IMG/VR virus record: IMGVR_UViG_3300042367_000228
Coordinates: 308,017 to 372,016 of that record
Reading direction: 5' to 3' (one strand)
DNA length: 64,000 nt
The number at the start of each line of letters is the position of its first letter. Positions within the stretch are counted from its first letter, which is position 1. Shown here one piece after another: positions 1-64,000 of this stretch. Below the pieces are notes generated by a model. That model saw only the letters and a list, made by a program, of their open reading frames with translations. It ran no database searches and was not told the origin of the DNA. Position numbers and translations under genes: made by a program.

Positions 1-46
1 TGTTTTGCTTCTTTGGTTGATAACCATGCGATTCCGTTAGCTGACA

Positions 47-421
47 TTATTGCCCCCTCATTGCTTTAATCATTACAATATGTTCAGGATGATCGTCTGT
101 TGGTTCAAATTCTGTATCAATTAAATGCGGATACGCACTTGGATCTTTAACTCTTATATCAGCAGGATGTTTTGGACCATTCATTCCGCCACCTGCATGT
201 ATTGTAACTGAATCTACACCTGCATACGCCGGATTAGGTTCATTAATAAATCTGTGTCGTTCTGGACTATCTGCCAAATCAACAATTTGCCTAAATCTGT
301 TAATGTCATCACCTGCTGTTACTTTGTGATCAGGTTTAAGTATAAACTCTGGCTCAATAGGTTGTTGTTCTCCCCCGTCTAAAACGTTTAATATGTTTCT
401 AATAATATCTTGAACTCTCAT
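47..421 (-). CDS. hypothetical phage protein, late-promoter class
   Basis: 124-aa ORF; TAAATA and AGAGG RBS upstream. Confidence 0.7.
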   Translation of the reverse strand: MRVQDIIRNILNVLDGGEQQPIEPEFILKPDHKVTAGDDINRFRQIVDLADSPERHRFINEPNPAYAGVDSVTIHAGGGMNGPKHPADIRVKDPSAYPHLIDTEFEPTDDHPEHIVMIKAMRGQ

Positions 422-650
422 TTTTGTGTCCTCTTAGTATATTTAGCGTAAGAATAAACAATACAGAATGAATTTATAAATATCATGTCGCAGTAAAGTC
501 TACGATTTAGGATGATAAGATATTACATGGATGGTAGACATAGTCAATGCCAATGTAGGTAGGTGTAATGAGACAATAATAGGAGCTTACGCTCCTATTT
601 TATTTTAAGTCAATTTTTAATTAAATACATATAAAACTAAGGAGCATAAT

Positions 651-794
651 ATGGACTTAATTAAAAGTATTATCCACAATGTATTAGTACACCCTATTCT
701 ACCATTCTTACCACGCAGATTAGCAAGAACAATACATGAAAAGAATGCGCTATGGGCGTATGGAAAAGATGGCCCGTTTAACGGCTTAGACTAG
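651..794 (+). CDS. small hypothetical protein, paralog of 41904-42062
   Basis: 47 aa MDLIKSIIHNVLVHPILPFLP; AAGGAG RBS; shared HN.lVHP..F.P...A..lH..NA.W. Confidence 0.65.
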   Translation: MDLIKSIIHNVLVHPILPFLPRRLARTIHEKNALWAYGKDGPFNGLD

Positions 795-803
795 GAGAGT
801 ATT

Positions 804-1541
804 ATGATATCAGATTTGACGTTTGAGCAAAAATCATTAACAATGGCAACATTAAGCAGTCTTGCATATAATGACGATCAAGAATTTAAAGAATTAGGAT
901 ATGACAGTAAATTTATAAGCCATGGTGGGTCAGACTTGTATGTATTATGGGACAACGATGATTTAATAGTAGTGTGTCGTGGAACACAACCAACTCACTT
1001 TAATGATGTTGCACATGACATAGAATTTGCACTAGTACCAAGTAGATCAGGATACGGGTTAGTGCATCATGGATTTAGAACAAGTGTAGATCTTATTTGG
1101 GTTGACTTATTAAAGATGTTACAAAAATACGGTGCTAATCGTAAAGTATGGTGTACAGGTCATAGTTTAGGTGCAGCAATGGCAACCCTTATAACTGCAA
1201 GATGTGCGCGTACAGAAAAATTAACTACGCCGTTTTTATATACATACGGTAGTCCGCGTGTTGGTGATATGACATTTATTAAACACATGAATAGCTTAAA
1301 CATTGAACATCATAGATGGGTAAACAATGCAGATGCAGTTACACGGAATCCAATATTTCCATATAAGCATCATGGTCAGCTACACTACTTTGATCATCAT
1401 GGTAATGTAAGAGTTTTTACAAGATGGCAGACAATCAAAGATAGAGTAAAAGGTTTTTATATTGGACTTAAAAAAGGTAAGATTAATTTCTTTGTTAATC
1501 ACGATATTGGAAATTACATTAAAAATTTAGGAAGGTTATAA
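804..1541 (+). CDS. class 3 lipase (alpha/beta hydrolase)
   Basis: VVCRGT, VHHGF, TGHSLG nucleophile elbow, YGSPRVGD, NNADAV. Confidence 0.9.
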   Translation: MISDLTFEQKSLTMATLSSLAYNDDQEFKELGYDSKFISHGGSDLYVLWDNDDLIVVCRGTQPTHFNDVAHDIEFALVPSRSGYGLVHHGFRTSVDLIWVDLLKMLQKYGANRKVWCTGHSLGAAMATLITARCARTEKLTTPFLYTYGSPRVGDMTFIKHMNSLNIEHHRWVNNADAVTRNPIFPYKHHGQLHYFDHHGNVRVFTRWQTIKDRVKGFYIGLKKGKINFFVNHDIGNYIKNLGRL

Positions 1542-2291
1542 ACCTTTCCATAAGTTACGATTAATAGTTTGTTCAATTGGACTAGTCCCAAGTGCCGGAA
1601 AGAAGTTAATGTTTACTACGTTTTGTAACTGCTCAACAGTTAAAATAAACTTAGGTAACTCTCTAGCAGAAATTCCGTCATTTGGTATTAAGAATGCAAT
1701 TGTTTGATTATTAGTTGCATCATAAATTGCCTTCCATAAGTAATCAGGAATAGCTACACCTTTACCAATTGTTTTAATTTGTTTACTAGGTTGATAATAA
1801 GTTCCAGAAGTTACATAAATGTCACGCCCTTCCCCTGCCCAGTTACGAACAGTTGATTCTAACTTATTCCAAATACCTCTGTTGTTGGCAGGTACTTGTG
1901 GAACCATATTAGTAAGTGCAAAACTTTCACTCATAATTTCTTTAGTTTGAGTACTGTCACCTGCAGGAACTAGGTGTCCTCTGTCATATGGATGACCTGC
2001 ATAGTCGTGTAGTGTTGCTCTAAATTGTTCCGGTACATCTAAGTCTGGATGAAAGTCGTCTTGACGATGAACTACTCCACTCATATCTTCAGGTGATACA
2101 TGTTCAACTACATACTCTGCAGTTTTAGTATCGTAACGATAATGAATAGCATAATTTTGTTTACACAAGTATTGTGAAGCAGTAAGTTGCGACACTGGAG
2201 CACCGTGTATAGAAAACTGTGGACATTTGTCATCAATGGGATTTGCTGCTACCGTTAAAGGTAACAGGAGTAATAATAAAAGTTTTTTCAT
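1536..2291 (-). CDS. secreted DNA/RNA non-specific endonuclease (NucA/EndoG family)
   Basis: signal peptide; DRGHLVP, NMVPQ..NNRG.W motifs. Confidence 0.9.
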   Translation of the reverse strand: MKKLLLLLLLPLTVAANPIDDKCPQFSIHGAPVSQLTASQYLCKQNYAIHYRYDTKTAEYVVEHVSPEDMSGVVHRQDDFHPDLDVPEQFRATLHDYAGHPYDRGHLVPAGDSTQTKEIMSESFALTNMVPQVPANNRGIWNKLESTVRNWAGEGRDIYVTSGTYYQPSKQIKTIGKGVAIPDYLWKAIYDATNNQTIAFLIPNDGISARELPKFILTVEQLQNVVNINFFPALGTSPIEQTINRNLWKGL

Positions 2292-2704
2292 TTAAACCAG
2301 CCTATTCGTTTGTTGTTAGTAATACGGAAGTTGTAGTCTTCTACACTTCCGGGGAATCTCCATGCCCATATTGCAACTAGTATCATAAATCCACCAGAAC
2401 CAATTATAGCATGTAAATTATGTGTTGTGAACCAAATTATAAGTAATGAACTAGACATTACAAGTAACATCATGTATTTCATTTTAGTTGGAAAAACTTG
2501 TTTGTTTACCCAATTAGTTAAAAATGGTCCAAAATGTTTGTGATCATAAATCCATTTATGCATAGTAGGACTGCCTTTGCTAAATGCATAAGCAGCTCCT
2601 ACTAAGAACGGACTAAAAGGAATACCTGGAGTAACAACTCCAATGTATGCTAGTCCTAATAATATAAAACCTAGTATTTTCCAAAGGCCTGCTTTTAATT
2701 TCAT
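2288..2704 (-). CDS. YbaN/DUF454 family membrane protein
   Basis: LGLAYIGVVTPGIPFSPF...A..F.KGSP..H.W....FGP.L.NW. Confidence 0.85.
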   Translation of the reverse strand: MKLKAGLWKILGFILLGLAYIGVVTPGIPFSPFLVGAAYAFSKGSPTMHKWIYDHKHFGPFLTNWVNKQVFPTKMKYMMLLVMSSSLLIIWFTTHNLHAIIGSGGFMILVAIWAWRFPGSVEDYNFRITNNKRIGWFK

Positions 2705-3252
2705 AGCATAAAGTTTTGTGCAAATTCTAAACTACATCTTTCTAATGCAATATCCCAGGTGTCGTCGAGATCAGCATCGAAAATTAGTTCAGGGTCGCAC
2801 GTAGATGTACACCAGTTGATATAACTATTACCAGTAATGTCACCAGTTATTTGTTTTGTAAGTTTTTCAACAGGCCAAACACACATGCCTAAAAACATTC
2901 TCCATTGATTCGGTTCGTCACCTTCTTGGAATCTTTTAAGTACATCGTCATTTGACGTAATAGAAAAGTGTTTTGATATTCTATATGTATTTTTACACTT
3001 CCATTCTGGCGAATGTAAAATTGTAAAACTTGTCTGTCTTTCAGGTCCACCGATGTGTAACATTCCTGAAACATGATCTAAGTCATAACCAAGTCTATCA
3101 CCGAACTCAGAAAGTGACATTCGACTAATTTTATTTGTAATTAGTCCTATTGCGTTGTCCCCTTCGATATCTGTAATTAATATGGTCGAACTACCCCATA
3201 AATTATGTTGTACTGACGGTGGAGCTATTAATAATGTTCCTTGTTTTATCAT
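2701..3252 (-). CDS. YqgE/AlgH (DUF179) family protein
   Basis: LLIAPP, GLITNK, GGP, RMFLG..VW...L, W..AL. Confidence 0.8.
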   Translation of the reverse strand: MIKQGTLLIAPPSVQHNLWGSSTILITDIEGDNAIGLITNKISRMSLSEFGDRLGYDLDHVSGMLHIGGPERQTSFTILHSPEWKCKNTYRISKHFSITSNDDVLKRFQEGDEPNQWRMFLGMCVWPVEKLTKQITGDITGNSYINWCTSTCDPELIFDADLDDTWDIALERCSLEFAQNFML

Positions 3253-3333
3253 TGTTTATTATGTGTTATAATGTTTAAAATAATTGATTACATCACCGTT
3301 AGTGTAATAATCTTGTCATTTGTACCGATTAAG

Positions 3334-4185
3334 TTAGACCGTAGTTACTGTTCCAACTTTAAAACCTTCCAACTTAGCTTGTTTCTTAAGCATGTTCTTT
3401 AATTGCTCATCAGACAAGTCAGATACTTTAGTGTGTATCGAAGCGCCAGCGGCATTGGCCATGTCAATAGTATACTGACTAGTTCCTGTCTTTTTACCCA
3501 CTCCAGTTGCCCACGTTCTACACGCTTGGTTGATAGTTAAATTGTTGTATTTAGGTCGTCTCCACTGCACCATTTGCAATTTCAATCCGTCCTCTAATGT
3601 AGGCATGATAGCAACCGGTTCACCATCAGCTGCACGAATATAACCTAATGCGCCATAACTTTTAGCAATACCGCTGTACGCAATATTACCTGGATTGTTT
3701 GTTCTCCAAGAGATAGACCCGCCGGTGCGTCTTTCGTTGCCAATAATAACTTCTCTGCCTTTTGCAGATGCGGTCGTTGGTGCAGGTCCTGATCTCGACG
3801 GTTCAAGTTCTGCTCCTACATCTACAGACGCTTTAGATTTTACTTCAGGTTTCGATGGAGCTGGCTCGCTCTTAACTATACTTAATGAACTCGGTAATGC
3901 ACCTTTACTCATGTAATCTGACATGCCTGGTACTTGTTTAATCGCACCATTCATTGCGTCAATTGTAGTAGCATCCGGTTTGCCTGTAACAGGCAAACCC
4001 ATTTCTTGTTGGGCTTTTGAAATAGCAGCAGTTGTGAGATCGTCCATTTCACCAGTTGTATTAACATTATAATTAAATGCCGCTAATGCCTTTTGCAAGT
4101 TTGCAATTTCGGATCCACTAGGACTAGCAGGTACTTTTAGTAAAGAGCTAGCTTCTTGTAATGTTTTAAATTCTGAAAATCTCAT
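3334..4185 (-). CDS. peptidoglycan-binding domain + NNPGNI lysozyme-like domain protein
   Basis: G.EI..LQ.AL...G.MD..T..AI...Q...GL..TG..D; SWRTNNPGNI. Confidence 0.7.
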   Translation of the reverse strand: MRFSEFKTLQEASSLLKVPASPSGSEIANLQKALAAFNYNVNTTGEMDDLTTAAISKAQQEMGLPVTGKPDATTIDAMNGAIKQVPGMSDYMSKGALPSSLSIVKSEPAPSKPEVKSKASVDVGAELEPSRSGPAPTTASAKGREVIIGNERRTGGSISWRTNNPGNIAYSGIAKSYGALGYIRAADGEPVAIMPTLEDGLKLQMVQWRRPKYNNLTINQACRTWATGVGKKTGTSQYTIDMANAAGASIHTKVSDLSDEQLKNMLKKQAKLEGFKVGTVTTV

Positions 4186-4196
4186 GTGTTGTCCTA

Positions 4197-4529
4197 TTAT
4201 GAATAGTCAGGTAACGGACCGCCGTATTTAGAACTTTTAATTGATTTACCGTCTAGTTTAACACGTTTTTTACCAATCTTTTGTGTTTTGCCAGTTTTAC
4301 GAGCCATAAATCCTTGTGCTTTACAACTCGATTCGTCACTTGCACCTTTTTTCTTATTACTTAAACATAATTCTTTACTAGCTTTGCCACGTTCGTCTAA
4401 TTGTGCGTCTGCTTTGACTTTGTATCTCGATTCAGTTGCATGCCCGCGTGCAGGACGATCGCTTGTGCGCCCTGGGCGTTTTGAACTAACACCCAATTTT
4501 TCTTCTTTAATAAACTCTTGAGCTCTCAT
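4197..4529 (-). CDS. basic hypothetical protein
   Basis: 110-aa ORF in operon; MRAQEFIKE leader. Confidence 0.7.
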   Translation of the reverse strand: MRAQEFIKEEKLGVSSKRPGRTSDRPARGHATESRYKVKADAQLDERGKASKELCLSNKKKGASDESSCKAQGFMARKTGKTQKIGKKRVKLDGKSIKSSKYGGPLPDYS

Positions 4530-4540
4530 GTTATTTCCTA

Positions 4541-5350
4541 TTATCTGTTAATGTATTCAAATACATTAAGCCATTGACGTTTGCCAATTGTAGATTTTAA
4601 CAATGTTAAATCAGCGCACGTCTTGTAGCGCACATCAATTCCATTTGATTCTACTACTGTTATCACTGCATCTTCTTGATCTGCAACAGCCTCTGCTATA
4701 TCTAAATAGCTGTGTGCTAGACCTGAACCTGCATTCCAAATACCCGAACCATGTATGTTTTTAATAAAATCAATGTGTAATTTACACACATCACCTACCC
4801 ATACCCAATCACGTTTAACTTGATCTGCATTGTTCCAAACTGATATACATCCTGTTTTACGAGCTTCTTCTTGCCACTTGTATATTATGTTAGCTTGATT
4901 ACCTCGCAAGTGCATGTACTTGCCGTAAACATTAAAGTATCTAAATCCTTGTACAGATGCTTTGTGAGCAGGTTGTCTAAATACCCAACGATCAAACAAA
5001 TATTTGCTTATTGCATATGGTGTTAATGGTGTACAATCGGCGGTTTCGCTAAAGTCTTTTCCATCACCATATACAGAACTTGTACTAGCATACTGTAAGT
5101 GTACTTCATTTATTTGGCATTCATTAAACAACCATTGACTAAATTCATAATTTTGAATCATAAACTTGTCAATGTTAGTTTCTGATTTATCAGTTAAAGC
5201 ACCTAAATGTATTACCCATTGATATTTTTTAATATCGGGTAAGTTATTAGGATCATAGTCCCATCCTTCTACATGCCATCCTTCAGCAGATAACCATTCA
5301 ACCATATTACGGCCGATAAAGCCGTTATGGCCAGTTACTAATATATTCAT
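4541..5350 (-). CDS. hldD: NAD-dependent epimerase, ADP-L-glycero-D-manno-heptose 6-epimerase-like
   Basis: TGHNGFIG, YASTSSVYG, YAISK (YxxxK), GFRYFNVYG, RDWVWVGD. Confidence 0.75.
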   Translation of the reverse strand: MNILVTGHNGFIGRNMVEWLSAEGWHVEGWDYDPNNLPDIKKYQWVIHLGALTDKSETNIDKFMIQNYEFSQWLFNECQINEVHLQYASTSSVYGDGKDFSETADCTPLTPYAISKYLFDRWVFRQPAHKASVQGFRYFNVYGKYMHLRGNQANIIYKWQEEARKTGCISVWNNADQVKRDWVWVGDVCKLHIDFIKNIHGSGIWNAGSGLAHSYLDIAEAVADQEDAVITVVESNGIDVRYKTCADLTLLKSTIGKRQWLNVFEYINR

Positions 5351-5358
5351 AGTATTTA

Positions 5359-5559
5359 TTAGTCTTCTTCGTGTATAACTAAAGAATATTCAACACTAGG
5401 GAATGGATAGAGAATGTACTCTTCGGCATCTTCTCTATTCTCAAAAGTTTCCATTTCGCATCGAGTGTCGGTATATTTAAAGACATGGATCAATCCGTCG
5501 TCATCTTGGTTAACCGAAACTGCATGTGTATTAAAAGTTATTGTACAAATTTTAATCAT
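5359..5559 (-). CDS. hypothetical protein, similar to 13376-13582
   Basis: shared FK....RC.ME.F motif. Confidence 0.6.
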   Translation of the reverse strand: MIKICTITFNTHAVSVNQDDDGLIHVFKYTDTRCEMETFENREDAEEYILYPFPSVEYSLVIHEED

Positions 5560-5596
5560 CGAAACACTCCCTTATTGTAATATTTATGTATTACAT

Positions 5597-6091
5597 CTAA
5601 GAGCGCGGTAAAAGGACAGACTCAAGCCATACTTTACAATCTTCCCATGTCTTATACTGGTAACCGACTCCGCCTGCTTCATTCCATTCGGTAATATTGC
5701 TTAATCGATCGTCGATTAATATATCTCCAAAGTTACATCTCTTTACTTTTTCATGGCTGCGAGGACCAATAAACACAGGTATACCCGGAAAGTACTTTTG
5801 ACACCATTCAACTTTATCCATTATTGCATATGGAATATCATTGTTTCTTGGAATAGCTGTTAAAAAGAATAAACCAACATTATGTTTTGCGCAATATACT
5901 CGTAACCAATTGATAAGTTCGTAACTACCATCTCTCACTTTAAGATCGCGATATAATCGTTCGCAACTAGCTAATCGCGTCCACTCTTCAGGAGGTAACC
6001 TTTCTCTATTATCTAAATTTCTTTGAAAGAATTCCTCAGCAAATCCTTTAAAGTCAGCAACGACTTCGTCCATATCTACGTATATATTCAT
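5597..6091 (-). CDS. 5'(3')-deoxyribonucleotidase, HAD family
   Basis: IYVDMDEVVADF, FLTA, K..W, ILIDDR..NI.EW. Confidence 0.85.
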   Translation of the reverse strand: MNIYVDMDEVVADFKGFAEEFFQRNLDNRERLPPEEWTRLASCERLYRDLKVRDGSYELINWLRVYCAKHNVGLFFLTAIPRNNDIPYAIMDKVEWCQKYFPGIPVFIGPRSHEKVKRCNFGDILIDDRLSNITEWNEAGGVGYQYKTWEDCKVWLESVLLPRS

Positions 6092-6435
6092 ACAGCTTCC
6101 TTTACTTGTTGTACTACTACTTCTTTATTTGGAAAACGAGCTTTAACTGCTTCGACTGCTTCGTCTAAACTTTTGCCTTGTCCTGCAAACATTTTAGTTG
6201 ATACATCATACAAAAACCATTGTGTATTAACTTTCTCAAATGATACAATTATAGAATTTGGATCATCGATATCTTCGTCGTCATCTAAATCATCCTGATG
6301 TGCTGCGTGAAATTCTCTAATACCTTCAATTAATTCATTCGGGGAATGTTTCATTGCTTGTCTATACATTGTTATGTTTAACCATAATCCTGCTAAAACA
6401 CCAGTTAAAAATGCTCCAATAATAACACCGATCAT
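6088..6435 (-). CDS. membrane-anchored hypothetical protein
   Basis: N-terminal hydrophobic helix; operon context. Confidence 0.65.
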   Translation of the reverse strand: MIGVIIGAFLTGVLAGLWLNITMYRQAMKHSPNELIEGIREFHAAHQDDLDDDEDIDDPNSIIVSFEKVNTQWFLYDVSTKMFAGQGKSLDEAVEAVKARFPNKEVVVQQVKEAV

Positions 6436-6447
6436 ATATTTCTCCTA

Positions 6448-6789
6448 TTAAACTAAAATTGATTCATCGATATAGATGAACATGTTTGCATACGACTTAT
6501 CTTCTGCTAGCTTAACTATGCAGTAGTGTCCGTCTTTAATTAATCTTTCTTCAATAAACAACAGTGTTTCTTGAAATTCTCCTATCTTCTCATGTCCTAT
6601 TAGTGCAATAGGTGCAGAGTACTGTGAATCAGGTATTACTACTCCAGTATCAGATATTATTAAAATACAGTGTTCGTTTTGACATCGGCGGCTGTCTATT
6701 TCAGCTAATACCTGTTGTAATATCTGCTCTCTCAATGATACAGTAGGTTTACGAAACAGATGTGTTATATGTTTCAAGAATCCAGTCAT
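6448..6789 (-). CDS. hypothetical protein
   Basis: ORF in - strand operon. Confidence 0.55.
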   Translation of the reverse strand: MTGFLKHITHLFRKPTVSLREQILQQVLAEIDSRRCQNEHCILIISDTGVVIPDSQYSAPIALIGHEKIGEFQETLLFIEERLIKDGHYCIVKLAEDKSYANMFIYIDESILV

Positions 6790-6790
6790 G

Positions 6791-7072
6791 TTACTCCTTT
6801 AAGTTATCAAGATGTTGTATGTATTTAAACGTATCTTTCTTATTTCTAGGCTGCCATAGTAACGCTTTTGGACCACATACCGATCTATCAAGGCGTGCTG
6901 TGCTGCATGCTCCTATATAACTCGGCGTAGTTTTACCTAATACAGGATCATATACTTCTTCTATAGTATATTTTGTACATTCGTATCCGTATTTGTTCTT
7001 AGTTAGTTTTGAAAACCAACTGGCTTTTGCATGTATACAATCGCAGCATTTTAGTTTTGATTGTTCTATCAT
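6791..7072 (-). CDS. Cys-rich hypothetical protein
   Basis: CxxCxH...C...C...R...CG pattern. Confidence 0.6.
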   Translation of the reverse strand: MIEQSKLKCCDCIHAKASWFSKLTKNKYGYECTKYTIEEVYDPVLGKTTPSYIGACSTARLDRSVCGPKALLWQPRNKKDTFKYIQHLDNLKE

Positions 7073-7147
7073 AAGTTATCTCATTACGTTAAAGTATGTG
7101 TATATTATACATGTATTGTATTTAAATGTCAAACTGTGTTTTATCAA

Positions 7148-7155
7148 TATAAATA
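7148..7155 (+). promoter_or_regulatory. T4-type late promoter TATAAATA
   Basis: exact TATAAATA ~35 nt upstream of 7189; same at 9073-9080; TAAATA cores precede 421, 651, 5350, 12005, 13376, 13634, 16926 and both HNH leaders. Confidence 0.6.
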
Positions 7156-7188
7156 TAGCATATACTCTGTAAAGAGAAAGGAATACTA

Positions 7189-8508
7189 ATGTTATTAAGA
7201 GAATTGTTTTTATTAAATGAAGGGTACAAAGAAGCCCAATCAGAGTTTTCAAAATATGGAAATCCAGAACGTATAAAAGATATAATTAGCAAGTTTAGAC
7301 AGCTTGTTGATCGCAATCAAGTACAAGGTGAACAACGTAATATTGATGCATGGCGTAAAAAAGGCTGGTTTGAATTTCAAAGATTTGTATTTGATAAATC
7401 ACAAGAACAAAGTAAAACACAGAAAAAGAAATTAGTAAAAAAAGAACAAGATTCAGTAACTGTGTATGATCATAATAACATTACTGGAGTTATGCCATTA
7501 AACAAAAATGCTAGCGTTAACATTGGTAGACATAGTGATTGGTGTACTACTAAAGCAGAACAGCAGCATTGGGAAGAATACACCGGAAAAGGTGTAGTTC
7601 TAATTTATTGTTTCCTTAATTATCAAGGCGACGGTGACGGTGATGATAGGTGGGCAATTGCATTTTACAGAAATCAACCAAATAGTTTTGAATTGTTTAC
7701 TGGCGCTGATGATAAAATGTCCAACGAGCAGTTTTTAGAAGAAACTGGAGTAGCAGCAACTGATATCATTCGTGCTGCGCTTGCTAATCCTAATATTGAT
7801 AATGTTGAATCAGAACCGCCTAAAGAACAAAAACCAACAACATATCTTGATACAATTGCTGATATGTTGACAATTAATCAACATGACTATCGTGGTAAAC
7901 GTAATCCAGAAATTGAATATGCGTTGCTTAATTTCTTTGATAGAAATCATAATGCATATTCTATAAATGATGAATATTCAGGAAGAAGTTTTAAGAGATT
8001 ACTTAGAACGTATACTGCAGATATTAAACCAGCAGATATGAAAGAGATGGATATTCTATTTCAAACAGATTACTTGCAAGTGCATCCTGATTTTATAAAG
8101 CATATTAGTAATCCAACAGATCAACAGATCAAGGCTGCAGTTAGAGGTAACCCAAGACTTATTAAAAAAATACCAAATCCATCGAGAGAGCAAATTGAAA
8201 TGGCAATATGGACATATCCTAAAATATTTTATGATATTAGTGAAAATCCTATTGCACAAGATGTTTATGCTGATATGGTAATATCATCAAAAAATGGAGT
8301 ACAAACTTTATTTAACGCATTAAATCCCCAAACACTTGATCCGAGTGTTGAGATGAAACTTGCAAAAGCATTCCCGTATAACATGCATATGCTAGGGTAC
8401 CTTAGACCAGAAACAATTGAATATATAAAAGCAACTAATCCTAGAGATTTACAATTTGTTAAAGGTCAAAACATAAATGGTGTCTTGCAACCATTTACCC
8501 AAACTTAA
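7189..8508 (+). CDS. large hypothetical protein with WCT motif and C-terminal helical repeats
   Basis: 439 aa; SDWCTT; IKHISNPTDQQ/IKKIPNPSREQ repeats (DUF4116-like). Confidence 0.75.
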   Translation: MLLRELFLLNEGYKEAQSEFSKYGNPERIKDIISKFRQLVDRNQVQGEQRNIDAWRKKGWFEFQRFVFDKSQEQSKTQKKKLVKKEQDSVTVYDHNNITGVMPLNKNASVNIGRHSDWCTTKAEQQHWEEYTGKGVVLIYCFLNYQGDGDGDDRWAIAFYRNQPNSFELFTGADDKMSNEQFLEETGVAATDIIRAALANPNIDNVESEPPKEQKPTTYLDTIADMLTINQHDYRGKRNPEIEYALLNFFDRNHNAYSINDEYSGRSFKRLLRTYTADIKPADMKEMDILFQTDYLQVHPDFIKHISNPTDQQIKAAVRGNPRLIKKIPNPSREQIEMAIWTYPKIFYDISENPIAQDVYADMVISSKNGVQTLFNALNPQTLDPSVEMKLAKAFPYNMHMLGYLRPETIEYIKATNPRDLQFVKGQNINGVLQPFTQT

Positions 8509-8719
8509 GAATTACATACGTAGTCCACTTCCCTTCTTTAAATGAAAATCTAATATAGTCAGTTAGCGGAACATTGAACTCGTCATATTCCGCTACTGCT
8601 ACTAAATCAAAATCAAAATCTACACCAACTTGTAAATTTTTAGATCGCAAATCATCTATAATATCTATAAAGCTAGATAACGGAATTTCTAGATTAGCAA
8701 TGTGTTCAAAATGATTCAT
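8495..8719 (-). CDS. hypothetical protein
   Basis: 74-aa ORF coupled to thioesterase gene. Confidence 0.55.
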   Translation of the reverse strand: MNHFEHIANLEIPLSSFIDIIDDLRSKNLQVGVDFDFDLVAVAEYDEFNVPLTDYIRFSFKEGKWTTYVILKFG

Positions 8720-9065
8720 TTAACTCGCGTTTATTACCGTTCTTATCAATACTAACAAATGTAATGTTAGTACTGAATGCATGTTCTCTTGGATTTGATC
8801 TGTCATCGCAATAAACATCAATTTTAAATGTAACTGATGATTTACCTTTGTGTGTAAGTACTGCATCGAATTCTAAAATAGAACCAGCTGGTACACGTTT
8901 AGTAAACGATACACTGTCTAATCCGCGTGTAACAAACTCGTGTCCCGGAAAGGCATAGTTAGCAGATACATAGCCAACAGAGTCAATCCAATGGAGCATG
9001 GTTCCTCCGAATAAAAATCCGTAATGATTAAGATGACTTGTTAAAACTAATTTGTGATGTTTCAT
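8706..9065 (-). CDS. acyl-CoA thioesterase, hotdog fold (YciA-like)
   Basis: LNHYGFLFGGTMLHWID, V.F...V..G, G.SSV, TFVSID. Confidence 0.85.
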   Translation of the reverse strand: MKHHKLVLTSHLNHYGFLFGGTMLHWIDSVGYVSANYAFPGHEFVTRGLDSVSFTKRVPAGSILEFDAVLTHKGKSSVTFKIDVYCDDRSNPREHAFSTNITFVSIDKNGNKRELNESF

Positions 9066-9098
9066 AAATTCCTATAAATATATTAAATTGGATACAAC

Positions 9099-9821
9099 AT
9101 GAAGATTGAAGAACTATTAAGTGAAATAAAATTTAAACCACGTATAACAAATAAATCTACTAGTGGTGTAATACAGTCACCTAAACTTAAATATATAGCA
9201 AACGGCTGCCAGGCAATCGCTTACTATCATAAAACACATCCTAATACAGTAGTTAAAGTAGCTGCAGTATCAGGTGAAACTGATCCACTATGGCAATTTT
9301 TAAGGATTTGCATTAATCATCCTAACAATCCTTATTTCCCAAAAGTATTTAATCATAAAATCTTTAATTTAAAAACAATTACTCCTGAAGAGGAAGAGTA
9401 TTTAGAAACACTTCCAGAATTTGAATATTTGCCTATATACGATAATATGAAAATGCAAATAGTAATGGTAACTGAACACCTTAAAGAAATCACTCCAGCT
9501 GAGTTTGATTCAGCATTGCATAATATCGGACTAACTCCGTTATTAAATTCAGCTAAAAAAGTGTTACAACCTAAAAGTAGATTTCCGTTATCACCTGAAC
9601 TACTTTGGGGTAAGCTAATGGATAACGAAAACGGTCGTAAGTACCTACGAAAACATTCAAAAGATAAACATTTTAGTGACGCAATACGACTATTAAGTCC
9701 GTTGCTTGCAACAGGTAAAATGTATGCTGATGTCCACTTAGGTAATATAATGTTACGCAATGATGGACATCTAGTGTTTAACGATCCGTTAGCAGTTATA
9801 TCTACTGGTCATAATTCTTAA
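9099..9821 (+). CDS. putative protein kinase-like protein
   Basis: ANGCQA..Y / VVKV; DVHLGNIM...VFNDP resembles the T7 gp0.7-type catalytic loop. Confidence 0.6.
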   Translation: MKIEELLSEIKFKPRITNKSTSGVIQSPKLKYIANGCQAIAYYHKTHPNTVVKVAAVSGETDPLWQFLRICINHPNNPYFPKVFNHKIFNLKTITPEEEEYLETLPEFEYLPIYDNMKMQIVMVTEHLKEITPAEFDSALHNIGLTPLLNSAKKVLQPKSRFPLSPELLWGKLMDNENGRKYLRKHSKDKHFSDAIRLLSPLLATGKMYADVHLGNIMLRNDGHLVFNDPLAVISTGHNS

Positions 9822-10057
9822 GGTACTAGGTAAGTCGAACCGTCTGATGTTTCTTTAGGTAAGCTATCACTCCAGCGTAAGATAAACCAGTCACGTTTCT
9901 TTTCGCTTTTAAAGCTCCAAAGTGTTTCAGTCATGCGTGTTCCACACTTGTTTTCTTTACACCATTCTTCCATTTCGTTACCAAGTTCTTCGCTAACTTG
10001 ATTTTTATCAAAAGTAAGTCCTGGTAATTTGAACATACCTACTTGACAGTGTTTCAT
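9818..10057 (-). CDS. hypothetical protein
   Basis: W.F.SEK.R.WF.LRW C-terminal motif common in small phage ORFs. Confidence 0.6.
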   Translation of the reverse strand: MKHCQVGMFKLPGLTFDKNQVSEELGNEMEEWCKENKCGTRMTETLWSFKSEKKRDWFILRWSDSLPKETSDGSTYLVP

Positions 10058-10066
10058 TATATTCTC

Positions 10067-10330
10067 CTAGTTTGAGTTTGCTAAAATATATGCAGTTACA
10101 TGTGATCCTTCTATAATAACTACATCATCTGGTGGACGTTGATATGCAGTTTGCTTAAACCATCTGTTTGGATCATGTGCAGTAATACGATTTATCTTAA
10201 CACGTCTTGGTGTTAACTTAGTTATCTTACCAACATACTGCGATCCGCTTTCTGCAAACGCAACAATGTCACCTACTGCTATTTTTTTATTAAGTAAGTC
10301 TCTATGTTCTATTGGCTCTTTCTTACTCAT
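10067..10330 (-). CDS. hypothetical protein (KOW/SH3-like)
   Basis: D...K.I.VGD.VAF..G...GKI.K.TP.RV.I. Confidence 0.6.
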   Translation of the reverse strand: MSKKEPIEHRDLLNKKIAVGDIVAFAESGSQYVGKITKLTPRRVKINRITAHDPNRWFKQTAYQRPPDDVVIIEGSHVTAYILANSN

Positions 10331-10613
10331 AATCGTATTCAGTCCATGTGTTATTTTTGTAACTCCAATGTCTACTATCGTACATGTTTATGTTTAATTC
10401 AAAACATAATAATCCAATGCGTAAACATGGACCTGCGTGATCAGAACCCCATAAGTGTGTGCCTAGTTCAAACCCTGCTATAATATCTTTATTAAATATA
10501 CCTTCTATTTCCCAGTGTTTGTGTTTAGTAAACGATCCATGCAAGTTAAACAGATCACGAAATCCATTGTGTGTTACAAATGGATTAGTTACTCCTATAC
10601 TTATTTCAAGCAT
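10323..10613 (-). CDS. hypothetical protein
   Basis: start reassigned to ATG after GGAGC RBS; sigma70 promoter upstream on - strand. Confidence 0.6.
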   Translation of the reverse strand: MLEISIGVTNPFVTHNGFRDLFNLHGSFTKHKHWEIEGIFNKDIIAGFELGTHLWGSDHAGPCLRIGLLCFELNINMYDSRHWSYKNNTWTEYDYE

Positions 10614-11002
10614 TGTTGCTCCTGTAGTTAAAAATGTTTGCATATTATAAACTATTATATACAGTGTGTCAAGCAAATAAATACAGTTGCTATACCACTA
10701 CGAGGACCTATGAAACCAAAACTATATAAAAAACAAAACACCTGGTACTGCAAACTAGGCCAAACTACCGGGCACGGCCCATCTCCTAAACGCGCTTACA
10801 CAAACTTTTATACACTATATAATAAGTGTAAAGTTGTTATTTCAGACGATTTAATACATCATTATAAACAATGATTACGATATTGTAATAGTGTTAGCTT
10901 GATTGTTTACTAAATGTAGATAGTTATTTTACTGTTTAGCCACTTGTTTTTCGTGTTAAAATAGCATAAAATACTATGTAGACATTAACAAAGGAGGCTA
11001 CA

Positions 11003-11158
11003 ATGATTAACACTATTACTGATTACACTTCTTCACGAAGTACAAACGACATCTTAATTGATGTATTGCATGTTGCAAGCGTAGTATGCTTTGCAACACT
11101 AGTATGGGTAATGTTCTGCGGATACATTATAACACCCCCAGTTTGGTGGCATGCGTAA
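11003..11158 (+). CDS. small membrane protein
   Basis: 51 aa; AGGAGG RBS; hydrophobic C-terminus. Confidence 0.55.
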   Translation: MINTITDYTSSRSTNDILIDVLHVASVVCFATLVWVMFCGYIITPPVWWHA

Positions 11159-11170
11159 TCCAATCCAGTA

Positions 11171-11200
11171 GCCTGCGCATACTACAATACTTGCGCAGGC
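11171..11200 (+). terminator. putative stem-loop/terminator
   Basis: GCCTGCGCA/TGCGCAGGC 9-bp stem after small ORF. Confidence 0.45.
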
Positions 11201-11274
11201 ACTTCTTTCGAGTCATTTGACTTGTCCTACACAACTTGTTATACTTTATTAAACTACTTTAATACAGGTGTAAT

Positions 11275-11532
11275 ATGAAATTTGAAACAGCTCCAATCCA
11301 AAATCAAATTCAATGCAGATCCTATGATGAAGCCAAAATGTATCTAATGTTCTTAGAAATAGACGGCAAACGAGGATGGCGCATGCCTACGCGATACGAA
11401 CGCACTAAATATTTTAGAGTAGGTCAACATGTTAATGAACCTGTATGGGATCTTCTAGATGAAGACACAGTTTTATTAAATAATAAAACACGACGATTAA
11501 TACCAGTAAGAGACAGAAACGATGACAATTGA
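11275..11532 (+). CDS. DUF1566/Lcl-like C-type-lectin-fold mini protein
   Basis: YDEA.MY...IDGKRGWRMPT..E...PVRD. Confidence 0.8.
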   Translation: MKFETAPIQNQIQCRSYDEAKMYLMFLEIDGKRGWRMPTRYERTKYFRVGQHVNEPVWDLLDEDTVLLNNKTRRLIPVRDRNDDN

Positions 11533-11755
11533 GATATCACCAAAGGAATACTGGAAAGAAATGTGCCGAGACGAAGCACAGCTGTATTGTTTGTTCTTAG
11601 ATATAGACGGTAAAAGAGGGTGGCGATTTCCTAAGTCTGATGAATTAAGTCACCATATCATGTGGTATAAAGAAGATTTAAACAATCCTGATTTAGGTGA
11701 TCCTGACGATTTGTACCCCATAGTACCAGTACGAGATAGAAAAGATGACGATTGA
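11522..11755 (+). CDS. DUF1566/Lcl-like mini protein
   Basis: EA.LYC...DGKRGWRFP...E...PVRD. Confidence 0.8.
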   Translation: MTIEISPKEYWKEMCRDEAQLYCLFLDIDGKRGWRFPKSDELSHHIMWYKEDLNNPDLGDPDDLYPIVPVRDRKDDD

Positions 11756-11999
11756 AATATCACCAATAGGTACCTGGAAGAAACCACTTCCTAAAGATCA
11801 AGCACAGCTTTATTGTATGTTCTTTGAACATGACGGCAGAGGATGGAGATTCCCAACTGAAGAAGAATGCTTAACCGATATGCGCGGAATCCCAACAATT
11901 ATAGGATGGTGTTGGAACGCAGAACGTATAGAAAGTGCCGACTATGATACTGCAAAATGCGATGTAATTTTAGTTCGCGATGTAAAAAATGATAAATAA
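11745..11999 (+). CDS. DUF1566/Lcl-like mini protein
   Basis: A.LYC...GWRFPT.EE...LVRD. Confidence 0.8.
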   Translation: MTIEISPIGTWKKPLPKDQAQLYCMFFEHDGRGWRFPTEEECLTDMRGIPTIIGWCWNAERIESADYDTAKCDVILVRDVKNDK

Positions 12000-12004
12000 T
12001 TTAT

Positions 12005-12274
12005 ATGACAATAGACGAACTTTTAACTGAATTAACCTTTCACGGTTCACAATGTACTAAAGACTGTAGTGGACATCGCGCAGGCTGGAAATGGGGTAAA
12101 GCCCATCCGAATGTTGCAACAACAAACAGTGCTTCTCATCCAAGTTTTAATAACGGTGTGCGCATTGCTAACGCTAATTCTAAAGTAGTAATGATGCCAG
12201 GTGTGCGTGGTGCAGGTGGTCGTTTTGTTAAGTTTACTCCAGAACCTAAACCATCTAAACGCAATAAACCTTAA
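12005..12274 (+). CDS. hypothetical protein
   Basis: CTKDCSGHRAGWKW motif; TAAATA upstream. Confidence 0.7.
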   Translation: MTIDELLTELTFHGSQCTKDCSGHRAGWKWGKAHPNVATTNSASHPSFNNGVRIANANSKVVMMPGVRGAGGRFVKFTPEPKPSKRNKP

Positions 12275-12293
12275 TAGGCCCCGCTGTACATAT

Positions 12294-13181
12294 ATGAGAG
12301 CATACGAATTTATATTAAAAGAGCTATTAGAACCAAAGAAACCTGGATCAGCTGTTAAAAGTTCAACTGTATCCGTGTCTGGAGCACAAGGGAGTATTTC
12401 TAAAATCTCCCAACAAAAATTTACCACATCTAAAGGAAATGTAGTTAAGGTTTGGTTTAAGCCAACTCAAGCTGATGACGGTAATCCATCAGTTGAAATT
12501 ACGTTTTATGTTAACGACACTGTTTACGATAATTCATCAAGTGAAGGTAAGGATATTGCAAACGATTTTGAAATTTTATCAGGAGTTGGATATCTAGTTA
12601 ATAACACGCTTGACAGAAAGAAGCTTAATCATTGTACATTTTTAGCATACTCGAGCAACCGAGATACTCGAACTAAATTTAATATTCCACTTGAAAAATA
12701 CCTAGTTAAATTAAATCACTCGTTAACAACGTTTTATGATCAAATTGCAAATTTTAATCCTACTCCTGAACAACTATCTGCAGAGTTAGAAAGAAGGAAT
12801 GCATTACTAGCAAGACTTAAAAGACCTTTAGAAACGTCTGTTAATATGGTAGACCCTAACCTAACAAACGCATTATCTCAAATGCATGCGTTTATTAATC
12901 AACCATTTGACGAAACATCTTTAGAACGCTATTCTAAGTTACTTACTGCAATTGAACATTCTTCATCTCACTACGTATATAATAACACCGGTTTTCCTAA
13001 ATTAATTAACGATCTGCATGAATTTAAATTGATAGTAAGAAGTTATTCGAAAGACGGAGCTGAAATTACATCTAATCGTAGAGCGTCAGTATATTCAAAA
13101 TTAATACAAAAGTTCTTTTCAGATAAATGGGATATCAAAACACAAGGTGCTCACTTTACCTTAACCCGCAAACTATCTTAA
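12294..13181 (+). CDS. hypothetical protein
   Basis: start reassigned to MRAYEFILKE leader. Confidence 0.7.
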   Translation: MRAYEFILKELLEPKKPGSAVKSSTVSVSGAQGSISKISQQKFTTSKGNVVKVWFKPTQADDGNPSVEITFYVNDTVYDNSSSEGKDIANDFEILSGVGYLVNNTLDRKKLNHCTFLAYSSNRDTRTKFNIPLEKYLVKLNHSLTTFYDQIANFNPTPEQLSAELERRNALLARLKRPLETSVNMVDPNLTNALSQMHAFINQPFDETSLERYSKLLTAIEHSSSHYVYNNTGFPKLINDLHEFKLIVRSYSKDGAEITSNRRASVYSKLIQKFFSDKWDIKTQGAHFTLTRKLS

Positions 13182-13375
13182 TAGGCCCCGCTGTACACTC
13201 TGCTGTACACATATATTCGCACGAATATACTCACGCATTATATAATATACATATAATGCGCTCATATACATTGACAACACACACTTACACATATATACTA
13301 TAAGCATAACACGTTGTATGCAATAGGCCCCGCTGTACACATACACTAAATAATATTATCAATTAAGGAGTAACC

Positions 13376-13582
13376 ATGGAAACGATTTATACTGATAGAA
13401 GAATAGTAGAAACTGGATGTATGTTGTATATGAGAATAATTTCAATTGGTACTAGCATTACTGTCTATGCTTTTAAACATGACGAGTTCCGTTGTGATAT
13501 GGAAATCTTCACCGGCGACAACTACACAGGTAACTTAGAAGAATGGTTGTTACTTCCTGTTAGTACTGCTGCATCTTACTAA
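13376..13582 (+). CDS. hypothetical protein, similar to 5359-5559
   Basis: AAGGAG RBS; FK....RCDME.F. Confidence 0.65.
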   Translation: METIYTDRRIVETGCMLYMRIISIGTSITVYAFKHDEFRCDMEIFTGDNYTGNLEEWLLLPVSTAASY

Positions 13583-13633
13583 AGGCCCCGCTGTAGCATA
13601 TACACGAATAAATAATACTTGTGGAGATATACA

Positions 13634-14524
13634 ATGAGAGCAAGAGAATTTATTGTTGAAGCGGTTAAGCTATCTATTAAAAGTATAGTACCGCCAACAG
13701 ACATTAGTCAAGAAGACAAACAACAGGCATTTGCTAACCTTAGTCAAACTGAAATTGATCAATTAGATCAGCCTAGATACATTTCAAAAGAAATGTGGCC
13801 TCAGTTCCGCAAATGGCTGGTGCAACGCAGTTTAGCAAGTAACCCTACACTTGATCCAGTTCTTACTGCATATACCCCGGGTGAAACTCTTGCTCTCTTT
13901 AAACATCCTGAGATTGCTAAATGGCATCAAGAGATTGTTCATTACAAAGTTCCTCCTGAATACAAAATGGTAGCATTTGTTCCTTGTGGCAAAACTAAAC
14001 CCTGGGCCAATGCAGCACGCGGCATTTACAAAAGCTACAATCAAATCATAAAAGACAAAAGATATCCGGTATACTTTGTAACGGTATCTGAACCACTAGG
14101 AATTGTTCCAAGTAGTCTTTGGAGTGATTTCCCTCAATACGATAATCCGGGTTTATTTAAAGATGATACTCAGCAATCCGGAGGATTGTTTACAGCTGAT
14201 TGGAAACAGTACTATGGTACAGGTAAACAGAAAATGCCATTTGATCCGGCAGCCTATTCTCAGTGTATCCAATTTTTAGGTAATATCATTAATCAGTTTA
14301 TTGAAAACAATCCGCAAGTTCAATATGTTAGTTTTGTTGAAGATAAGATGTTTAAGGCTAGTTCTAACAATGTTGGAACACATAGTGCAATGCTCTCCCA
14401 TACCAATAAAATAGATCCTGCGCATCGTTACCTGAAACGAGCCGCACCACGTGAAGAACCATATAACTATGTGGATCAATCTCTTTCAACTCATTTCGAT
14501 AAACCGGAATCCGATCAACCATAA
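13634..14524 (+). CDS. DUF5591-like (ArcS archaeosine-synthase core-like) protein
   Basis: FVPCGKTKPW and VTVSEPLGIVP...FPQYDNPG match the PC..KP / SP.G.VP..YD.P pattern. Confidence 0.6.
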   Translation: MRAREFIVEAVKLSIKSIVPPTDISQEDKQQAFANLSQTEIDQLDQPRYISKEMWPQFRKWLVQRSLASNPTLDPVLTAYTPGETLALFKHPEIAKWHQEIVHYKVPPEYKMVAFVPCGKTKPWANAARGIYKSYNQIIKDKRYPVYFVTVSEPLGIVPSSLWSDFPQYDNPGLFKDDTQQSGGLFTADWKQYYGTGKQKMPFDPAAYSQCIQFLGNIINQFIENNPQVQYVSFVEDKMFKASSNNVGTHSAMLSHTNKIDPAHRYLKRAAPREEPYNYVDQSLSTHFDKPESDQP

Positions 14525-14540
14525 TTGGTAAAAATACCAC

Positions 14541-14569
14541 TTGACATTCTGCTGTAAACATTGTATAGT
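14541..14569 (+). promoter_or_regulatory. sigma70 promoter upstream of structured non-coding region
   Basis: TTGACA-17-TATAGT. Confidence 0.65.
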
Positions 14570-14575
14570 GTACGC

Positions 14576-15050
14576 ATAACTACAGCAGGTGTCGCGCAAA
14601 CTGTATTATCTATGCGCCCTATAACTGGACAGATGTATCACAGTGATGGAATTGTTGAACTGTAGCAACGACATAACCACCTACCCATTTGGATGAACAT
14701 GAGATGTACCTTTACAAAACTCATTACAGGTTATGGCCCCGCTGTACACGTAAGGTTAAAAGAAGGAGTAGCACTCCTACGACTGATTATATGGTTAGCA
14801 TTGTATAATCAGTCCGCCGTCATATATCACCAGGACGGAGCTCGAGGTACCGGATGACCGCCTCTGTAATGCTCTAATGCTAAGACAAAAAACGAACTCG
14901 ACAAATGTCTTTTTTGCCACATGGCCTAGTTGGGCCATTGTGACTATTTGAATCTGACAAAATGAAATAAAAGAAAAATAAAATTATAATAATTGATATG
15001 AGTGCCAACGAATATAAAATTATTATAATTTAGGACTATAGTCCTTTATA
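14576..15050 (+). ncRNA. candidate large structured ncRNA or leader
   Basis: ~480 nt without a convincing ORF, at least 5 stems incl. 11-bp (14781-14814) and 14-bp (14981-15031). Confidence 0.45.
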
Positions 15051-15065
15051 CCTATAGGAGAAATT

Positions 15066-15284
15066 ATGATTGAACTAGCACCACTATCTGATTATAAGAT
15101 GTCATACGACAAAGCCTGGTTGTATTGTGCTACCTTGACCTATAAGAACAAATACGATTGGCGTATTCCGACTGATGCCGAGTTTACATATAACGAAGAA
15201 ATTGATGAAGAATCTTTTGATCAATCAGACGAACCACATCATAGCCATTGGCGTGTTCAACCAGTGAGGACTAAAGATGCTTGA
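15066..15284 (+). CDS. DUF1566/Lcl-like mini protein
   Basis: MIELAP..YDKAWLYC..KYDWRIPT..E...PVRT. Confidence 0.85.
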   Translation: MIELAPLSDYKMSYDKAWLYCATLTYKNKYDWRIPTDAEFTYNEEIDEESFDQSDEPHHSHWRVQPVRTKDA

Positions 15285-15501
15285 GTTTGCCCCAATGCCG
15301 GCCGGCCGGTTCTCATTTGATGATGCCTGGTTATATTGTGCTACACTAACATATAATAACAATTATGACTGGCGCATACCAACTGAAGATGAATTTTGCA
15401 ACTACGAAGAAATTGATTGCGATGCGTTTGATCAGAATGATGAAGGTCTTAAGATAGCTAAAGTAACACATAAAATCTGTCCAGTGCGCACTGCTGATTA
15501 A
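15277..15501 (+). CDS. DUF1566/Lcl-like mini protein
   Basis: family motif; close paralog of 15066. Confidence 0.85.
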   Translation: MLEFAPMPAGRFSFDDAWLYCATLTYNNNYDWRIPTEDEFCNYEEIDCDAFDQNDEGLKIAKVTHKICPVRTAD

Positions 15502-15560
15502 AATACCATTTGTAAAGTCCTAAGTTTTGCGCTATAATAATGTTTTATGTAAGGAGCCAT

Positions 15561-15851
15561 ATGCTAGTAGCCACTTGTCAATCAAAATTTATAACGTATG
15601 CCGAAGCTGTTATGTATTGTTTGTTTTTAGATCACCAAGGAAAGAAAGGCTGGCGGTTGCCAACTTTACTTGAATGGGCAGATACTGCAGATGGCAGACT
15701 TACAACTAATACATGGTATCGAGAGAGTACGAATGAAGAACGAGCATTGCTTGCAAAACAATACAAACATACCCAGCAAGCTATAGAAGCTATGATTGAA
15801 CCATATGAAAATCGTAAAACAGGTATAGCAGTTGCAGTGAGGGATGAATGA
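15561..15851 (+). CDS. DUF1566/Lcl-like mini protein
   Basis: EAVMYC..GKKGWRLPT; start after AGGAG. Confidence 0.8.
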   Translation: MLVATCQSKFITYAEAVMYCLFLDHQGKKGWRLPTLLEWADTADGRLTTNTWYRESTNEERALLAKQYKHTQQAIEAMIEPYENRKTGIAVAVRDE

Positions 15852-16075
15852 TAGAAATATTAGCTAACCCACCTGGGATCAGTCGGAAGTTATATAATCG
15901 CGATGCAGCCTTTTTGTATATAATTACTCTAGTCCATAATGGACATGCAGACTGGCGATTTCCTACTCCAGACGAATGGGTTAACAGTCCTTTAGCGTAT
16001 ATGGCATGGCATCAAGGAAGAATTGATGACGATAGATTTTTCAGCTATCACATATACCCAGTGAGAGATATATGA
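15848..16075 (+). CDS. DUF1566/Lcl-like mini protein
   Basis: DWRFPT.DE...PVRD. Confidence 0.8.
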   Translation: MIEILANPPGISRKLYNRDAAFLYIITLVHNGHADWRFPTPDEWVNSPLAYMAWHQGRIDDDRFFSYHIYPVRDI

Positions 16076-16266
16076 TTAGATTTGCTAAACCATCCGGATG
16101 GTTAAACAACACAACTCCGGAAGCTGCTGACATGCACGTATTGTTTTATGAAGAAGACGGTTTAAAATACTGGAGGAGAGCAACTAACGAAGATTTTATT
16201 GACTTTGCAATACACGTTCCTGAATCATTGTTATCTAATACATGTATTCCGGTAAAGGATTTATGA
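16072..16266 (+). CDS. divergent DUF1566/Lcl-like mini protein
   Basis: EDG..YWR.AT.ED...PVKD. Confidence 0.65.
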   Translation: MIRFAKPSGWLNNTTPEAADMHVLFYEEDGLKYWRRATNEDFIDFAIHVPESLLSNTCIPVKDL

Positions 16267-16484
16267 GTATGCTTGAATTAGCCCCGCCATCAGAAAAAAT
16301 GACATATGACGAAGCAATTATGTATTGCTTTTGGTTAGAACACGATGGAAAGAAAGGCTGGAGAATGCCAACACATGAAGAATGGGCAAAGACTAAAGGC
16401 ATCATGGTGTACACTTGGAGACAGAATGATCACCGTACGATGATGGATACGATGCCTGTAGTACCGGTAAGAGGACAATTATGA
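16263..16484 (+). CDS. DUF1566/Lcl-like mini protein
   Basis: YDEAIMYC..GKKGWRMPT. Confidence 0.85.
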   Translation: MSMLELAPPSEKMTYDEAIMYCFWLEHDGKKGWRMPTHEEWAKTKGIMVYTWRQNDHRTMMDTMPVVPVRGQL

Positions 16485-16894
16485 AATGGTTTAACCGAAT
16501 ATTCAATCGCAATGTATATTTAAAATTTGACGTACCTACAAACCCTCCAGACAACAACAGAGTGCGTTATGTTGTAGGAGTCCCGGTTAATCACTATGAG
16601 AAAAAAATCATTGAAATCGTTTATACTGGAATACTATGTTCCAGTGATGATGAAGCAACGATGCATTTGTTTATGATGAGTAAGCATGATGGAAAGAGAG
16701 GATGGCGACTACCTACAATACACGAAGCTATATACTGTTCAGAGCTATCAGTAGTTAAGCATTTCTCTGATTGGAATTCACTTAGAGTTCCATTAGAATT
16801 AGTTTTAGTAAGAGATGTTACAGAAGATGAGTATAACTATTACAATGGACCTATAACACGTTTCTTTAAGCAGTTTGCGCAGTGGACTTATTGA
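16481..16894 (+). CDS. DUF1566/Lcl-like protein with N- and C-terminal extensions
   Basis: DEA.M...DGKRGWRLPT..E...LVRD. Confidence 0.75.
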   Translation: MKWFNRIFNRNVYLKFDVPTNPPDNNRVRYVVGVPVNHYEKKIIEIVYTGILCSSDDEATMHLFMMSKHDGKRGWRLPTIHEAIYCSELSVVKHFSDWNSLRVPLELVLVRDVTEDEYNYYNGPITRFFKQFAQWTY

Positions 16895-16925
16895 TAGCTA
16901 AATAGCAGACAATAAGGAGAGTGTT

Positions 16926-17909
16926 ATGTCAAAAGAAGAAGTAGGTACAGGTGTAAGCCAAGAAGAGTCAGTTACGCTTAATGGCGTAACAGTAACAGAA
17001 GAATCACATGCTGATGTATATGCTGAAGCACACGCAGGTGCAAGTGCAGAAGTAACTGATACAAGTGTATCGGCAGAAGCACACGCAGGTGCAAGTGTTG
17101 GTGCAGAAGCCGGTGCAAGTGTTACTTTAGGTGATGTTACATTAGAAGCTGAAGCACACGCTACTGCTGAAGTTGAAGCCACTGCTAACGCAAATGCAGG
17201 ATGGACAGGTACAGATGTAGTAGCTGAAGCAAGCGCAGGTGTTGAAGCGCGTGCAGAAATTGGTGCAAGTGCATCAGTTGGTAATGAAGATGTTGGCACA
17301 GTTAGTGTTTCGAGTGGTGCATACGCAGAAGCTAATGCAGGTGTTGAAGTAAGTGGTTCAGTTGGATTACACGGCGCACAAGGATATGCCGGAGCATCAG
17401 TTGGTGCAAGTGTTGGTGTAGAAGCTAATGCAGTAGCAGAAAGCCATGGTGTGTCTGCTGAAGCAGGTGCAGGTGTTAGCATTGGATTACAAGCAGGTGC
17501 AGAAGTTGGCGGTAAAGCTGAAGTACATGGCAACACTATTAGCATCGGTGTAGAAGGTGAACTAGAGTTATTAGCAGGTGTAGAACTTAATGCTGAATTA
17601 TCAGTTGATACTACTCCAGTTGTAGAATTAGCAGAACAAGTAGCCGATGACACTGCAAAGCTAGCAGAGCAAGCAGCGTTAGAAGCAGCCCGCATTGCTC
17701 AAGCAAAAGCAGAATACGCTGCTCGCGTTGCCCAAGAAGAAGCAGAACACGCAGCTAGAGAAGCACGAGAAGCATCAGAAAGAGCAGCTAGAGAAACACA
17801 AGCCGCAGCTGAAAGTGCAGCTAGAGAAGCAGATCGTTTAGCTAGAGAAGCAGCCAATCGTGCAGCAAATGAGATGAATAAAGCATTTAAAAAAGTAAAG
17901 TTCTGGTAA
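16926..17909 (+). CDS. Ala/Gly/Val/Glu-rich repeat protein with C-terminal coiled coil
   Basis: AEAHAGAS/GASVG repeats; AAREA heptads; AGGAG RBS; TAAATA upstream. Confidence 0.75.
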   Translation: MSKEEVGTGVSQEESVTLNGVTVTEESHADVYAEAHAGASAEVTDTSVSAEAHAGASVGAEAGASVTLGDVTLEAEAHATAEVEATANANAGWTGTDVVAEASAGVEARAEIGASASVGNEDVGTVSVSSGAYAEANAGVEVSGSVGLHGAQGYAGASVGASVGVEANAVAESHGVSAEAGAGVSIGLQAGAEVGGKAEVHGNTISIGVEGELELLAGVELNAELSVDTTPVVELAEQVADDTAKLAEQAALEAARIAQAKAEYAARVAQEEAEHAAREAREASERAARETQAAAESAAREADRLAREAANRAANEMNKAFKKVKFW

Positions 17910-18016
17910 AAGGCCCCGCTGTAACATGTATAGAGTAAACTTTCAGTTGACAAATTGTAAAGTTTACTTTATACTTTAATTTGTTTTAAGCAATCACACA
18001 GTAAAAAGGAGAAGTT

Positions 18017-18277
18017 ATGCACAAAATTATCTTATCCGCACTCAAATCTGGTGCAAAAACTCCGATAGAGCTTTATGATCTGTGTAGATGTGATCCATAT
18101 GATTTCGCAAGGATGCTAACTGATTTAGCTGATGCTGAAAAGATCGAACGACGCATTATTATTCCTAATCACGATCAAGTATATCGTTCACTAACACTAA
18201 TCCCTAACAACGTAATTGATGGATTGCCATGGGAAGTTATTCGGATAGAATACCGCTTGACAAACAAAACACACTAA
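18017..18277 (+). CDS. hypothetical protein (possible winged HTH)
   Basis: IL.AL..G.KT..EL...C; sigma70 promoter and RBS upstream. Confidence 0.6.
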   Translation: MHKIILSALKSGAKTPIELYDLCRCDPYDFARMLTDLADAEKIERRIIIPNHDQVYRSLTLIPNNVIDGLPWEVIRIEYRLTNKTH

Positions 18278-18313
18278 TTTATAATAAACACTTAACAACC
18301 GCAGGAGCTATAA

Positions 18314-18535
18314 TTGAAAATGCTAGAAGGAACAAATCAACAAGGCGATTTCGTAGTTATGTATGACGAAGAAACTTTATTAAATCAAAACTATTGGGAT
18401 TGTGATTGTTCGCATGAGTATATAAGACCCGTAACTGAACATCATTGCCAAGAATGCGGAGCTGATCGTGACGATAGTGAAATATCACACGAAGTCGAAG
18501 TTCAGCAACTTGTTTATAAAATAATTATTCACTAA
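18314..18535 (+). CDS. Zn-finger-like hypothetical protein, similar to 33169-33393
   Basis: TTG start after AGGAG; YWDCDC...C..C. Confidence 0.6.
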   Translation: MKMLEGTNQQGDFVVMYDEETLLNQNYWDCDCSHEYIRPVTEHHCQECGADRDDSEISHEVEVQQLVYKIIIH

Positions 18536-18549
18536 CAATGGAGGTAACT

Positions 18550-19620
18550 ATGCCGAATACACTTGAAACCACTGCTATTGCTATTTTAGAAGGAGAAGTA
18601 ACTACCACTACTATTTCCGATTCTGATTCACTCGAATTAATTGAACATCTGCAGGCATGGTTACCAAACTATCCTAAAGGCTCAAACAAATTTATTTCTT
18701 TCTTGCAACACAATGTATCGCCATTGTATGCAATATACGGTGTTTACTCTGCAGTTGATAATGGCAGCTTAGAGTTAACTTCACGTAACTTTCAATCTAT
18801 GATGCTATTTGAATCGGAGTTTAAAGACTTAATTAAGCATTTTGAGAATCCAGATAAGAAGACTAACTTCTTTGAATCGATGCGTAATGGTACTGAGATA
18901 TCAAGAGTGGAATTAGAATTAACCAGTCCATTCTGTATCCAACCTGAAGATGAGATCGGTACCGGTACATGGGAATACGTTGAACCCGAGTTACCTGAGA
19001 TTGATGATGACGATACAACAAATCCAGCTACTACGACAACCGCAAGTGCTCCTGGTACTATTCAAATTCCGTTAAAAGATATTCTTGATACTGCTGCTAA
19101 GAAGGTATTTGGTGTAGGAGTTAAAAAGACAGTTGCTGAAAAAGATCAAGAACAAGATGATCATGATGCATACTATGTATATACACAGTATTTGTATCAG
19201 TTCACTAGTGCATGGTTCCCTAACGACGCTCCTACTATCAATGTAGTATCGCAAAAGTTTTGGGATGAACATGAATGTATTGATGATCAACACATTTCAG
19301 AGTACTTAGAATCGATTATTCCAGATTGGTCTAATAACTGGTGTGAAACTACGGACAGTGTATTTGAATACACTGGCGGTTCAACTAAAGCAGAAGCTAT
19401 TGCTTATTTAAAAGCAACAGGGTTCTTTAAAGAAGAAGAACTATTTGATGTTGATGATGAAGAATCTGATAAAACAGATATCTTACTAAGTTATCTTGAA
19501 GGTCAACCTGAAGAAGTAATTTCTAAGTTTCTCAAAGAGGCACTTACACATCTTGATGATAGCCAAATTCAAGACTTAATTCAAAAGTATGAAGACGTTT
19601 GGCACGAAGAGGATGAATAA
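18550..19620 (+). CDS. acidic hypothetical protein
   Basis: long ORF; GGAGG RBS. Confidence 0.75.
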   Translation: MPNTLETTAIAILEGEVTTTTISDSDSLELIEHLQAWLPNYPKGSNKFISFLQHNVSPLYAIYGVYSAVDNGSLELTSRNFQSMMLFESEFKDLIKHFENPDKKTNFFESMRNGTEISRVELELTSPFCIQPEDEIGTGTWEYVEPELPEIDDDDTTNPATTTTASAPGTIQIPLKDILDTAAKKVFGVGVKKTVAEKDQEQDDHDAYYVYTQYLYQFTSAWFPNDAPTINVVSQKFWDEHECIDDQHISEYLESIIPDWSNNWCETTDSVFEYTGGSTKAEAIAYLKATGFFKEEELFDVDDEESDKTDILLSYLEGQPEEVISKFLKEALTHLDDSQIQDLIQKYEDVWHEEDE

Positions 19621-19689
19621 ATAACTGCTTGCACATCCGCGTGTAGTTTGTTATAATATGTTTTTACTTACTAACACGCGGAGCTTACA

Positions 19690-20394
19690 GTGTTTCTTTT
19701 ACTATCAACTAGCAACATCAAAACACAAAAAGGTGTTAAATTAGGATATGCTACTTATGTCTTACACTTATCACCATCTGATCTCAGTGGTGTTATCAAC
19801 ACTTGCCCAAAAGCAACACTAGGTTGCAAAATAGGTTGCCTAAACACTTCAGGTCACGGCGGCATGTACACTGACATTGAAGACAGTGTAGTTCAACAAG
19901 CTCGCATACGCAAAACAAAATGGTTTGCTACAGGACGCGACAGTTTCTTAGAAGCTCTAGTAGTTGACATCAAACGCGCAATTAAACAAGCTACAAAGAA
20001 AGGTCTTATTCCTGTATTTCGCCTCAATGGCACAAGTGATCTCTCATGGGAGAAATACAAAATTAACGGTATGAATATCTTTGAACTATTTCCAACTGTT
20101 CAATTCTACGACTACACTAAGGTGTTGCATCGTAAAGTTGGACACATCCATAACTATCATTTAACATTCTCTAGAGGCGAGTCTAATCAAGCAGAAGTTG
20201 ATTATGCTATTGCTAACGGTATGAATGTTGCTTATGTATTTGATAAAACTCCAGCGACATACGATGGTATGACTGTATTTGATGGCGACGACACTGACTT
20301 ACGATTCCTTGATCCGACAGGTGTAATTGTAGGTCTTAAGGCAAAAGGTCGCGCACGTAAAGACACTAGTGGATTTGTAATTAGAACAAAATAG
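19690..20394 (+). CDS. GP88-family protein (CxxxxxxCxxxC)
   Basis: TCPKATLGCKIGCL, FRLNGTSD, FYDYTK, YHLTFS, DGD.TDLRFLDP, GLKAKG. Confidence 0.75.
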   Translation: MFLLLSTSNIKTQKGVKLGYATYVLHLSPSDLSGVINTCPKATLGCKIGCLNTSGHGGMYTDIEDSVVQQARIRKTKWFATGRDSFLEALVVDIKRAIKQATKKGLIPVFRLNGTSDLSWEKYKINGMNIFELFPTVQFYDYTKVLHRKVGHIHNYHLTFSRGESNQAEVDYAIANGMNVAYVFDKTPATYDGMTVFDGDDTDLRFLDPTGVIVGLKAKGRARKDTSGFVIRTK

Positions 20395-20401
20395 GATTAT
20401 T

Positions 20402-20614
20402 ATGATTGAATCAGGAATGTGTTCTAGTAATTTTCTAACATACGATGAAGCCTGGCTCTTCTGTATCACTTGCACACACTTCAAGAAATATGACTGGCGA
20501 ATGATGACACGACGTGAATTTATAGAGTATAAACCAAGAGAAAAATGGTTCGAAGTCACCGGCGTGTCACATTTAATAGCCCAGGTACTACCTGTGAGAG
20601 ATGTAAATGATTAG
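20402..20614 (+). CDS. DUF1566/Lcl-like mini protein
   Basis: YDEAWLFC..KYDWRM.T. Confidence 0.8.
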   Translation: MIESGMCSSNFLTYDEAWLFCITCTHFKKYDWRMMTRREFIEYKPREKWFEVTGVSHLIAQVLPVRDVND

Positions 20615-20858
20615 AAGAGATTTAGCTTACAATACACACTTAGAATACTTAGATTATTCTAACTATAAAATGGATTGGGACAGCGCATGGTTATACTGTG
20701 CTACCTGTACATATAAAGACATGTATGATTGGCGAATGCTTACTCCATATGAATTTCGTAATGATCTATACATACACAGCTGGCATGCCGCTTCACGAAA
20801 GGACAACTTTCCAGCATTTGTATTACCAGTTCGAGATAGAGGCCCCGCTGTAACATGA
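20607..20858 (+). CDS. DUF1566/Lcl-like mini protein
   Basis: WDSAWLYC..YDWRM.T..E...PVRD. Confidence 0.8.
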   Translation: MIRRDLAYNTHLEYLDYSNYKMDWDSAWLYCATCTYKDMYDWRMLTPYEFRNDLYIHSWHAASRKDNFPAFVLPVRDRGPAVT

Positions 20859-21073
20859 GCATAGAAATATTACCAACAATTGATAAACAATTTACATACG
20901 ATGAAGCAATGATGTACTGCTTTTTTCTTATTATAGACGGCAAAAAAGGATGGAGACTACCTACAAGAGAAGAATATAATTCTTCTGTTAAAATATGGGG
21001 TTGGCATCAAGATGATGGTAGAGCATCAACATCTGATCTTTTCAAAGTAACCCCAGTGCGGGACTCTGACTAA
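20855..21073 (+). CDS. DUF1566/Lcl-like mini protein
   Basis: YDEAMMYC..GKKGWRLPT.EE. Confidence 0.85.
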   Translation: MSIEILPTIDKQFTYDEAMMYCFFLIIDGKKGWRLPTREEYNSSVKIWGWHQDDGRASTSDLFKVTPVRDSD

Positions 21074-21144
21074 ATTACCATTTGCTTACTAATAAATATT
21101 TTGCTATAATATGTTTTTATTTACAAACCTTACGGAGTACGTTT

Positions 21145-21441
21145 ATGTCTACAGAACTTATTGAAAAATTAGCACACGCACCAGGTCCGCATTCAGCTTA
21201 CATTGAGGATTCTGAATTACGTGATATGGCAATTGTATGGGCAGTTGCAATTCGTAATGAAAATCGAGTATCGGGTACTGAATCAGAGTATTTAAAACTA
21301 ATGCGTGACATGATGGAAAATGAGCCATTTTTGTATAGACGATTTGCTGACTATCTAATCAATACTGTTGATGAAGGCACATATAAAGAAGCGTGGAGTC
21401 AAACAGCAGATAGAATTCGTAAAACATTACTACCTAAGTGA
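21145..21441 (+). CDS. hypothetical protein
   Basis: promoter cassette; start after GGAG. Confidence 0.65.
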   Translation: MSTELIEKLAHAPGPHSAYIEDSELRDMAIVWAVAIRNENRVSGTESEYLKLMRDMMENEPFLYRRFADYLINTVDEGTYKEAWSQTADRIRKTLLPK

Positions 21442-21448
21442 GGTAAGC

Positions 21449-21655
21449 ATGACACACGTAGAACATGGACCGAGATCCGAAAACAAAATGACTTATGATG
21501 AAGCAATAATGTATTGCTTCTGGTTTACTTACAATGGTAAGAAAGGATGGCGACTTCCGACCTTTCATGAATTTGTAGATGGGAACTCTTGGTATAAAGA
21601 TGCTGAGATTACTAAACGCAAGTGGTATGTAAAACCTGTGAGGGACATAAAATGA
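21449..21655 (+). CDS. DUF1566/Lcl-like mini protein
   Basis: family motif; start after GAGG. Confidence 0.85.
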   Translation: MTHVEHGPRSENKMTYDEAIMYCFWFTYNGKKGWRLPTFHEFVDGNSWYKDAEITKRKWYVKPVRDIK

Positions 21656-21969
21656 ACTTTGAAATAGCACCACGCGACAAATGGTTAGCAGAAACTCCTT
21701 ACGACCAAGGAGCGATGTATTGCCTATTCCTTGAAATTGATGGAAAGAAAGGATGGCGATTGCCAACTAATGAAGAAGCTGACATGTTAGTAAACACAGT
21801 AGATCCGGGTAATGATTTTGAGAATCCCGAAGTCCTTCCAGAGTTAGAGGAGTTTAATTCCTATTGGTTTGATCCTGATCATTGGGGGTTTTGGACACAC
21901 GAAGATACAGTTGACGACTTTGATCTTGACGAACTGTTTACTGCGATTCCAGTAAGGGACATAACATGA
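21652..21969 (+). CDS. DUF1566/Lcl-like protein with acidic insert
   Basis: MNFEIAP...YC..GKKGWRLPT.EE...PVRD. Confidence 0.8.
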   Translation: MNFEIAPRDKWLAETPYDQGAMYCLFLEIDGKKGWRLPTNEEADMLVNTVDPGNDFENPEVLPELEEFNSYWFDPDHWGFWTHEDTVDDFDLDELFTAIPVRDIT

Positions 21970-22259
21970 ATATTGAAATAGCACCAAAAACAACGGAGAT
22001 ACAAGCCACGTGGGATGAAGCAGTTATGTATTGTTTTTTTCTTGAAATAGATGGAAAGAAAGGATGGAGACTGCCTACTAAAGAGGAATTAGATTATATC
22101 TACCATTCAAAAAATGATTTCATTGATGCCTACTACTGGTCCTCTACTGAGTACAATGGCAGCAGCGCCTGGGGTCAGGTTTTCACCAGTGGCACCCAGT
22201 TCAGCTCCAGTAAGAACGGCGGCAGCTACTACGTTAGAGCAATAAGGGACATAATATGA
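21966..22259 (+). CDS. DUF1566/Lcl-like protein with DGR-type variable region
   Basis: WRLPTKEEL...YWSSTEY....AW.Q.F.SG........YVRAIR. Confidence 0.9.
   Translation: MNIEIAPKTTEIQATWDEAVMYCFFLEIDGKKGWRLPTKEELDYIYHSKNDFIDAYYWSSTEYNGSSAWGQVFTSGTQFSSSKNGGSYYVRAIRDII
22128..22250 (+). other. putative DGR variable region (VR) plus IMH-like 3' end
   Basis: 22 of 35 codons end in C and none in A; variable codons are all derivable from AAY by A-to-N change. Confidence 0.7.
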
Positions 22260-22333
22260 ACTTTGAAGTCGCACCTAACGGTGCTCGAACTGATAATTGC
22301 CATATGCAAAACTTAACTGGAGAACTACGATGA
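22256..22333 (+). pseudogene. truncated DUF1566-family remnant
   Basis: MNFEVAP start, stop after 25 aa. Confidence 0.5.
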
Positions 22334-22806
22334 GAAAATCCCTATCACATAAAGAAATCCTAATACTAAAACTCAATAATCTTTTAGCTACTTCTGAATC
22401 ACTCGAAGACAAACTCGTAACCGAGAATAATCAATGGCAATGCCGTGCAACAGTCCTACGCAGCGATATTCAAAATTTGATTGACTATGTAGGCTGGTCG
22501 GTAGAAGAGAATAATATGAATATTGAAATAGCACCAAAATCTGCCGAGGAGTCATGTAGTTGGGATACTGCACGAACATATTGTTTATTTCTTAACTTTG
22601 ATGGAAAAACTGATTGGCGACTTCCAACAAAAGAAGAACTAAATCAAATCTATGAATCAGATAATGATTTTCGTAGTGGTCGATACTGGGCTTCTAATGA
22701 ACAAAGTGTAGATACTGCTTGGAGTCAAAGTTTTGAAAATGGTAGCAGATACCCTAACTTTAAGTTCCACGGTGGCCTATACGTTAGACCAGTAAGGGAC
22801 TTATGA
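22330..22806 (+). CDS. N-terminal helical domain fused to DUF1566/Lcl-like domain (internal start 22516)
   Basis: MNIEIAPK...DWRLPTKEEL...YWAS.E....AW.Q.F.NG...YVRPVR. Confidence 0.8.
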   Translation: MRKSLSHKEILILKLNNLLATSESLEDKLVTENNQWQCRATVLRSDIQNLIDYVGWSVEENNMNIEIAPKSAEESCSWDTARTYCLFLNFDGKTDWRLPTKEELNQIYESDNDFRSGRYWASNEQSVDTAWSQSFENGSRYPNFKFHGGLYVRPVRDL

Positions 22807-23069
22807 TTATTGATTATAAGATTGATCGTGCTCCGTCACGTATAGTAAACAACTATGAAGAGGCTTGGCTGTATTGCCTTACCTGTAATCATGATGGACA
22901 TAATGATTGGAGGTTACCTACTGTAGACGAATGGCAATATTCGTCTACAAACACAATGCCTTTAGAAGCTTATTATGAAAACAATTATTTCTTTAAAGTT
23001 GAACCGGCTATGCAGAATAAGGCAGTTCCAGTACGTGAAGTAAAATATTCTTTACAAATCAACAAATAA
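22803..23069 (+). CDS. DUF1566/Lcl-like mini protein
   Basis: YEEAWLYC..GHNDWRLPT. Confidence 0.85.
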   Translation: MIIDYKIDRAPSRIVNNYEEAWLYCLTCNHDGHNDWRLPTVDEWQYSSTNTMPLEAYYENNYFFKVEPAMQNKAVPVREVKYSLQINK

Positions 23070-23135
23070 TTGTTATACTATATTTTTTTAAACACTACAG
23101 CAAGCAAGGCCCCGCTGTACAAACAGGAGCATAAC

Positions 23136-23723
23136 ATGGCAACACGTAGCGCAATTGGTTATATGAGAAACGATGGTACTGTTCGAGCAGTGTACGTGCA
23201 TTGGGACGGATACTTATCACATGTTGGTAAAACACTTATTGAGAACTATGACTTAATTGGTGTAGGCGATTTATGTGATTTAGGTGACATAAGCTCATTA
23301 GGCGAAACAATTGAAGATACTGAGTTTTACGGACGCGATCGCAACGAAGATGATATTGAAGCACATGAGTTTGCATCTGAACATGAGTTTGTAGATTGGT
23401 ATAATGATTCTGAGTTTTTCTATTTAATAAAAGATGACACATGGTATGTGTCAGAACATTGCGCAGAGTTCTTGTTACTTGCAGATCGGTTAAAAGCTAC
23501 AAAAGTTGAGTATACCGATTATATTCGCCCAGATGAAACAACAACATCCTACAGTGCAAGAGATGCAGTAGTAGCAATGGTAGCTGATGGTGCAGTTGAA
23601 CCAGTGTACATGATTAAGCTGTTACTTGATCGTATTGATCATGAAACATTAGAAGAGTTGTTGAAAGATGAATTCCATATTGACGATATCAATTCAGAAT
23701 GCTATTTTAAGGAGAACGAATAA
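23136..23723 (+). CDS. conserved phage hypothetical protein
   Basis: MATRSAIG...VYVHWDGY...VG..L. Confidence 0.75.
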   Translation: MATRSAIGYMRNDGTVRAVYVHWDGYLSHVGKTLIENYDLIGVGDLCDLGDISSLGETIEDTEFYGRDRNEDDIEAHEFASEHEFVDWYNDSEFFYLIKDDTWYVSEHCAEFLLLADRLKATKVEYTDYIRPDETTTSYSARDAVVAMVADGAVEPVYMIKLLLDRIDHETLEELLKDEFHIDDINSECYFKENE

Positions 23724-23983
23724 TGACTAACCAAAAAGTTAAAAAGCCAGTTGTAAAGAAACGCATTATACAAGTTGGAACACATAAGTTTCGTATTGCT
23801 GAAACTGATCTACCTCATAACGGAAGAGTTACACTAAGTGATCCTCATATACAAGAACGTGGGCCTGTACAGGAACTCGTAGTATATGCAACAGCAAGTT
23901 CTGATACATACGAACCAGGTCGCAAGTATGCGTGTTTTTACAATCTTCGTAGCAAGCTCGAAGGCTACTTTACGGTTAATTAG
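23723..23983 (+). CDS. hypothetical protein
   Basis: coupled ORF. Confidence 0.55.
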   Translation: MTNQKVKKPVVKKRIIQVGTHKFRIAETDLPHNGRVTLSDPHIQERGPVQELVVYATASSDTYEPGRKYACFYNLRSKLEGYFTVN

Positions 23984-24149
23984 GAGGTACCGTGCTTAAC
24001 CGTGATGTATTTGAAAACAATGTAATCAAGGCACTTGAAGATTACATAAATTACAACAATCAGATAACTCCTCTTAGTGAGGATTTCTTTCATAGAATCG
24101 AAGCACTGAAACAAAAGGCACAGGAGTTACAATCTAAACAGGATAAATC

Positions 24150-24539
24150 ATGAACATTACATTTGCAGGATTAAAGACAACTGGTAAAGTAGAAACCGTT
24201 TGGGCTGTAATTGATTTAGAGAGAATAACTTCACCTAACCGTTGGACTCACTATACTGATTACATTGTAGTATGGGGTAGACGAGGAGGCAAGTTAAGAA
24301 CTATACGGATCAATCAAGATTATCAAATAACCTTAAACGATAAAATATTTATTGACGACTATGAGCCATGGGCCGCTACTTTAATATTAGATCGCGGCTA
24401 TGTAGGCGATGCTGCTAATCGAATATATACAAAGTTTAAAAAAGGTTACAAACCAGTTAAGGCTGAGAATTTAGCAGATGTATATCCAACCTTTGAAAAA
24501 GATTTAGATAAGATCAACTTTTGGGAGCAACTGAAATGA
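24150..24539 (+). CDS. WGR-domain-like protein, paralog 1
   Basis: VVWGRRGGKL...K.KKGY. Confidence 0.55.
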   Translation: MNITFAGLKTTGKVETVWAVIDLERITSPNRWTHYTDYIVVWGRRGGKLRTIRINQDYQITLNDKIFIDDYEPWAATLILDRGYVGDAANRIYTKFKKGYKPVKAENLADVYPTFEKDLDKINFWEQLK

Positions 24540-24880
24540 AAATTACATTTGCAGGTTTGAAGACAACTGGTAAAGTAGAAACCGTTTGGGTTGTACTCGA
24601 GTTAGGTAAACATCAGCCGCAAGACTGGAATTATGATTATGTAATTGCTTGGGGCAGACGAGGCGGAAAGTTGCAATCTATGACTCGATTAGGATGTTGT
24701 CGACCAAACTTGGAATATAACTCTGCTCTTTTCCACAGGTATAGTACCATTGGCAAACTAATCAATAAGAAGATTAACAAAGAGTATGAAAGTATTGATG
24801 AAGCTCGGTTAGATGAAGTATATCCAGAGTTCGAAAAAGATTTAGATAAACTTGCATTTTGGGAAACATTGAAACTATGA
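24536..24880 (+). CDS. WGR-domain-like protein, paralog 2
   Basis: same N- and C-termini as 24150; IAWGRRGGKL. Confidence 0.55.
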   Translation: MKITFAGLKTTGKVETVWVVLELGKHQPQDWNYDYVIAWGRRGGKLQSMTRLGCCRPNLEYNSALFHRYSTIGKLINKKINKEYESIDEARLDEVYPEFEKDLDKLAFWETLKL

Positions 24881-25134
24881 AAATACCAACAACTGACGAG
24901 ATGTTTAATGATGCAATTCGCACTGCCTACAAAGATGCATTTTGTGGTACATATTATGAACGCCATCGTTACTTTCAATACAGTGCAATAGAGCTCGTTA
25001 CTGATTGGGCTAAACAACATGGCATCCGCCCTTATGCTAAATCAAGAGGACGATATGTACAGCTTAGAAAAAGAGACTGGTATATTACCGACCAAAAGAA
25101 GTATATGTGGTTTATTTTGCGATATGGACAGTAA
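24877..25134 (+). CDS. hypothetical protein
   Basis: coupled ORF; WF.LRY C-terminus. Confidence 0.6.
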   Translation: MKIPTTDEMFNDAIRTAYKDAFCGTYYERHRYFQYSAIELVTDWAKQHGIRPYAKSRGRYVQLRKRDWYITDQKKYMWFILRYGQ

Positions 25135-25204
25135 AAATACCATTTGCACACTAGTAAGTAATTTGCTATAATATGTTTTTAGTTAAACAACTGCGGAGCA
25201 CATT

Positions 25205-25378
25205 ATGGACCAAATACAACAATTTGAAGTAGACCAAATCACAGCAAGTCTTGCAGCTCAAGGCGTTACTAATTTCACAATGAAACGTGGTAACAACTGT
25301 GTTTGGGTCTCGTACAACTCAATCGATTGTTATTATATTTTCAAAGATGAAAAACTTGTTAACATACAAGTAGATTAA
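25205..25378 (+). CDS. small hypothetical protein
   Basis: 57 aa; promoter cassette with GGAGC RBS. Confidence 0.6.
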   Translation: MDQIQQFEVDQITASLAAQGVTNFTMKRGNNCVWVSYNSIDCYYIFKDEKLVNIQVD

Positions 25379-26160
25379 ATATGTTTGCAGTTATCAAAAT
25401 GATATCGTTTCATATTTGTAGATCCTTCTTTTCCGCAATGAGGACATATTATTTTTGGTTTATGTTGTTTAGCATAACTCATTTTTGCTTTTGTGTCAGC
25501 CGACATGTTTTGTTTAGAAAGGCGCATTTTTTCTATAGAAGATGCTGAATGAGTTTTGCCTTTGTGTGCGGCACTAATTTTAGCCTTGTGATCGTCTGAT
25601 TTAGGTCTTCCTTTTCCTGCTATACTTAGTTTAGCTTTAGTTTCAGCTGAAAGAGGTTTACCTTTATTAGGTGACGTCCTGCCTTTAGAAGCGACGCTTA
25701 GTTTAGCTTTAGTTTCATCTGAGACAGGTTTACGCGGTTTAGTTGAAACTCTGCCTTTTCCTGCTATACTTAGTTTAGCTTTGGTTTCAGCTGAAAGAGG
25801 AATACCTTTTTTGCGTGACGGCCGGCCTTTACTAGCCTGACTTATCTTTTTTCGGGTTTCAGCTGATGGAGATCGTTCTCTCATTGCAGCTGCATGATTT
25901 CGTTTAAGCCAACTATATAACTTATTATTACGATATTTTCCAGATGACATTCGATGGGCTGCAAATAGCAATTTATGATTATCTGGATAGATTTTTACAA
26001 GCAGTTGATGTGCTACATAATGAGCTTCAGGAGTTAGACGTACTAAGTTACTTGGTTCATTAGAACCGCCCATACATCGCGGAATAATGTGATGCTTTTC
26101 TGTGTAATCTGCAATCATATCTTTTGCAGTGAGTTGTTCGTATATTTTTTGGTAATTCAT
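25375..26160 (-). CDS. HNH homing endonuclease with NUMOD3 repeats
   Basis: EKHHIIPRCMGG...NLV.LT...H..AH; SAETKAKLS repeats; C-terminal CPHC..HF.NC. Confidence 0.9.
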   Translation of the reverse strand: MNYQKIYEQLTAKDMIADYTEKHHIIPRCMGGSNEPSNLVRLTPEAHYVAHQLLVKIYPDNHKLLFAAHRMSSGKYRNNKLYSWLKRNHAAAMRERSPSAETRKKISQASKGRPSRKKGIPLSAETKAKLSIAGKGRVSTKPRKPVSDETKAKLSVASKGRTSPNKGKPLSAETKAKLSIAGKGRPKSDDHKAKISAAHKGKTHSASSIEKMRLSKQNMSADTKAKMSYAKQHKPKIICPHCGKEGSTNMKRYHFDNCKHI

Positions 26161-26210
26161 TGTACTCCCCCAGATAAAAGAGAAGATTTGAATGTGTTAA
26201 ATAAATACAT
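26157..26210 (-). CDS. 17-aa leader peptide coupled to HNH gene
   Basis: MYLFNTFKSSLLSGGVQ*; AGGAG RBS; stop overlaps HNH ATG; conserved in second copy. Confidence 0.55.
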   Translation of the reverse strand: MYLFNTFKSSLLSGGVQ

Positions 26211-26280
26211 GGCTGGTACTCCTATATAGTATTAGAGCCGTTAGATCTGCCAGGATCGTGAACGGCATTTTTATTTATCA
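26211..26280 (-). ncRNA. conserved structured leader (hairpin + pseudoknot) of HNH cassette
   Basis: GCCGTT/AACGGC stem, GATC/GATC inner stem, loop CTGG complementary to CCAG next to RBS. Confidence 0.6.
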
Positions 26281-26371
26281 AAATTCCACTATGTGATTTA
26301 ATTACCATTTGCAATCCAGCTTACACTTTGTTATAATATATTTTTACTTACACAACAACGGAGTAGCAAAA

Positions 26372-26794
26372 ATGGCTTATGTATCAAAAGAAGATAAAGA
26401 CTCAAAAGCACCACGCTTAAGAGCATTAGCTAAACAGTATGGTTTGACTGCTACAGTAGCAGTTCGCCATCACAGCACCTTGCAGTTGAATGTATCAAAA
26501 GGCAAGATTGATTTTATCTCTAATCATGCAGATCGTGTAGCAGAACTTAATCATTGGTCAGCTGACAAAGAAAAAGACTATAATCAAAATAAAGATCGCA
26601 AGTATATGCAAGTGTCGCATCACTGGACTGATCACTTTGATGGCAACGCTAAAGAGTTTTTAGATAAAGCATTTGAGATCATGTTGGAAGGCTACTATAA
26701 TAACAGCGACGCAATGATTGATTATTTTGATACTGCGTTCTATGTTGACATCAATATTGGCAAATGGGATAAACCTTACACCGTTACAGCTTAA
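26372..26794 (+). CDS. conserved phage hypothetical protein
   Basis: IDYFDTAFYVDINIGKWDKPY C-terminal motif. Confidence 0.75.
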   Translation: MAYVSKEDKDSKAPRLRALAKQYGLTATVAVRHHSTLQLNVSKGKIDFISNHADRVAELNHWSADKEKDYNQNKDRKYMQVSHHWTDHFDGNAKEFLDKAFEIMLEGYYNNSDAMIDYFDTAFYVDINIGKWDKPYTVTA

Positions 26795-26808
26795 GAGGAG
26801 ATTAGACA

Positions 26809-27048
26809 ATGGCAATTACAGTAACAACAAATCAAACAGAGTCCATTGAAAAAATTAAGTATCCAATACTCGGAATTTTTCCAAATGGTACTATTGTTTT
26901 GTTTTCTTCTGAAACGTCTAGCACTATCTTGAAAGGAGAATCAAAAGACTATATAGGTCTTGATTGGAATCTCCAAAAAAACCGTTATATGCCCAATACC
27001 TGGGTGCCTTACCAAGGCACTGTAACATTATCTAATGAGACCTTATGA
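26809..27048 (+). CDS. hypothetical protein
   Basis: AGGAG RBS. Confidence 0.6.
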   Translation: MAITVTTNQTESIEKIKYPILGIFPNGTIVLFSSETSSTILKGESKDYIGLDWNLQKNRYMPNTWVPYQGTVTLSNETL

Positions 27049-27260
27049 ACGATTTTAATTTTGATTTAGACAAGATGAAAGCGGCTGTTGAGTCCGGACG
27101 CGCTTCAATTCCTAAAGAAGCCTTAGAGAGTTTTGAGGCATTTGATAAATGGTTAAATGAGGACAACGAACATGTTGTAAAAAAAGTTTGCGATCAAAAA
27201 GTAAATGGCGTTTGTCCATTACATAATCTATTTTGTCAATATCCTGAATGCGAGAACTAA
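27045..27260 (+). CDS. hypothetical protein
   Basis: coupled ORF; CPLHN..C.YP.C. Confidence 0.55.
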   Translation: MNDFNFDLDKMKAAVESGRASIPKEALESFEAFDKWLNEDNEHVVKKVCDQKVNGVCPLHNLFCQYPECEN

Positions 27261-27264
27261 CACG

Positions 27265-27480
27265 ATGTTAGAATTTAAATTAATCGGCTCTGTTCTTACT
27301 GTCATTGAACGACTTCATTCTTTTACCGAAACTCGTACTAGCTTTTGGTACTATAATATTGATACATGGTGTAAAAATCGTAACGGTAAAGAAAACGAAC
27401 CAATGGATTTTCAATGCGACCAAGGCACTATTGACTGGGTGAGAAAATACTACTTCCCAAAAGTTGGATTAACAAGTTAA
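27265..27480 (+). CDS. hypothetical protein
   Basis: ORF; start reassigned. Confidence 0.55.
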   Translation: MLEFKLIGSVLTVIERLHSFTETRTSFWYYNIDTWCKNRNGKENEPMDFQCDQGTIDWVRKYYFPKVGLTS

Positions 27481-27495
27481 CCTGAGGACCAAATA

Positions 27496-27720
27496 ATGAA
27501 CAAACAAATTAGAGATTTTGCAGAGCAAGCTGGTTACATGCCAAATGAACCAACTGCAGAGGCGTTTAACGAATTTAGCATTGAGAAATTCGCTAACTTG
27601 ATTATTAGTGAAGCATTGCGTATTTGCGATGAAGTATCAGAACCAGTTGATGAAGACGACCCTATGGTAAAAGGCGCGATTGTTTGTGCCGAAATGATTA
27701 GAGAAAACTTTGGTATATGA
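27496..27720 (+). CDS. hypothetical protein
   Basis: MN..I...A.QAG...EKFA.LII.E...C phage motif. Confidence 0.65.
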   Translation: MNKQIRDFAEQAGYMPNEPTAEAFNEFSIEKFANLIISEALRICDEVSEPVDEDDPMVKGAIVCAEMIRENFGI

Positions 27721-28094
27721 ACATCTCACGATTTAGCAAACAACGATTAAAAACATTATTTAAGACTGAGCATGTATCGGAAGAGTACTCGCTTCCATTG
27801 TTTAACTATCTGGTACATGGATTTAAACCTGGCAGTTTTTGGGAAAGTGTGTTAGCTAATGATTTTTTAGGCGCAATGATGTCTAGCCATCCAAGTAATC
27901 AAATTGTACATCTCAAGTATGCATCTATTTGGATATCTCATCGTATGCCACCTATAGCAGTTGGTAGTTACGAGAAAGTAGACAATTGGTTAAAGCTATC
28001 GGAAGATGAGCGCAGAACTATTTTAGAAGAGTGTGAGTTAATCTATACATCAAAAGAAGACACTTGGTTAGCACTTACTGAAGTTGAGCAATAA
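27717..28094 (+). CDS. hypothetical protein
   Basis: YL.HG..PGSF...VLAND motif. Confidence 0.7.
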   Translation: MNISRFSKQRLKTLFKTEHVSEEYSLPLFNYLVHGFKPGSFWESVLANDFLGAMMSSHPSNQIVHLKYASIWISHRMPPIAVGSYEKVDNWLKLSEDERRTILEECELIYTSKEDTWLALTEVEQ

Positions 28095-28160
28095 ATATCG
28101 TTACAATCCACTAGCAATTTGCTATAATATGTTTTTAGTTAAACAACTGCGGAGCACATT

Positions 28161-28349
28161 ATGTTATCAAAAGTTATTAGTAAAACTAACTGGGAATTGT
28201 TACGCAACCAAAAAGAATGGTTGTGGAATCAGGAATCCGACGAAGCAATAGGACTTGTTCATTTCTTAGATGCTATCCAAGACGCGGCAGTTGAAGATGG
28301 TATTGCTACTGAGTTAGAAGTGTTTGGAGAGTTAACAGATGATGATTGA
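28161..28349 (+). CDS. hypothetical protein
   Basis: promoter cassette. Confidence 0.65.
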   Translation: MLSKVISKTNWELLRNQKEWLWNQESDEAIGLVHFLDAIQDAAVEDGIATELEVFGELTDDD

Positions 28350-28668
28350 AATTGGCCCACAACTTTTTCAAATAATGCACGAACTGATTATATCAGTATC
28401 GGCATTACTAATTTTGTATGGTTTGTATCGCCTAACTGACAAAGTGTTAGAGCGAATAATGTGAGAGCAGATCGCTATTTAATGTATCGCCAAACAAGCA
28501 TTAAGTTCACTAATGCAGAAAAAGCACGATTGGCGCAACTTAAAAATAAAGATCGTAAGAATAATGGAATGTGGTATGCACCAGCTGGTACACGACGTAA
28601 TTAGTTCTTTACAAATCAACAGCATTTTGCTATAATATGTTTTTACTTACACAACAAAGGAGCACACA

Positions 28669-29067
28669 ATGTCTAAACAAGCACAACTTTCTGATCAACT
28701 TAAAGAGTTACAAGCAAGCGCCTGTAGTCTGTTTGAAGGTGTTGAACTTGCAAAAGGTAAGTTACCATTTGAAATTGCTCCTGAATGTACACAAAATTAT
28801 GGCTCTTGGTATAGTGCAAATGAACTTGCTAAGTTTGTAGGGAACGGTTGGAGATTACCAACCCGTAAAGAAGTACCACTAATAGGTGACTTTTTTGAGT
28901 TTGGAGTAAGATTTAATGAACCAATTTGGACATCGGAAACAATTGATGAAGATATATGGGACGACTTTGACATTTGGTCTGTTGATATTAAGACAGGTAA
29001 AGAAGAACAAAGTTTCATGTTTTCAGATTTTGGAATTGTGTTAGTTCGCGATCGATCAAACGACTAA
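28669..29067 (+). CDS. N-terminal extension + DUF1566/Lcl-like domain
   Basis: FEIAP...GWRLPTRKE...WTSE...LVRD. Confidence 0.75.
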   Translation: MSKQAQLSDQLKELQASACSLFEGVELAKGKLPFEIAPECTQNYGSWYSANELAKFVGNGWRLPTRKEVPLIGDFFEFGVRFNEPIWTSETIDEDIWDDFDIWSVDIKTGKEEQSFMFSDFGIVLVRDRSND

Positions 29068-29151
29068 TTAGAAGTTGATATACAAACTACTTGCAAACCA
29101 GCAAGTAGTTTGCTATAATATATTTTTACTTAAACAACAAAGGAGTACACA

Positions 29152-29370
29152 ATGTCTACTGTCACTGTTACTAATGAAAAGTTAATTGAAATGTTCAGCG
29201 AAGCTAAAATCCTAGTACAAGGTGATGATTCCTATGTAATTGATTTTGCAGATGCTGAAGAGATCCATGTACACCACGAAGACACTGGCGAGGAGTTTGT
29301 ATTGTCATATGACGACATTGACCTTGAACATGATCTTGTATATGGTTTGGTACTCCTAAATAAGAACTAA
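29152..29370 (+). CDS. hypothetical protein
   Basis: promoter cassette. Confidence 0.65.
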   Translation: MSTVTVTNEKLIEMFSEAKILVQGDDSYVIDFADAEEIHVHHEDTGEEFVLSYDDIDLEHDLVYGLVLLNKN

Positions 29371-29371
29371 A

Positions 29372-29632
29372 ATGATTAAGTACGCTAACAACTTGTCTGA
29401 AGATAGGTTTCAATCAGGTCCATTTAAACCTAAACACAAAATGTCAATTGATGAAGCAGTGATGTTTGTTACGTTTTATGAGGAAGACGGCATTAAAGGA
29501 TGGCGTTTTCCAACAGAACAAGAATCCATTGATAACCTAGAACTTACAGGTTGTTGGTATCAAGAAGATTTAAACACTAGCTGGCCACCTGATGAGTGTT
29601 ATTTTGTACGTCCAGTTAAGGACATTGATTAA
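29372..29632 (+). CDS. DUF1566/Lcl-like mini protein
   Basis: IDEA.M...DG.KGWRFPT.QE...PVKD. Confidence 0.8.
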   Translation: MIKYANNLSEDRFQSGPFKPKHKMSIDEAVMFVTFYEEDGIKGWRFPTEQESIDNLELTGCWYQEDLNTSWPPDECYFVRPVKDID

Positions 29633-29704
29633 CACAATTCTTTACAATTCACTAGCAGTTTGCTATAATATGTTTTTACTTACACAACAAATGGAGAGTA
29701 TAAT

Positions 29705-30208
29705 ATGAGCAACAACACTTACTGGAACAGCAATGGAAAACATCAAGCTGCCTATCAAGAACTATCTAAACTAGTTCCGTCAAGTGGTCCTGCAGGTACA
29801 GTTGAAGGCGAGATGTTAAGAGCTGCAACACGATTATATTATGACTATTACAATAACGGATTCTGTAACAACACCTCGGGTGCTGTGAACTATCTTACAC
29901 GTTGCGATGAACTATTTAACTTAGATATTGCTGAAGAGTTAGAGATTGTTGAACCTGAATGCAACACACCATACTACACTAATTTGCCGTTAGCAGGCCC
30001 ATTAGAAACGATTGCTGACGTAGTAATTGAGTATGTGATTAGCAAAGACGGCTTGTACACTGAAAGTGGTGACAACTTGTTTGACTATGCTGATCCAGAT
30101 GCAACTGATGACGATGATACATACGATTTTGACGACGATGACTACTCATGGGAAACAGATGACGTGCTTGCTGATCTTGAGTATGACGAATTAAAATTTG
30201 AAGATTAA
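29705..30208 (+). CDS. conserved phage hypothetical protein
   Basis: YWN.NG..Q..Y..L..LVP..G...T..GE.LRA..RLYYD.YNNG. Confidence 0.75.
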   Translation: MSNNTYWNSNGKHQAAYQELSKLVPSSGPAGTVEGEMLRAATRLYYDYYNNGFCNNTSGAVNYLTRCDELFNLDIAEELEIVEPECNTPYYTNLPLAGPLETIADVVIEYVISKDGLYTESGDNLFDYADPDATDDDDTYDFDDDDYSWETDDVLADLEYDELKFED

Positions 30209-30259
30209 TACACTCAACAGCGCGTAGCAATACGCGCTTTCTCTTTTTAGGAGTATCGC

Positions 30260-30478
30260 ATGAAATTAGATAGAATCGCAGTAATTGAAAACCATATTGC
30301 AACCTTAGACAACTTAGCAAGGAACGCTTCTGTAAAATTCAATAATGAAGAAAATTGGGCATTCATATATGGGTACACACAGTCTGACATTCGTCATATG
30401 CTTGAGTCACTTTCACTTACACAAAAACAATTAAAAACCCTTAACACACGATTAGAAGGATACGAAAAATATGTCTAA
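30260..30478 (+). CDS. hypothetical protein
   Basis: AGGAG RBS. Confidence 0.6.
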   Translation: MKLDRIAVIENHIATLDNLARNASVKFNNEENWAFIYGYTQSDIRHMLESLSLTQKQLKTLNTRLEGYEKYV

Positions 30479-30677
30479 CATCACACACGAACGAGCTATC
30501 GCTAAACACGCCGGCGTACTACCATCACAACTTCGTAAGCTATCAACAGGCAAGTATTTCGTTGATATAAATGTTCCACTTGAACCATTGTGCGATGCAC
30601 GTTATGATTTCACAGTTGAGTTTTCGCAAATACTAATTGGAACTATTGCTGATGTAGGCCCCGCTGTTAATGCGTAG
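30471..30677 (+). CDS. hypothetical protein
   Basis: coupled ORF. Confidence 0.5.
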   Translation: MSNITHERAIAKHAGVLPSQLRKLSTGKYFVDINVPLEPLCDARYDFTVEFSQILIGTIADVGPAVNA

Positions 30678-30811
30678 CATTGCAAGCAATGTTAAAAAGT
30701 TTAAGTTGAAATCCACTTAAAACTTGCGGACTATAGCGCGTTAAATGTTTTTTAATGCTACACTAAGCAAAAACAAAAACGCGCTATTTTAATAATATTT
30801 GGGAGGTTATT

Positions 30812-31207
30812 TTGGGATTAGATATGCATGTATTCGCTGTTTCATCAAATCAAGTACGCGAAGAAGATAAAGATAAAGAAGTAGATTTTGAACCATATTA
30901 CGAGGAAGGCCATACTGAAATTTGGTATTGGAGAAAACACCCAAATTTACACGGTTATTTTGAAAACATGTATCAACGTAAAGGTGGGACCGAGGAGTTT
31001 AATGGTGTTCCAGTAAAGCTCACTGAACGCGATCTAATGCGACTGGAAAAGGAGATTAAGGAACGTACACTTCCAAATACCTCTGGGTTCTTCTTTGGAG
31101 AAAGTAGCGACGATGATGATGCAGTAGAACAGGATTTACGATTTGTTGCTGAAGCAAGAATGCAACTATCACTTGGCAATATGGTATACTACAACTCATC
31201 GTGGTAA
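30812..31207 (+). CDS. conserved phage hypothetical protein
   Basis: TTG start, GGAGG RBS; GLD...YWRKHPNLHG...FN...L...DL. Confidence 0.75.
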   Translation: MGLDMHVFAVSSNQVREEDKDKEVDFEPYYEEGHTEIWYWRKHPNLHGYFENMYQRKGGTEEFNGVPVKLTERDLMRLEKEIKERTLPNTSGFFFGESSDDDDAVEQDLRFVAEARMQLSLGNMVYYNSSW

Positions 31208-31280
31208 TAAAACCATTTGCAATCCAATTAGCAACTTGCTATAATATGTTTTTACTTACAACAACTGCGGAGCAACAACA

Positions 31281-31616
31281 ATGGCAAACTATCTTTTAGT
31301 AGAAGTAGACACTAACGACGGCGACTATGTAACTGCATTTAATCCAATCAGTGACACCGCGTTAGAGAACGTTAAGTTACTAATTGAAAAGATTAAAGAA
31401 AATCCTAATCGTCATAACTTCCCATACGAGCATGATGATACTCAGGTTTACGATTTGTATGCAGATCTAAACGAATATGGATCAGTAGTTGATCAAGATA
31501 TTGCGATTGACACATTTATTGATTATGTACCATCTACTGAATATGGGTTTCATAAAGTAACACGAGTTGAACTGTATGATGTAGGACATGTTGACGGATT
31601 GTTATACAAGAAATGA
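31281..31616 (+). CDS. hypothetical protein
   Basis: promoter cassette; DTNDGDYVT. Confidence 0.65.
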   Translation: MANYLLVEVDTNDGDYVTAFNPISDTALENVKLLIEKIKENPNRHNFPYEHDDTQVYDLYADLNEYGSVVDQDIAIDTFIDYVPSTEYGFHKVTRVELYDVGHVDGLLYKK

Positions 31617-31840
31617 TTGAACTTGGCTATGAATCCAACAGAATGATGTCATATGATGAAGCAGTCATGTACTGCTTCTTCTATTCTCAAGATGGCAAGA
31701 AGGGATGGCGTATGCCAACAGGGGATGAGTACGATGAATATTATGAACTTACCAGCAGCTGGTATCAAGATGACACCTTAAAAGACGATCCTGATGAAAC
31801 ATGGCTAGTAATCCCAGTGAGAGATATAAATGACAATTGA
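31613..31840 (+). CDS. DUF1566/Lcl-like mini protein
   Basis: YDEAVMYC..GKKGWRMPT. Confidence 0.85.
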   Translation: MIELGYESNRMMSYDEAVMYCFFYSQDGKKGWRMPTGDEYDEYYELTSSWYQDDTLKDDPDETWLVIPVRDINDN

Positions 31841-32051
31841 AATCGGACCTCGTGTATCTACTCCTATCCATTATGATGAAGCACTGCTTTATTGTATGAC
31901 TTTATCTTACAACGGATACTACGATTGGCGTTTGCCAGTTGCCAGCGAAGCAATTTTTGAATTTGCAATATGGGTTGATGAGAATGGTATATTATTTGCA
32001 AAATCGCATCCATATGCAAAGTATCCTGCTATTCCGGTACGAGATATATAA
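31830..32051 (+). CDS. DUF1566/Lcl-like mini protein
   Basis: YDEALLYC..YYDWRLP. Confidence 0.85.
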   Translation: MTIEIGPRVSTPIHYDEALLYCMTLSYNGYYDWRLPVASEAIFEFAIWVDENGILFAKSHPYAKYPAIPVRDI

Positions 32052-32117
32052 ACTTCTTTACAACCCAACGACACTTTGCTATAATATGTTTTTACTTAAA
32101 CACACGCGGAGCGCACT

Positions 32118-32555
32118 ATGCCAAACTATGTAAGCAACAGAGCTATTATTAGACACTCTGATCCAGCTAAACTTGCACTACTTGACACTGCATATCAAGA
32201 ACGCAACTTGTTCAATACTATCCTACCATGTCCTGAAGGATTACTTAACACACCATCCGGTCGTTATGCTGATCCAGTAAAGCAAGCTGATATGGAAAAA
32301 CGCCAAGATGAAAATTATAAGCAATTTGGTTACAGCACAGATTATCAATGGCGTGTAGAAAATTGGGGTACAAAATGGGAAGCTATTACACATGAACAAG
32401 GTCCATTGTACAAAGACAGTGACGGCGAGATTGTATTAGAGTTTGAAACTGCATGGGCTCCACCTACTGGCATTTACAAAGCATTACGCGAACAAGGATA
32501 CACAGTAGATTACGATTGGAGTGAGGAATGGGAAACGTTAATTGATGAGGACTAA
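32118..32555 (+). CDS. DUF1281/YubB ferredoxin-like domain protein
   Basis: MPN...N; WR.ENWGTKW; FETAWAPP. Confidence 0.75.
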   Translation: MPNYVSNRAIIRHSDPAKLALLDTAYQERNLFNTILPCPEGLLNTPSGRYADPVKQADMEKRQDENYKQFGYSTDYQWRVENWGTKWEAITHEQGPLYKDSDGEIVLEFETAWAPPTGIYKALREQGYTVDYDWSEEWETLIDED

Positions 32556-32613
32556 TATGAAACATTTAGTATTTGTAATGATCAGTTTACTACAATCCCT
32601 GTGAGATCTATTA

Positions 32614-32826
32614 ATGGCAATTGAGATTGGTAAACAATTTCCAAATCTAGTAACGATTGATGAAGCCGTTATGATTGCCTTTATGACCCCAGGATGGCGG
32701 CTTCCTACAGAACAAGAGTACATTGACCATTACGAGAGCTTAAAGTTTTGTTGGGATCAATCAGATGTAGAACAGTCAAATCCAAACATAAGAAACGGCT
32801 ATCTTAAATTAGTGAGAGATTGCTAA
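32614..32826 (+). CDS. DUF1566/Lcl-like mini protein
   Basis: IDEA.M..GWRLPT.QE...LVRD. Confidence 0.8.
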   Translation: MAIEIGKQFPNLVTIDEAVMIAFMTPGWRLPTEQEYIDHYESLKFCWDQSDVEQSNPNIRNGYLKLVRDC

Positions 32827-32853
32827 GGCCCCGCTGTACGCGTAGGAGGAATT

Positions 32854-33102
32854 ATGATCGAAGTTAATGCGCCATGTACTATTCAACTTGGTATTCCGAG
32901 TGAAAACCCAATGACATATGACGAAGCCGTTTTGTACTGTTTCTTTTATAATCAAGAGGGAAGTACAGGATGGCGAATGCCGACAGATATTGAGTGGCAA
33001 CGCTATGCTCCAGATATTAGTCCGTGGGCGTTAGGTGATAACGACGACTATTTACATATGATAGATACCTTTTATGTTGCACTTCCAGTACGTGATATAT
33101 AA
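32854..33102 (+). CDS. DUF1566/Lcl-like mini protein
   Basis: YDEAVLYC..GWRMPT..E...PVRD. Confidence 0.85.
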   Translation: MIEVNAPCTIQLGIPSENPMTYDEAVLYCFFYNQEGSTGWRMPTDIEWQRYAPDISPWALGDNDDYLHMIDTFYVALPVRDI

Positions 33103-33168
33103 ACTTCTTTACACACCCCGCTGTAAATGCTATAATATGTTTTTACTTAATAAAGTTTGGAGCGCACA

Positions 33169-33393
33169 ATGTCTTTAACTTACAGTTTCAATAACCGTGG
33201 CGAAGTATTAGAACATTTCAGTGACGGTATAACACTAAATTTTAGCTACTGGGAATGTAGTTGCCCTGGCGAATTAACTAACTGGATACATCACGTTGCT
33301 ATACAAGAATGTCCAAGATGTAACGAGTTGAAAGAAGAGCGTCCAAATGCTTACGCAGAAGAAGTTGAGATGATGTTAGAGGAGATAGCATGA
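33169..33393 (+). CDS. Zn-finger-like hypothetical protein
   Basis: YWECSC...C..C; similar to 18314. Confidence 0.6.
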   Translation: MSLTYSFNNRGEVLEHFSDGITLNFSYWECSCPGELTNWIHHVAIQECPRCNELKEERPNAYAEEVEMMLEEIA

Positions 33394-33593
33394 AAGTTTT
33401 TCCAGTTTACTACAATGATGGTTCCGGCGAAGGTGATCGTAGCTGTGGAATATTTGATTCATCTGAAGCTGCTAAGTTGTTTATCAAACAGCAACAATAC
33501 AGTTGGATGTATGATTGGTATTCAGAGGGTGTGCTAACATTAGCTGACTTACCTCCAGATGAAGATGAAGACGACAACGAAGAGGACGAATAG
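33390..33593 (+). CDS. hypothetical protein
   Basis: coupled ORF, acidic tail. Confidence 0.6.
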   Translation: MKVFPVYYNDGSGEGDRSCGIFDSSEAAKLFIKQQQYSWMYDWYSEGVLTLADLPPDEDEDDNEEDE

Positions 33594-33594
33594 T

Positions 33595-33828
33595 ATGCCG
33601 CTTAATATTCACAAAGAACACTTTCAAGGCTTGGTTAACAAGAATAAAGAACTTAGACAACTATTGCAAGCCGCAGCCAAAGCTAAGATAAATGGTGATT
33701 GGTGTATTATTGAAGCAGTACCACTTGATGAAGAAATGGTCTATTGCTTCAATGAAGAAACCTATGCTCAGTACACAATTCCATTTAGAGATATTGACTT
33801 TGATAATCTCAAAACAATTTTGAAATAA
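33595..33828 (+). CDS. hypothetical protein
   Basis: ORF; start reassigned. Confidence 0.55.
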   Translation: MPLNIHKEHFQGLVNKNKELRQLLQAAAKAKINGDWCIIEAVPLDEEMVYCFNEETYAQYTIPFRDIDFDNLKTILK

Positions 33829-33903
33829 GATTTAAAAATCACTTGCAATCCAGCAAGCACTTTACTATAATATGTTTTTAGTTACTACAACGCGGAGCGC
33901 ACT

Positions 33904-34059
33904 ATGCCAAAACTATACAAAGTTTCATTCTTAATTCAAACTGATGAGGATCCTGTAAACTGGATTTGTGAAGCAATTGATGATCAACTTGAAGATGGTG
34001 AAAAACTATTAAAGTACATGAGTTTTGAAACTACACTTGACGAAGAAATTGAGCCATAG
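33904..34059 (+). CDS. small hypothetical protein
   Basis: 51 aa; promoter cassette with GGAGCG RBS. Confidence 0.6.
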   Translation: MPKLYKVSFLIQTDEDPVNWICEAIDDQLEDGEKLLKYMSFETTLDEEIEP

Positions 34060-34068
34060 GAGACTGCT

Positions 34069-34263
34069 ATGAACAGATTTAAAAGATACCATCGTTATTT
34101 TTGTAGAGCTATTGTGGCAGTGGTATTTTTGTTTCTTATGGCATTTGTTATATGGGGAATTTTTGAATATCAGGATGTGCGTTTAGCGTTTGGTCTGATA
34201 ACAGGTTTACTTGTGACTATAGTAATTGTTTGCCATATATGGATAACCGCTTTTATGGAATAG
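34069..34263 (+). CDS. two-helix membrane protein
   Basis: two hydrophobic segments; AGGAG RBS. Confidence 0.6.
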   Translation: MNRFKRYHRYFCRAIVAVVFLFLMAFVIWGIFEYQDVRLAFGLITGLLVTIVIVCHIWITAFME

Positions 34264-34271
34264 GAGATAAC

Positions 34272-34451
34272 ATGAAACTTCAAAATGTAATTGGTTTGTT
34301 AGATAACACAATCACCGGAAAGGAACACTTGCAGGAGATGTTAGAAAATTCCGATGACCCGGGGCATCAGTTTGCAAGAGAATTCCTTAAAATCAACCTT
34401 ACAGAGTTGAATAACATTAAGGACCACTTGCTACAGGTTACAGAGATTTAA
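34272..34451 (+). CDS. hypothetical protein
   Basis: AGGAG RBS; L..NI.EL..I..DL. Confidence 0.6.
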   Translation: MKLQNVIGLLDNTITGKEHLQEMLENSDDPGHQFAREFLKINLTELNNIKDHLLQVTEI

Positions 34452-34458
34452 ATACCAC

Positions 34459-34938
34459 TTGCATACCAGCGCATAGTTTGTTATACTATGCGCTTACTAA
34501 CAAGCAATGCGGAGCGCACTATGCCATATAATACTGTTACTAATCATTTACTTCGTTTAGCTGACTACGTTGAAGCTAAGTTAGTTACTGAATATGAAAG
34601 ACCCAACGGCACAACTACTTACTTCCCAGCTACTGGTTTTGTAATGATAGTTAAAACAGGCAATTACTATGGAATGGATATAGGACGTGTACAAAGCGTT
34701 GACATAGACGTAGACGGTACTGCATCTTGTATCACTATTGATGGCTACTTTCGTAGCTTAGAGGACGATCCGGTTGATGAAGACACATGGGGACTTCATA
34801 TTAAAATGATCACAGCTTCTGAATGGCACAAGGAAGAACGTAGAGAGTTAGTACACGGTTAACAAACCATTTGCATACCAGCGCATAGTTTGTTATACTA
34901 TGCGCTTACTAACAAGCAATGCGGAGCGCACTATGCCA
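34459..34938 (+). repeat. 68-bp identical promoter-leader repeat
   Basis: 34459-34526 = 34871-34938; 57 bp also at 35658-35714. Confidence 0.9.
34521..34862 (+). CDS. hypothetical protein
   Basis: promoter cassette; start after GGAGCG. Confidence 0.65.
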   Translation: MPYNTVTNHLLRLADYVEAKLVTEYERPNGTTTYFPATGFVMIVKTGNYYGMDIGRVQSVDIDVDGTASCITIDGYFRSLEDDPVDEDTWGLHIKMITASEWHKEERRELVHG

Positions 34939-35223
34939 AAGTCAAGAAAAACAGTAAACGTAGAGGAATTAAGACTCTATGCAAATGAAATGCTCAAAGC
35001 AGATCATGGCAACGCACCATGGCGCAATGGCATCATTTTAATGATTGAACGTGTATTACATGACTCAGGTAATTACAGAGGATTCAATTACTTGTTTAGT
35101 GTTGATTGCCCAGACGGTGTACGTCCAGGAATACGCAATATACCAGGCACAACGCATGGTGTTCCGGATGATTACGAAGAACGTTTTAAAGATACAGATT
35201 GCACGAGACGGTTCTATTACTAA
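34933..35223 (+). CDS. hypothetical protein
   Basis: promoter cassette; E.VLH..GNY.GF.YL. Confidence 0.7.
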   Translation: MPKSRKTVNVEELRLYANEMLKADHGNAPWRNGIILMIERVLHDSGNYRGFNYLFSVDCPDGVRPGIRNIPGTTHGVPDDYEERFKDTDCTRRFYY

Positions 35224-35296
35224 TTAAAAACCATTTGCAATTCCAAACTTAGTTTGCTATAATATGTTTTTACTTACACAACACGCGGAGCGCACA

Positions 35297-35650
35297 ATGT
35301 CTACTACTTATAACTTCCCTGAATTTGATCTTAGCGATGGCGATTACTTTGATCCAGAGGATCGTGCAGTCTGGGATGAAATCAACAAGTCAATTGTATA
35401 TGACTTTGAAACTGTTGAAGAAGACATGGCAGTTTACGGCTATGAAGACGTAACAGAAGAAGAGATAGACGCCTTTACAGCCGGTGCAGAGTATGCTTTT
35501 AGCAAGATGAATGAAGCATTAAAAATTGCAGGTATCAACGCTCAAGTATGTTATCTAGACTTAGTTGATGGTACTGGTTACATCTTAACCCGAGTAGACG
35601 AAAGTCCAGAAGACTTTGTGAACAGAGTACTTGGAAACGTTACGGTTTAA
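35297..35650 (+). CDS. acidic hypothetical protein
   Basis: promoter cassette. Confidence 0.65.
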   Translation: MSTTYNFPEFDLSDGDYFDPEDRAVWDEINKSIVYDFETVEEDMAVYGYEDVTEEEIDAFTAGAEYAFSKMNEALKIAGINAQVCYLDLVDGTGYILTRVDESPEDFVNRVLGNVTV

Positions 35651-35719
35651 ATATCATTTGCATACCAGCGCATAGTTTGTTATACTATGCGCTTACTAAC
35701 AAGCAATGCGGAGCACAAA

Positions 35720-36019
35720 ATGTCAAAAGTTATTATTAAACTTGCCCCAACTAAACTACTCGCAGAACTCTACTTTGCGGAAAATAAAGTTAAGTATGCC
35801 AAAGCCTGGTTGCCATTATACACTCAACACTACCCAATCACATTGACTGAAGCTGGCATTGAAGCAGCTGAAGAGGCGTTTGACTTAACTAACAATCCAA
35901 GTCGCGAAGAAGATCGTAATAGATTTTATGGAAGACATCGTTCAGTGTCAGTGGGCGATGTAGTAGAAGTTGATGGTACTGATTACTTATGTGACTCATT
36001 TGGTTGGGTTGCGATGTAA
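35720..36019 (+). CDS. hypothetical protein (YodL-like C-terminus)
   Basis: RSVSVGDVV.VDG..Y.C.S.GW. Confidence 0.65.
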   Translation: MSKVIIKLAPTKLLAELYFAENKVKYAKAWLPLYTQHYPITLTEAGIEAAEEAFDLTNNPSREEDRNRFYGRHRSVSVGDVVEVDGTDYLCDSFGWVAM

Positions 36020-36088
36020 TTACTACTTGCAACACCAAAATAAGTTTGCTATAATATGTTTTTACTTACACAAACTGCGGAGCACGTT

Positions 36089-36427
36089 ATGATAAATGAA
36101 CTTACAGCAAGAGTAGCAGTACAACTTGGACTCGAAGCTCAAGACAGACTTACAAAGACTCTTACAGAGTCTGTAATCAATCAAATCGACACTATAATTA
36201 GAGCCACAGCTGAAACGGGCGACACATATGGTCAGGTTGATGTTGTTCACAACATTGGCAAATGGAATCGCTCTAGAAGTAAGGATGCAGTTTATATAGA
36301 CGCACCAAGTATGTGTGTATTAGATAATGTTGTAGAAAATATCAATCGTCATTATGACGAACTTGAGTTTCAAACAGAATTTGAATTGGTTAACGACCAC
36401 CCAGTAACATCTATCTGTTGGGAATAG
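36089..36427 (+). CDS. hypothetical protein, tandem paralog A
   Basis: high similarity to 36511-36849, each with its own promoter. Confidence 0.7.
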   Translation: MINELTARVAVQLGLEAQDRLTKTLTESVINQIDTIIRATAETGDTYGQVDVVHNIGKWNRSRSKDAVYIDAPSMCVLDNVVENINRHYDELEFQTEFELVNDHPVTSICWE

Positions 36428-36510
36428 TTATGTTGGTTTAAACAGTTCTTTACAAGTCAGTTTTAATTTGCTATAATATGTTTTTACTTACACAAACTGT
36501 GGAGCGTAAT

Positions 36511-36849
36511 ATGTTAAATGAACTTACTGCAATACAAGCAATTGAACTCGGCCGCGAGGTTCAAGCTATTATGATAGAGAAACTAACAGAGTCTGTGATT
36601 GCTCGTATAAACGGAGTAATTAAACTAAAAGCTGAAAACGGTCACACATCCGGTGAAGTTGATGTTGTTCACCATGTTGGTGTATGGCGGCACACTAAAG
36701 GTAAAGACACAGTGTACTGCGAAGCACAGACACAAGAAATATTAGACTATGTTATAGAAAACATCGATCGTCATTATGAAGAACTTGGGTTTGACACAGA
36801 GTTTGAATTTGTTAGCGATGACCCTGTAACAACTATTTGTTGGGGGTAG
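36511..36849 (+). CDS. hypothetical protein, tandem paralog B
   Basis: high similarity to 36089-36427. Confidence 0.7.
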   Translation: MLNELTAIQAIELGREVQAIMIEKLTESVIARINGVIKLKAENGHTSGEVDVVHHVGVWRHTKGKDTVYCEAQTQEILDYVIENIDRHYEELGFDTEFEFVSDDPVTTICWG

Positions 36850-36945
36850 CTGATGTAAATAGTTCTTTACAAGTCAGTTTTAATTTGTTATAATATGTTT
36901 TTTTAAATTGCTTTACTTTTTTAATTTTATTTAGGAGTGTACAAA

Positions 36946-37455
36946 ATGACTACAACTATTGAATCTACAGTTCCTGCTACTACAACTGCGGAAAAAACAT
37001 TTACTGTCGCAGGGGTATCTTGCTTAAAAGGTGAGTACAAAGTTAGACACGCTAACAATTTAGATCGTGTGAAAGTGCTACAAGCAAACGAACACACTGA
37101 CATACGTTTAATTGAGTTGCCTAACGCAATGACTAAAATGGAAGCAGTACAATACTTAATTAGCTTACCAACTAATGATGAAATTGAAGACGAATCATTA
37201 AAAACCTTCTTTGAGGACATTGATGCACAACGAGCGTTTGATGACTTCTTATCAGCTAAAGCTCCTAAGCCACCAAAACCAGCTAAAGCTCCTAAAGAGC
37301 CCAAAGTTAAAAAAGCAGTAGCTGAGGTAGTTGAGGATCTTGTAGAGACTCCAGTTGACTTAACTGACTTGTATGAGTCAGTAGGGCTTGTTCCTCCGAC
37401 TGTATATGAAGATGCAGTTGCTGAAGAATTTGATACAGAAGATCAACCTTTCTAA
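36946..37455 (+). CDS. hypothetical protein, paralog of 56352-56759
   Basis: EKTFTVAGVS...HTDIRLIELPNAMTK.EA. Confidence 0.75.
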   Translation: MTTTIESTVPATTTAEKTFTVAGVSCLKGEYKVRHANNLDRVKVLQANEHTDIRLIELPNAMTKMEAVQYLISLPTNDEIEDESLKTFFEDIDAQRAFDDFLSAKAPKPPKPAKAPKEPKVKKAVAEVVEDLVETPVDLTDLYESVGLVPPTVYEDAVAEEFDTEDQPF

Positions 37456-37466
37456 AAAGTAGTACA

Positions 37467-37549
37467 AATGCCGTAAGGGTGCAGTGCAGGTGATACCTGA
37501 TTGAATTGAACTGCATCTTTTAAACTACTCTAATCAAGTAGGCGGCATT
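37467..37549 (+). ncRNA. candidate structured RNA at start of tRNA cluster
   Basis: 8-bp closing stem plus three internal stems; strand uncertain. Confidence 0.35.
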
Positions 37550-37595
37550 AGTTTTAAAACTAAATAGATTACAAGATTGTAACAGAATATTTAAT

Positions 37596-37667
37596 CCGTT
37601 CTTAGCATAAAGGTAATGCCAGGTCCTCATAAGACCCACTATCTCAGTTCGACCCTGAGGGAACGGA
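37596..37667 (+). tRNA. tRNA-CAT (Met or Ile2)
   Basis: cloverleaf: CCGTTCT/GGAACGG, loop CT-CAT-AA, CTCAG-TTCGACC-CTGAG; no encoded CCA. Confidence 0.85.
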
Positions 37668-37707
37668 TTAAATGTTTTGTAATAATACAGTTAACAACCA
37701 TTTTTAT

Positions 37708-37857
37708 ACTTGAGTAACTCAGTTGGCCAGAGTTGGGGCTATTTGCATGCCCCCAGTAACAGTTGTGCCGTTAACACTATAATCGCGATATAGTTAGGAA
37801 CAATCAAACTGCCCTGCATGCCCGGGGAGACGCGCGGTTCGAATCCCGCCTCAAGTA
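37708..37857 (+). ncRNA. tRNA-like RNA with ~71-nt insertion in anticodon arm
   Basis: ACTTGAG/CTCAAGT acceptor, canonical D arm, GGTTCGAATCC T loop; TGCATGCCC direct repeat at 37744 and 37815. Confidence 0.6.
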
Positions 37858-37867
37858 CCTTCTTTAT

Positions 37868-37942
37868 GGAACTATAGTATAACAGTAGTATGCAGGTCTG
37901 CAAAACCTTGCGGTGCCGATGCAAATTTGGCTAGTTCCTCCA
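37868..37942 (+). tRNA. tRNA-Cys(GCA)
   Basis: GGAACTA/TAGTTCC, CT-GCA-AA loop, U discriminator, CCA; atypical TGCAAAT T loop. Confidence 0.85.
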
Positions 37943-37955
37943 AAATTTAAGCATA

Positions 37956-38675
37956 TTAGGGTTTGCGTTTACAGTTATCAAAATGGTATCGTTTCATATT
38001 TCCACCTCTTCCTATTTTATTACAGTAAGGGCAGGTTAATTCAATTTTTTGTTTTCCCTTCATTGCGGCACTTATGTTAGCTTTATGATTAGCTGATTTA
38101 AGTATACCAGTTTTAGCAGAACTTATGTTAGATTTATGATTATCTGAAAGTTGTTTACCATTATGCGCAGACCGCATCTTAGATTTAGTTTCCTCTGAAT
38201 GTCTTTTTCCTGTATTAGTAACACTTAATTTAGCTCGTGTTTTGGATGAAACAACTCTTCCTGTATTTGTAGAACTTAGCTTAGTCCGCATACTATCTGG
38301 CATACTTTTACCTTTGTTAGGCGACGGCCTTCCTGTAAGAGATGCACTTATTTTAGCCTTATGTTCATCTGATATAGTTTTTCCTTTATTAGCAATACTG
38401 GCTGCTATAGAAAACTTTCGTCTAAGCCATCCATACAATTTATTTGTAATTCTACAATTACCCATCATATTAGCCGCATACACTAATTTATGATTATGTG
38501 GGTAGATTTTTACAAGTAGCTGATGTGCTACATAATGAGCCTCGGGAGTTAATAATACTAAGTTACTTGGATTGTTAGAACCGCCCATACAACGAGGAAT
38601 TATGTGATGCTTTTCTGTATAGTCTGCAATCATATCTTTTGCAGTTAATTGTTCATATATCTTTTGATAGTTCAT
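37956..38675 (-). CDS. HNH homing endonuclease with NUMOD3 repeats
   Basis: N-terminal ~60 aa nearly identical to 25375-26160; S.E.K.K.S repeats; CPYC..HFDNC. Confidence 0.9.
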   Translation of the reverse strand: MNYQKIYEQLTAKDMIADYTEKHHIIPRCMGGSNNPSNLVLLTPEAHYVAHQLLVKIYPHNHKLVYAANMMGNCRITNKLYGWLRRKFSIAASIANKGKTISDEHKAKISASLTGRPSPNKGKSMPDSMRTKLSSTNTGRVVSSKTRAKLSVTNTGKRHSEETKSKMRSAHNGKQLSDNHKSNISSAKTGILKSANHKANISAAMKGKQKIELTCPYCNKIGRGGNMKRYHFDNCKRKP

Positions 38676-38725
38676 TGTACTTCTCCATTTATAAAAGAAG
38701 AGGTGAAAGTGTTGAATAAATACAT
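38672..38725 (-). CDS. 17-aa leader peptide coupled to HNH gene
   Basis: MYLFNTFTSSFINGEVQ*; same length and overlap as 26157-26210. Confidence 0.55.
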   Translation of the reverse strand: MYLFNTFTSSFINGEVQ

Positions 38726-38795
38726 TGCTGGTACTCCTATATAGTATTAGAGCCGTTAGATATTCCAGTATCGTGAACGGCTTTTTTATTTATCA
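38726..38795 (-). ncRNA. conserved structured leader of HNH cassette, copy 2
   Basis: GATA/TATC compensates GATC/GATC of copy 1; CTGG loop conserved. Confidence 0.6.
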
Positions 38796-39028
38796 AAAAT
38801 CAAATCAGGTTCCAACAACTGTTGCTAAATTACGCAACAAACAACAAAAAAACTCCAAAAAAAAGCATAGGATACCTGCGTTTTAACGCGGGTATTTTTG
38901 TGTTTAATGCTACACTATACACAACACAACACGCGCTAAATACGCAACGAAAAGAGCGTATTAACTCTTTACAATCCAACACAACTTTGTTATAATATAT
39001 TTTTACTTACAACACAGGAGCAAGTAGC

Positions 39029-39244
39029 ATGGCCTTAAAAGAAACTAACAAAAACAAAACAAAACCTGCAGAGCCGGTATGTTGCGGACAAGGGTGTAAC
39101 AATCATGAGAACATGAAGCCTGGCATTAAACCAGTGTCAGTAGATAAAACGTGTAAACTAGATAACCAAATTGTATTTGGATTTATCTTAATTGTAGGCG
39201 GTGTATTCTTACTGCTCAACGCGTTTATATTCCCATTACTATAA
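39029..39244 (+). CDS. small membrane protein
   Basis: promoter cassette; C-terminal TM helix. Confidence 0.6.
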   Translation: MALKETNKNKTKPAEPVCCGQGCNNHENMKPGIKPVSVDKTCKLDNQIVFGFILIVGGVFLLLNAFIFPLL

Positions 39245-39254
39245 CGGAGACACT

Positions 39255-39839
39255 ATGAAACAAACTACATTGGCATTAGCTATTATAACAGCGTTGGCAT
39301 TAACGGCTTGTGGCGAGAGTGCTGAAGAAAAGCAAGCCAGGCTGATGAAAGAGCAACAAGCACAGATCCAACAGCTCCAGGCCCAACAAGTACAACAGGC
39401 CCAGATCCAACAGCAACAACAATTCCAACAACCCCAACAGTATGCACCGCAGCCTCAAGTTATTCAACAGCCTGCAGCTCCTGTTGTAGTACAAGCCCCA
39501 CATCAAGATAACACCTTAACTAACTTGGCTACAGGTGCGTTGATTGGGCACGCATTGTCAGGTGGGTTTAATGGCGGCAGTAATAGCGCACCGGCTGAAC
39601 GTATTGTAGAGCATAAGACAGTTATTGTAAATAACCATCCAGCCCCTGCAGCACCTACTACATCGTTTGCCCCACCCCCTTCTCCAGTAGTACAAGCTCC
39701 GGCTCCTGCGGCGCCAAGAGCAAGTGGAATGGATATGAACAAGCTATCGCAGTCCTCTAGTTATGCACCACGTCCAAGTACCCCTGCTCCTAGAACATCT
39801 AGCAGTATGAATATGAGTCGTTTATCAAGTAAACGATAA
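39255..39839 (+). CDS. Gln/Pro-rich lipoprotein
   Basis: signal peptide with LTAC lipobox; Gly-zipper-like LATGALIGHALSGG. Confidence 0.75.
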   Translation: MKQTTLALAIITALALTACGESAEEKQARLMKEQQAQIQQLQAQQVQQAQIQQQQQFQQPQQYAPQPQVIQQPAAPVVVQAPHQDNTLTNLATGALIGHALSGGFNGGSNSAPAERIVEHKTVIVNNHPAPAAPTTSFAPPPSPVVQAPAPAAPRASGMDMNKLSQSSSYAPRPSTPAPRTSSSMNMSRLSSKR

Positions 39840-39916
39840 CTGCCTATAGCTCAAATGGACAGAGCGTTCCCCTCCTAAGGGAAAGGCTATGGGTTCAAGT
39901 CCCGTTAGGCAGGCCA
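39840..39916 (+). tRNA. tRNA-Arg(CCT)
   Basis: CTGCCTA/TAGGCAG, CT-CCT-AA loop, GGTTCAAGTCC, CCA. Confidence 0.92.
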
Positions 39917-39997
39917 ACTTTGATATAAAAACTACTTGTATACCAGTGCATAGTTTGTTATACTATGCACTTACTAACACACAACTAGGAGTACACA

Positions 39998-40441
39998 ATG
40001 GGATATCGTTCAGACGTTGCAATTAAGATCTATGGTAACAAAGAAAAAGTACAAAAGGTAAAAGACTTTGCTGATGCTGAGTTGATTAAGTTAGACGATG
40101 AGCAACAAGGCTTCATTAAAGATTTAATAAACCAGTCCGAAGAGTATTTAGATCGTAGCCTTTGGGAAGATGACGAAGATGAAGATGAAGCATCGTTTTT
40201 CTTCTTTGCACAATGGGTTAAATGGTACGAAGGGTATCCGGATGTAGACTACTTTGACGCTATCTTTAAGAAAGCTAAAGAGATTGGTAAAAAAGAGGAT
40301 ACTGAAACTACAGACGATGACGATTCTATACTGTATGGCGAGTATGTTAGAATAGGTGAAGACATGGATGACAACGAAGAAGACCGCTTCAATACTGGCA
40401 TGGACGATCAAGTAACCATTAGACGTTCAATTGAGTATTGA
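39998..40441 (+). CDS. conserved phage hypothetical protein
   Basis: MGYRSDVAI...KWY..YPDV...RIGE..DD.EE. Confidence 0.75.
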   Translation: MGYRSDVAIKIYGNKEKVQKVKDFADAELIKLDDEQQGFIKDLINQSEEYLDRSLWEDDEDEDEASFFFFAQWVKWYEGYPDVDYFDAIFKKAKEIGKKEDTETTDDDDSILYGEYVRIGEDMDDNEEDRFNTGMDDQVTIRRSIEY

Positions 40442-40514
40442 TTTAAATACCATTTGCAAACCAACAAACAATTTGCTATAATATGTTTTTACTTAAACAC
40501 CTGTGGAGCTTACT

Positions 40515-40862
40515 ATGCCATCAATACAAGAAAAAATCACTACTGACATCCACAACACATTTGCGAAGTATGGGTTTGAACCAGTAACTGTTAAATCAGT
40601 TAGCAACATGGGTTATTGGAGCATTCAACGTCCAGATGACTTAACAGAGTACGGACGTGTAGGATTTAACTTCCAAGGTAGCTACAACATCTTTAGCATT
40701 AAGATTGGTGATCGTAAAATTGAAAGCCAACCCGGCCGTGCAGATTACTTTGACTTTCACATTAACACAAGTGAAAATGACAAGTATCAAAACTTTAAGG
40801 AAGTTTTAGCTAAAGAGTTGTTTGAATTGAACTACGAATTAGATAGTGAGGTTGCAGCATGA
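40515..40862 (+). CDS. hypothetical protein
   Basis: promoter cassette. Confidence 0.65.
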   Translation: MPSIQEKITTDIHNTFAKYGFEPVTVKSVSNMGYWSIQRPDDLTEYGRVGFNFQGSYNIFSIKIGDRKIESQPGRADYFDFHINTSENDKYQNFKEVLAKELFELNYELDSEVAA

Positions 40863-41047
40863 TTCCAGTAGACGCAGAAGTTATTAGACACTCAACATCT
40901 GGGTACACAGTTAAACTGTATGTACCTGTGCCCAACCAAGTTAGTATGGATAAGTTCTACTTTACAGGTGATTCTAAGACCCAAGCTATATCTAAAGCCA
41001 GGGCTAAAGCAAGAGCATGTGGTTACAAATTAAATATGGTGATGTAA
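40859..41047 (+). CDS. hypothetical protein
   Basis: coupled ORF. Confidence 0.55.
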   Translation: MIPVDAEVIRHSTSGYTVKLYVPVPNQVSMDKFYFTGDSKTQAISKARAKARACGYKLNMVM

Positions 41048-41194
41048 TGAAAGCATTAACGGTTCTCGTGTATATCGCATGGCTTGGTGTATTAGCTATG
41101 TTAGTATGGAGAGTAATTGATTTAAATACTACTTGCGTTATCAATAGCAGTTTGCTATAATATGTTTTTACTTACACAATAACTGGAGCACACT

Positions 41195-41473
41195 ATGTCA
41201 AAATTTAGTAACACACTTGATCAGTACATTGAACAAGAAGACATTTGGCACTTTGAAGGCGAAACAGGTGTTCGCAACTTGAAGGAAATTATTTCAACAA
41301 TTGGGTATAGCGGCTACGGTGGCGTATTAGAAAACTTCCTAGCTGACAACAGTGGTTGCATTGAAGCAATGATTGAATGGATCAAAGCTAATGACTACTC
41401 AGGTGATTGGGATATGTTAGTATCAGCAGAGCTTGCTCCAGTTAAAGAAGACGAAGAAGAGGATGCAGAATGA
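41195..41473 (+). CDS. hypothetical protein
   Basis: promoter cassette; FL.DN.GCIEAM.EWI. Confidence 0.7.
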   Translation: MSKFSNTLDQYIEQEDIWHFEGETGVRNLKEIISTIGYSGYGGVLENFLADNSGCIEAMIEWIKANDYSGDWDMLVSAELAPVKEDEEEDAE

Positions 41474-41609
41474 ATCAAGAACTAGTTGATAAAGTGTTAG
41501 CACAGATTGTAAGTGATGTTAGGTTCCAAGACTACACAGCTATTGAAGAACTGTTAACAGCTATTCCTGAACACCTATTAGTAGGGTTCCTTGTAGAAGG
41601 TGATGTGTA

Positions 41610-41891
41610 ATGGCTAATAAGTTTGTAAACGATTTGCGTAAAGGTGATGCAGTTATTGTTGAAACTGGAGTCCTGCAAGTAATTAGAGAGCTTCATCCAG
41701 CCGGCGGCAAGAATGTAGCCATTGAGTTTAACAATGGCAAAACAATGATTGTGGGCCTAACTACATTAGTACCAGTGGTATCAAGTAAAGTTGACACTAG
41801 CCTGTCAGTTGAAGAAGTGTATAACATGGTGTTAGATGATAATATGTCGCTAACTGAATTTACTGTATGGGTTGCGGCCCGTGGCAAATAA
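41610..41891 (+). CDS. hypothetical protein
   Basis: ORF, SH3-like N-terminus. Confidence 0.55.
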   Translation: MANKFVNDLRKGDAVIVETGVLQVIRELHPAGGKNVAIEFNNGKTMIVGLTTLVPVVSSKVDTSLSVEEVYNMVLDDNMSLTEFTVWVAARGK

Positions 41892-41903
41892 GAGGACTAC
41901 AAT

Positions 41904-42062
41904 ATGAAACAATGGTTTAAAGAATTTGTTCACAATGCTATCGTTCACCCATTAATGATGTTCATGCCTGCAAAGTATGCTAACTGGTTACATGATCGTA
42001 ATGCTACATGGACATTTAACTTAGGACGTTACGACGAGCTACAGCTCGAAGGTAAGGAGTAG
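41904..42062 (+). CDS. small hypothetical protein, paralog of 651-794
   Basis: 52 aa; GAGG RBS. Confidence 0.65.
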   Translation: MKQWFKEFVHNAIVHPLMMFMPAKYANWLHDRNATWTFNLGRYDELQLEGKE

Positions 42063-42064
42063 GT

Positions 42065-42358
42065 ATGTATTTGATTCCAATAGCAAAGCAGTATCCAAAA
42101 AATGTATTGCCATTGCAGTTTAAGTTACGGTTGTTTCACAAATTGCCTCAACGTACTATGCGCACCTCGAGTGGCAGAACAATGCCAGCACCACGTACAA
42201 ACGGTCCTGTGACATATTTGCAAGTAGCATGGGTAGAGGACCAACGAGTTAAGAAGACTATTCGTATGACGCGAATAATGTTCCGCATGGGAATGAGAGA
42301 ATGGAGTGCATCTATTAAGCCTAACATTCACCCTGAGCACGTTATAGCAGACAACTGA
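42065..42358 (+). CDS. hypothetical protein
   Basis: ORF with GGAG/AGG RBS. Confidence 0.5.
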   Translation: MYLIPIAKQYPKNVLPLQFKLRLFHKLPQRTMRTSSGRTMPAPRTNGPVTYLQVAWVEDQRVKKTIRMTRIMFRMGMREWSASIKPNIHPEHVIADN

Positions 42359-42549
42359 TGTAAAAACCATTTGCAAACCAGCGCATAGTTTGTTATACTA
42401 TGCGCTTACTAACAAACAATTAGGAGCACAATATGCAATCGTTACGCAACAAGTTATTTCCATCAGGCGACTACACATTAGGGTTTGCTATTGTGGATGC
42501 AATTTTAGTAGTATTAGTAATCACTTTAATAGTAATTTAGGAGCGCGTT

Positions 42550-42879
42550 ATGTTACATGAAACAAGACTTGGCAAAACTATGCACGGCGTGTGGAAAGCA
42601 GAATCAAATGTAATGCTTGATGACACATTATGCTTCACTTTAACAACAATGAAACGCGCATCAGGTTCAGTAGTTACTTCAGCATCCGTTGCTAAACGTG
42701 AAGGTAACTTCTATACACACAGAATGTATGAAGACTATAGCCGTCAACTTGAGAGTCACAAGTATTCAAGGGTCACTGCTAAAGTAATTGAAACTCAGCA
42801 CATTGGCGTGTTAAGTGGTATCGATGAATACATTAACGAAGCCCGTGCAAAATACGGCATTGAACTAATTTACGCTTAG
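42550..42879 (+). CDS. conserved phage hypothetical protein
   Basis: W.AES...L.L.T.K...G...T.A. Confidence 0.7.
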   Translation: MLHETRLGKTMHGVWKAESNVMLDDTLCFTLTTMKRASGSVVTSASVAKREGNFYTHRMYEDYSRQLESHKYSRVTAKVIETQHIGVLSGIDEYINEARAKYGIELIYA

Positions 42880-42888
42880 GAGATTACT

Positions 42889-43299
42889 ATGGGTTACTGT
42901 GTAACGATTAAACATTCAACTGCAACTATTCCAAATAAGAATCGTGACGAGGTATTACAGATCTGGAAAGATCTTAACAAGCCTGAAAATGATCATCTCA
43001 AACGCGGCGGTGCATATCGCGATGGCGAAAAGCATACTGCGTGGTATTCATGGATGCCTGCAAACTATCACGAGACTGTTGAATCAGTAGAGGACGTACT
43101 CACTGAGTTAGGGTTCGAGACTGAGCTTGGACCATTTGGCGAAGTGCTAATTTGCAATTACGATAGTAAACGAGGCCAAGAGGAGTTATTCTTTAAACGG
43201 GTAGCTCACTTAATGACAGGGCAGATCCAATGGGAAGGTGAAGACGGCGGTACATGGGTCTGGGACTTAGGTAACAAAGATACGGTAACACTTGAGTAA
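42889..43299 (+). CDS. conserved phage hypothetical protein
   Basis: MGY...K.G.E..FF..A....G.I.W.GEDG..W. Confidence 0.7.
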   Translation: MGYCVTIKHSTATIPNKNRDEVLQIWKDLNKPENDHLKRGGAYRDGEKHTAWYSWMPANYHETVESVEDVLTELGFETELGPFGEVLICNYDSKRGQEELFFKRVAHLMTGQIQWEGEDGGTWVWDLGNKDTVTLE

Positions 43300-43367
43300 T
43301 AAACCATTTGCAATCCAGCGCATAGTTTGTTATACTATGCGCTTACTTACTTAGTTTAGGAGCAGTT

Positions 43368-43571
43368 ATGCACTATCATTACAACCAATTCAAAAACAAA
43401 CTAGCCGCTATGAGTTGGGAACAACTTGAAGCCATGTTTGAGCAGTACAGTGAAATGCAATCAAGATCAGTTGGCGATGAACTTAAACTGGAAATGATTG
43501 CAATTGAACTTGACACACGCGAAGCTGATGATGACTTTGAGAGAGTGAGATATGATGTCTACGAATACTAG
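43368..43571 (+). CDS. hypothetical protein
   Basis: promoter cassette. Confidence 0.6.
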   Translation: MHYHYNQFKNKLAAMSWEQLEAMFEQYSEMQSRSVGDELKLEMIAIELDTREADDDFERVRYDVYEY

Positions 43572-43887
43572 TCCTATGAGCAATGACGACATTGCAAGCA
43601 AACTACACGATGTATTAGAGATACTTGACACTGTATATGATACACTAGTTAGTGGCACTAATGACGAGCTTATTACTTCAATTGATGAAGCAACTGAGTC
43701 TGTAGCAAGCGCGTTATGGTTAATACACAAAGAAGTCCAATCGCGTGTAATACGCGAGTCGTATGAAGGCAGTGTATGTCCAGATTGCGGAGAAGAGATT
43801 CCAACTGATGTAGTAAACGGAAAAGCGTGTGAGAATTGCGGACACGTATTTGTTGATCCTAGACTTAATGACGATATAGGTGCATAA
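43552..43887 (+). CDS. Zn-ribbon-containing hypothetical protein
   Basis: CPDCG...C.NCGH. Confidence 0.65.
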   Translation: MMSTNTSPMSNDDIASKLHDVLEILDTVYDTLVSGTNDELITSIDEATESVASALWLIHKEVQSRVIRESYEGSVCPDCGEEIPTDVVNGKACENCGHVFVDPRLNDDIGA

Positions 43888-44180
43888 TGATAAACACTGC
43901 AATGACTGTGAAAAAAGACGAGTACAATGTATTCACTTCTAAGTTAGCCGATAAGTGTAGAGAACAAGGTAGTGTATTAGTTCAGTTACGTAACAACACC
44001 ATTGTAAGTGTTAAGCTGTACGAAGACCTTGAAGACGATACTGAAACAGTACACTTTACATCAGTTGATCATGACTATACGTGGCACTTAGATGGCTCTA
44101 GTTTTAAGAGCTTTAACTATGATATTATGATGATGGGCAGTAACAACTTGTTATCCAATCGTTGGGGAGATTATTTATAA
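43887..44180 (+). CDS. hypothetical protein
   Basis: coupled ORF. Confidence 0.55.
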   Translation: MINTAMTVKKDEYNVFTSKLADKCREQGSVLVQLRNNTIVSVKLYEDLEDDTETVHFTSVDHDYTWHLDGSSFKSFNYDIMMMGSNNLLSNRWGDYL

Positions 44181-44455
44181 TGGCTAGAGCAAAAAAAATG
44201 TTTAGAGTAGTATCAACTCGTCACCGTAGCGGCACTACGTCTGCGATAACAGCAGAATTAGATGTGCTAATCCACGCACACGCTTACACATTGGAATGCG
44301 GCGCAAGCTGGCAACATGAAAAGGGTAACAAAAAGATCAATCAAAAACCTAAGAGCATCGCGTCTCTTATCACTAACTTAAACAATGCTGTAAACAACAC
44401 TGCGGCTAATGGCTATGCAAGTATAAGTTATCATTGGGAAGAGGCAGAAGCTTAA
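44180..44455 (+). CDS. hypothetical protein
   Basis: start after GGAG; YTLECG.SW..EKGN.KIN..PK. Confidence 0.65.
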   Translation: MARAKKMFRVVSTRHRSGTTSAITAELDVLIHAHAYTLECGASWQHEKGNKKINQKPKSIASLITNLNNAVNNTAANGYASISYHWEEAEA

Positions 44456-44727
44456 TGGCTACAATGGTTACACAAAAGTGCCAACGATGTAAGAATCCGT
44501 TTGAAGCAAGGCTTGCAGATGTAAAGCGAGGGTGGGGTAAGTTTTGTTCTAAATCCTGCAAAGCTATTAAGCAAGAAGCTCGCACTGGCCAGTACAAAAA
44601 GATCCTTAAGGATCGTCACTATCATACCGAGTACGGTGGTATACCATCTTATGATAAGAACGGCGAGTATGAAGGGTTTACTGCAATATGGACTGATGAA
44701 GATTTTGATAGTCCAACTTTTAGGTAA
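44455..44727 (+). CDS. Zn-finger hypothetical protein
   Basis: C..C...F.AR.AD.KRGWG.FCSKSCKA. Confidence 0.7.
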   Translation: MATMVTQKCQRCKNPFEARLADVKRGWGKFCSKSCKAIKQEARTGQYKKILKDRHYHTEYGGIPSYDKNGEYEGFTAIWTDEDFDSPTFR

Positions 44728-45008
44728 TTACGGATATGCCAAGTAAAAGAACAATAATTGAAATACTTTTTTTGGTAGCGTGGTTTCTCTACGCTACCAT
44801 TTCTTATGAGTATGAACTCATACCTGCTCCGGGTGTAGTGGATATGGGCAACGGCGTTTATCTTTACACCATTTAACTGCGTTAATTTTGCTGTAAAGTT
44901 TAATATTTTACAGCAAAAAATCATGTGTTAAAGCTGGTATCCAGCGCGTAAATTATAAAGTAATACAATGTATTAGCAAAAACAAAACAAAACAAAAAAG
45001 GAGATTAT

Positions 45009-45272
45009 ATGTTAAACTCAATATCAAGCGTATCAGCAATACTATCAGATGCCAAATATGTTATGGAAGTATTCGCTAAACAAAAAGAAGCTCAACAACC
45101 TATTGTTACTCCAGAGAAAGCATTGCATTCTACACAAGTGATGAACAAGGTGCATAACGATCAATTAGCAAAAGATCCAACGTGGATTAATGGAGTTCAC
45201 TGCCATGGCTCACTTAGCCGACATAACTACACATACTCTTATACGGGTCAAACACCAGTTGCAATCCAGTAA
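45009..45272 (+). CDS. hypothetical protein
   Basis: AGGAG RBS. Confidence 0.55.
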   Translation: MLNSISSVSAILSDAKYVMEVFAKQKEAQQPIVTPEKALHSTQVMNKVHNDQLAKDPTWINGVHCHGSLSRHNYTYSYTGQTPVAIQ

Positions 45273-45317
45273 GTAATTTGCTATAATATATTTTTAGTTA
45301 AACAACAAAGGAGCATT

Positions 45318-45746
45318 ATGTCAAAGGCACACACTAAAGAAATTAGTATCTATTTAGAAGATGTCCAATGGATCGATCTACGTTATTTTAGATCGTGGTT
45401 AGAGAAACATGATGCATCTGAAGCAGCAACAATGCATCAAATCGTTGATAAGTTATGGCATGGAGATACTGACATCAATTGGAGATCCATGCCTGCAATC
45501 AAACAATGGCTTATGACTATTGAACATGATGTTGCAACAAAATTGTATGATTTAATTGAACACTTGCAAGATAGGGTGTTAGATACAGATGTACTAACAC
45601 CTAAAGAAATCTATGGTTGGGAAATTAATGATACAGCTATAGAACACACCCCTAAACACCTTAAGTTGGTTGTTAGCAATTACTTTAGGCCTCTCGAAAG
45701 AATTGATCAGCCTGCAAAGCCTGACCCAGTATTAACTTTGGTATAA
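45318..45746 (+). CDS. hypothetical protein
   Basis: promoter cassette. Confidence 0.65.
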   Translation: MSKAHTKEISIYLEDVQWIDLRYFRSWLEKHDASEAATMHQIVDKLWHGDTDINWRSMPAIKQWLMTIEHDVATKLYDLIEHLQDRVLDTDVLTPKEIYGWEINDTAIEHTPKHLKLVVSNYFRPLERIDQPAKPDPVLTLV

Positions 45747-45815
45747 TTACCACTTGCTTACCAGTGCATAGTATGTTATACTATGCACTTACTAACAACA
45801 ACTGCGGAGCGCACT

Positions 45816-45974
45816 ATGCAATACACACGTGAATATCTAATTAGATTAATCGATCGTAGCTACTCTTTGATTCAAGAGCCTGGGTTGTATTCAGATGCTG
45901 AACAAATAGAATTGCTTGATGATTTGCAAGATGCAATTGATGCCGAAGTTGAAATTGCAGATACCTGGGAGTAA
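45816..45974 (+). CDS. small acidic protein
   Basis: promoter cassette; start after GGAGCG. Confidence 0.6.
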   Translation: MQYTREYLIRLIDRSYSLIQEPGLYSDAEQIELLDDLQDAIDAEVEIADTWE

Positions 45975-45976
45975 TC

Positions 45977-46252
45977 ATGAAACGAGTATTGTTAGCATTA
46001 GCTTTATCATCTAATGTAATGGCTGAGCCATTAGTTACTATTCCAGCATACAAAGACCCTACTGGGTTTTATGCACACGTTCGCTGTTCAGGCCAGAACC
46101 TATACGAAGTATGCCCGACTAAACTTGAAGTGAACTGTTGTGTAGAGGCACAAGCCCCCAAACAGATTCACTTGCCGCGCACAGATACACGAGCGCAACT
46201 GCGTAAGATTGACCCAACCGCGGACTACCGCTATAACTATCGAATTCAATAA
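45977..46252 (+). CDS. exported hypothetical protein
   Basis: signal peptide MKRVLLALALSSNVMA. Confidence 0.6.
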   Translation: MKRVLLALALSSNVMAEPLVTIPAYKDPTGFYAHVRCSGQNLYEVCPTKLEVNCCVEAQAPKQIHLPRTDTRAQLRKIDPTADYRYNYRIQ

Positions 46253-46265
46253 CTAAAAGGAACAC

Positions 46266-46511
46266 ATGAAACAACACGTAATTACCGCTATCAACATCTT
46301 CTGTTACTTTACTACGGCTGCCATATTATCAGCGTTTATATGGGTGTTTACAGGCCCGGCTGATACTAGCCCAGAGGGTGAACAATTTCATCAATGTATG
46401 GACACAGCTAAGACATTAGCACCAGACGCTGATACTAAGCTAATGATCCAACGTGGATGCTTTGGTAACTACTTAATTGGTGTAGGCCAACAGATTGGCA
46501 AATCCGAATAG
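46266..46511 (+). CDS. membrane-anchored hypothetical protein
   Basis: N-terminal TM helix. Confidence 0.6.
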   Translation: MKQHVITAINIFCYFTTAAILSAFIWVFTGPADTSPEGEQFHQCMDTAKTLAPDADTKLMIQRGCFGNYLIGVGQQIGKSE

Positions 46512-46567
46512 CAAATATACGGCGTAGTAGTGATTTCTACTACGCCATCCCTCTTTAAGGAACTATC

Positions 46568-46765
46568 ATGCACTTTATAACATTAAAAAGAGTAGTCAAT
46601 AAATCAACAGTACAAGTAGACACATTTGAAATAGACATTAGAGTAAAAGACATTGTAGCATTTCATGATGGCCTGATTGTAGTAGGCGCCCATCAGTTCC
46701 ATGTAATTGAATCAAGAAGAGACATCCACGATAAAATTCGTAAAGCAGATACAACATGGGAATAA
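46568..46765 (+). CDS. hypothetical protein
   Basis: AAGGA RBS; V.ES..DI..KI. Confidence 0.6.
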   Translation: MHFITLKRVVNKSTVQVDTFEIDIRVKDIVAFHDGLIVVGAHQFHVIESRRDIHDKIRKADTTWE

Positions 46766-46917
46766 TTCCGACTAACCCGCCACCGAGCATGCCACTGCAG
46801 ACATTGCAAAGTTCATATTTTTCAAGTCCTGTGATTAGCAACAGCCATATGCAAGAGTTAAGGACAGGACTTAGCGAACAAATTATTAAGCCAGTACTTA
46901 AATGGGCAGGTAGAACG

Positions 46918-47145
46918 ATGTTAAACTTAGACCTAGCTCCTAGGTCACAAAACAAAATGTCATTTGACGAAGCTCAAATGTATATTCTCTTTTGTAAACA
47001 CAATGGATACAAGAACTGGAGACTTCCAACGCGTGAAGAATGGGAAACTATTAACGGTTGGGAGACACCTGTATGGTTAGTTGAAAAGGACAACGTAGTA
47101 ACGGATAAAGACTGGTATGCACAACCAGTACGGGACAAGAAATGA
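46918..47145 (+). CDS. DUF1566/Lcl-like mini protein, array 1
   Basis: FDEA.MY..GYKNWRLPT.EE...PVRD; longer in-frame ORF from 46756. Confidence 0.8.
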   Translation: MLNLDLAPRSQNKMSFDEAQMYILFCKHNGYKNWRLPTREEWETINGWETPVWLVEKDNVVTDKDWYAQPVRDKK

Positions 47146-47384
47146 TAGAGCTAGCGCCACATGAGCTATGGAAGTATGACGTAAACAAACATGAAGCTAG
47201 GCTGTACATATTCATGCTTAAAGGCTATAGAATGGGTACATTAGGAGAGATGCAATCATTAATCGACGCTATACGAGAAGTTGATCATGAAATGTGGGAC
47301 GCATGGACACTAGATGCAATAGATAGCGACGCTATACCAGACGACGAAACCGGAACAGCTATACCACTGAGAGATATAACATGA
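47142..47384 (+). CDS. divergent DUF1566/Lcl-like mini protein, array 2
   Basis: MIELAP..EA.LY..GYRM.T..E...PLRD. Confidence 0.75.
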   Translation: MIELAPHELWKYDVNKHEARLYIFMLKGYRMGTLGEMQSLIDAIREVDHEMWDAWTLDAIDSDAIPDDETGTAIPLRDIT

Positions 47385-47623
47385 TAGAATATGGAAAGAA
47401 ATCAGAAAACGATTTAAACTACGATGCGGCATTTATGTATTGCTTTTGGCATGAGCCAGTGGGCACTTGGAGGCTTCCGACTGAGCAGGAATACTTCCAA
47501 AAGATGCGACTAAAACACCCAAGTAGTATAATTCCCACTTGGTATGAAGATAGAGATCAGCTTGCAGAGAAAGTACATCAACAACCTGCTAAAATGCGAG
47601 TAGTGCCTGTACGATCGCTATGA
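47381..47623 (+). CDS. DUF1566/Lcl-like mini protein, array 3
   Basis: family motif. Confidence 0.8.
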   Translation: MIEYGKKSENDLNYDAAFMYCFWHEPVGTWRLPTEQEYFQKMRLKHPSSIIPTWYEDRDQLAEKVHQQPAKMRVVPVRSL

Positions 47624-47877
47624 CCCAGGTTAGTTACTATGCTAATAATATAAGGTTTCACCATTTGATTGAAGTAGCTCCAACGTCTAATGAAATGATG
47701 ACGTACGACCATGCTAAGATGTATATCATGTTCTATGAACACAATGGACATAGAGATTGGAGGTTGCCTACGTTACAAGAATGGCTAAGCCATAATCCGC
47801 CATTGATAGGGTGGGATGATCACGGAGAACATATTAGTGATATAGTTCGTTATGTAACCCCAGTAAGAGACCTATGA
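47620..47877 (+). CDS. DUF1566/Lcl-like mini protein, array 4
   Basis: family motif. Confidence 0.8.
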   Translation: MTQVSYYANNIRFHHLIEVAPTSNEMMTYDHAKMYIMFYEHNGHRDWRLPTLQEWLSHNPPLIGWDDHGEHISDIVRYVTPVRDL

Positions 47878-48101
47878 AACTTGAACTAGCTCCTCCATCT
47901 ATTCAACTACACAGAGATGAAGCATTCCTATATGTTTGGACGTGTACACACAACAACAAGTATGACTGGCGTCTGCCTACCCTACATGAATCAAGCAAAA
48001 ATAGTCTTACTGGCTGGAATGAATATGACTTATATGTATTTGCACATGAGATATCATACGACCCAATCTATTGGACAATTACCCCAGTGAGAGACTTATG
48101 A
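47874..48101 (+). CDS. DUF1566/Lcl-like mini protein, array 5
   Basis: family motif. Confidence 0.85.
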   Translation: MKLELAPPSIQLHRDEAFLYVWTCTHNNKYDWRLPTLHESSKNSLTGWNEYDLYVFAHEISYDPIYWTITPVRDL

Positions 48102-48313
48102 TTGAATTAGCTCCAGTATCTACAGAAAGGATGACCTATGACAATGCTAAATTGTACATCCTGTTCTATGAATATAATGGCTATAGAGATTGGCGTCTGC
48201 CTACATTCACTGAATGGATCACCCGCGACGATGTATATGGGTGGGATGATACAGAACCATCAATTGATTATGGTCCAAAACTTCGTGTTGTAACCCCAGT
48301 GAGAGACTTATGA
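48098..48313 (+). CDS. DUF1566/Lcl-like mini protein, array 6
   Basis: family motif. Confidence 0.85.
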   Translation: MIELAPVSTERMTYDNAKLYILFYEYNGYRDWRLPTFTEWITRDDVYGWDDTEPSIDYGPKLRVVTPVRDL

Positions 48314-48591
48314 TTGAAATAGCCCCAAGATTCGCACAACGTATGACATACGACGAAGCCATATTAAACTTATTCATGTTTGTACATAATGGAAAGAAAG
48401 ACTGGCGCATGCCTACCGAATACGAATACTACTACGGTACCGCCCGAGCTATAGAGAAGTCGTGGCATCGCGAAAAAGTAGATGAGTTTACTAACTGGTA
48501 CTTAACCCCTGTGAGAGATGTCAAATTTGTTTACATACCCAGCATAACGTGTTATAATAAAGACATACTGTTTAATAAGAGATACAGATGA
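48310..48591 (+). CDS. DUF1566/Lcl-like mini protein, array 7
   Basis: family motif with C-terminal tail. Confidence 0.8.
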   Translation: MIEIAPRFAQRMTYDEAILNLFMFVHNGKKDWRMPTEYEYYYGTARAIEKSWHREKVDEFTNWYLTPVRDVKFVYIPSITCYNKDILFNKRYR

Positions 48592-48848
48592 TAGAACTAG
48601 CACCTAAAGAACTATGGCTTGAACAATCTACACAAAACGAAGCATTGATGCACATATTCTTCCAAAAGGGTTATCGCTTGCCTACATTTGAAGAACTACC
48701 TCAAATGAGACAAATACTAAACCGAGAAGTAATATTAGTGTGGACTGAAAACACAGTACGTGACCCATTGTTTGAAATGTTTGATCTAGATAACAGGTCA
48801 TTGCTTCCGTTTAAAGCTAAAGTTATTCCAGTGAGGGATGTATGTTAG
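48588..48848 (+). CDS. divergent DUF1566/Lcl-like mini protein, array 8
   Basis: MIELAP..GYRLPT.EE...PVRD. Confidence 0.75.
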   Translation: MIELAPKELWLEQSTQNEALMHIFFQKGYRLPTFEELPQMRQILNREVILVWTENTVRDPLFEMFDLDNRSLLPFKAKVIPVRDVC

Positions 48849-49087
48849 AGTTTGGACCGAGATTAGAAAGAGGTATCAACTCGTATGAGTTAATATCTCA
48901 AGGCATTAACTCATATGATGATGCGTTTTTGGCCTGTTTAACATGTGACCATAGGGGATATTATGATTGGCGTTTACCAACCAGAAAAGAGTATTTTGAC
49001 GAGGATTTAATGTCTGGAGCGTGGTATGAAAGCAAGCCATCATGGCGCAGAGCATGGTATGTAGTACCAGTGAGGGATAAATGTTAG
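48842..49087 (+). CDS. DUF1566/Lcl-like mini protein, array 9
   Basis: family motif; internal duplicated GINSY. Confidence 0.8.
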   Translation: MLEFGPRLERGINSYELISQGINSYDDAFLACLTCDHRGYYDWRLPTRKEYFDEDLMSGAWYESKPSWRRAWYVVPVRDKC

Positions 49088-49299
49088 AAATAGGCCCATG
49101 CTCATCTCACACACTAATATTAGATGAAGCCTGGCTATACTGTATTACACTAGAACATAACGGACATAGAGATTGGAGATTGCCTACTTGGCAGGAAATG
49201 AATAGCCATCAAATGCGAAACTGTAGAGGCTGGACGAACCCGTACTATCTTAGTTCTAGTCTTAGCCAAATGCTTGTTTACCCAGTGAGAGATTTATGA
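49081..49299 (+). CDS. DUF1566/Lcl-like mini protein, array 10
   Basis: family motif. Confidence 0.85.
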   Translation: MLEIGPCSSHTLILDEAWLYCITLEHNGHRDWRLPTWQEMNSHQMRNCRGWTNPYYLSSSLSQMLVYPVRDL

Positions 49300-49514
49300 T
49301 TGAAACAGGATACCAATCAGCACAACAATTAGAGTATGACGAAGCACTGCTGTATTGTTATACCTGTACCGATAGACAAAAATATGACTGGCGTATGCCT
49401 ACATCAAAAGAACACAACCACTTCCCAGCTACTACTTGGCATATTGATAGAATACCCGATATGGTCCTATGGATGGAACTTTATGTAATTCCAGTGAGAG
49501 ATAAAGATGTTTGA
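49296..49514 (+). CDS. DUF1566/Lcl-like mini protein, array 11
   Basis: family motif. Confidence 0.85.
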   Translation: MIETGYQSAQQLEYDEALLYCYTCTDRQKYDWRMPTSKEHNHFPATTWHIDRIPDMVLWMELYVIPVRDKDV

Positions 49515-49734
49515 ACAAGCACCTATGATCAAGTATGTTACTATAGACGAAGCTGAACTGTACACGATGACGCTAACCTATAACAATCACTACGATTGGA
49601 GGCTCCCTACTATAATAGAACTACGTCACGCTACGCCTGATATATCCAAACGCCCAGTATGTTGGCATCAGCATGATCTTATGGGTCAGTTGGATGATAT
49701 GAAATGCGCATTGATCCCAGTGAGAACTATATGA
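49507..49734 (+). CDS. DUF1566/Lcl-like mini protein, array 12
   Basis: family motif. Confidence 0.85.
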   Translation: MFEQAPMIKYVTIDEAELYTMTLTYNNHYDWRLPTIIELRHATPDISKRPVCWHQHDLMGQLDDMKCALIPVRTI

Positions 49735-49967
49735 TTGAATTAGGACCACATGACGACTGCTTTGTAACGATAGACGAAGCAATGTTATACATCTATACCC
49801 TAACCCACAACAACAAATATGACTGGCGTTTTCCGACAGCAGCAGAATATGATGACACTGATGAGATGCCTCCTATGACCTGGCATAGCACCTGGTATGA
49901 CTATACCGTACATTACGCTAATGATTCAGAACGAGCAGTTTACCCAGTGAGAGATATAGATGATTGA
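49731..49967 (+). CDS. DUF1566/Lcl-like mini protein, array 13
   Basis: family motif. Confidence 0.85.
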   Translation: MIELGPHDDCFVTIDEAMLYIYTLTHNNKYDWRFPTAAEYDDTDEMPPMTWHSTWYDYTVHYANDSERAVYPVRDIDD

Positions 49968-50184
49968 CATACACACAAACAGTAAACTGGTCTCATACAC
50001 AGAAGCCGAACTATATGCTTGGACTTGTACCAATCAAGGCTATTATGATTGGCGATTACCTAACTTTGATGACCCTATACCATTCTTTATGCAAACCGAA
50101 TGCTGGATTTCCTATACGTTGCCATATACTGATTACTTCGCAGAAGGCAGAACAATAGTAGTAGTGAGAGATAAAGATGATTGA
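49960..50184 (+). CDS. DUF1566/Lcl-like mini protein, array 14
   Basis: family motif. Confidence 0.8.
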   Translation: MIDIHTNSKLVSYTEAELYAWTCTNQGYYDWRLPNFDDPIPFFMQTECWISYTLPYTDYFAEGRTIVVVRDKDD

Positions 50185-50401
50185 AGCTAAACTTGTATCA
50201 CACTCAAAATCGTGTGAAGAAGCTGAACTTTACATTTGGACACTAACACACGAAAACAAGTACGATTGGCGTTTTCCAACACGCGATGAATGCGTAAAAC
50301 TTACAGGTGGTCCAATATGGTGTGATTCACTAATCAAAAGTCCATATATAGAGCCACTCGACCGCTTTTATTTAATAGCAGTGAGAGATACAGATGCTTG
50401 A
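50177..50401 (+). CDS. DUF1566/Lcl-like mini protein, array 15
   Basis: family motif. Confidence 0.8.
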   Translation: MIEAKLVSHSKSCEEAELYIWTLTHENKYDWRFPTRDECVKLTGGPIWCDSLIKSPYIEPLDRFYLIAVRDTDA

Positions 50402-50597
50402 GTTTGCTAGTCAATCCCATTTACTCCCTTATTACGAAGCTTGGCTTTACTGCGTTACTTGTACTCACAACAACAAGTATGACTGGCGATATCCTACTAT
50501 TGGAGATGTATGGGAGCATCCGCAGATTCTCAAGAATAATTTTACACCACCATACGACTTGTTCTACATAACCCCAGTGAGAACTCAAGATGATTGA
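50394..50597 (+). CDS. DUF1566/Lcl-like mini protein, array 16
   Basis: family motif. Confidence 0.85.
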   Translation: MLEFASQSHLLPYYEAWLYCVTCTHNNKYDWRYPTIGDVWEHPQILKNNFTPPYDLFYITPVRTQDD

Positions 50598-50811
50598 ACA
50601 AGCTACTACTAAACGGCGTGACTTCTCATATGACGAAGCTTGGCTATACGTAGCCACTTGCACCCATAAAAAGAAATACGATTGGCGCATGCCTACTATG
50701 CTAGAACACTTTGGAAGAAAGTATCGACCTCTGATACTTGGACAATGGTATGAGCGAGACTATTTTGAACACCGAACATACGTAACCCCTGTGAGAACAA
50801 ACGATGATTGA
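50590..50811 (+). CDS. DUF1566/Lcl-like mini protein, array 17
   Basis: family motif. Confidence 0.85.
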   Translation: MIEQATTKRRDFSYDEAWLYVATCTHKKKYDWRMPTMLEHFGRKYRPLILGQWYERDYFEHRTYVTPVRTNDD

Positions 50812-51001
50812 AGCAGCCCCTATGTCACATTTAATGCCATACAACGATGCATTCTTATATGCGATAACTTGCACCCATAACGACAAGTATGACTGGCGAA
50901 TGCCAACTGCTGGCGACTTCTCCAATAATGTTAAACTAAGAACAACTGATCAACGCCGCAACATACAATTTTGTCCTATCAGAGGATCAAGAGATGATTG
51001 A
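50804..51001 (+). CDS. DUF1566/Lcl-like mini protein, array 18
   Basis: family motif, short variable segment. Confidence 0.8.
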   Translation: MIEAAPMSHLMPYNDAFLYAITCTHNDKYDWRMPTAGDFSNNVKLRTTDQRRNIQFCPIRGSRDD

Positions 51002-51209
51002 ACTAGCCCCACGAACACCGGAACTTATGGACTATGACCTAGCTTGGCTATACTGTATTACACTTGGCCACAATGACTGTTATGACTGGCGTATACCAAC
51101 AGCCGACGAATATAAGAGTTCTCGGTGTAGTTTGTCTTGGCATGAAACTAGATATATGTTCCTAGATCCATTATATCATGTAACCCCAGTGAGAACTAAC
51201 AATGATTGA
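50994..51209 (+). CDS. DUF1566/Lcl-like mini protein, array 19
   Basis: family motif. Confidence 0.85.
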   Translation: MIELAPRTPELMDYDLAWLYCITLGHNDCYDWRIPTADEYKSSRCSLSWHETRYMFLDPLYHVTPVRTNND

Positions 51210-51426
51210 ACAAGCCCCTAAGACTACTGACAAATTTGATGCCTATAGTGCCGAAATTTACATATACACTTGCACACACGACAACAAGTATGACTGGCGA
51301 ATGCCTACTATAAGAGAATGTGCAGACTTGATTATAACCGGTAGTTGGAATGCTAGTGATTTTAACCATATGACAATGTCCCCACATAGGTGGAAGGTAA
51401 CCCCTGTGAGAACTAACAATGATTGA
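51202..51426 (+). CDS. DUF1566/Lcl-like mini protein, array 20
   Basis: family motif. Confidence 0.85.
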   Translation: MIEQAPKTTDKFDAYSAEIYIYTCTHDNKYDWRMPTIRECADLIITGSWNASDFNHMTMSPHRWKVTPVRTNND

Positions 51427-51652
51427 ATATGGCCTTAAATTAGAAAAAGTCGTAGCCTATGACACAGCTTGGTTATACTGCGCTACACTAACACACGACA
51501 ACAAGTACGACTGGAGATTACCAACCAACACAGAATGGCATAAGTTCTTTAGACAAGACCCAGTTGCACCAAACTATTCACGGGTTTGGTATAAAGATAG
51601 ACTCACACCATATCAGTGGTATTGCTTACCGGTGAGAACTAACAATGATTGA
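51419..51652 (+). CDS. DUF1566/Lcl-like mini protein, array 21
   Basis: family motif. Confidence 0.85.
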   Translation: MIEYGLKLEKVVAYDTAWLYCATLTHDNKYDWRLPTNTEWHKFFRQDPVAPNYSRVWYKDRLTPYQWYCLPVRTNND

Positions 51653-51857
51653 ACTTGCTATACGACCTCAAGAAGAAATGGATTACGATACTGCATGGCT
51701 GTATTGTCTAACACTTGACTATAACGGACATAAAGATTGGCGATTGCCTACAGGAACTGAATATACTACTACGGATGCGCTATCATTTAGTTGGTTTGAA
51801 GAAAGAAAAACCGGCGAAAGATGGGTATGCCAACCAGTAAGGACTATAAATGATTGA
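51645..51857 (+). CDS. DUF1566/Lcl-like mini protein, array 22
   Basis: family motif. Confidence 0.85.
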   Translation: MIELAIRPQEEMDYDTAWLYCLTLDYNGHKDWRLPTGTEYTTTDALSFSWFEERKTGERWVCQPVRTIND

Positions 51858-52077
51858 ACTAGCCCCAGAAGCAAAAGAATATATGAACTATGACACCGCC
51901 TGGCTATACTGCGCTACGCTAACCCGCAACAACAAGTATAACTGGCGATTACCGACTCATAGAGAATACAACAGATCCCTACTTATAATGAATTGGTTTG
52001 AAGATAGATATCGTATCTTGGGATTGGGCGATGCGCGTGACCTTCATGTAACCCCAGTAAGGACTATAAATGATTGA
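51850..52077 (+). CDS. DUF1566/Lcl-like mini protein, array 23
   Basis: family motif. Confidence 0.85.
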   Translation: MIELAPEAKEYMNYDTAWLYCATLTRNNKYNWRLPTHREYNRSLLIMNWFEDRYRILGLGDARDLHVTPVRTIND

Positions 52078-52285
52078 ACTAGCACTACAAACACAACAAG
52101 AAATAACTTATGATCTAGCTTGGCTATACTGTATTACACTTGACTACAATGGCCATAAGGACTGGCGACTACCAACAGCTAACGAATATAAAAGTTTTCA
52201 GTTTACATCAGCTTGGCATGAAGGTAGATTTCAAGTTCTACAAGAATATTATGTACTCTATGTAATCCCAGTGAGAACCTTATGA
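52070..52285 (+). CDS. DUF1566/Lcl-like mini protein, array 24
   Basis: family motif. Confidence 0.85.
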   Translation: MIELALQTQQEITYDLAWLYCITLDYNGHKDWRLPTANEYKSFQFTSAWHEGRFQVLQEYYVLYVIPVRTL

Positions 52286-52554
52286 TCGAACTTGCTCCCT
52301 ACTTATACCAAACGAAACAAGACGATGCGTTCTTATTCATTATTACTTGCACACACAAAGACAAATACGACTGGCGTTTCCCTACTATGTTTGAAATCTT
52401 ATATAGTGGTATGTTTGAGAATTTAGATCCATGGAGATCTGATAATGTATATCCTAAACTTATTCACTTGATTGACTTGACATACACAGCTGTTCCGGTA
52501 AGAGATTATCCTTTTCCAACTAGACCTCCCGGACTTTATGTACAAAAGCAATGA
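52282..52554 (+). CDS. DUF1566/Lcl-like mini protein, array 25
   Basis: family motif with C-terminal tail. Confidence 0.8.
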   Translation: MIELAPYLYQTKQDDAFLFIITCTHKDKYDWRFPTMFEILYSGMFENLDPWRSDNVYPKLIHLIDLTYTAVPVRDYPFPTRPPGLYVQKQ

Positions 52555-52617
52555 ATAAGTAGCTTATCCATAAAAAAGCAACATAATTGTAGCAAAACAA
52601 AAAGAAAACAACTTATC

Positions 52618-52820
52618 CATTGCTTACTTATAGTAAGCAATGACTATAGTGATAATATAAACTCTTTACACACCATAACACACTATAGTATAATAACAAA
52701 CAGTAACAACAGTCCAAACTATAGTAGCAATACACGCTATACTATAGACTATAGTGATAAACGCTATAGTAAGAGTACAAGAGATCTCTCGTATAGCGTG
52801 ACTATAGTGAACTATAGTAA
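52618..52820. repeat. cluster of ACTATAGT palindromes with 10-bp inverted repeat
   Basis: ACTATAGT at 52643, 52682, 52718, 52748, 52801, 52811; CATTGCTTAC/GTAAGCAATG IR at 52618-52642. Confidence 0.7.
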
Positions 52821-53136
52821 TAAGACAAATAGGCCCCGCTGTACATATATAGAGATTGATGCTGTACGATGAGAGGCTTTGAATTTTCTTTTGAGATTTG
52901 GTAAACAATGAGAAGATTGATGGGAGGCCTATGGGATTTGTGGGGACAAATGGTAAACAATGTGAAAAATACGGTTTTGAGTGGGGTATTCATTGTAGCT
53001 ACCCCTGCCTCCACCCAGCCAATCAAAACTTCATTAAGTATATAGACAATGGTAAAATAGTGCCAAAATAGTGCTTTACTTTGCCAAAACAGTGTGTTAT
53101 ACTGTGCGCATACTTTAATTTAATAGGAGCGCAACA

Positions 53137-53325
53137 ATGTTCATGTTCATATTCTCCACCGCTGTTACTATAGTAGTAATTGGTATAGTAGTTTGGCTCG
53201 GTTGGTTAGTACTCAGTGTGGGATTAATCTGCGGAGGAATATTTGCCTGGGAAGACACGCAGAATATAGCGTGGTTAGGACTATCGGCATTAGGATTGTG
53301 CTTTGCAAGCGCGGGATTGCGGTAA
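53137..53325 (+). CDS. small membrane protein
   Basis: promoter and AGGAGCG RBS; hydrophobic. Confidence 0.6.
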   Translation: MFMFIFSTAVTIVVIGIVVWLGWLVLSVGLICGGIFAWEDTQNIAWLGLSALGLCFASAGLR

Positions 53326-53393
53326 ACAAACCATTTGACAGTCATACTATACTATAGTATAATATGCACTTACTATAAAACAACGGAGCAACT

Positions 53394-54266
53394 ATGTCTA
53401 CAGCAACACTACAACCGCGTATTATATCAACAGACATGCCGCGTGCTACTATAGCGCAAAGAGCAGTAGAACCTGCAGTACACGAAACAGATGACCAGAT
53501 CGTAGATAGGTTACGCACTCGCTTTACTATACTAGAAGACATGACCAAAGCAGTAAAGAAAGGTGATGTACGAGCAATGATAGTAAGTGGACCACCTGGA
53601 GTTGGTAAGTCATTTGGTGTAGAAGCAGTGTTATCAAAGAACGACATGTTCGCTGCTATAGCGCAAGATCCGAGTCTAAAGAAGTATGAAATCGCAAAAG
53701 GCAATATATCAGCATTAGGACTATATCAATTACTATGGCAATACCGCGATAAGAAGTCTATAGTAGTGTTCGATGACTGTGATAGTGTACTGTTCGACGA
53801 TATCGCGTTAAACCTGTTAAAGGCTGCGTTAGATAGCGGTCGAAACAGATGGATCAGTTGGCACACAGAATCGCGAATACTGAAAGAAGCAGGTATTCCA
53901 AACACATTCAACTTTGAGGGCGGATGTATATTCATTACTAATGTTAAGTTCGATCATGTTCGTAGTAAGAAGTTAAAGGACCATTTGGAAGCTCTTGAGT
54001 CACGTTGCCACTACTTGGATCTTACTATAGACACAGATAGGGAAAAGATGTTGCGCATCAAGCAAATCATAAGCGACGGTATGCTTGACAAGTATGAGTT
54101 CGAGAACAACGAGCAGCAAGAGATCTTAGACTATATAGACACACATAAGCACAAGATGCGCGAACTAAGTTTGCGTATGGTACTCAAAGTCGCAGATTTG
54201 CGTAAGAGTATGCCAAACACATGGGAGTCAGTAGCTTCCGTGACGTGTATGCGACCAAAACGATAA
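53394..54266 (+). CDS. AAA+ family ATPase
   Basis: Walker A GPPGVGKS, Walker B IVVFDDCD, FITN, ALESRC arginine finger. Confidence 0.88.
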   Translation: MSTATLQPRIISTDMPRATIAQRAVEPAVHETDDQIVDRLRTRFTILEDMTKAVKKGDVRAMIVSGPPGVGKSFGVEAVLSKNDMFAAIAQDPSLKKYEIAKGNISALGLYQLLWQYRDKKSIVVFDDCDSVLFDDIALNLLKAALDSGRNRWISWHTESRILKEAGIPNTFNFEGGCIFITNVKFDHVRSKKLKDHLEALESRCHYLDLTIDTDREKMLRIKQIISDGMLDKYEFENNEQQEILDYIDTHKHKMRELSLRMVLKVADLRKSMPNTWESVASVTCMRPKR

Positions 54267-54283
54267 TTATCAGTTGCATACTA

Positions 54284-54410
54284 TAGTATAGTATGATTCG
54301 CTCCCATACTATACTAACCTCTTACTATAGTGTAAACTCGCTCCTTATACTATAGTTACTTCAAAGACTCAAAATGAATTCGCTCCTCGTTTTGGGTCTT
54401 TTTCTTTATA
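54284..54410 (+). ncRNA. three-hairpin RNA with A(U/C)UCGCUCC loops; last hairpin doubles as terminator
   Basis: 12-, 12- and 15-bp stems, 9-nt conserved loops, G-U pairs on + strand, U-tract. Confidence 0.75.
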
Positions 54411-54699
54411 TTAAAAACCGGACCCTGTACTCTGGTACTAGGTCGGTCTATAAATGCAAAAAACGGCAAAAACATGGGGCTACAGACCGCTAACGACGCG
54501 GGCCAAAAACCAAAGATGAGTCTTAATTATAGGTGCCTGGATACTAAAAAGGCCCCGCTGTACATATCGGACTATGCGCATTATATATGAATATAGTATA
54601 ACACATATACGCGTGGAAGTAAAGAGTTAATTAGTTCTTTACAAACCATTACTATAGTGTTATACTATACACATATTAACAACTAACGGGGTAAGCAGT

Positions 54700-54996
54700 A
54701 TGAAGCTATGTAATGTACCGCAGGACTTATTAGCAAAGCAAGTTATAATAGACACCATTCCAGACATTGCCTCTATAGTAGTAATATCTGGAGTATTAGT
54801 TGGATCGTATTATCTGTTTAGGTTATTAAAAGATGAGTTCAATGGATCGGATGTGTTTACCTATGTATGTGTAATGATTGTAGCATGGTTAGGTGGGATT
54901 GCGATGATCTCTCACTTGCTCACACATATAGTAACAGCATTCGCCAATCCAGAGTATGCCGCAATGGTTAAGTTTGCCGCAGAGTGCGCCAAATGA
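54700..54996 (+). CDS. membrane protein
   Basis: two TM helices; promoter cassette. Confidence 0.65.
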   Translation: MKLCNVPQDLLAKQVIIDTIPDIASIVVISGVLVGSYYLFRLLKDEFNGSDVFTYVCVMIVAWLGGIAMISHLLTHIVTAFANPEYAAMVKFAAECAK

Positions 54997-55568
54997 TCCG
55001 CGCTGCCATTCTCGCTACTATAGTAGTAATGCCGGTGAATGCGGATGTATATAGATATACCGGACCGGATGGACGAGTTTGGTTAACTGATCATCCTCCG
55101 GTAGTTGTTAAACCAGAAGTCCAAACAGCTGCCAAACCAGTTCGCCAAGACCCTGCTACTATAGTAAAGACTGTGACTAAACCATTAACTCGATGGGAAG
55201 TCAATCATTATGTCCATAAAGCCGCAGTTAAGTATGGAGTAGATGAGAAGTTAGTACATGCAGTGATAAAGACTGAGAGTACATATAGGAAAGCGGCAGT
55301 GAGTAAGAAGGGCGCAGTTGGATTGATGCAGTTGATGCCAGCTACTGCTAGTAGGTTTGGAGTAAGTGATCGATTAGATGAAAAGCAGAATATAGATGGA
55401 GGGGTTAAGTTCCTTAAGTTCTTATTAGATACATTCAAAGACCCAAAGTTAGCGGTTGCGGGTTACAATGCGGGCGAGCATGCAGTGATGCGACATAAGA
55501 ATAAGATACCTCCATATCCCGAGACAGTGAATTATGTGGGATTGGTGATGGCGGCATACAACGAATAA
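54993..55568 (+). CDS. lytic transglycosylase (SLT) with DUF4124-like N-terminus
   Basis: signal peptide; YRYTGPDG; VIKTES, GA.GLMQLMP, AGYNAGE. Confidence 0.9.
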   Translation: MIRAAILATIVVMPVNADVYRYTGPDGRVWLTDHPPVVVKPEVQTAAKPVRQDPATIVKTVTKPLTRWEVNHYVHKAAVKYGVDEKLVHAVIKTESTYRKAAVSKKGAVGLMQLMPATASRFGVSDRLDEKQNIDGGVKFLKFLLDTFKDPKLAVAGYNAGEHAVMRHKNKIPPYPETVNYVGLVMAAYNE

Positions 55569-56025
55569 AAAGTTCTTTACAAACCATATAGCATTTGCTA
55601 TACTATATACACTTTAATATATACGGAGTTACACAAAATGTCGTTTTTATATAGTTTCACAGTGTTTACTACTATAGTATTGTTAAGCGCAATCGCATTG
55701 TTGAACTGGTATGAGATTGTGATATAATTAGTTCTTTACAAACCAAAACTAGTTTGCTATACTATATACAAGTTAAACAACAATGCGGAGCGTGTTATGC
55801 AAGCTAAGATAAAACAATTAGTTGAAAAAGCAAACAAGTATGCCATTTGGGAAAACGTGGAAACGGCGTACTATGCTAGTCCGGAGATAGTTGGCTACAA
55901 TGCAAAGGGCAAACGGGTTCTGAGAAGAGTTGAAAGATTATTGAAAGCGGTTTAAAAACTTCTTTACAAACCAAAATTGTTTTGCTATACTATATGCAAG
56001 TTAAACAACAATGCGGAGCGTAAAA

Positions 56026-56241
56026 ATGTACAAGTTACAAATTACTACCACTAGCAACAACATCGTTACTATCTACTTTAACACTAACATCACAGTGTCG
56101 GAGTATAAAAATAGAAACACAGGAATTATGGAAACTTCAGTACAAGATGGACGTCACAACAACGGCGGCTGGACAACACTTGAGAGCGCAGAGAGCATTG
56201 TGGCGCGTATTGATGCGTTGATTGCTGAAGGCAAGCGGTAA
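56026..56241 (+). CDS. hypothetical protein
   Basis: promoter cassette. Confidence 0.6.
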   Translation: MYKLQITTTSNNIVTIYFNTNITVSEYKNRNTGIMETSVQDGRHNNGGWTTLESAESIVARIDALIAEGKR

Positions 56242-56351
56242 ACAAAGTGCTTGCTAATTTGTTTTGTTGCTGTATAATATGCAACAAGTTAGCAAGCAAG
56301 CTAATTTAACTAAGCAGTACAATTTAACTTTACTATTTCGGAGCGTACAAC

Positions 56352-56759
56352 ATGGCTAAAATTATTACTAACACTATCGCAGAAAAAACATTCACAGTTG
56401 CCGGCGTAAGCAACTTAAAAGGTGTGTACAAATTGCGTGTAGCGAACAGCACGGGGCGCGGCAAAGTGTTACAAGCAAACGGGCACACAGACATTAGATT
56501 AATTGAGTTGCCAAACGCAATGACAAAATTGGAAGCTGCGGATTACTTGTACAGCTTGGAGTTTGATACAAAGTTAATTGAGGACAACGATCCATTGGCA
56601 ATATACTTTACGGATATTGATGCGCAACAGGCGTTTGCGGACTTTTACGCTAAAGCTAAAGTGGTAGCACCAACTGTTGCTACAGTAACAGAGGCAGCTG
56701 AGGATGTAGACTTTGCTGAAGCAGCTGAGTTACTGGAAGCTGACTTAGCAGTAGCATAA
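56352..56759 (+). CDS. hypothetical protein, paralog of 36946-37455
   Basis: EKTFTVAGVS...HTDIRLIELPNAMTK.EA. Confidence 0.75.
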   Translation: MAKIITNTIAEKTFTVAGVSNLKGVYKLRVANSTGRGKVLQANGHTDIRLIELPNAMTKLEAADYLYSLEFDTKLIEDNDPLAIYFTDIDAQQAFADFYAKAKVVAPTVATVTEAAEDVDFAEAAELLEADLAVA

Positions 56760-56826
56760 GGCAAAAGGCCCCGCTGTACTATATGTGTATGGCGGGGCGG
56801 TTACTTACTTTATTAGGAGCAATAAG

Positions 56827-56985
56827 ATGAGAGACTTCAAAGATCCATTTGACACTGATGACTTGTTGGAAGACAACAAGGTAAAGCTAACTGATCTGCC
56901 TGTATTGGAATCAGAAGACTGGGATGCCGATGTAGATGACTTCCTAGGTGAGATTGACGATCACAATTGGGACGATTGGGACTAG
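56827..56985 (+). CDS. small acidic protein
   Basis: AGGAG RBS; Asp/Glu-rich. Confidence 0.55.
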   Translation: MRDFKDPFDTDDLLEDNKVKLTDLPVLESEDWDADVDDFLGEIDDHNWDDWD

Positions 56986-57087
56986 ACACTCCAAAAAAGT
57001 ATGGCAAACGGTAAACAAAGTTCTTTACAAGCCGTTTGCTATACTATATAATATACACTTACTTAACAACAACAAGCGTGTACTACT

Positions 57088-57360
57088 ATGCCAAAAACTA
57101 TTAATCCTGTTGTAATCGCTACCCTCAAACAATGTGTTACTAACTTTAATGCCCAAGCAAAAGAGTATGCTGAAGCAGATGAATGGGACTTTATGGACTT
57201 AGCAATTGAAGATGGCAAGTACAACCAAAAGTGTTTACTTAGTTATATGAAGAGTGGCGACTACGATCAGTTAATCAACTCGCTGGTATATCAAGATACG
57301 CTACCAAGAGAACGAGTTATATATGCAATGATGGAAGCTGGCTGCTATCCAGAGGGGTGA
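57088..57360 (+). CDS. hypothetical protein
   Basis: promoter cassette with SD-less AGCGTG leader. Confidence 0.65.
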   Translation: MPKTINPVVIATLKQCVTNFNAQAKEYAEADEWDFMDLAIEDGKYNQKCLLSYMKSGDYDQLINSLVYQDTLPRERVIYAMMEAGCYPEG

Positions 57361-57443
57361 TAAACGAGTAACAAAGTTCTTTACAACCAGCGCATACTAT
57401 AGTATAATATGCGCTTACTTAACTTAATAGCGTGTATAAAACT

Positions 57444-57722
57444 ATGTCAAATTCTCGTATAGCAACATTAAACTCATTCGTAGCAGCCACTAAAGCAACT
57501 GCTATTACCGTCCCATACACTATGTCAACATTCTATCGTCCATGTCCGGGATATGAACTAATCCTAACTGATGGATGGTATAGCTACTTTGCAGACGATA
57601 TTGAAGTAACGAGTGCAGGTGTTATATTTTACCACGACCTCGAAGGCAACTTACACGAAGCAGAGTGGGGCGATGGCGAGGAGTATAGCATACACTGTGA
57701 ACTTGAAGTAGCAACCGCATAA
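57444..57722 (+). CDS. hypothetical protein
   Basis: promoter cassette; terminator follows. Confidence 0.65.
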   Translation: MSNSRIATLNSFVAATKATAITVPYTMSTFYRPCPGYELILTDGWYSYFADDIEVTSAGVIFYHDLEGNLHEAEWGDGEEYSIHCELEVATA

Positions 57723-57734
57723 CTCATAACACGG

Positions 57735-57760
57735 CGAGCACCTAGCGTGCTCGTTTTTTT
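57735..57760 (+). terminator. intrinsic terminator
   Basis: CGAGCAC/GTGCTCG stem + T7. Confidence 0.8.
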
Positions 57761-57761
57761 G

Positions 57762-57870
57762 GTCGTCCCTGAACCGGAATGCCGGTCCTATGAGCTACCA
57801 CCATTTTGGTTTTATTTATCATCGATATATCGGTCCTAGGATATAATCGGCATTCCGGTTCAGGGACGAC
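57762..57870. repeat. 23-bp perfect inverted repeat element containing CGGCATTCCGG
   Basis: 57762-57784 and 57848-57870 are exact reverse complements. Confidence 0.85.
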
Positions 57871-57978
57871 ACGGGGCGCGGAACTGCGATAAAATTACCA
57901 CTTTACAACCAATACGCAGTTTGCTATAATATGTGCAAGTTAGCAATAGTGCTAACTTATAACTATAGCGTGTATATT

Positions 57979-58173
57979 ATGCAAAAACAACTATATATCC
58001 CAAGTGCCGCACGTATTGCTTACATTAACACGCTTACACGCCGTTTGCGTACACAAGCCAAAAACTCTAAATCGTTTCTCGAAACAAACAATGCAATCAA
58101 CAAGTTCTATGTAGAGGAACTTGAAGCTGCGGACGCAGTAGCGCGTGGCGAATATGTAGAACACGCAGGATAA
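57979..58173 (+). CDS. hypothetical protein
   Basis: promoter + hairpin leader. Confidence 0.6.
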   Translation: MQKQLYIPSAARIAYINTLTRRLRTQAKNSKSFLETNNAINKFYVEELEAADAVARGEYVEHAG

Positions 58174-58272
58174 AAACTGCTTGCTAACTTGTACATAGTT
58201 TGCTATAATATGTGCAAGTTAGCAATGTTGCTAACTGTTACAAAACTTTATATAACTTTCGGAGCGTATCGT

Positions 58273-58677
58273 ATGTCAAAATTACTAAAAAACACTGTTA
58301 ACGCAATTAACGCAATAGTAAACAGCAAAACCGAGGAGTTCAAGCTTCCAGCTTATGTGGTGCTTGCTGATGTTAAACGACGCAACGCGGAAAACGAATG
58401 CTTGTACAACGAACAGCAGTTACTTGCTGGGGAAGCGTTGTTAGCAGGTATTGAGGATGTGTACTTATGCAGTAGAGTTTTTTTGAACTACAGACAACGC
58501 TTTATTGCAGTTAAAGTCAACGCACCGAGCTTTAAGGACAAAGTAAGTTTACGCGCTGCGAAACTAGATGCGTGGTGCGATGCAAACGGCATTGTTAAGG
58601 AGTATACGAGACACGGACACATTGTATACAGAGCTAACACGGACGCACTGGATAACATAAGCACAGTGGCTGCATAG
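58273..58677 (+). CDS. hypothetical protein
   Basis: promoter + hairpin leader; GGAGCG RBS. Confidence 0.65.
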   Translation: MSKLLKNTVNAINAIVNSKTEEFKLPAYVVLADVKRRNAENECLYNEQQLLAGEALLAGIEDVYLCSRVFLNYRQRFIAVKVNAPSFKDKVSLRAAKLDAWCDANGIVKEYTRHGHIVYRANTDALDNISTVAA

Positions 58678-58942
58678 GCCCCGCTGTACATATACACACG
58701 CGCAGGCTACACGGTAAACAAAGTGCTTGCAATGCGCGTGTGTATAGCGTATAATATGTTTTTACATTAAAGCAAAACGGAGCGCAAATGCAATACAATA
58801 ACACTTACCCACAACGCCCATATTGCACTACGTGCGGGGACTTAGAGGTACTATACAACATGGAAACAGATGAGCTTGAACCATGTTGGGATTGTGAGCA
58901 AACTGAATCAAATGACTTTAACGATAAAGCGGAGCGTGTATA

Positions 58943-59209
58943 ATGGCAACAGGTATCATGAACAACGAAGTTAAACAAAAACAAGCAGCCGAACTAGCTC
59001 AACGCGTAGCAATGTTCTTAGCAACCGGCGGCGCAATTAAAACGACTAAAACGGGACGCAGAGGACGCACAACTGTTTCACAAGTCCACACTCCCCGAGT
59101 TGTGGTAGTAGAGAAACAACGATACACATGGGACGAGGCTACACAGGATTTGGCATCAATGGGCTTGTTGGACAAACAGGTAAAAGCTGCTATCAAAGCA
59201 CGCCGATAG
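58943..59209 (+). CDS. hypothetical protein
   Basis: GGAGCG RBS; A.FLA.GG.I motif. Confidence 0.65.
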   Translation: MATGIMNNEVKQKQAAELAQRVAMFLATGGAIKTTKTGRRGRTTVSQVHTPRVVVVEKQRYTWDEATQDLASMGLLDKQVKAAIKARR

Positions 59210-59218
59210 GAGAGCAAC

Positions 59219-59584
59219 ATGACTATACAGACGCAGTTGAGAAACCATATTAAGTTTCTAAGTACCTTAAATGAGAACTTAGATGCAATCCACAACTCCA
59301 TACAAGAGAACAATGAAGTGTTCCGGTTAGTATCGAGTGGCTTCCAAAGACTCCCTGCTAAGGATCGCAAGACAGCTTCGAAAGTAATGTTAGATCAAAT
59401 ATCAATACACACTAACTGCCAGCAAATGGATGTAGTCACAATAGTCGAGCAACTCCATTATACAAGTTTAATCGGTACAGTGAGTACAACGGAAAGTGAT
59501 GTGTATGACTTAGTGTACTGCATTGATATTCCAACAATGATCAATCGTATGAAACATCAACACGCCAGTTTAATGACAATGTAG
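59219..59584 (+). CDS. hypothetical protein
   Basis: GGAG RBS; terminator follows. Confidence 0.6.
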   Translation: MTIQTQLRNHIKFLSTLNENLDAIHNSIQENNEVFRLVSSGFQRLPAKDRKTASKVMLDQISIHTNCQQMDVVTIVEQLHYTSLIGTVSTTESDVYDLVYCIDIPTMINRMKHQHASLMTM

Positions 59585-59595
59585 AAACTCCGTTG

Positions 59596-59624
59596 AACGG
59601 GCGCAGTGATGCGCTCGTTTTTTT
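59596..59624 (+). terminator. intrinsic terminator
   Basis: AACGGGCGCA/TGCGCTCGTT stem + T-tract. Confidence 0.8.
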
Positions 59625-59676
59625 GAACAGTATTATAACCGGCATTCCGGATAGACCCCGCTGTATATGTGTGTAC

Positions 59677-59755
59677 CGGCATTCCGGTCCGTGGTTGAAT
59701 CAGTTAATCGGCATTCCGGTCCGTGGTTGAATCAGTTAATCGGCATTCCGGTCCA
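59677..59755 (+). repeat. 32-bp tandem repeat (2 copies + partial)
   Basis: CGGCATTCCGGTCCGTGGTTGAATCAGTTAAT at 59677 and 59709, partial at 59741. Confidence 0.9.
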
Positions 59756-59897
59756 GGGACAATTCCATATGCATCACCGGCATATCGCATACGTGATCAC
59801 ACGGATATAAACTTGTAAAATAAATTTGCATTGTTTGTTGTTTACTGTATAATAAGCATTGTAGCAATATTGCTACGTTAACTTAAAAGTGTATATT

Positions 59898-60248
59898 ATG
59901 CAAACATTAAACACAGCAACAAAAAACGCAATTAACACAACAACAGCTAACACAAGCAAAGTGCCCGGAATGTATCCGAGCAACACGAGTATACTGGCAC
60001 TATTGGCGGACGCTGGGTTTGCCGAAGAGTGGAGCACAACGACACATCCGACGCACGTGGTATTAAAGATAGCAGCGATATACAACGAGCATAAGGCAGC
60101 AGTTGAGGACATTTGGAATAACGATGCTGCAATGGATGCGTGTATAGCGGAAGTTGAGGAGCATGCGGACTTAGTGGACTACATAAACTACACGGCACTG
60201 CAGGACGCAGTGTTTGTGTACGATTGCTTATGCTGCAGCGGACTATAG
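59898..60248 (+). CDS. hypothetical protein
   Basis: promoter + hairpin; SD-less leader. Confidence 0.65.
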   Translation: MQTLNTATKNAINTTTANTSKVPGMYPSNTSILALLADAGFAEEWSTTTHPTHVVLKIAAIYNEHKAAVEDIWNNDAAMDACIAEVEEHADLVDYINYTALQDAVFVYDCLCCSGL

Positions 60249-60309
60249 AGTAACACGAAGCACACGGACGTGCAAACAAACTAACTTAATGATAATTTGG
60301 AGCGTAAAG

Positions 60310-60483
60310 ATGAAAACGGTACAAGAATATACAGCAGTATTGAGCGCAAGACTAATTGATACACGAAGCCGTAGACAAGCCGAACGCACACGGGATGCCA
60401 TACTACGCGAACGCCGCGAGAATAAAGAAACAATGAAGTATGCGGACTTTGTGGCGCTTAGAGCTAGCGCGTTAGTAGACTAA
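60310..60483 (+). CDS. small basic protein
   Basis: GGAGCG RBS. Confidence 0.55.
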   Translation: MKTVQEYTAVLSARLIDTRSRRQAERTRDAILRERRENKETMKYADFVALRASALVD

Positions 60484-60497
60484 TTGGAGAGCGAACA

Positions 60498-60704
60498 ATG
60501 ACTACGCTATTTGTTTTGAAAGTTATGATGTTTATTGGCGCACAGGAAATTGAGAACACATTCATATATCCAACTGAAGCGGAGTGCCAACAACACCGGG
60601 CGATGGAAGTACAGCTACTAGACAGACTGAACGAAACGGTACTAACAGGGTACGCGACACGATGCGATGTGGCAAAGGACAGTGATATGGTTAACACGAA
60701 GTAG
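60498..60704 (+). CDS. hypothetical protein
   Basis: GGAG RBS; Y.T.AEC....C motif. Confidence 0.6.
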   Translation: MTTLFVLKVMMFIGAQEIENTFIYPTEAECQQHRAMEVQLLDRLNETVLTGYATRCDVAKDSDMVNTK

Positions 60705-60717
60705 TGATTTGTGAACT

Positions 60718-60743
60718 AACGGGCACTTCGGTGCTCGTTTTTT
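60718..60743 (+). terminator. intrinsic terminator
   Basis: AACGGGCAC-TTCG-GTGCTCGTT + T-tract. Confidence 0.85.
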
Positions 60744-60962
60744 ATGGCATGTCATTATTCGACATATCGGTCTCGGGACACAATCGATATATCGGTACAG
60801 ACATAGCATCGGCATTCCGGTTTCTCGATATATCGGTCCTTCGGCGGCTGCGGATCCATGGATATAAACTTGTAAAATAAATTTGCATTTTGTTTTTACT
60901 ATGCTATACTATGTGCAAGTTAGCAATAACGCTAACTGTTAACTTAACTATAGTACACTACA

Positions 60963-61148
60963 ATGCAAAATACTAAACAACAACAAGTTACACGTTTTTT
61001 AAACAAACAAGCGCAAGCACACAAACAACAATACAGCACTGCGGCACAAACGGGCTTTATGGATCACGTAGTAACAGCTTTGGAGTTTATGATTGTTGCG
61101 GTTCCGTTTGCTATTGCAATAGTTGGATTTTGCGGTGCATTTAATTAA
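60963..61148 (+). CDS. small membrane protein
   Basis: promoter + hairpin; C-terminal TM helix. Confidence 0.6.
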   Translation: MQNTKQQQVTRFLNKQAQAHKQQYSTAAQTGFMDHVVTALEFMIVAVPFAIAIVGFCGAFN

Positions 61149-61667
61149 TAAAAAACGCTTGCAATTTAAAATAACAAGCGTATAATATAAAGCGTGTTAA
61201 GCAATAACGTTTAACACGCGCTTTTTAACAATTTAACTATAGTGTGTATATTATGCAAACAATAACAGCTACGTGCAAACAAGCACAAAAAAACAGTAAT
61301 AACGCAATGCAACAAGCAATGCTGCAAGTGCTTAATGCTTATGTTGCAACAAACAAAGTAACAGCAACAAAGCAAAAACACGCTAAAAAAGTAACTTACA
61401 CAGCAAATAAAAACTATGTTTTATGCTATGTAACACGCGCTTTTGTTGCAAATATTTGTTTTGCAAGTGCTAACAGTGTAAGTTATACGCTAACACTTGC
61501 GCAAAATGCTAACTTAACGCAAGCAAATATTAACAATGCTTACATTAAGTGTGTAACTAAAAAAACGTTTAACAAGTATGTTAACAAAGTTAAAAACACT
61601 GTAATTAACTAAGCAATAAATAATGCAAGCACTTTTTACAGTGCTTGCATTTTAACACTACAAATAG
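61136..61667. other. GR-free island (no GA, GG, TC, CC)
   Basis: line-by-line inspection of ~530 bp. Confidence 0.9.
61253..61612 (+). CDS. 119-aa protein lacking D, E, G, P and W, inside GR-free island
   Basis: promoter 61159-61186, hairpin leader, stem-loop after stop. Confidence 0.6.
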   Translation: MQTITATCKQAQKNSNNAMQQAMLQVLNAYVATNKVTATKQKHAKKVTYTANKNYVLCYVTRAFVANICFASANSVSYTLTLAQNANLTQANINNAYIKCVTKKTFNKYVNKVKNTVIN

Positions 61668-62789
61668 GAGTAACGACAATGGCAAGACGATCAGACCGAG
61701 CAACTACAGCAAACAAAAAAGCAGTTCGTCGAGTACTAAGACGTAACAAGAAGTAGTAAATAGGCCCCGCTGTAGCATTACATGATATTGAAACGTATGG
61801 CACACATTGACCCCGCTGTACGGATACCTTAACTAACATTTCTATCTACCATACCTAATACACACGCTCCACTTAACCCTGTATGTGCCGCATAACACAT
61901 ATGGGGTTTCCTTTTGATCGATCCATCAAACATAACGGCATTCCGGTCATTGGAGACTCTTGGAGGTTTGGTATTCGATAAACTAACTATACTTGACTAT
62001 TCGAAATGCCATATGCTATAATACCCCGCTGTAACATAGCACGTTTTAGTATATGCGTGTAACACTTACACAATATTAAAACAATATATGTAAAATTTAC
62101 GTTTTAACGCATGTACACAGCACGTTTATACACTAAGCAATACAGCTATAGCACTATACACAATAAAACAGCTTACACGCAAATTTTGCGCTAGTTAGTA
62201 TGGATTGTATGATATTCCATATAGAGGAATCACCATGCTATATCAATACCCCGCTGTAAGGTTACACGGTTAAACACATACTTGCATTTTATACGTTTAC
62301 TTGCTATAATATATTTTTTTAACTTACTTACTATAACAACAATGCTAACACAAAAATTATATATGTATAACATGTCCAGCGCAACCAAATTGCGTGTAAT
62401 GATGACACACGGTGATGCAGCCGCTAGACTAATCACAAAGGTTAAACGAGTTAAAGGATATCAGGCCCCGCTGTAGGATCGTGTGGGCAGGCTAGGATTG
62501 AACAGGCATCTGGTTAGGTGCCTGATACACACAAACTATGCAACCGGAATGCCGATAGCTTTTATTATATCTAAACCGATATGTCGATGAAGGTACAGTG
62601 GAACGGATTGGTAGGTGCATGGATGGTATTAGAATGGAACGATTTGACATCGAATGGTTGACATCGGTACCGGCCGTTATGGTGTATACGATTACGGTAC
62701 GAATTAAGTGTGTGTTTTATTATGCACTGTTTTGGTGCTATAAAACAAAATAAAAAAGTGCAACCCTTTCGAGTTGCACTCATTTGGTG

Positions 62790-62975
62790 CTATCTGTAAA
62801 TTAAAGGCATTGATAACACGCTAATACGTTCGCCATTACGCATTAAAAGAATGCGCCCACCTGTTTTGTCATTGTCTAACACTCGCACAATATTACGCGC
62901 GTCAATGTCTACAATCTCTTGGCACTCATTTGGTGCAATGGTGTCAAATAACCCGTTATTTAATAATACTTTCAT
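62790..62975 (-). CDS. hypothetical protein
   Basis: AAGGA RBS on - strand. Confidence 0.55.
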   Translation of the reverse strand: MKVLLNNGLFDTIAPNECQEIVDIDARNIVRVLDNDKTGGRILLMRNGERISVLSMPLIYR

Positions 62976-63041
62976 GTTTTAAATTCCTTAAATGAGTTAA
63001 AAAAGTGCATCATCTTATTGATGATGCACTATTGTGAAGCG

Positions 63042-63473
63042 TTAGCCGAAAATACCGTCTTTTTCTACAATATCCAAGTCTACCAATTCGCCTTCACTTT
63101 GTGCAATCGCTGATTGACTATGTGAGTTAATGAATGTATTTAGTGCATTCAAGTGATTTTCAGTAAACCCGTTGATTCTTTTTTGTGCATCGCAAATATC
63201 TTTGTATTCGTCATAGTTATTGCGTAAAAATAGTGCCGCTGTCAATTCAGATACAGCACGGTTTAATTGCACCATGAACACTTCAGAATGTGCATGAACA
63301 CCACTTTCTTTCACCTTATTTAAGTGCAACCAACGTGCTTTACAAGTTAAACCGTCGCCCGAAAAACGTGCTTTGTAGCCTAGACGATGATGCAAGCTAA
63401 CACCCACACCTTGCACTACTTTTGCGCCATTGCCGAAAGTGTTTGTTGTTGTTTGTTGTGCAAAATTTGACAT
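63042..63473 (-). CDS. hypothetical protein
   Basis: 143 aa; AGGTG RBS; divergent from GR-free region. Confidence 0.65.
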   Translation of the reverse strand: MSNFAQQTTTNTFGNGAKVVQGVGVSLHHRLGYKARFSGDGLTCKARWLHLNKVKESGVHAHSEVFMVQLNRAVSELTAALFLRNNYDEYKDICDAQKRINGFTENHLNALNTFINSHSQSAIAQSEGELVDLDIVEKDGIFG

Positions 63474-63481
63474 AATATCAC

Positions 63482-64000
63482 CTATTTAAAGTATGTTATG
63501 CGCTTTTTTTGTGCATACTTAATGCACAATAAATGCGCGTTAAAAGTAAAGTAAAAATAAATTGTTAAAAAGCTAACTTAAAAATGCGTTTTTTTATGCG
63601 CTTGTTTTTTTAAGTTGTGCATAGTTTACAGCATATAAAAAAAAAGTAAAATTTAATTGCAATTTATTTTTACAATTTAGCACTAAAAATGCGCATTTTT
63701 AAAAAAAGTGTATAAAAAACAATAACTTATAATTTAAAAATAATTTTATTTAATGCGCATTTTTTGCGCATAATGCGCATTTATAGCGTTTTTAATGCGC
63801 ATTTTTAGTGCTATATATTGCAAGCGCATAGCAAGCGCATAGCAAGCGCATAGCACAGGCCCCGCTGTTAGCGCATAGCAAGCGCATAGCATAGCAAGCG
63901 CATAGCATAGCAAGCGCATAGCATAGCAAGCGCATAGCATAGCAAGCGCATAGCATAGCAAGCGCATAGCATAGCAAGCGCATAGCATAGCAAGCGCATA
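63482..64000. other. GR-free non-coding island broken only by the GGCCCC motif
   Basis: no GA/GG/TC/CC in 63482-63857 and 63864-64000. Confidence 0.9.
63820..64000. repeat. GCAAGCGCATA / 16-bp tandem repeat running off the window end
   Basis: 3 x 11-bp units, then 8 copies at 16-bp period (GCAAGCGCATA-GCATA). Confidence 0.95.

What the first reader, a model, noticed from the sequence alone, without database searches (positions are those of the whole stretch)
63482..64000. GR-free A/T-tract region and GCATA/GCAAGC tandem repeat with one embedded polar motif: likely terminus or origin
Seen: 376 bp plus 137 bp without GA/GG/TC/CC, repeated (AA)TGCGCA(TT) palindromes and long A/T tracts, then 11 copies of GCAAGCGCATA (11- then 16-bp period); the only GR bases are GGCCCC at 63858-63863. 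Transcription diverges here (- strand genes at 62790-63473). Inference: a modification-free protein-binding platform at a genome end, terminal repeat or origin.
Basis: partly seen in the sequence, partly recalled or inferred. Interest (0 to 1): 0.65.

Follow-up and report, generated by a model that had tools for sequence, protein, structure and literature searches.

The report
Repeat-rich junction in a jumbo phage
The "genome end" is only where the assembler cut a circular 372-kb lake-water jumbo phage genome inside a variable short tandem repeat, but the repeat lies in a real and unusual non-coding stretch that lacks four dinucleotides entirely and looks like a protein-binding control or replication-start site.

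Summary
Window 63482-63857 and 63864-64000 contain no GA, GG, TC or CC (4 such dinucleotides in 519 bp, against 87 +/- 7 expected). There are 11 GCAAGCGCATA units (3 at 11-bp spacing, 8 at 16-bp spacing), and GGCCCC is the only interruption.

The "genome end" reading does not hold. The window is the last 64 kb of a 372,016-bp IMG/VR phage record, and that record's 128-bp "direct terminal repeat" is exactly the 8 x 16-bp array. Six other assemblies of the same phage cross the array inside contigs, with 7, 8 or 9 copies. Relatives carry 10-21 mixed 11/16-bp units. The array is therefore a real hypervariable minisatellite, and the record end is an assembly cut.

In the circle the region is a roughly 1-kb non-coding junction. 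It lies between the + strand early-gene arm and the - strand primase/helicase arm, and it is the most AT-rich place in the genome.

The GA/GG/TC/CC-free property is shared with six nearby early-promoter islands and with relatives. PA5oct, the closest named relative, is reported to carry modified G at GA/GG.

The embedded motif is the last of 22 strand-specific intergenic signals. The function (origin or operator platform, or repeat-boundary element) is inferred, not shown.

The parts
62790..62975 (-). 61-aa ORF, second gene of the short minus-strand pair left of the region
   Evidence: ORF list. It was called as a gene in all related contigs. No PHROG match.
63042..63473 (-). 143-aa conserved hypothetical protein. 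Its start codon abuts the GA/GG/TC/CC-free region.
   Evidence: 9 homologs at 55-100% identity, none annotated, plus a 106-aa homolog in relative G001. No Pfam or PHROG family. AlphaFold2 model has pLDDT 83 but no PDB fold match: Foldseek E > 0.6, VIA Z <= 3.6.
63482..63857 (.). 376-bp non-coding spacer with no GA/GG/TC/CC and long A/T tracts. It overlaps the most AT-rich window of the whole 372-kb genome.
   Evidence: 0-4 such dinucleotides against 87 expected. (rank 1 in AT content at 100-300 bp windows). Relatives have the same property over 300-690 bp.
63625..63652 (+). Best sigma-70-like promoter match in the spacer (TTTACA-16-TAAAAT, 10 of 12), pointing toward the arrays and partly conserved in relatives
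   Evidence: where the overall promoter count was not above shuffles, so this is weak. Conservation was seen by eye.
63688..63803 (.). Cluster of four AATGCGCATT palindromes (63688, 63752, 63772, 63794). The fullest copy is an 18-bp perfect palindrome, TAAAAATGCGCATTTTTA. An extra TGCGCA lies at 63765.
   Evidence: 4 of 5 genome copies are here. Relatives L243 and L244 have TTGCGCAA palindromes instead.
63820..63852 (+). Three tandem 11-bp units, GCAAGCGCATA
63856..63868 (+). Polar motif CAGGCCCCGCTGT. It is the last of 22 genome copies of A.AGGCCCCGCTGTA, all on the + strand, all intergenic, all within genome 320,295-371,876. It is the only GG/CC-bearing stretch in the region.
   Evidence: It is conserved at orthologous sites in relative G001 and present in a 259-kb phage contig. 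It is absent from the arrays of relatives L238-L240.
63873..64000 (+). Eight perfect tandem 16-bp units, GCATAGCAAGCGCATA. This stretch is identical to contig positions 1-128, so it is the record's so-called direct terminal repeat.
   Evidence: There are 7, 8 or 9 copies in other assemblies of the same phage.

Best explanation
What it is (shown). The region is the left two thirds of a roughly 1-kb non-coding junction, made of window 63474-64000 followed by contig 129-587. The genome is a circularly assembled 372-kb freshwater jumbo phage whose closest named relative is Pseudomonas phage PA5oct. The junction separates the + strand early-gene arm from the - strand arm that begins with a T7-kinase-like gene, a DnaB-type helicase and a Toprim primase. 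The record's ends, and its 128-bp "terminal repeat", are only the place where the assembler cut the circle inside a hypervariable minisatellite of 11-bp and 16-bp units.

How it most likely works (inferred). It is a cis-acting protein-binding platform. One sequence-specific binder would read the GCGCAT half-site, as dimers on the AATGCGCATT palindromes and as a row of monomers on the direct repeats. These sites lie next to the most easily melted, most AT-rich DNA of the genome. That is the layout of an iteron-type or transcription-activated replication origin, or of its control region. In this lineage a phage-specific promoter-like motif fires through the array.

Why the dinucleotides are absent (inferred). 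The total absence of GA/GG/TC/CC keeps this DNA, like the neighbouring sigma-70-type early-promoter islands, free of the G modification that phages of this group appear to place at GA/GG. Host and early phage proteins could then read it on the incoming genome.

The confidence given applies to the functional reading. The structural part (internal junction, assembly cut, real variable repeat) I hold at about 0.9.
For: Structure (shown).
- The window is G000:C1:308017-372016, and contig 1-128 equals the array.
- L008 matches the de-duplicated circle at 100% over 12.8 kb.
- The array has 7, 8 or 9 copies inside contigs from six samples, and a second full-length contig also ends in the array.
- Relative G001 (372,173 bp, collinear, about 75% nucleotide identity) has the homologous junction at 54-55 kb of its contig.
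- Flanking genes are the helicase, the primase and a kinase-like gene.

Platform (supports the inference).
- 4 of the genome's 5 AATGCGCATT copies and 12 direct GCGCATA half-sites lie here.
- In L243 both the palindrome and the repeat unit change to GCGCAA.
- It is the top AT-rich window of the genome.
- It sits at a strand switch.
- T4 oriE has evenly spaced direct repeats, and T4 origins lie at strand switches and use nearby promoters (PMC3016281).

Dinucleotide-free property.
- All the long runs cluster in the last 8 kb of the record. Six of them hold TTGCWW-17-TATAAT promoters, and the canonical TTGACA, which contains GA, is never used.
- The same clustering occurs in G001, L068 and, more weakly, PA5oct.
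- PA5oct is reported to carry modified G at GA and/or GG, with QueE and PTPS genes (10.1101/2025.03.31.646159).
- G000 encodes FolE, QueD and a radical-SAM QueE-like protein.
Against: - No initiator or DNA-binding fold was recognised. The adjacent 143-aa protein has no family and no structural match.
- The array is absent from G001 and varies from 7 to 21 units among close strains. That fits a neutral slippage product as well as a functional site.
- Sharing of the half-site between palindromes and repeats could arise because the array expanded from the local sequence.
- DnaA boxes are not convincingly enriched.
- GC skew follows gene orientation and gives no replication signal.
- No DpdA or QueC was found in this genome by Pfam TGT, DUF6610 or CAjan DpdA searches.
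- The dPreQ0 phage CAjan has no motif-free islands.
- No modification data exist for this phage.
Confidence: 0.4

Rival explanations
1. The region marks the inner boundary of a long direct terminal repeat, and so one physical end of virion DNA. Alternatively it is a T5-like injection-stop region closing the early-gene arm. Under this reading, the roughly 52-kb arm that carries the polar motif (genome 320-372 kb) would be duplicated at both ends of the packaged genome, as in PA5oct.
For: - PA5oct has a 39,080-bp terminal repeat full of early genes (PMC7318152).
- The PA5oct repeat's inner boundary lies in a 594-bp non-coding stretch with a 12-bp x 3 tandem repeat 30 bp away.
- The large-terminase N-terminal part of this phage is closest to PA5oct, at 55.8% identity.
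- T5's untranslated Repeat Region 3, full of direct and inverted repeats and palindromes, straddles its terminal-repeat boundary at the end of the pre-early genes (10.1101/866236).
- In two lake samples, contig depth is higher on the early side than on the helicase side: about 6 against 3.3 in X15, and 39-50 against 12 in X9.
Against: - No read-level data were available. All runs were k=31 contigs, which cannot show read starts or local depth.
- The ratio of 3-4 in X9 and the variant letters at the depth step point to mixtures of strains that share the early arm, not to a twofold repeat.
- In PA5oct the boundary region is not free of GA/GG/TC/CC, and small + strand genes continue beyond it.
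- Nothing special was seen at the other presumed boundary near genome 319-320 kb.
- A long repeat would assemble as a circle either way, so the assemblies say nothing on this point.
Confidence: 0.2
2. It is an ordinary divergent promoter and operator region. The palindromes would be operators of a phage regulator controlling the minus-strand 143-aa/61-aa genes and the plus-strand 72-aa gene. The tandem array would be a neutral slippage product with no role of its own.
For: - Genes diverge locally: minus-strand genes end at 63473, and a conserved 72-aa plus-strand gene with a GGAG ribosome-binding site starts at contig 588.
- The 18-bp perfect palindromes are spaced 20-22 bp apart, as operators often are.
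- In G001 a consensus TTGCAA-16-TATAAT promoter for the minus-strand gene lies in the equivalent spacer.
- The array is missing in G001 and is hypervariable elsewhere.
- The polar motif followed by a long leader could simply drive the 72-aa gene.
Against: - Sigma-70-like matches in the region are not above shuffled expectation.
- About 1 kb of non-coding DNA, and a dinucleotide-free stretch of up to 690 bp, is far more than two small genes need.
- An array of the same style (short unit, or short unit plus a 5-bp insert) is kept in at least four diverged lineages even where the unit sequence has changed.
Confidence: 0.25
3. The absence of GA/GG/TC/CC has nothing to do with self-modification. 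It could reflect avoidance of host nucleases or CRISPR PAMs on the first DNA to enter the cell, or the footprint of a cytosine deaminase specific for C after a pyrimidine, acting on both strands of heavily transcribed DNA.
For: - The depletion is symmetric on both strands, which points to a double-stranded-DNA-level or two-strand process.
- The islands coincide with the strongest early promoters.
- No DpdA was detected.
- CAjan, which is modified at GA/GGC, has no such islands.
- Many common methylase and restriction sites (GATC, GANTC, CCWGG, GGCC) and the NGG, CC and TTC PAMs cannot occur in such DNA (general knowledge).
Against: - Depletion is absolute over 377-690 bp and is kept in lineages with only 75% nucleotide identity, and in an intact 119-aa ORF. 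This indicates selection, not mutation.
- Many restriction sites (for example TGCGCA, AGCT, GTAC) and the AAG PAM remain possible and are present.
- The islands are interspersed with ordinary DNA, so they cannot protect the molecule as a whole.
Confidence: 0.15

Closest known systems
Bacteriophage T4 oriE (and oriF/oriG) replication origins
   Same: T4 oriE has a cluster of evenly spaced short direct repeats (12 nt) and depends on a nearby promoter. T4 origins lie where transcription switches strand, and oriF/oriG use a promoter plus an unwinding region (PMC3016281). Here there are 11/16-bp direct repeats, a promoter-like motif, the most AT-rich DNA of the genome and a strand switch next to primase/helicase genes.
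   Different: No homolog of RepEA/RepEB or of any other initiator was recognised. The repeat number is hypervariable, and the array is missing in a 75%-identical relative. Even in T4 the iterons have no proven role. The dinucleotide-free composition has no T4 counterpart.
T5 injection-stop / Repeat Region 3 at the left-terminal-repeat boundary
   Same: Both are untranslated regions of about 1-1.7 kb crowded with direct repeats (9 copies of DRD in T5), inverted repeats and palindromes. Both are placed at the end of the block of first-expressed genes (10.1101/866236).
   Different: T5's region is highly conserved in order among T5-like phages and carries 8 DnaA boxes. Here the array is hypervariable, and only one exact DnaA-box match lies nearby. 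Whether this phage has a long terminal repeat or two-step injection is unknown.
Pseudomonas phage PA5oct (Wroclawvirus, Arenbergviridae)
   Same: It is the closest named relative: helicase 54.5% and large terminase 55.8% amino-acid identity. It is a jumbo myovirus that uses host RNA polymerase with TTGAC/TATAATA promoters, and it has a long terminal repeat full of early genes. It is reported to carry modified G at GA and/or GG. It has GA/GG/TC/CC-free runs of 141-217 bp at early promoters and inside small early genes.
   Different: Gene order around the helicase differs. The GGCCCCGCTGT motif was not found in the 107 kb examined. Its dinucleotide-free runs are much shorter. No equivalent GCGCAT array was seen.
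Iteron plasmid origins with an inverted-repeat operator (R6K, pPS10, F, P1 type)
   Same: The logic is similar: the same half-site is used in direct repeats (where initiator monomers bind at the origin) and in an inverted repeat next to a small gene (where dimers bind for autoregulation), beside an AT-rich region. This comparison is from general knowledge; see also PMC4980987, listed.
   Different: The units are 11/16 bp instead of 17-22 bp. No winged-helix Rep protein was found. This is a lytic jumbo phage, not a plasmid.

Membership tests
Physical genome terminus / direct terminal repeat of virion DNA | Identical unique sequence at both ends of the packaged molecule | tested here: not met
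   The 128-bp end identity consists wholly of the 8 x 16-bp tandem array. It is what a circle cut inside a repeat produces.
Physical genome terminus / direct terminal repeat of virion DNA | Sequence is not contiguous across the ends in independent assemblies | tested here: not met
   Six assemblies of the same phage, and relative G001, run through the junction inside contigs. This is also what a long repeat or concatemer would give, so it excludes only a simple unique end.
Physical genome terminus / direct terminal repeat of virion DNA | Read-start pile-ups and twofold coverage of the repeat | tested here: inconclusive
   Only k=31 contigs were available. The early side is deeper in X15 (about 1.8x) and X9 (3-4x), but several strains are mixed in those samples.
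Iteron-type replication origin | Three or more direct repeats at regular, helix-related spacing | tested here: met
   3 x 11 bp, then 8 x 16 bp; relatives have 10-21 units of 11/16 bp.
Iteron-type replication origin | Adjacent AT-rich unwinding region | tested here: met
   Genome 371,468-371,770 is the most AT-rich window at 100-300 bp. It is not the single least stable 100-bp window by nearest-neighbour energy.
Iteron-type replication origin | A cognate initiator protein that binds the repeats | tested here: inconclusive
   The neighbouring 143-aa protein has no family or fold match. Binding is not testable here.
Iteron-type replication origin | Replication demonstrably starts there | not testable with these tools
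   GC skew tracks transcription only. There is no infection time course.
T5-type injection-stop / repeat-boundary region | Long untranslated region with many direct and inverted repeats and palindromes at the end of the first-expressed genes | tested here: met
   comparison with 10.1101/866236.
T5-type injection-stop / repeat-boundary region | Ordered set of DnaA boxes, conserved among relatives | tested here: not met
   There is one exact TTWTNCACA match, inside the 143-aa gene. The one-mismatch matches are explained by AT richness and the repeats.
7-deazaguanine DNA modification system (DpdA pathway) | Biosynthesis genes FolE, QueD, QueE | tested here: met
   FolE lies at 153,375-153,911, a radical-SAM protein of 280 aa at about 151.0-151.9 kb, and QueD at 192,916-193,437. 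The QueE assignment rests only on the radical-SAM domain, which just reaches the Pfam cut-off.
7-deazaguanine DNA modification system (DpdA pathway) | DpdA transglycosylase (signature protein) | tested here: not met
   No match to Pfam TGT, DUF6610 (DpdA4) or CAjan DpdA. DpdA3-type proteins could not be searched for.
7-deazaguanine DNA modification system (DpdA pathway) | Modified G in GA/GG context on virion DNA | not testable with these tools
   This is reported only for the relative PA5oct, from restriction digests.
Variable-number tandem repeat (minisatellite) | Copy number and unit order differ among closely related genomes | tested here: met
   7, 8 and 9 copies in one strain; 10, 12 and 21 mixed units in the next. 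Array k-mer depth is about 4-16 times the flank depth in different samples.

The most novel reading that the evidence does not exclude
Jumbo phages of this PA5oct-related group would build deliberate "modification-free windows" into a G-hypermodified genome. These are stretches of 100-700 bp from which every GA/GG (and TC/CC) has been purged. They cover the sigma-70-type early promoters with their leaders, one whole 119-aa gene that lacks Asp, Glu, Gly and Pro, and this repeat-bearing junction. Host RNA polymerase and sequence-specific binders, such as an origin or boundary factor, could then read the incoming DNA. The junction would be the largest such window and the phage's origin or entry-control site.
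Probability: 0.3. Interest if true: 0.8.

Novelty: new variant of a known kind. Interest (0 to 1): 0.55.

Why it matters
A repeat-rich, non-coding junction between early and replication genes is a familiar kind of phage element; T4 oriE and the T5 injection-stop region are examples.

What is unusual is the composition. Two of the ten dinucleotide steps are completely excluded over hundreds of bases. This is conserved across diverged relatives and shared with the strongest early promoters and with one entire protein-coding gene. I found no mention of motif-free islands in the two papers on 7-deazaguanine-modified phages that I searched.

If the excluded steps are the targets of the phage's own G modification, these islands would show that hypermodified phages must leave parts of their DNA readable. 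That would give a purely sequence-based way to predict modification motifs, early promoters and cis-acting sites in uncultured jumbo phages.

There is also a practical lesson for catalogues: a "direct terminal repeat" made entirely of a tandem array shows that the assembly overlaps itself, not where the genome ends.

Tried and rejected
- **Near-identity search.** A megablast of the last 6 kb against GenBank phages found nothing.
- **Flanking small proteins.** PHROGs and Pfam gave no hit for the 143-, 61-, 72-, 119/122-, 116- and 61-aa proteins.
- **143-aa protein.** The structure model is confident, but it has no match in PDB by Foldseek or by VIA-align wide search. I therefore make no claim that it binds DNA. 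My impression of an AP2-like motif was not supported.
- **RNA families.** Rfam found no family in 21 kb around the junction. The only tRNAs in the window are far away.
- **Promoter and terminator scan.** Counts in the junction are not above shuffled expectation.
- **DnaA boxes.** No convincing enrichment.
- **GC skew.** It follows gene orientation only.
- **Reads.** All 24 runs that hold the sequence are kept as k=31 contigs. These break at the array and cannot show termini, true depth or copy number. The depth ratios are only suggestive.
- **Helicase-anchored comparison of 80 related loci.** Gene order downstream of the helicase varies. Only the same phage and L068 show dinucleotide-free windows there.
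- **GR-free genes compared.** The GA/GG/TC/CC-free genes of this phage and of L068 show no detectable sequence similarity.
- **Exact-pattern scan for the polar motif.** The scan of IMG/VR gave mostly single chance hits. Only G001, L131 and the same phage were informative.
- **CAjan control.** No motif-free islands, so such islands are not a general property of 7-deazaguanine phages.
- **DpdA and QueC searches.** Negative.
- **Assembly collapse.** I considered that 128 bp and 144 bp might be minimal traversals for k=127 or k=141. I rejected this because a 7-copy (112-bp) version and aperiodic 11/16-bp mixes are also assembled.
Full report
**Where the window lies.** The window is the last 64 kb (positions 308,017-372,016) of a single 372,016-bp IMG/VR virus record with 35.6% G+C. 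IMG/VR classes the record as having "direct terminal repeats". Its first 128 bases equal its last 128, and both consist of exactly eight copies of the 16-bp unit GCATAGCAAGCGCATA. The record is a jumbo phage from lake water; 24 runs from 24 studies, dated 2016-2024, hold it. Its closest named relatives are the Pseudomonas phage PA5oct group, with DnaB-type helicase at 54.5% and the large-terminase N-terminal part at 55.8% amino-acid identity. Next come Atu_ph07, Phosso and the Rak2/GAP32 group.

**The observation.**
- No GA, GG, TC or CC occurs in 63482-63857 or in 63864-64000. GGCCCC at 63858-63863 is the only exception.
- The 519 bp carry 4 such dinucleotides, against 87 +/- 6.7 in composition-matched shuffles.
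- The part before the repeats carries none, against 38.7 +/- 4.4.
- Control dinucleotide sets give longest runs of only 38-63 bp.
- Other intergenic gaps of this genome have a median density of 0.157.
- There are three 11-bp GCAAGCGCATA units, then the motif, then eight 16-bp units, making 11 copies of the 11-mer in all.
- AATGCGCATT occurs four times here and only once elsewhere in 372 kb.

**The "end" is an assembly cut.**
- I joined the record's end to its start, counting the 128 bp once. A 47.6-kb contig from another sample (L008) matches that circle at 100% identity over 12.8 kb, with eight units.
- Contigs from five further samples cross the array internally with 7, 8, 8, 9 and 9 units and are otherwise identical.
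- A second full-length contig (372,031 bp) again ends in the array.
- The array is therefore real, variable in copy number, and the favoured breaking point for assemblers.
- It is neither a collapse artefact nor evidence of a physical end.
- A related phage, G001 (372,173 bp, collinear, about 75% nucleotide identity), is cut elsewhere and carries the homologous junction at 54-55 kb of its contig.

**Anatomy of the junction in the circle.**
- To the left lies a roughly 52-kb arm of mostly + strand genes. It ends with a cluster of small early-type cassettes, followed by two small - strand genes of 61 and 143 aa.
- Then comes about 1 kb without genes: the A/T-tract spacer with palindromes, the 11-mers, the polar motif and the 16-mers.
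- On the other side of the record ends there are a further 182 bp free of GA/GG/TC/CC. They include four GTTGTAAAAAAACAAC repeats that form hairpin-capable inverted repeats.
- After those come a G7 run, two copies of a 45-nt element and a conserved 72-aa + strand gene with a GGAG ribosome-binding site.
- Beyond a bidirectional terminator the - strand arm begins with a T7-kinase-like fragment, a 589-aa protein, the DnaB-type helicase, a Toprim primase and a further helicase.
- The spacer is the most AT-rich window of the whole genome at 100, 150, 200 and 300 bp.

**Comparison with relatives.**
- Strains whose 143-aa protein is 73% identical (L238-L240) have the same layout, but their arrays are aperiodic mixtures of 11- and 16-bp units: 12, 10 and 21 units in three samples.
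- Those arrays have no polar motif inside and an uninterrupted GA/GG/TC/CC-free run of 559-690 bp.
- In those strains the G7 run is replaced by GGCCGGCCGGC.
- More distant strains (55-71% identity) have contigs that stop in such arrays.
- One strain (L244) uses another unit, GCAAGCACA with or without a GCACA insert, together with TTGCGCAA palindromes.
- Another strain (L243) uses GCGCAA in both the palindromes and the repeat units.
- G001 has no array and no TGCGCA palindromes. It keeps a 295-bp dinucleotide-free AT-rich spacer with other perfect palindromes, a G-rich block (GAGGGGTGGGGGG) and the 72-aa gene.
- L068 (47% G+C) has the same order, with a nearly GA/GG/TC/CC-free 191-aa gene, a G-rich block and a 10-bp tandem repeat.
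- Conserved features are therefore the position, the dinucleotide-free AT-rich composition, a G/C block and the 72-aa gene.
- The array style is kept within a subclade, while its sequence and length evolve fast.

**The polar motif.**
- A.AGGCCCCGCTGTA occurs 22 times in the genome. All copies are on the + strand, all lie between genome 320,295 and 371,876, and essentially all are between genes. They often sit 15-40 nt before a ribosome-binding site.
- No other position up- or downstream is conserved.
- G001 has 16 copies, all on the + strand and several at orthologous sites whose flanks have diverged.
- A 259-kb phage contig has four copies in a row.
- The 107 kb of PA5oct examined has none.
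- I read the motif as a gene-expression signal of the early or middle arm, either a phage-specific promoter or an RNA-processing site.
- A strand-specific nick site is less likely, given the strict intergenic placement.
- The copy in the array is the last of the series and is specific to this lineage.
- It would send transcription through the 16-mers, the A/T-rich DNA and the G run toward the 72-aa gene.

**The missing dinucleotides are a regional trait.**
- The five longest GA/GG/TC/CC-free runs of the genome (160-533 bp) all lie in the last 4.2 kb of the record. The longest anywhere else is 108 bp.
- Six islands contain a near-consensus TTGC(A/T)(A/T)-17-TATAAT promoter on the + strand plus roughly the first 100 transcribed bases. 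The canonical -35 hexamer TTGACA, which contains GA, is never used. These leaders also lack a purine-rich ribosome-binding site.
- One island covers a whole 119-aa ORF (61253-61612) with its promoter and terminator. The protein has no Asp, Glu, Gly, Pro or Trp and is 97-99% identical in strains where the neighbouring 143-aa protein is only 73% identical.
- G001 shows the same clustering at the homologous place.
- PA5oct has runs of 141-217 bp at tandem TTGCAA-17-TATAAT promoters before its tRNA cluster and inside small early genes, but none in 29 kb of its structural and replication genes.
- Depletion on both strands argues for a constraint on duplex DNA.

**A possible cause of the depletion.**
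- A 2025 preprint reports that PA5oct DNA resists enzymes in a way that suggests a modified G in GA and/or GG. It also reports that PA5oct encodes QueE and PTPS and is targeted by nucleases that sense hypermodified DNA (10.1101/2025.03.31.646159).
- Phages are known with dPreQ0 at GA and GGC (PMC7544227) or strictly at GA (PMC10484667).
- The present genome encodes FolE, QueD and a radical-SAM protein that may be QueE.
- I found no QueC and no DpdA with Pfam TGT, DUF6610 or CAjan DpdA.
- According to 10.1101/2023.04.13.536721, DpdA is the signature protein of this pathway.
- CAjan itself has no such islands.
- "Modification-free window" is therefore the best available reading of the composition, but it is an inference from a relative.

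**Function.** The half-site GCGCAT occurs as inverted pairs next to the small - strand genes and as 12 direct copies at 11- or 16-bp spacing, beside the genome's most AT-rich DNA. The site lies at a strand switch next to primase and helicase genes, and a promoter-like signal is aimed through it. This resembles iteron origins with an inverted-repeat operator. It also resembles T4 origins: oriE has evenly spaced direct repeats and depends on an early promoter, and oriE, oriF and oriG lie at strand switches (PMC3016281). I therefore favour an origin or origin-control platform, with only moderate confidence.

**Two rivals for the function.**
- The region could be the inner boundary of a long terminal repeat, or an injection-stop region. 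PA5oct has a 39-kb repeat of early genes whose boundary lies in non-coding DNA beside a 12-bp tandem repeat. T5's repeat-crowded untranslated region straddles its terminal-repeat boundary (10.1101/866236). Contig depth is higher on the early side in two samples, though strain mixtures explain this at least in part.
- It could be a plain divergent promoter and operator region with a neutral minisatellite.

None of the three could be tested decisively. The sequencing runs that hold this phage are available only as k=31 contigs, which break at the array.

**Verdict.**
- "Genome end / terminal repeat" as read from the record is an assembly effect.
- "Origin" and "modification-free platform" remain plausible but unproven.
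- The most interesting result is wider than the finding: a conserved family of GA/GG/TC/CC-free islands covering early promoters, one whole gene and this junction, in a group of jumbo phages that probably hypermodify G.

Noticed in passing
window 12275-63868 (22 sites; genome 320,295-371,876): The 14-nt motif A.AGGCCCCGCTGTA occurs only on the + strand, only between genes and only in the last 52 kb of the record. It is conserved at orthologous sites in a 75%-identical relative and in a 259-kb phage contig. It is probably a phage-specific promoter or an RNA-processing signal.
   Followed up: partly
window 56238-56338, 58170-58259, 59805-59964, 60862-61043, 61135-61667, 62269-62375: Six further GA/GG/TC/CC-free islands each hold a near-consensus TTGC(A/T)(A/T)-17-TATAAT promoter on the + strand. 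Each also covers about 100 nt of leader without a purine-rich ribosome-binding site. The GA-containing TTGACA hexamer is never used.
   Followed up: partly
window 61253-61612 (+): A 119-aa ORF lies wholly inside a 533-bp GA/GG/TC/CC-free run. Its protein has no Asp, Glu, Gly, Pro or Trp and is rich in Asn, Ala, Thr, Lys and Val. It is 97-99% identical in strains whose neighbouring genes are about 73% identical. It has no family match.
   Followed up: partly
window 62027-62202: A 176-bp GA/GG/TC/CC-free stretch with no ORF lies directly downstream of a polar motif. It may be a small non-coding RNA. It has no Rfam match.
   Followed up: partly
window 59641-62555, including the tandem repeat at 59677-59754: The motif CGGCATTCCGG occurs 10 times in the genome (7 on the + strand, 3 on the - strand), clustered just upstream of the early promoter cassettes. 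This includes a perfect 32-bp x 2.4 tandem repeat. It is probably a regulator binding site.
   Followed up: no
L004 (contig start) 235-345 and 311-330: Four GTTGTAAAAAAACAAC repeats form hairpin-capable inverted repeats and are followed by a G7 run. The G/C block is kept but rewritten in relatives: GGCCGGCCGGC, GAGGGGTGGGGGG or GAGGGGCGGGGGG, each before ATAGT or TGTATA.
   Followed up: partly
L004 425-545: There are two copies of a 45-nt element (TTTTTTGCGCAAAA...GGACCC....CGGGC) upstream of the conserved 72-aa gene. One copy is present in G001 and in L068.
   Followed up: no
G000:C1:151,000-155,000 (L228, L229): The FolE gene and the radical-SAM (QueE-like) gene are separated and flanked by HNH and GIY-YIG homing-endonuclease-like genes. 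QueD lies 40 kb away, next to a UvdE-type endonuclease gene.
   Followed up: partly
G000:C1:21,439-25,047 (L245): The large terminase seems to be in pieces. A 324-aa ORF carries the N-terminal ATPase domain and is followed by separate ORFs of 264 and 216 aa. This may reflect an intron or homing-endonuclease insertion, as annotated for Atu_ph07.
   Followed up: no
L008 13,946-14,063 (about contig 550-670) in runs X9 and X15: Contig depth steps from about 12 to about 50 (X9), with a cluster of variant letters at the start of the 72-aa gene. Loose ends show a different G-run. Several strains appear to share the early arm and junction but differ in the replication arm, so this is a recombination boundary.
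   Followed up: partly
window 25624-25836 and 38070-38187: Two imperfect tandem repeats (72 bp x 3 and 51 bp x 2.3) share the core TTAGCTGAAAGA. They were not examined.
   Followed up: no
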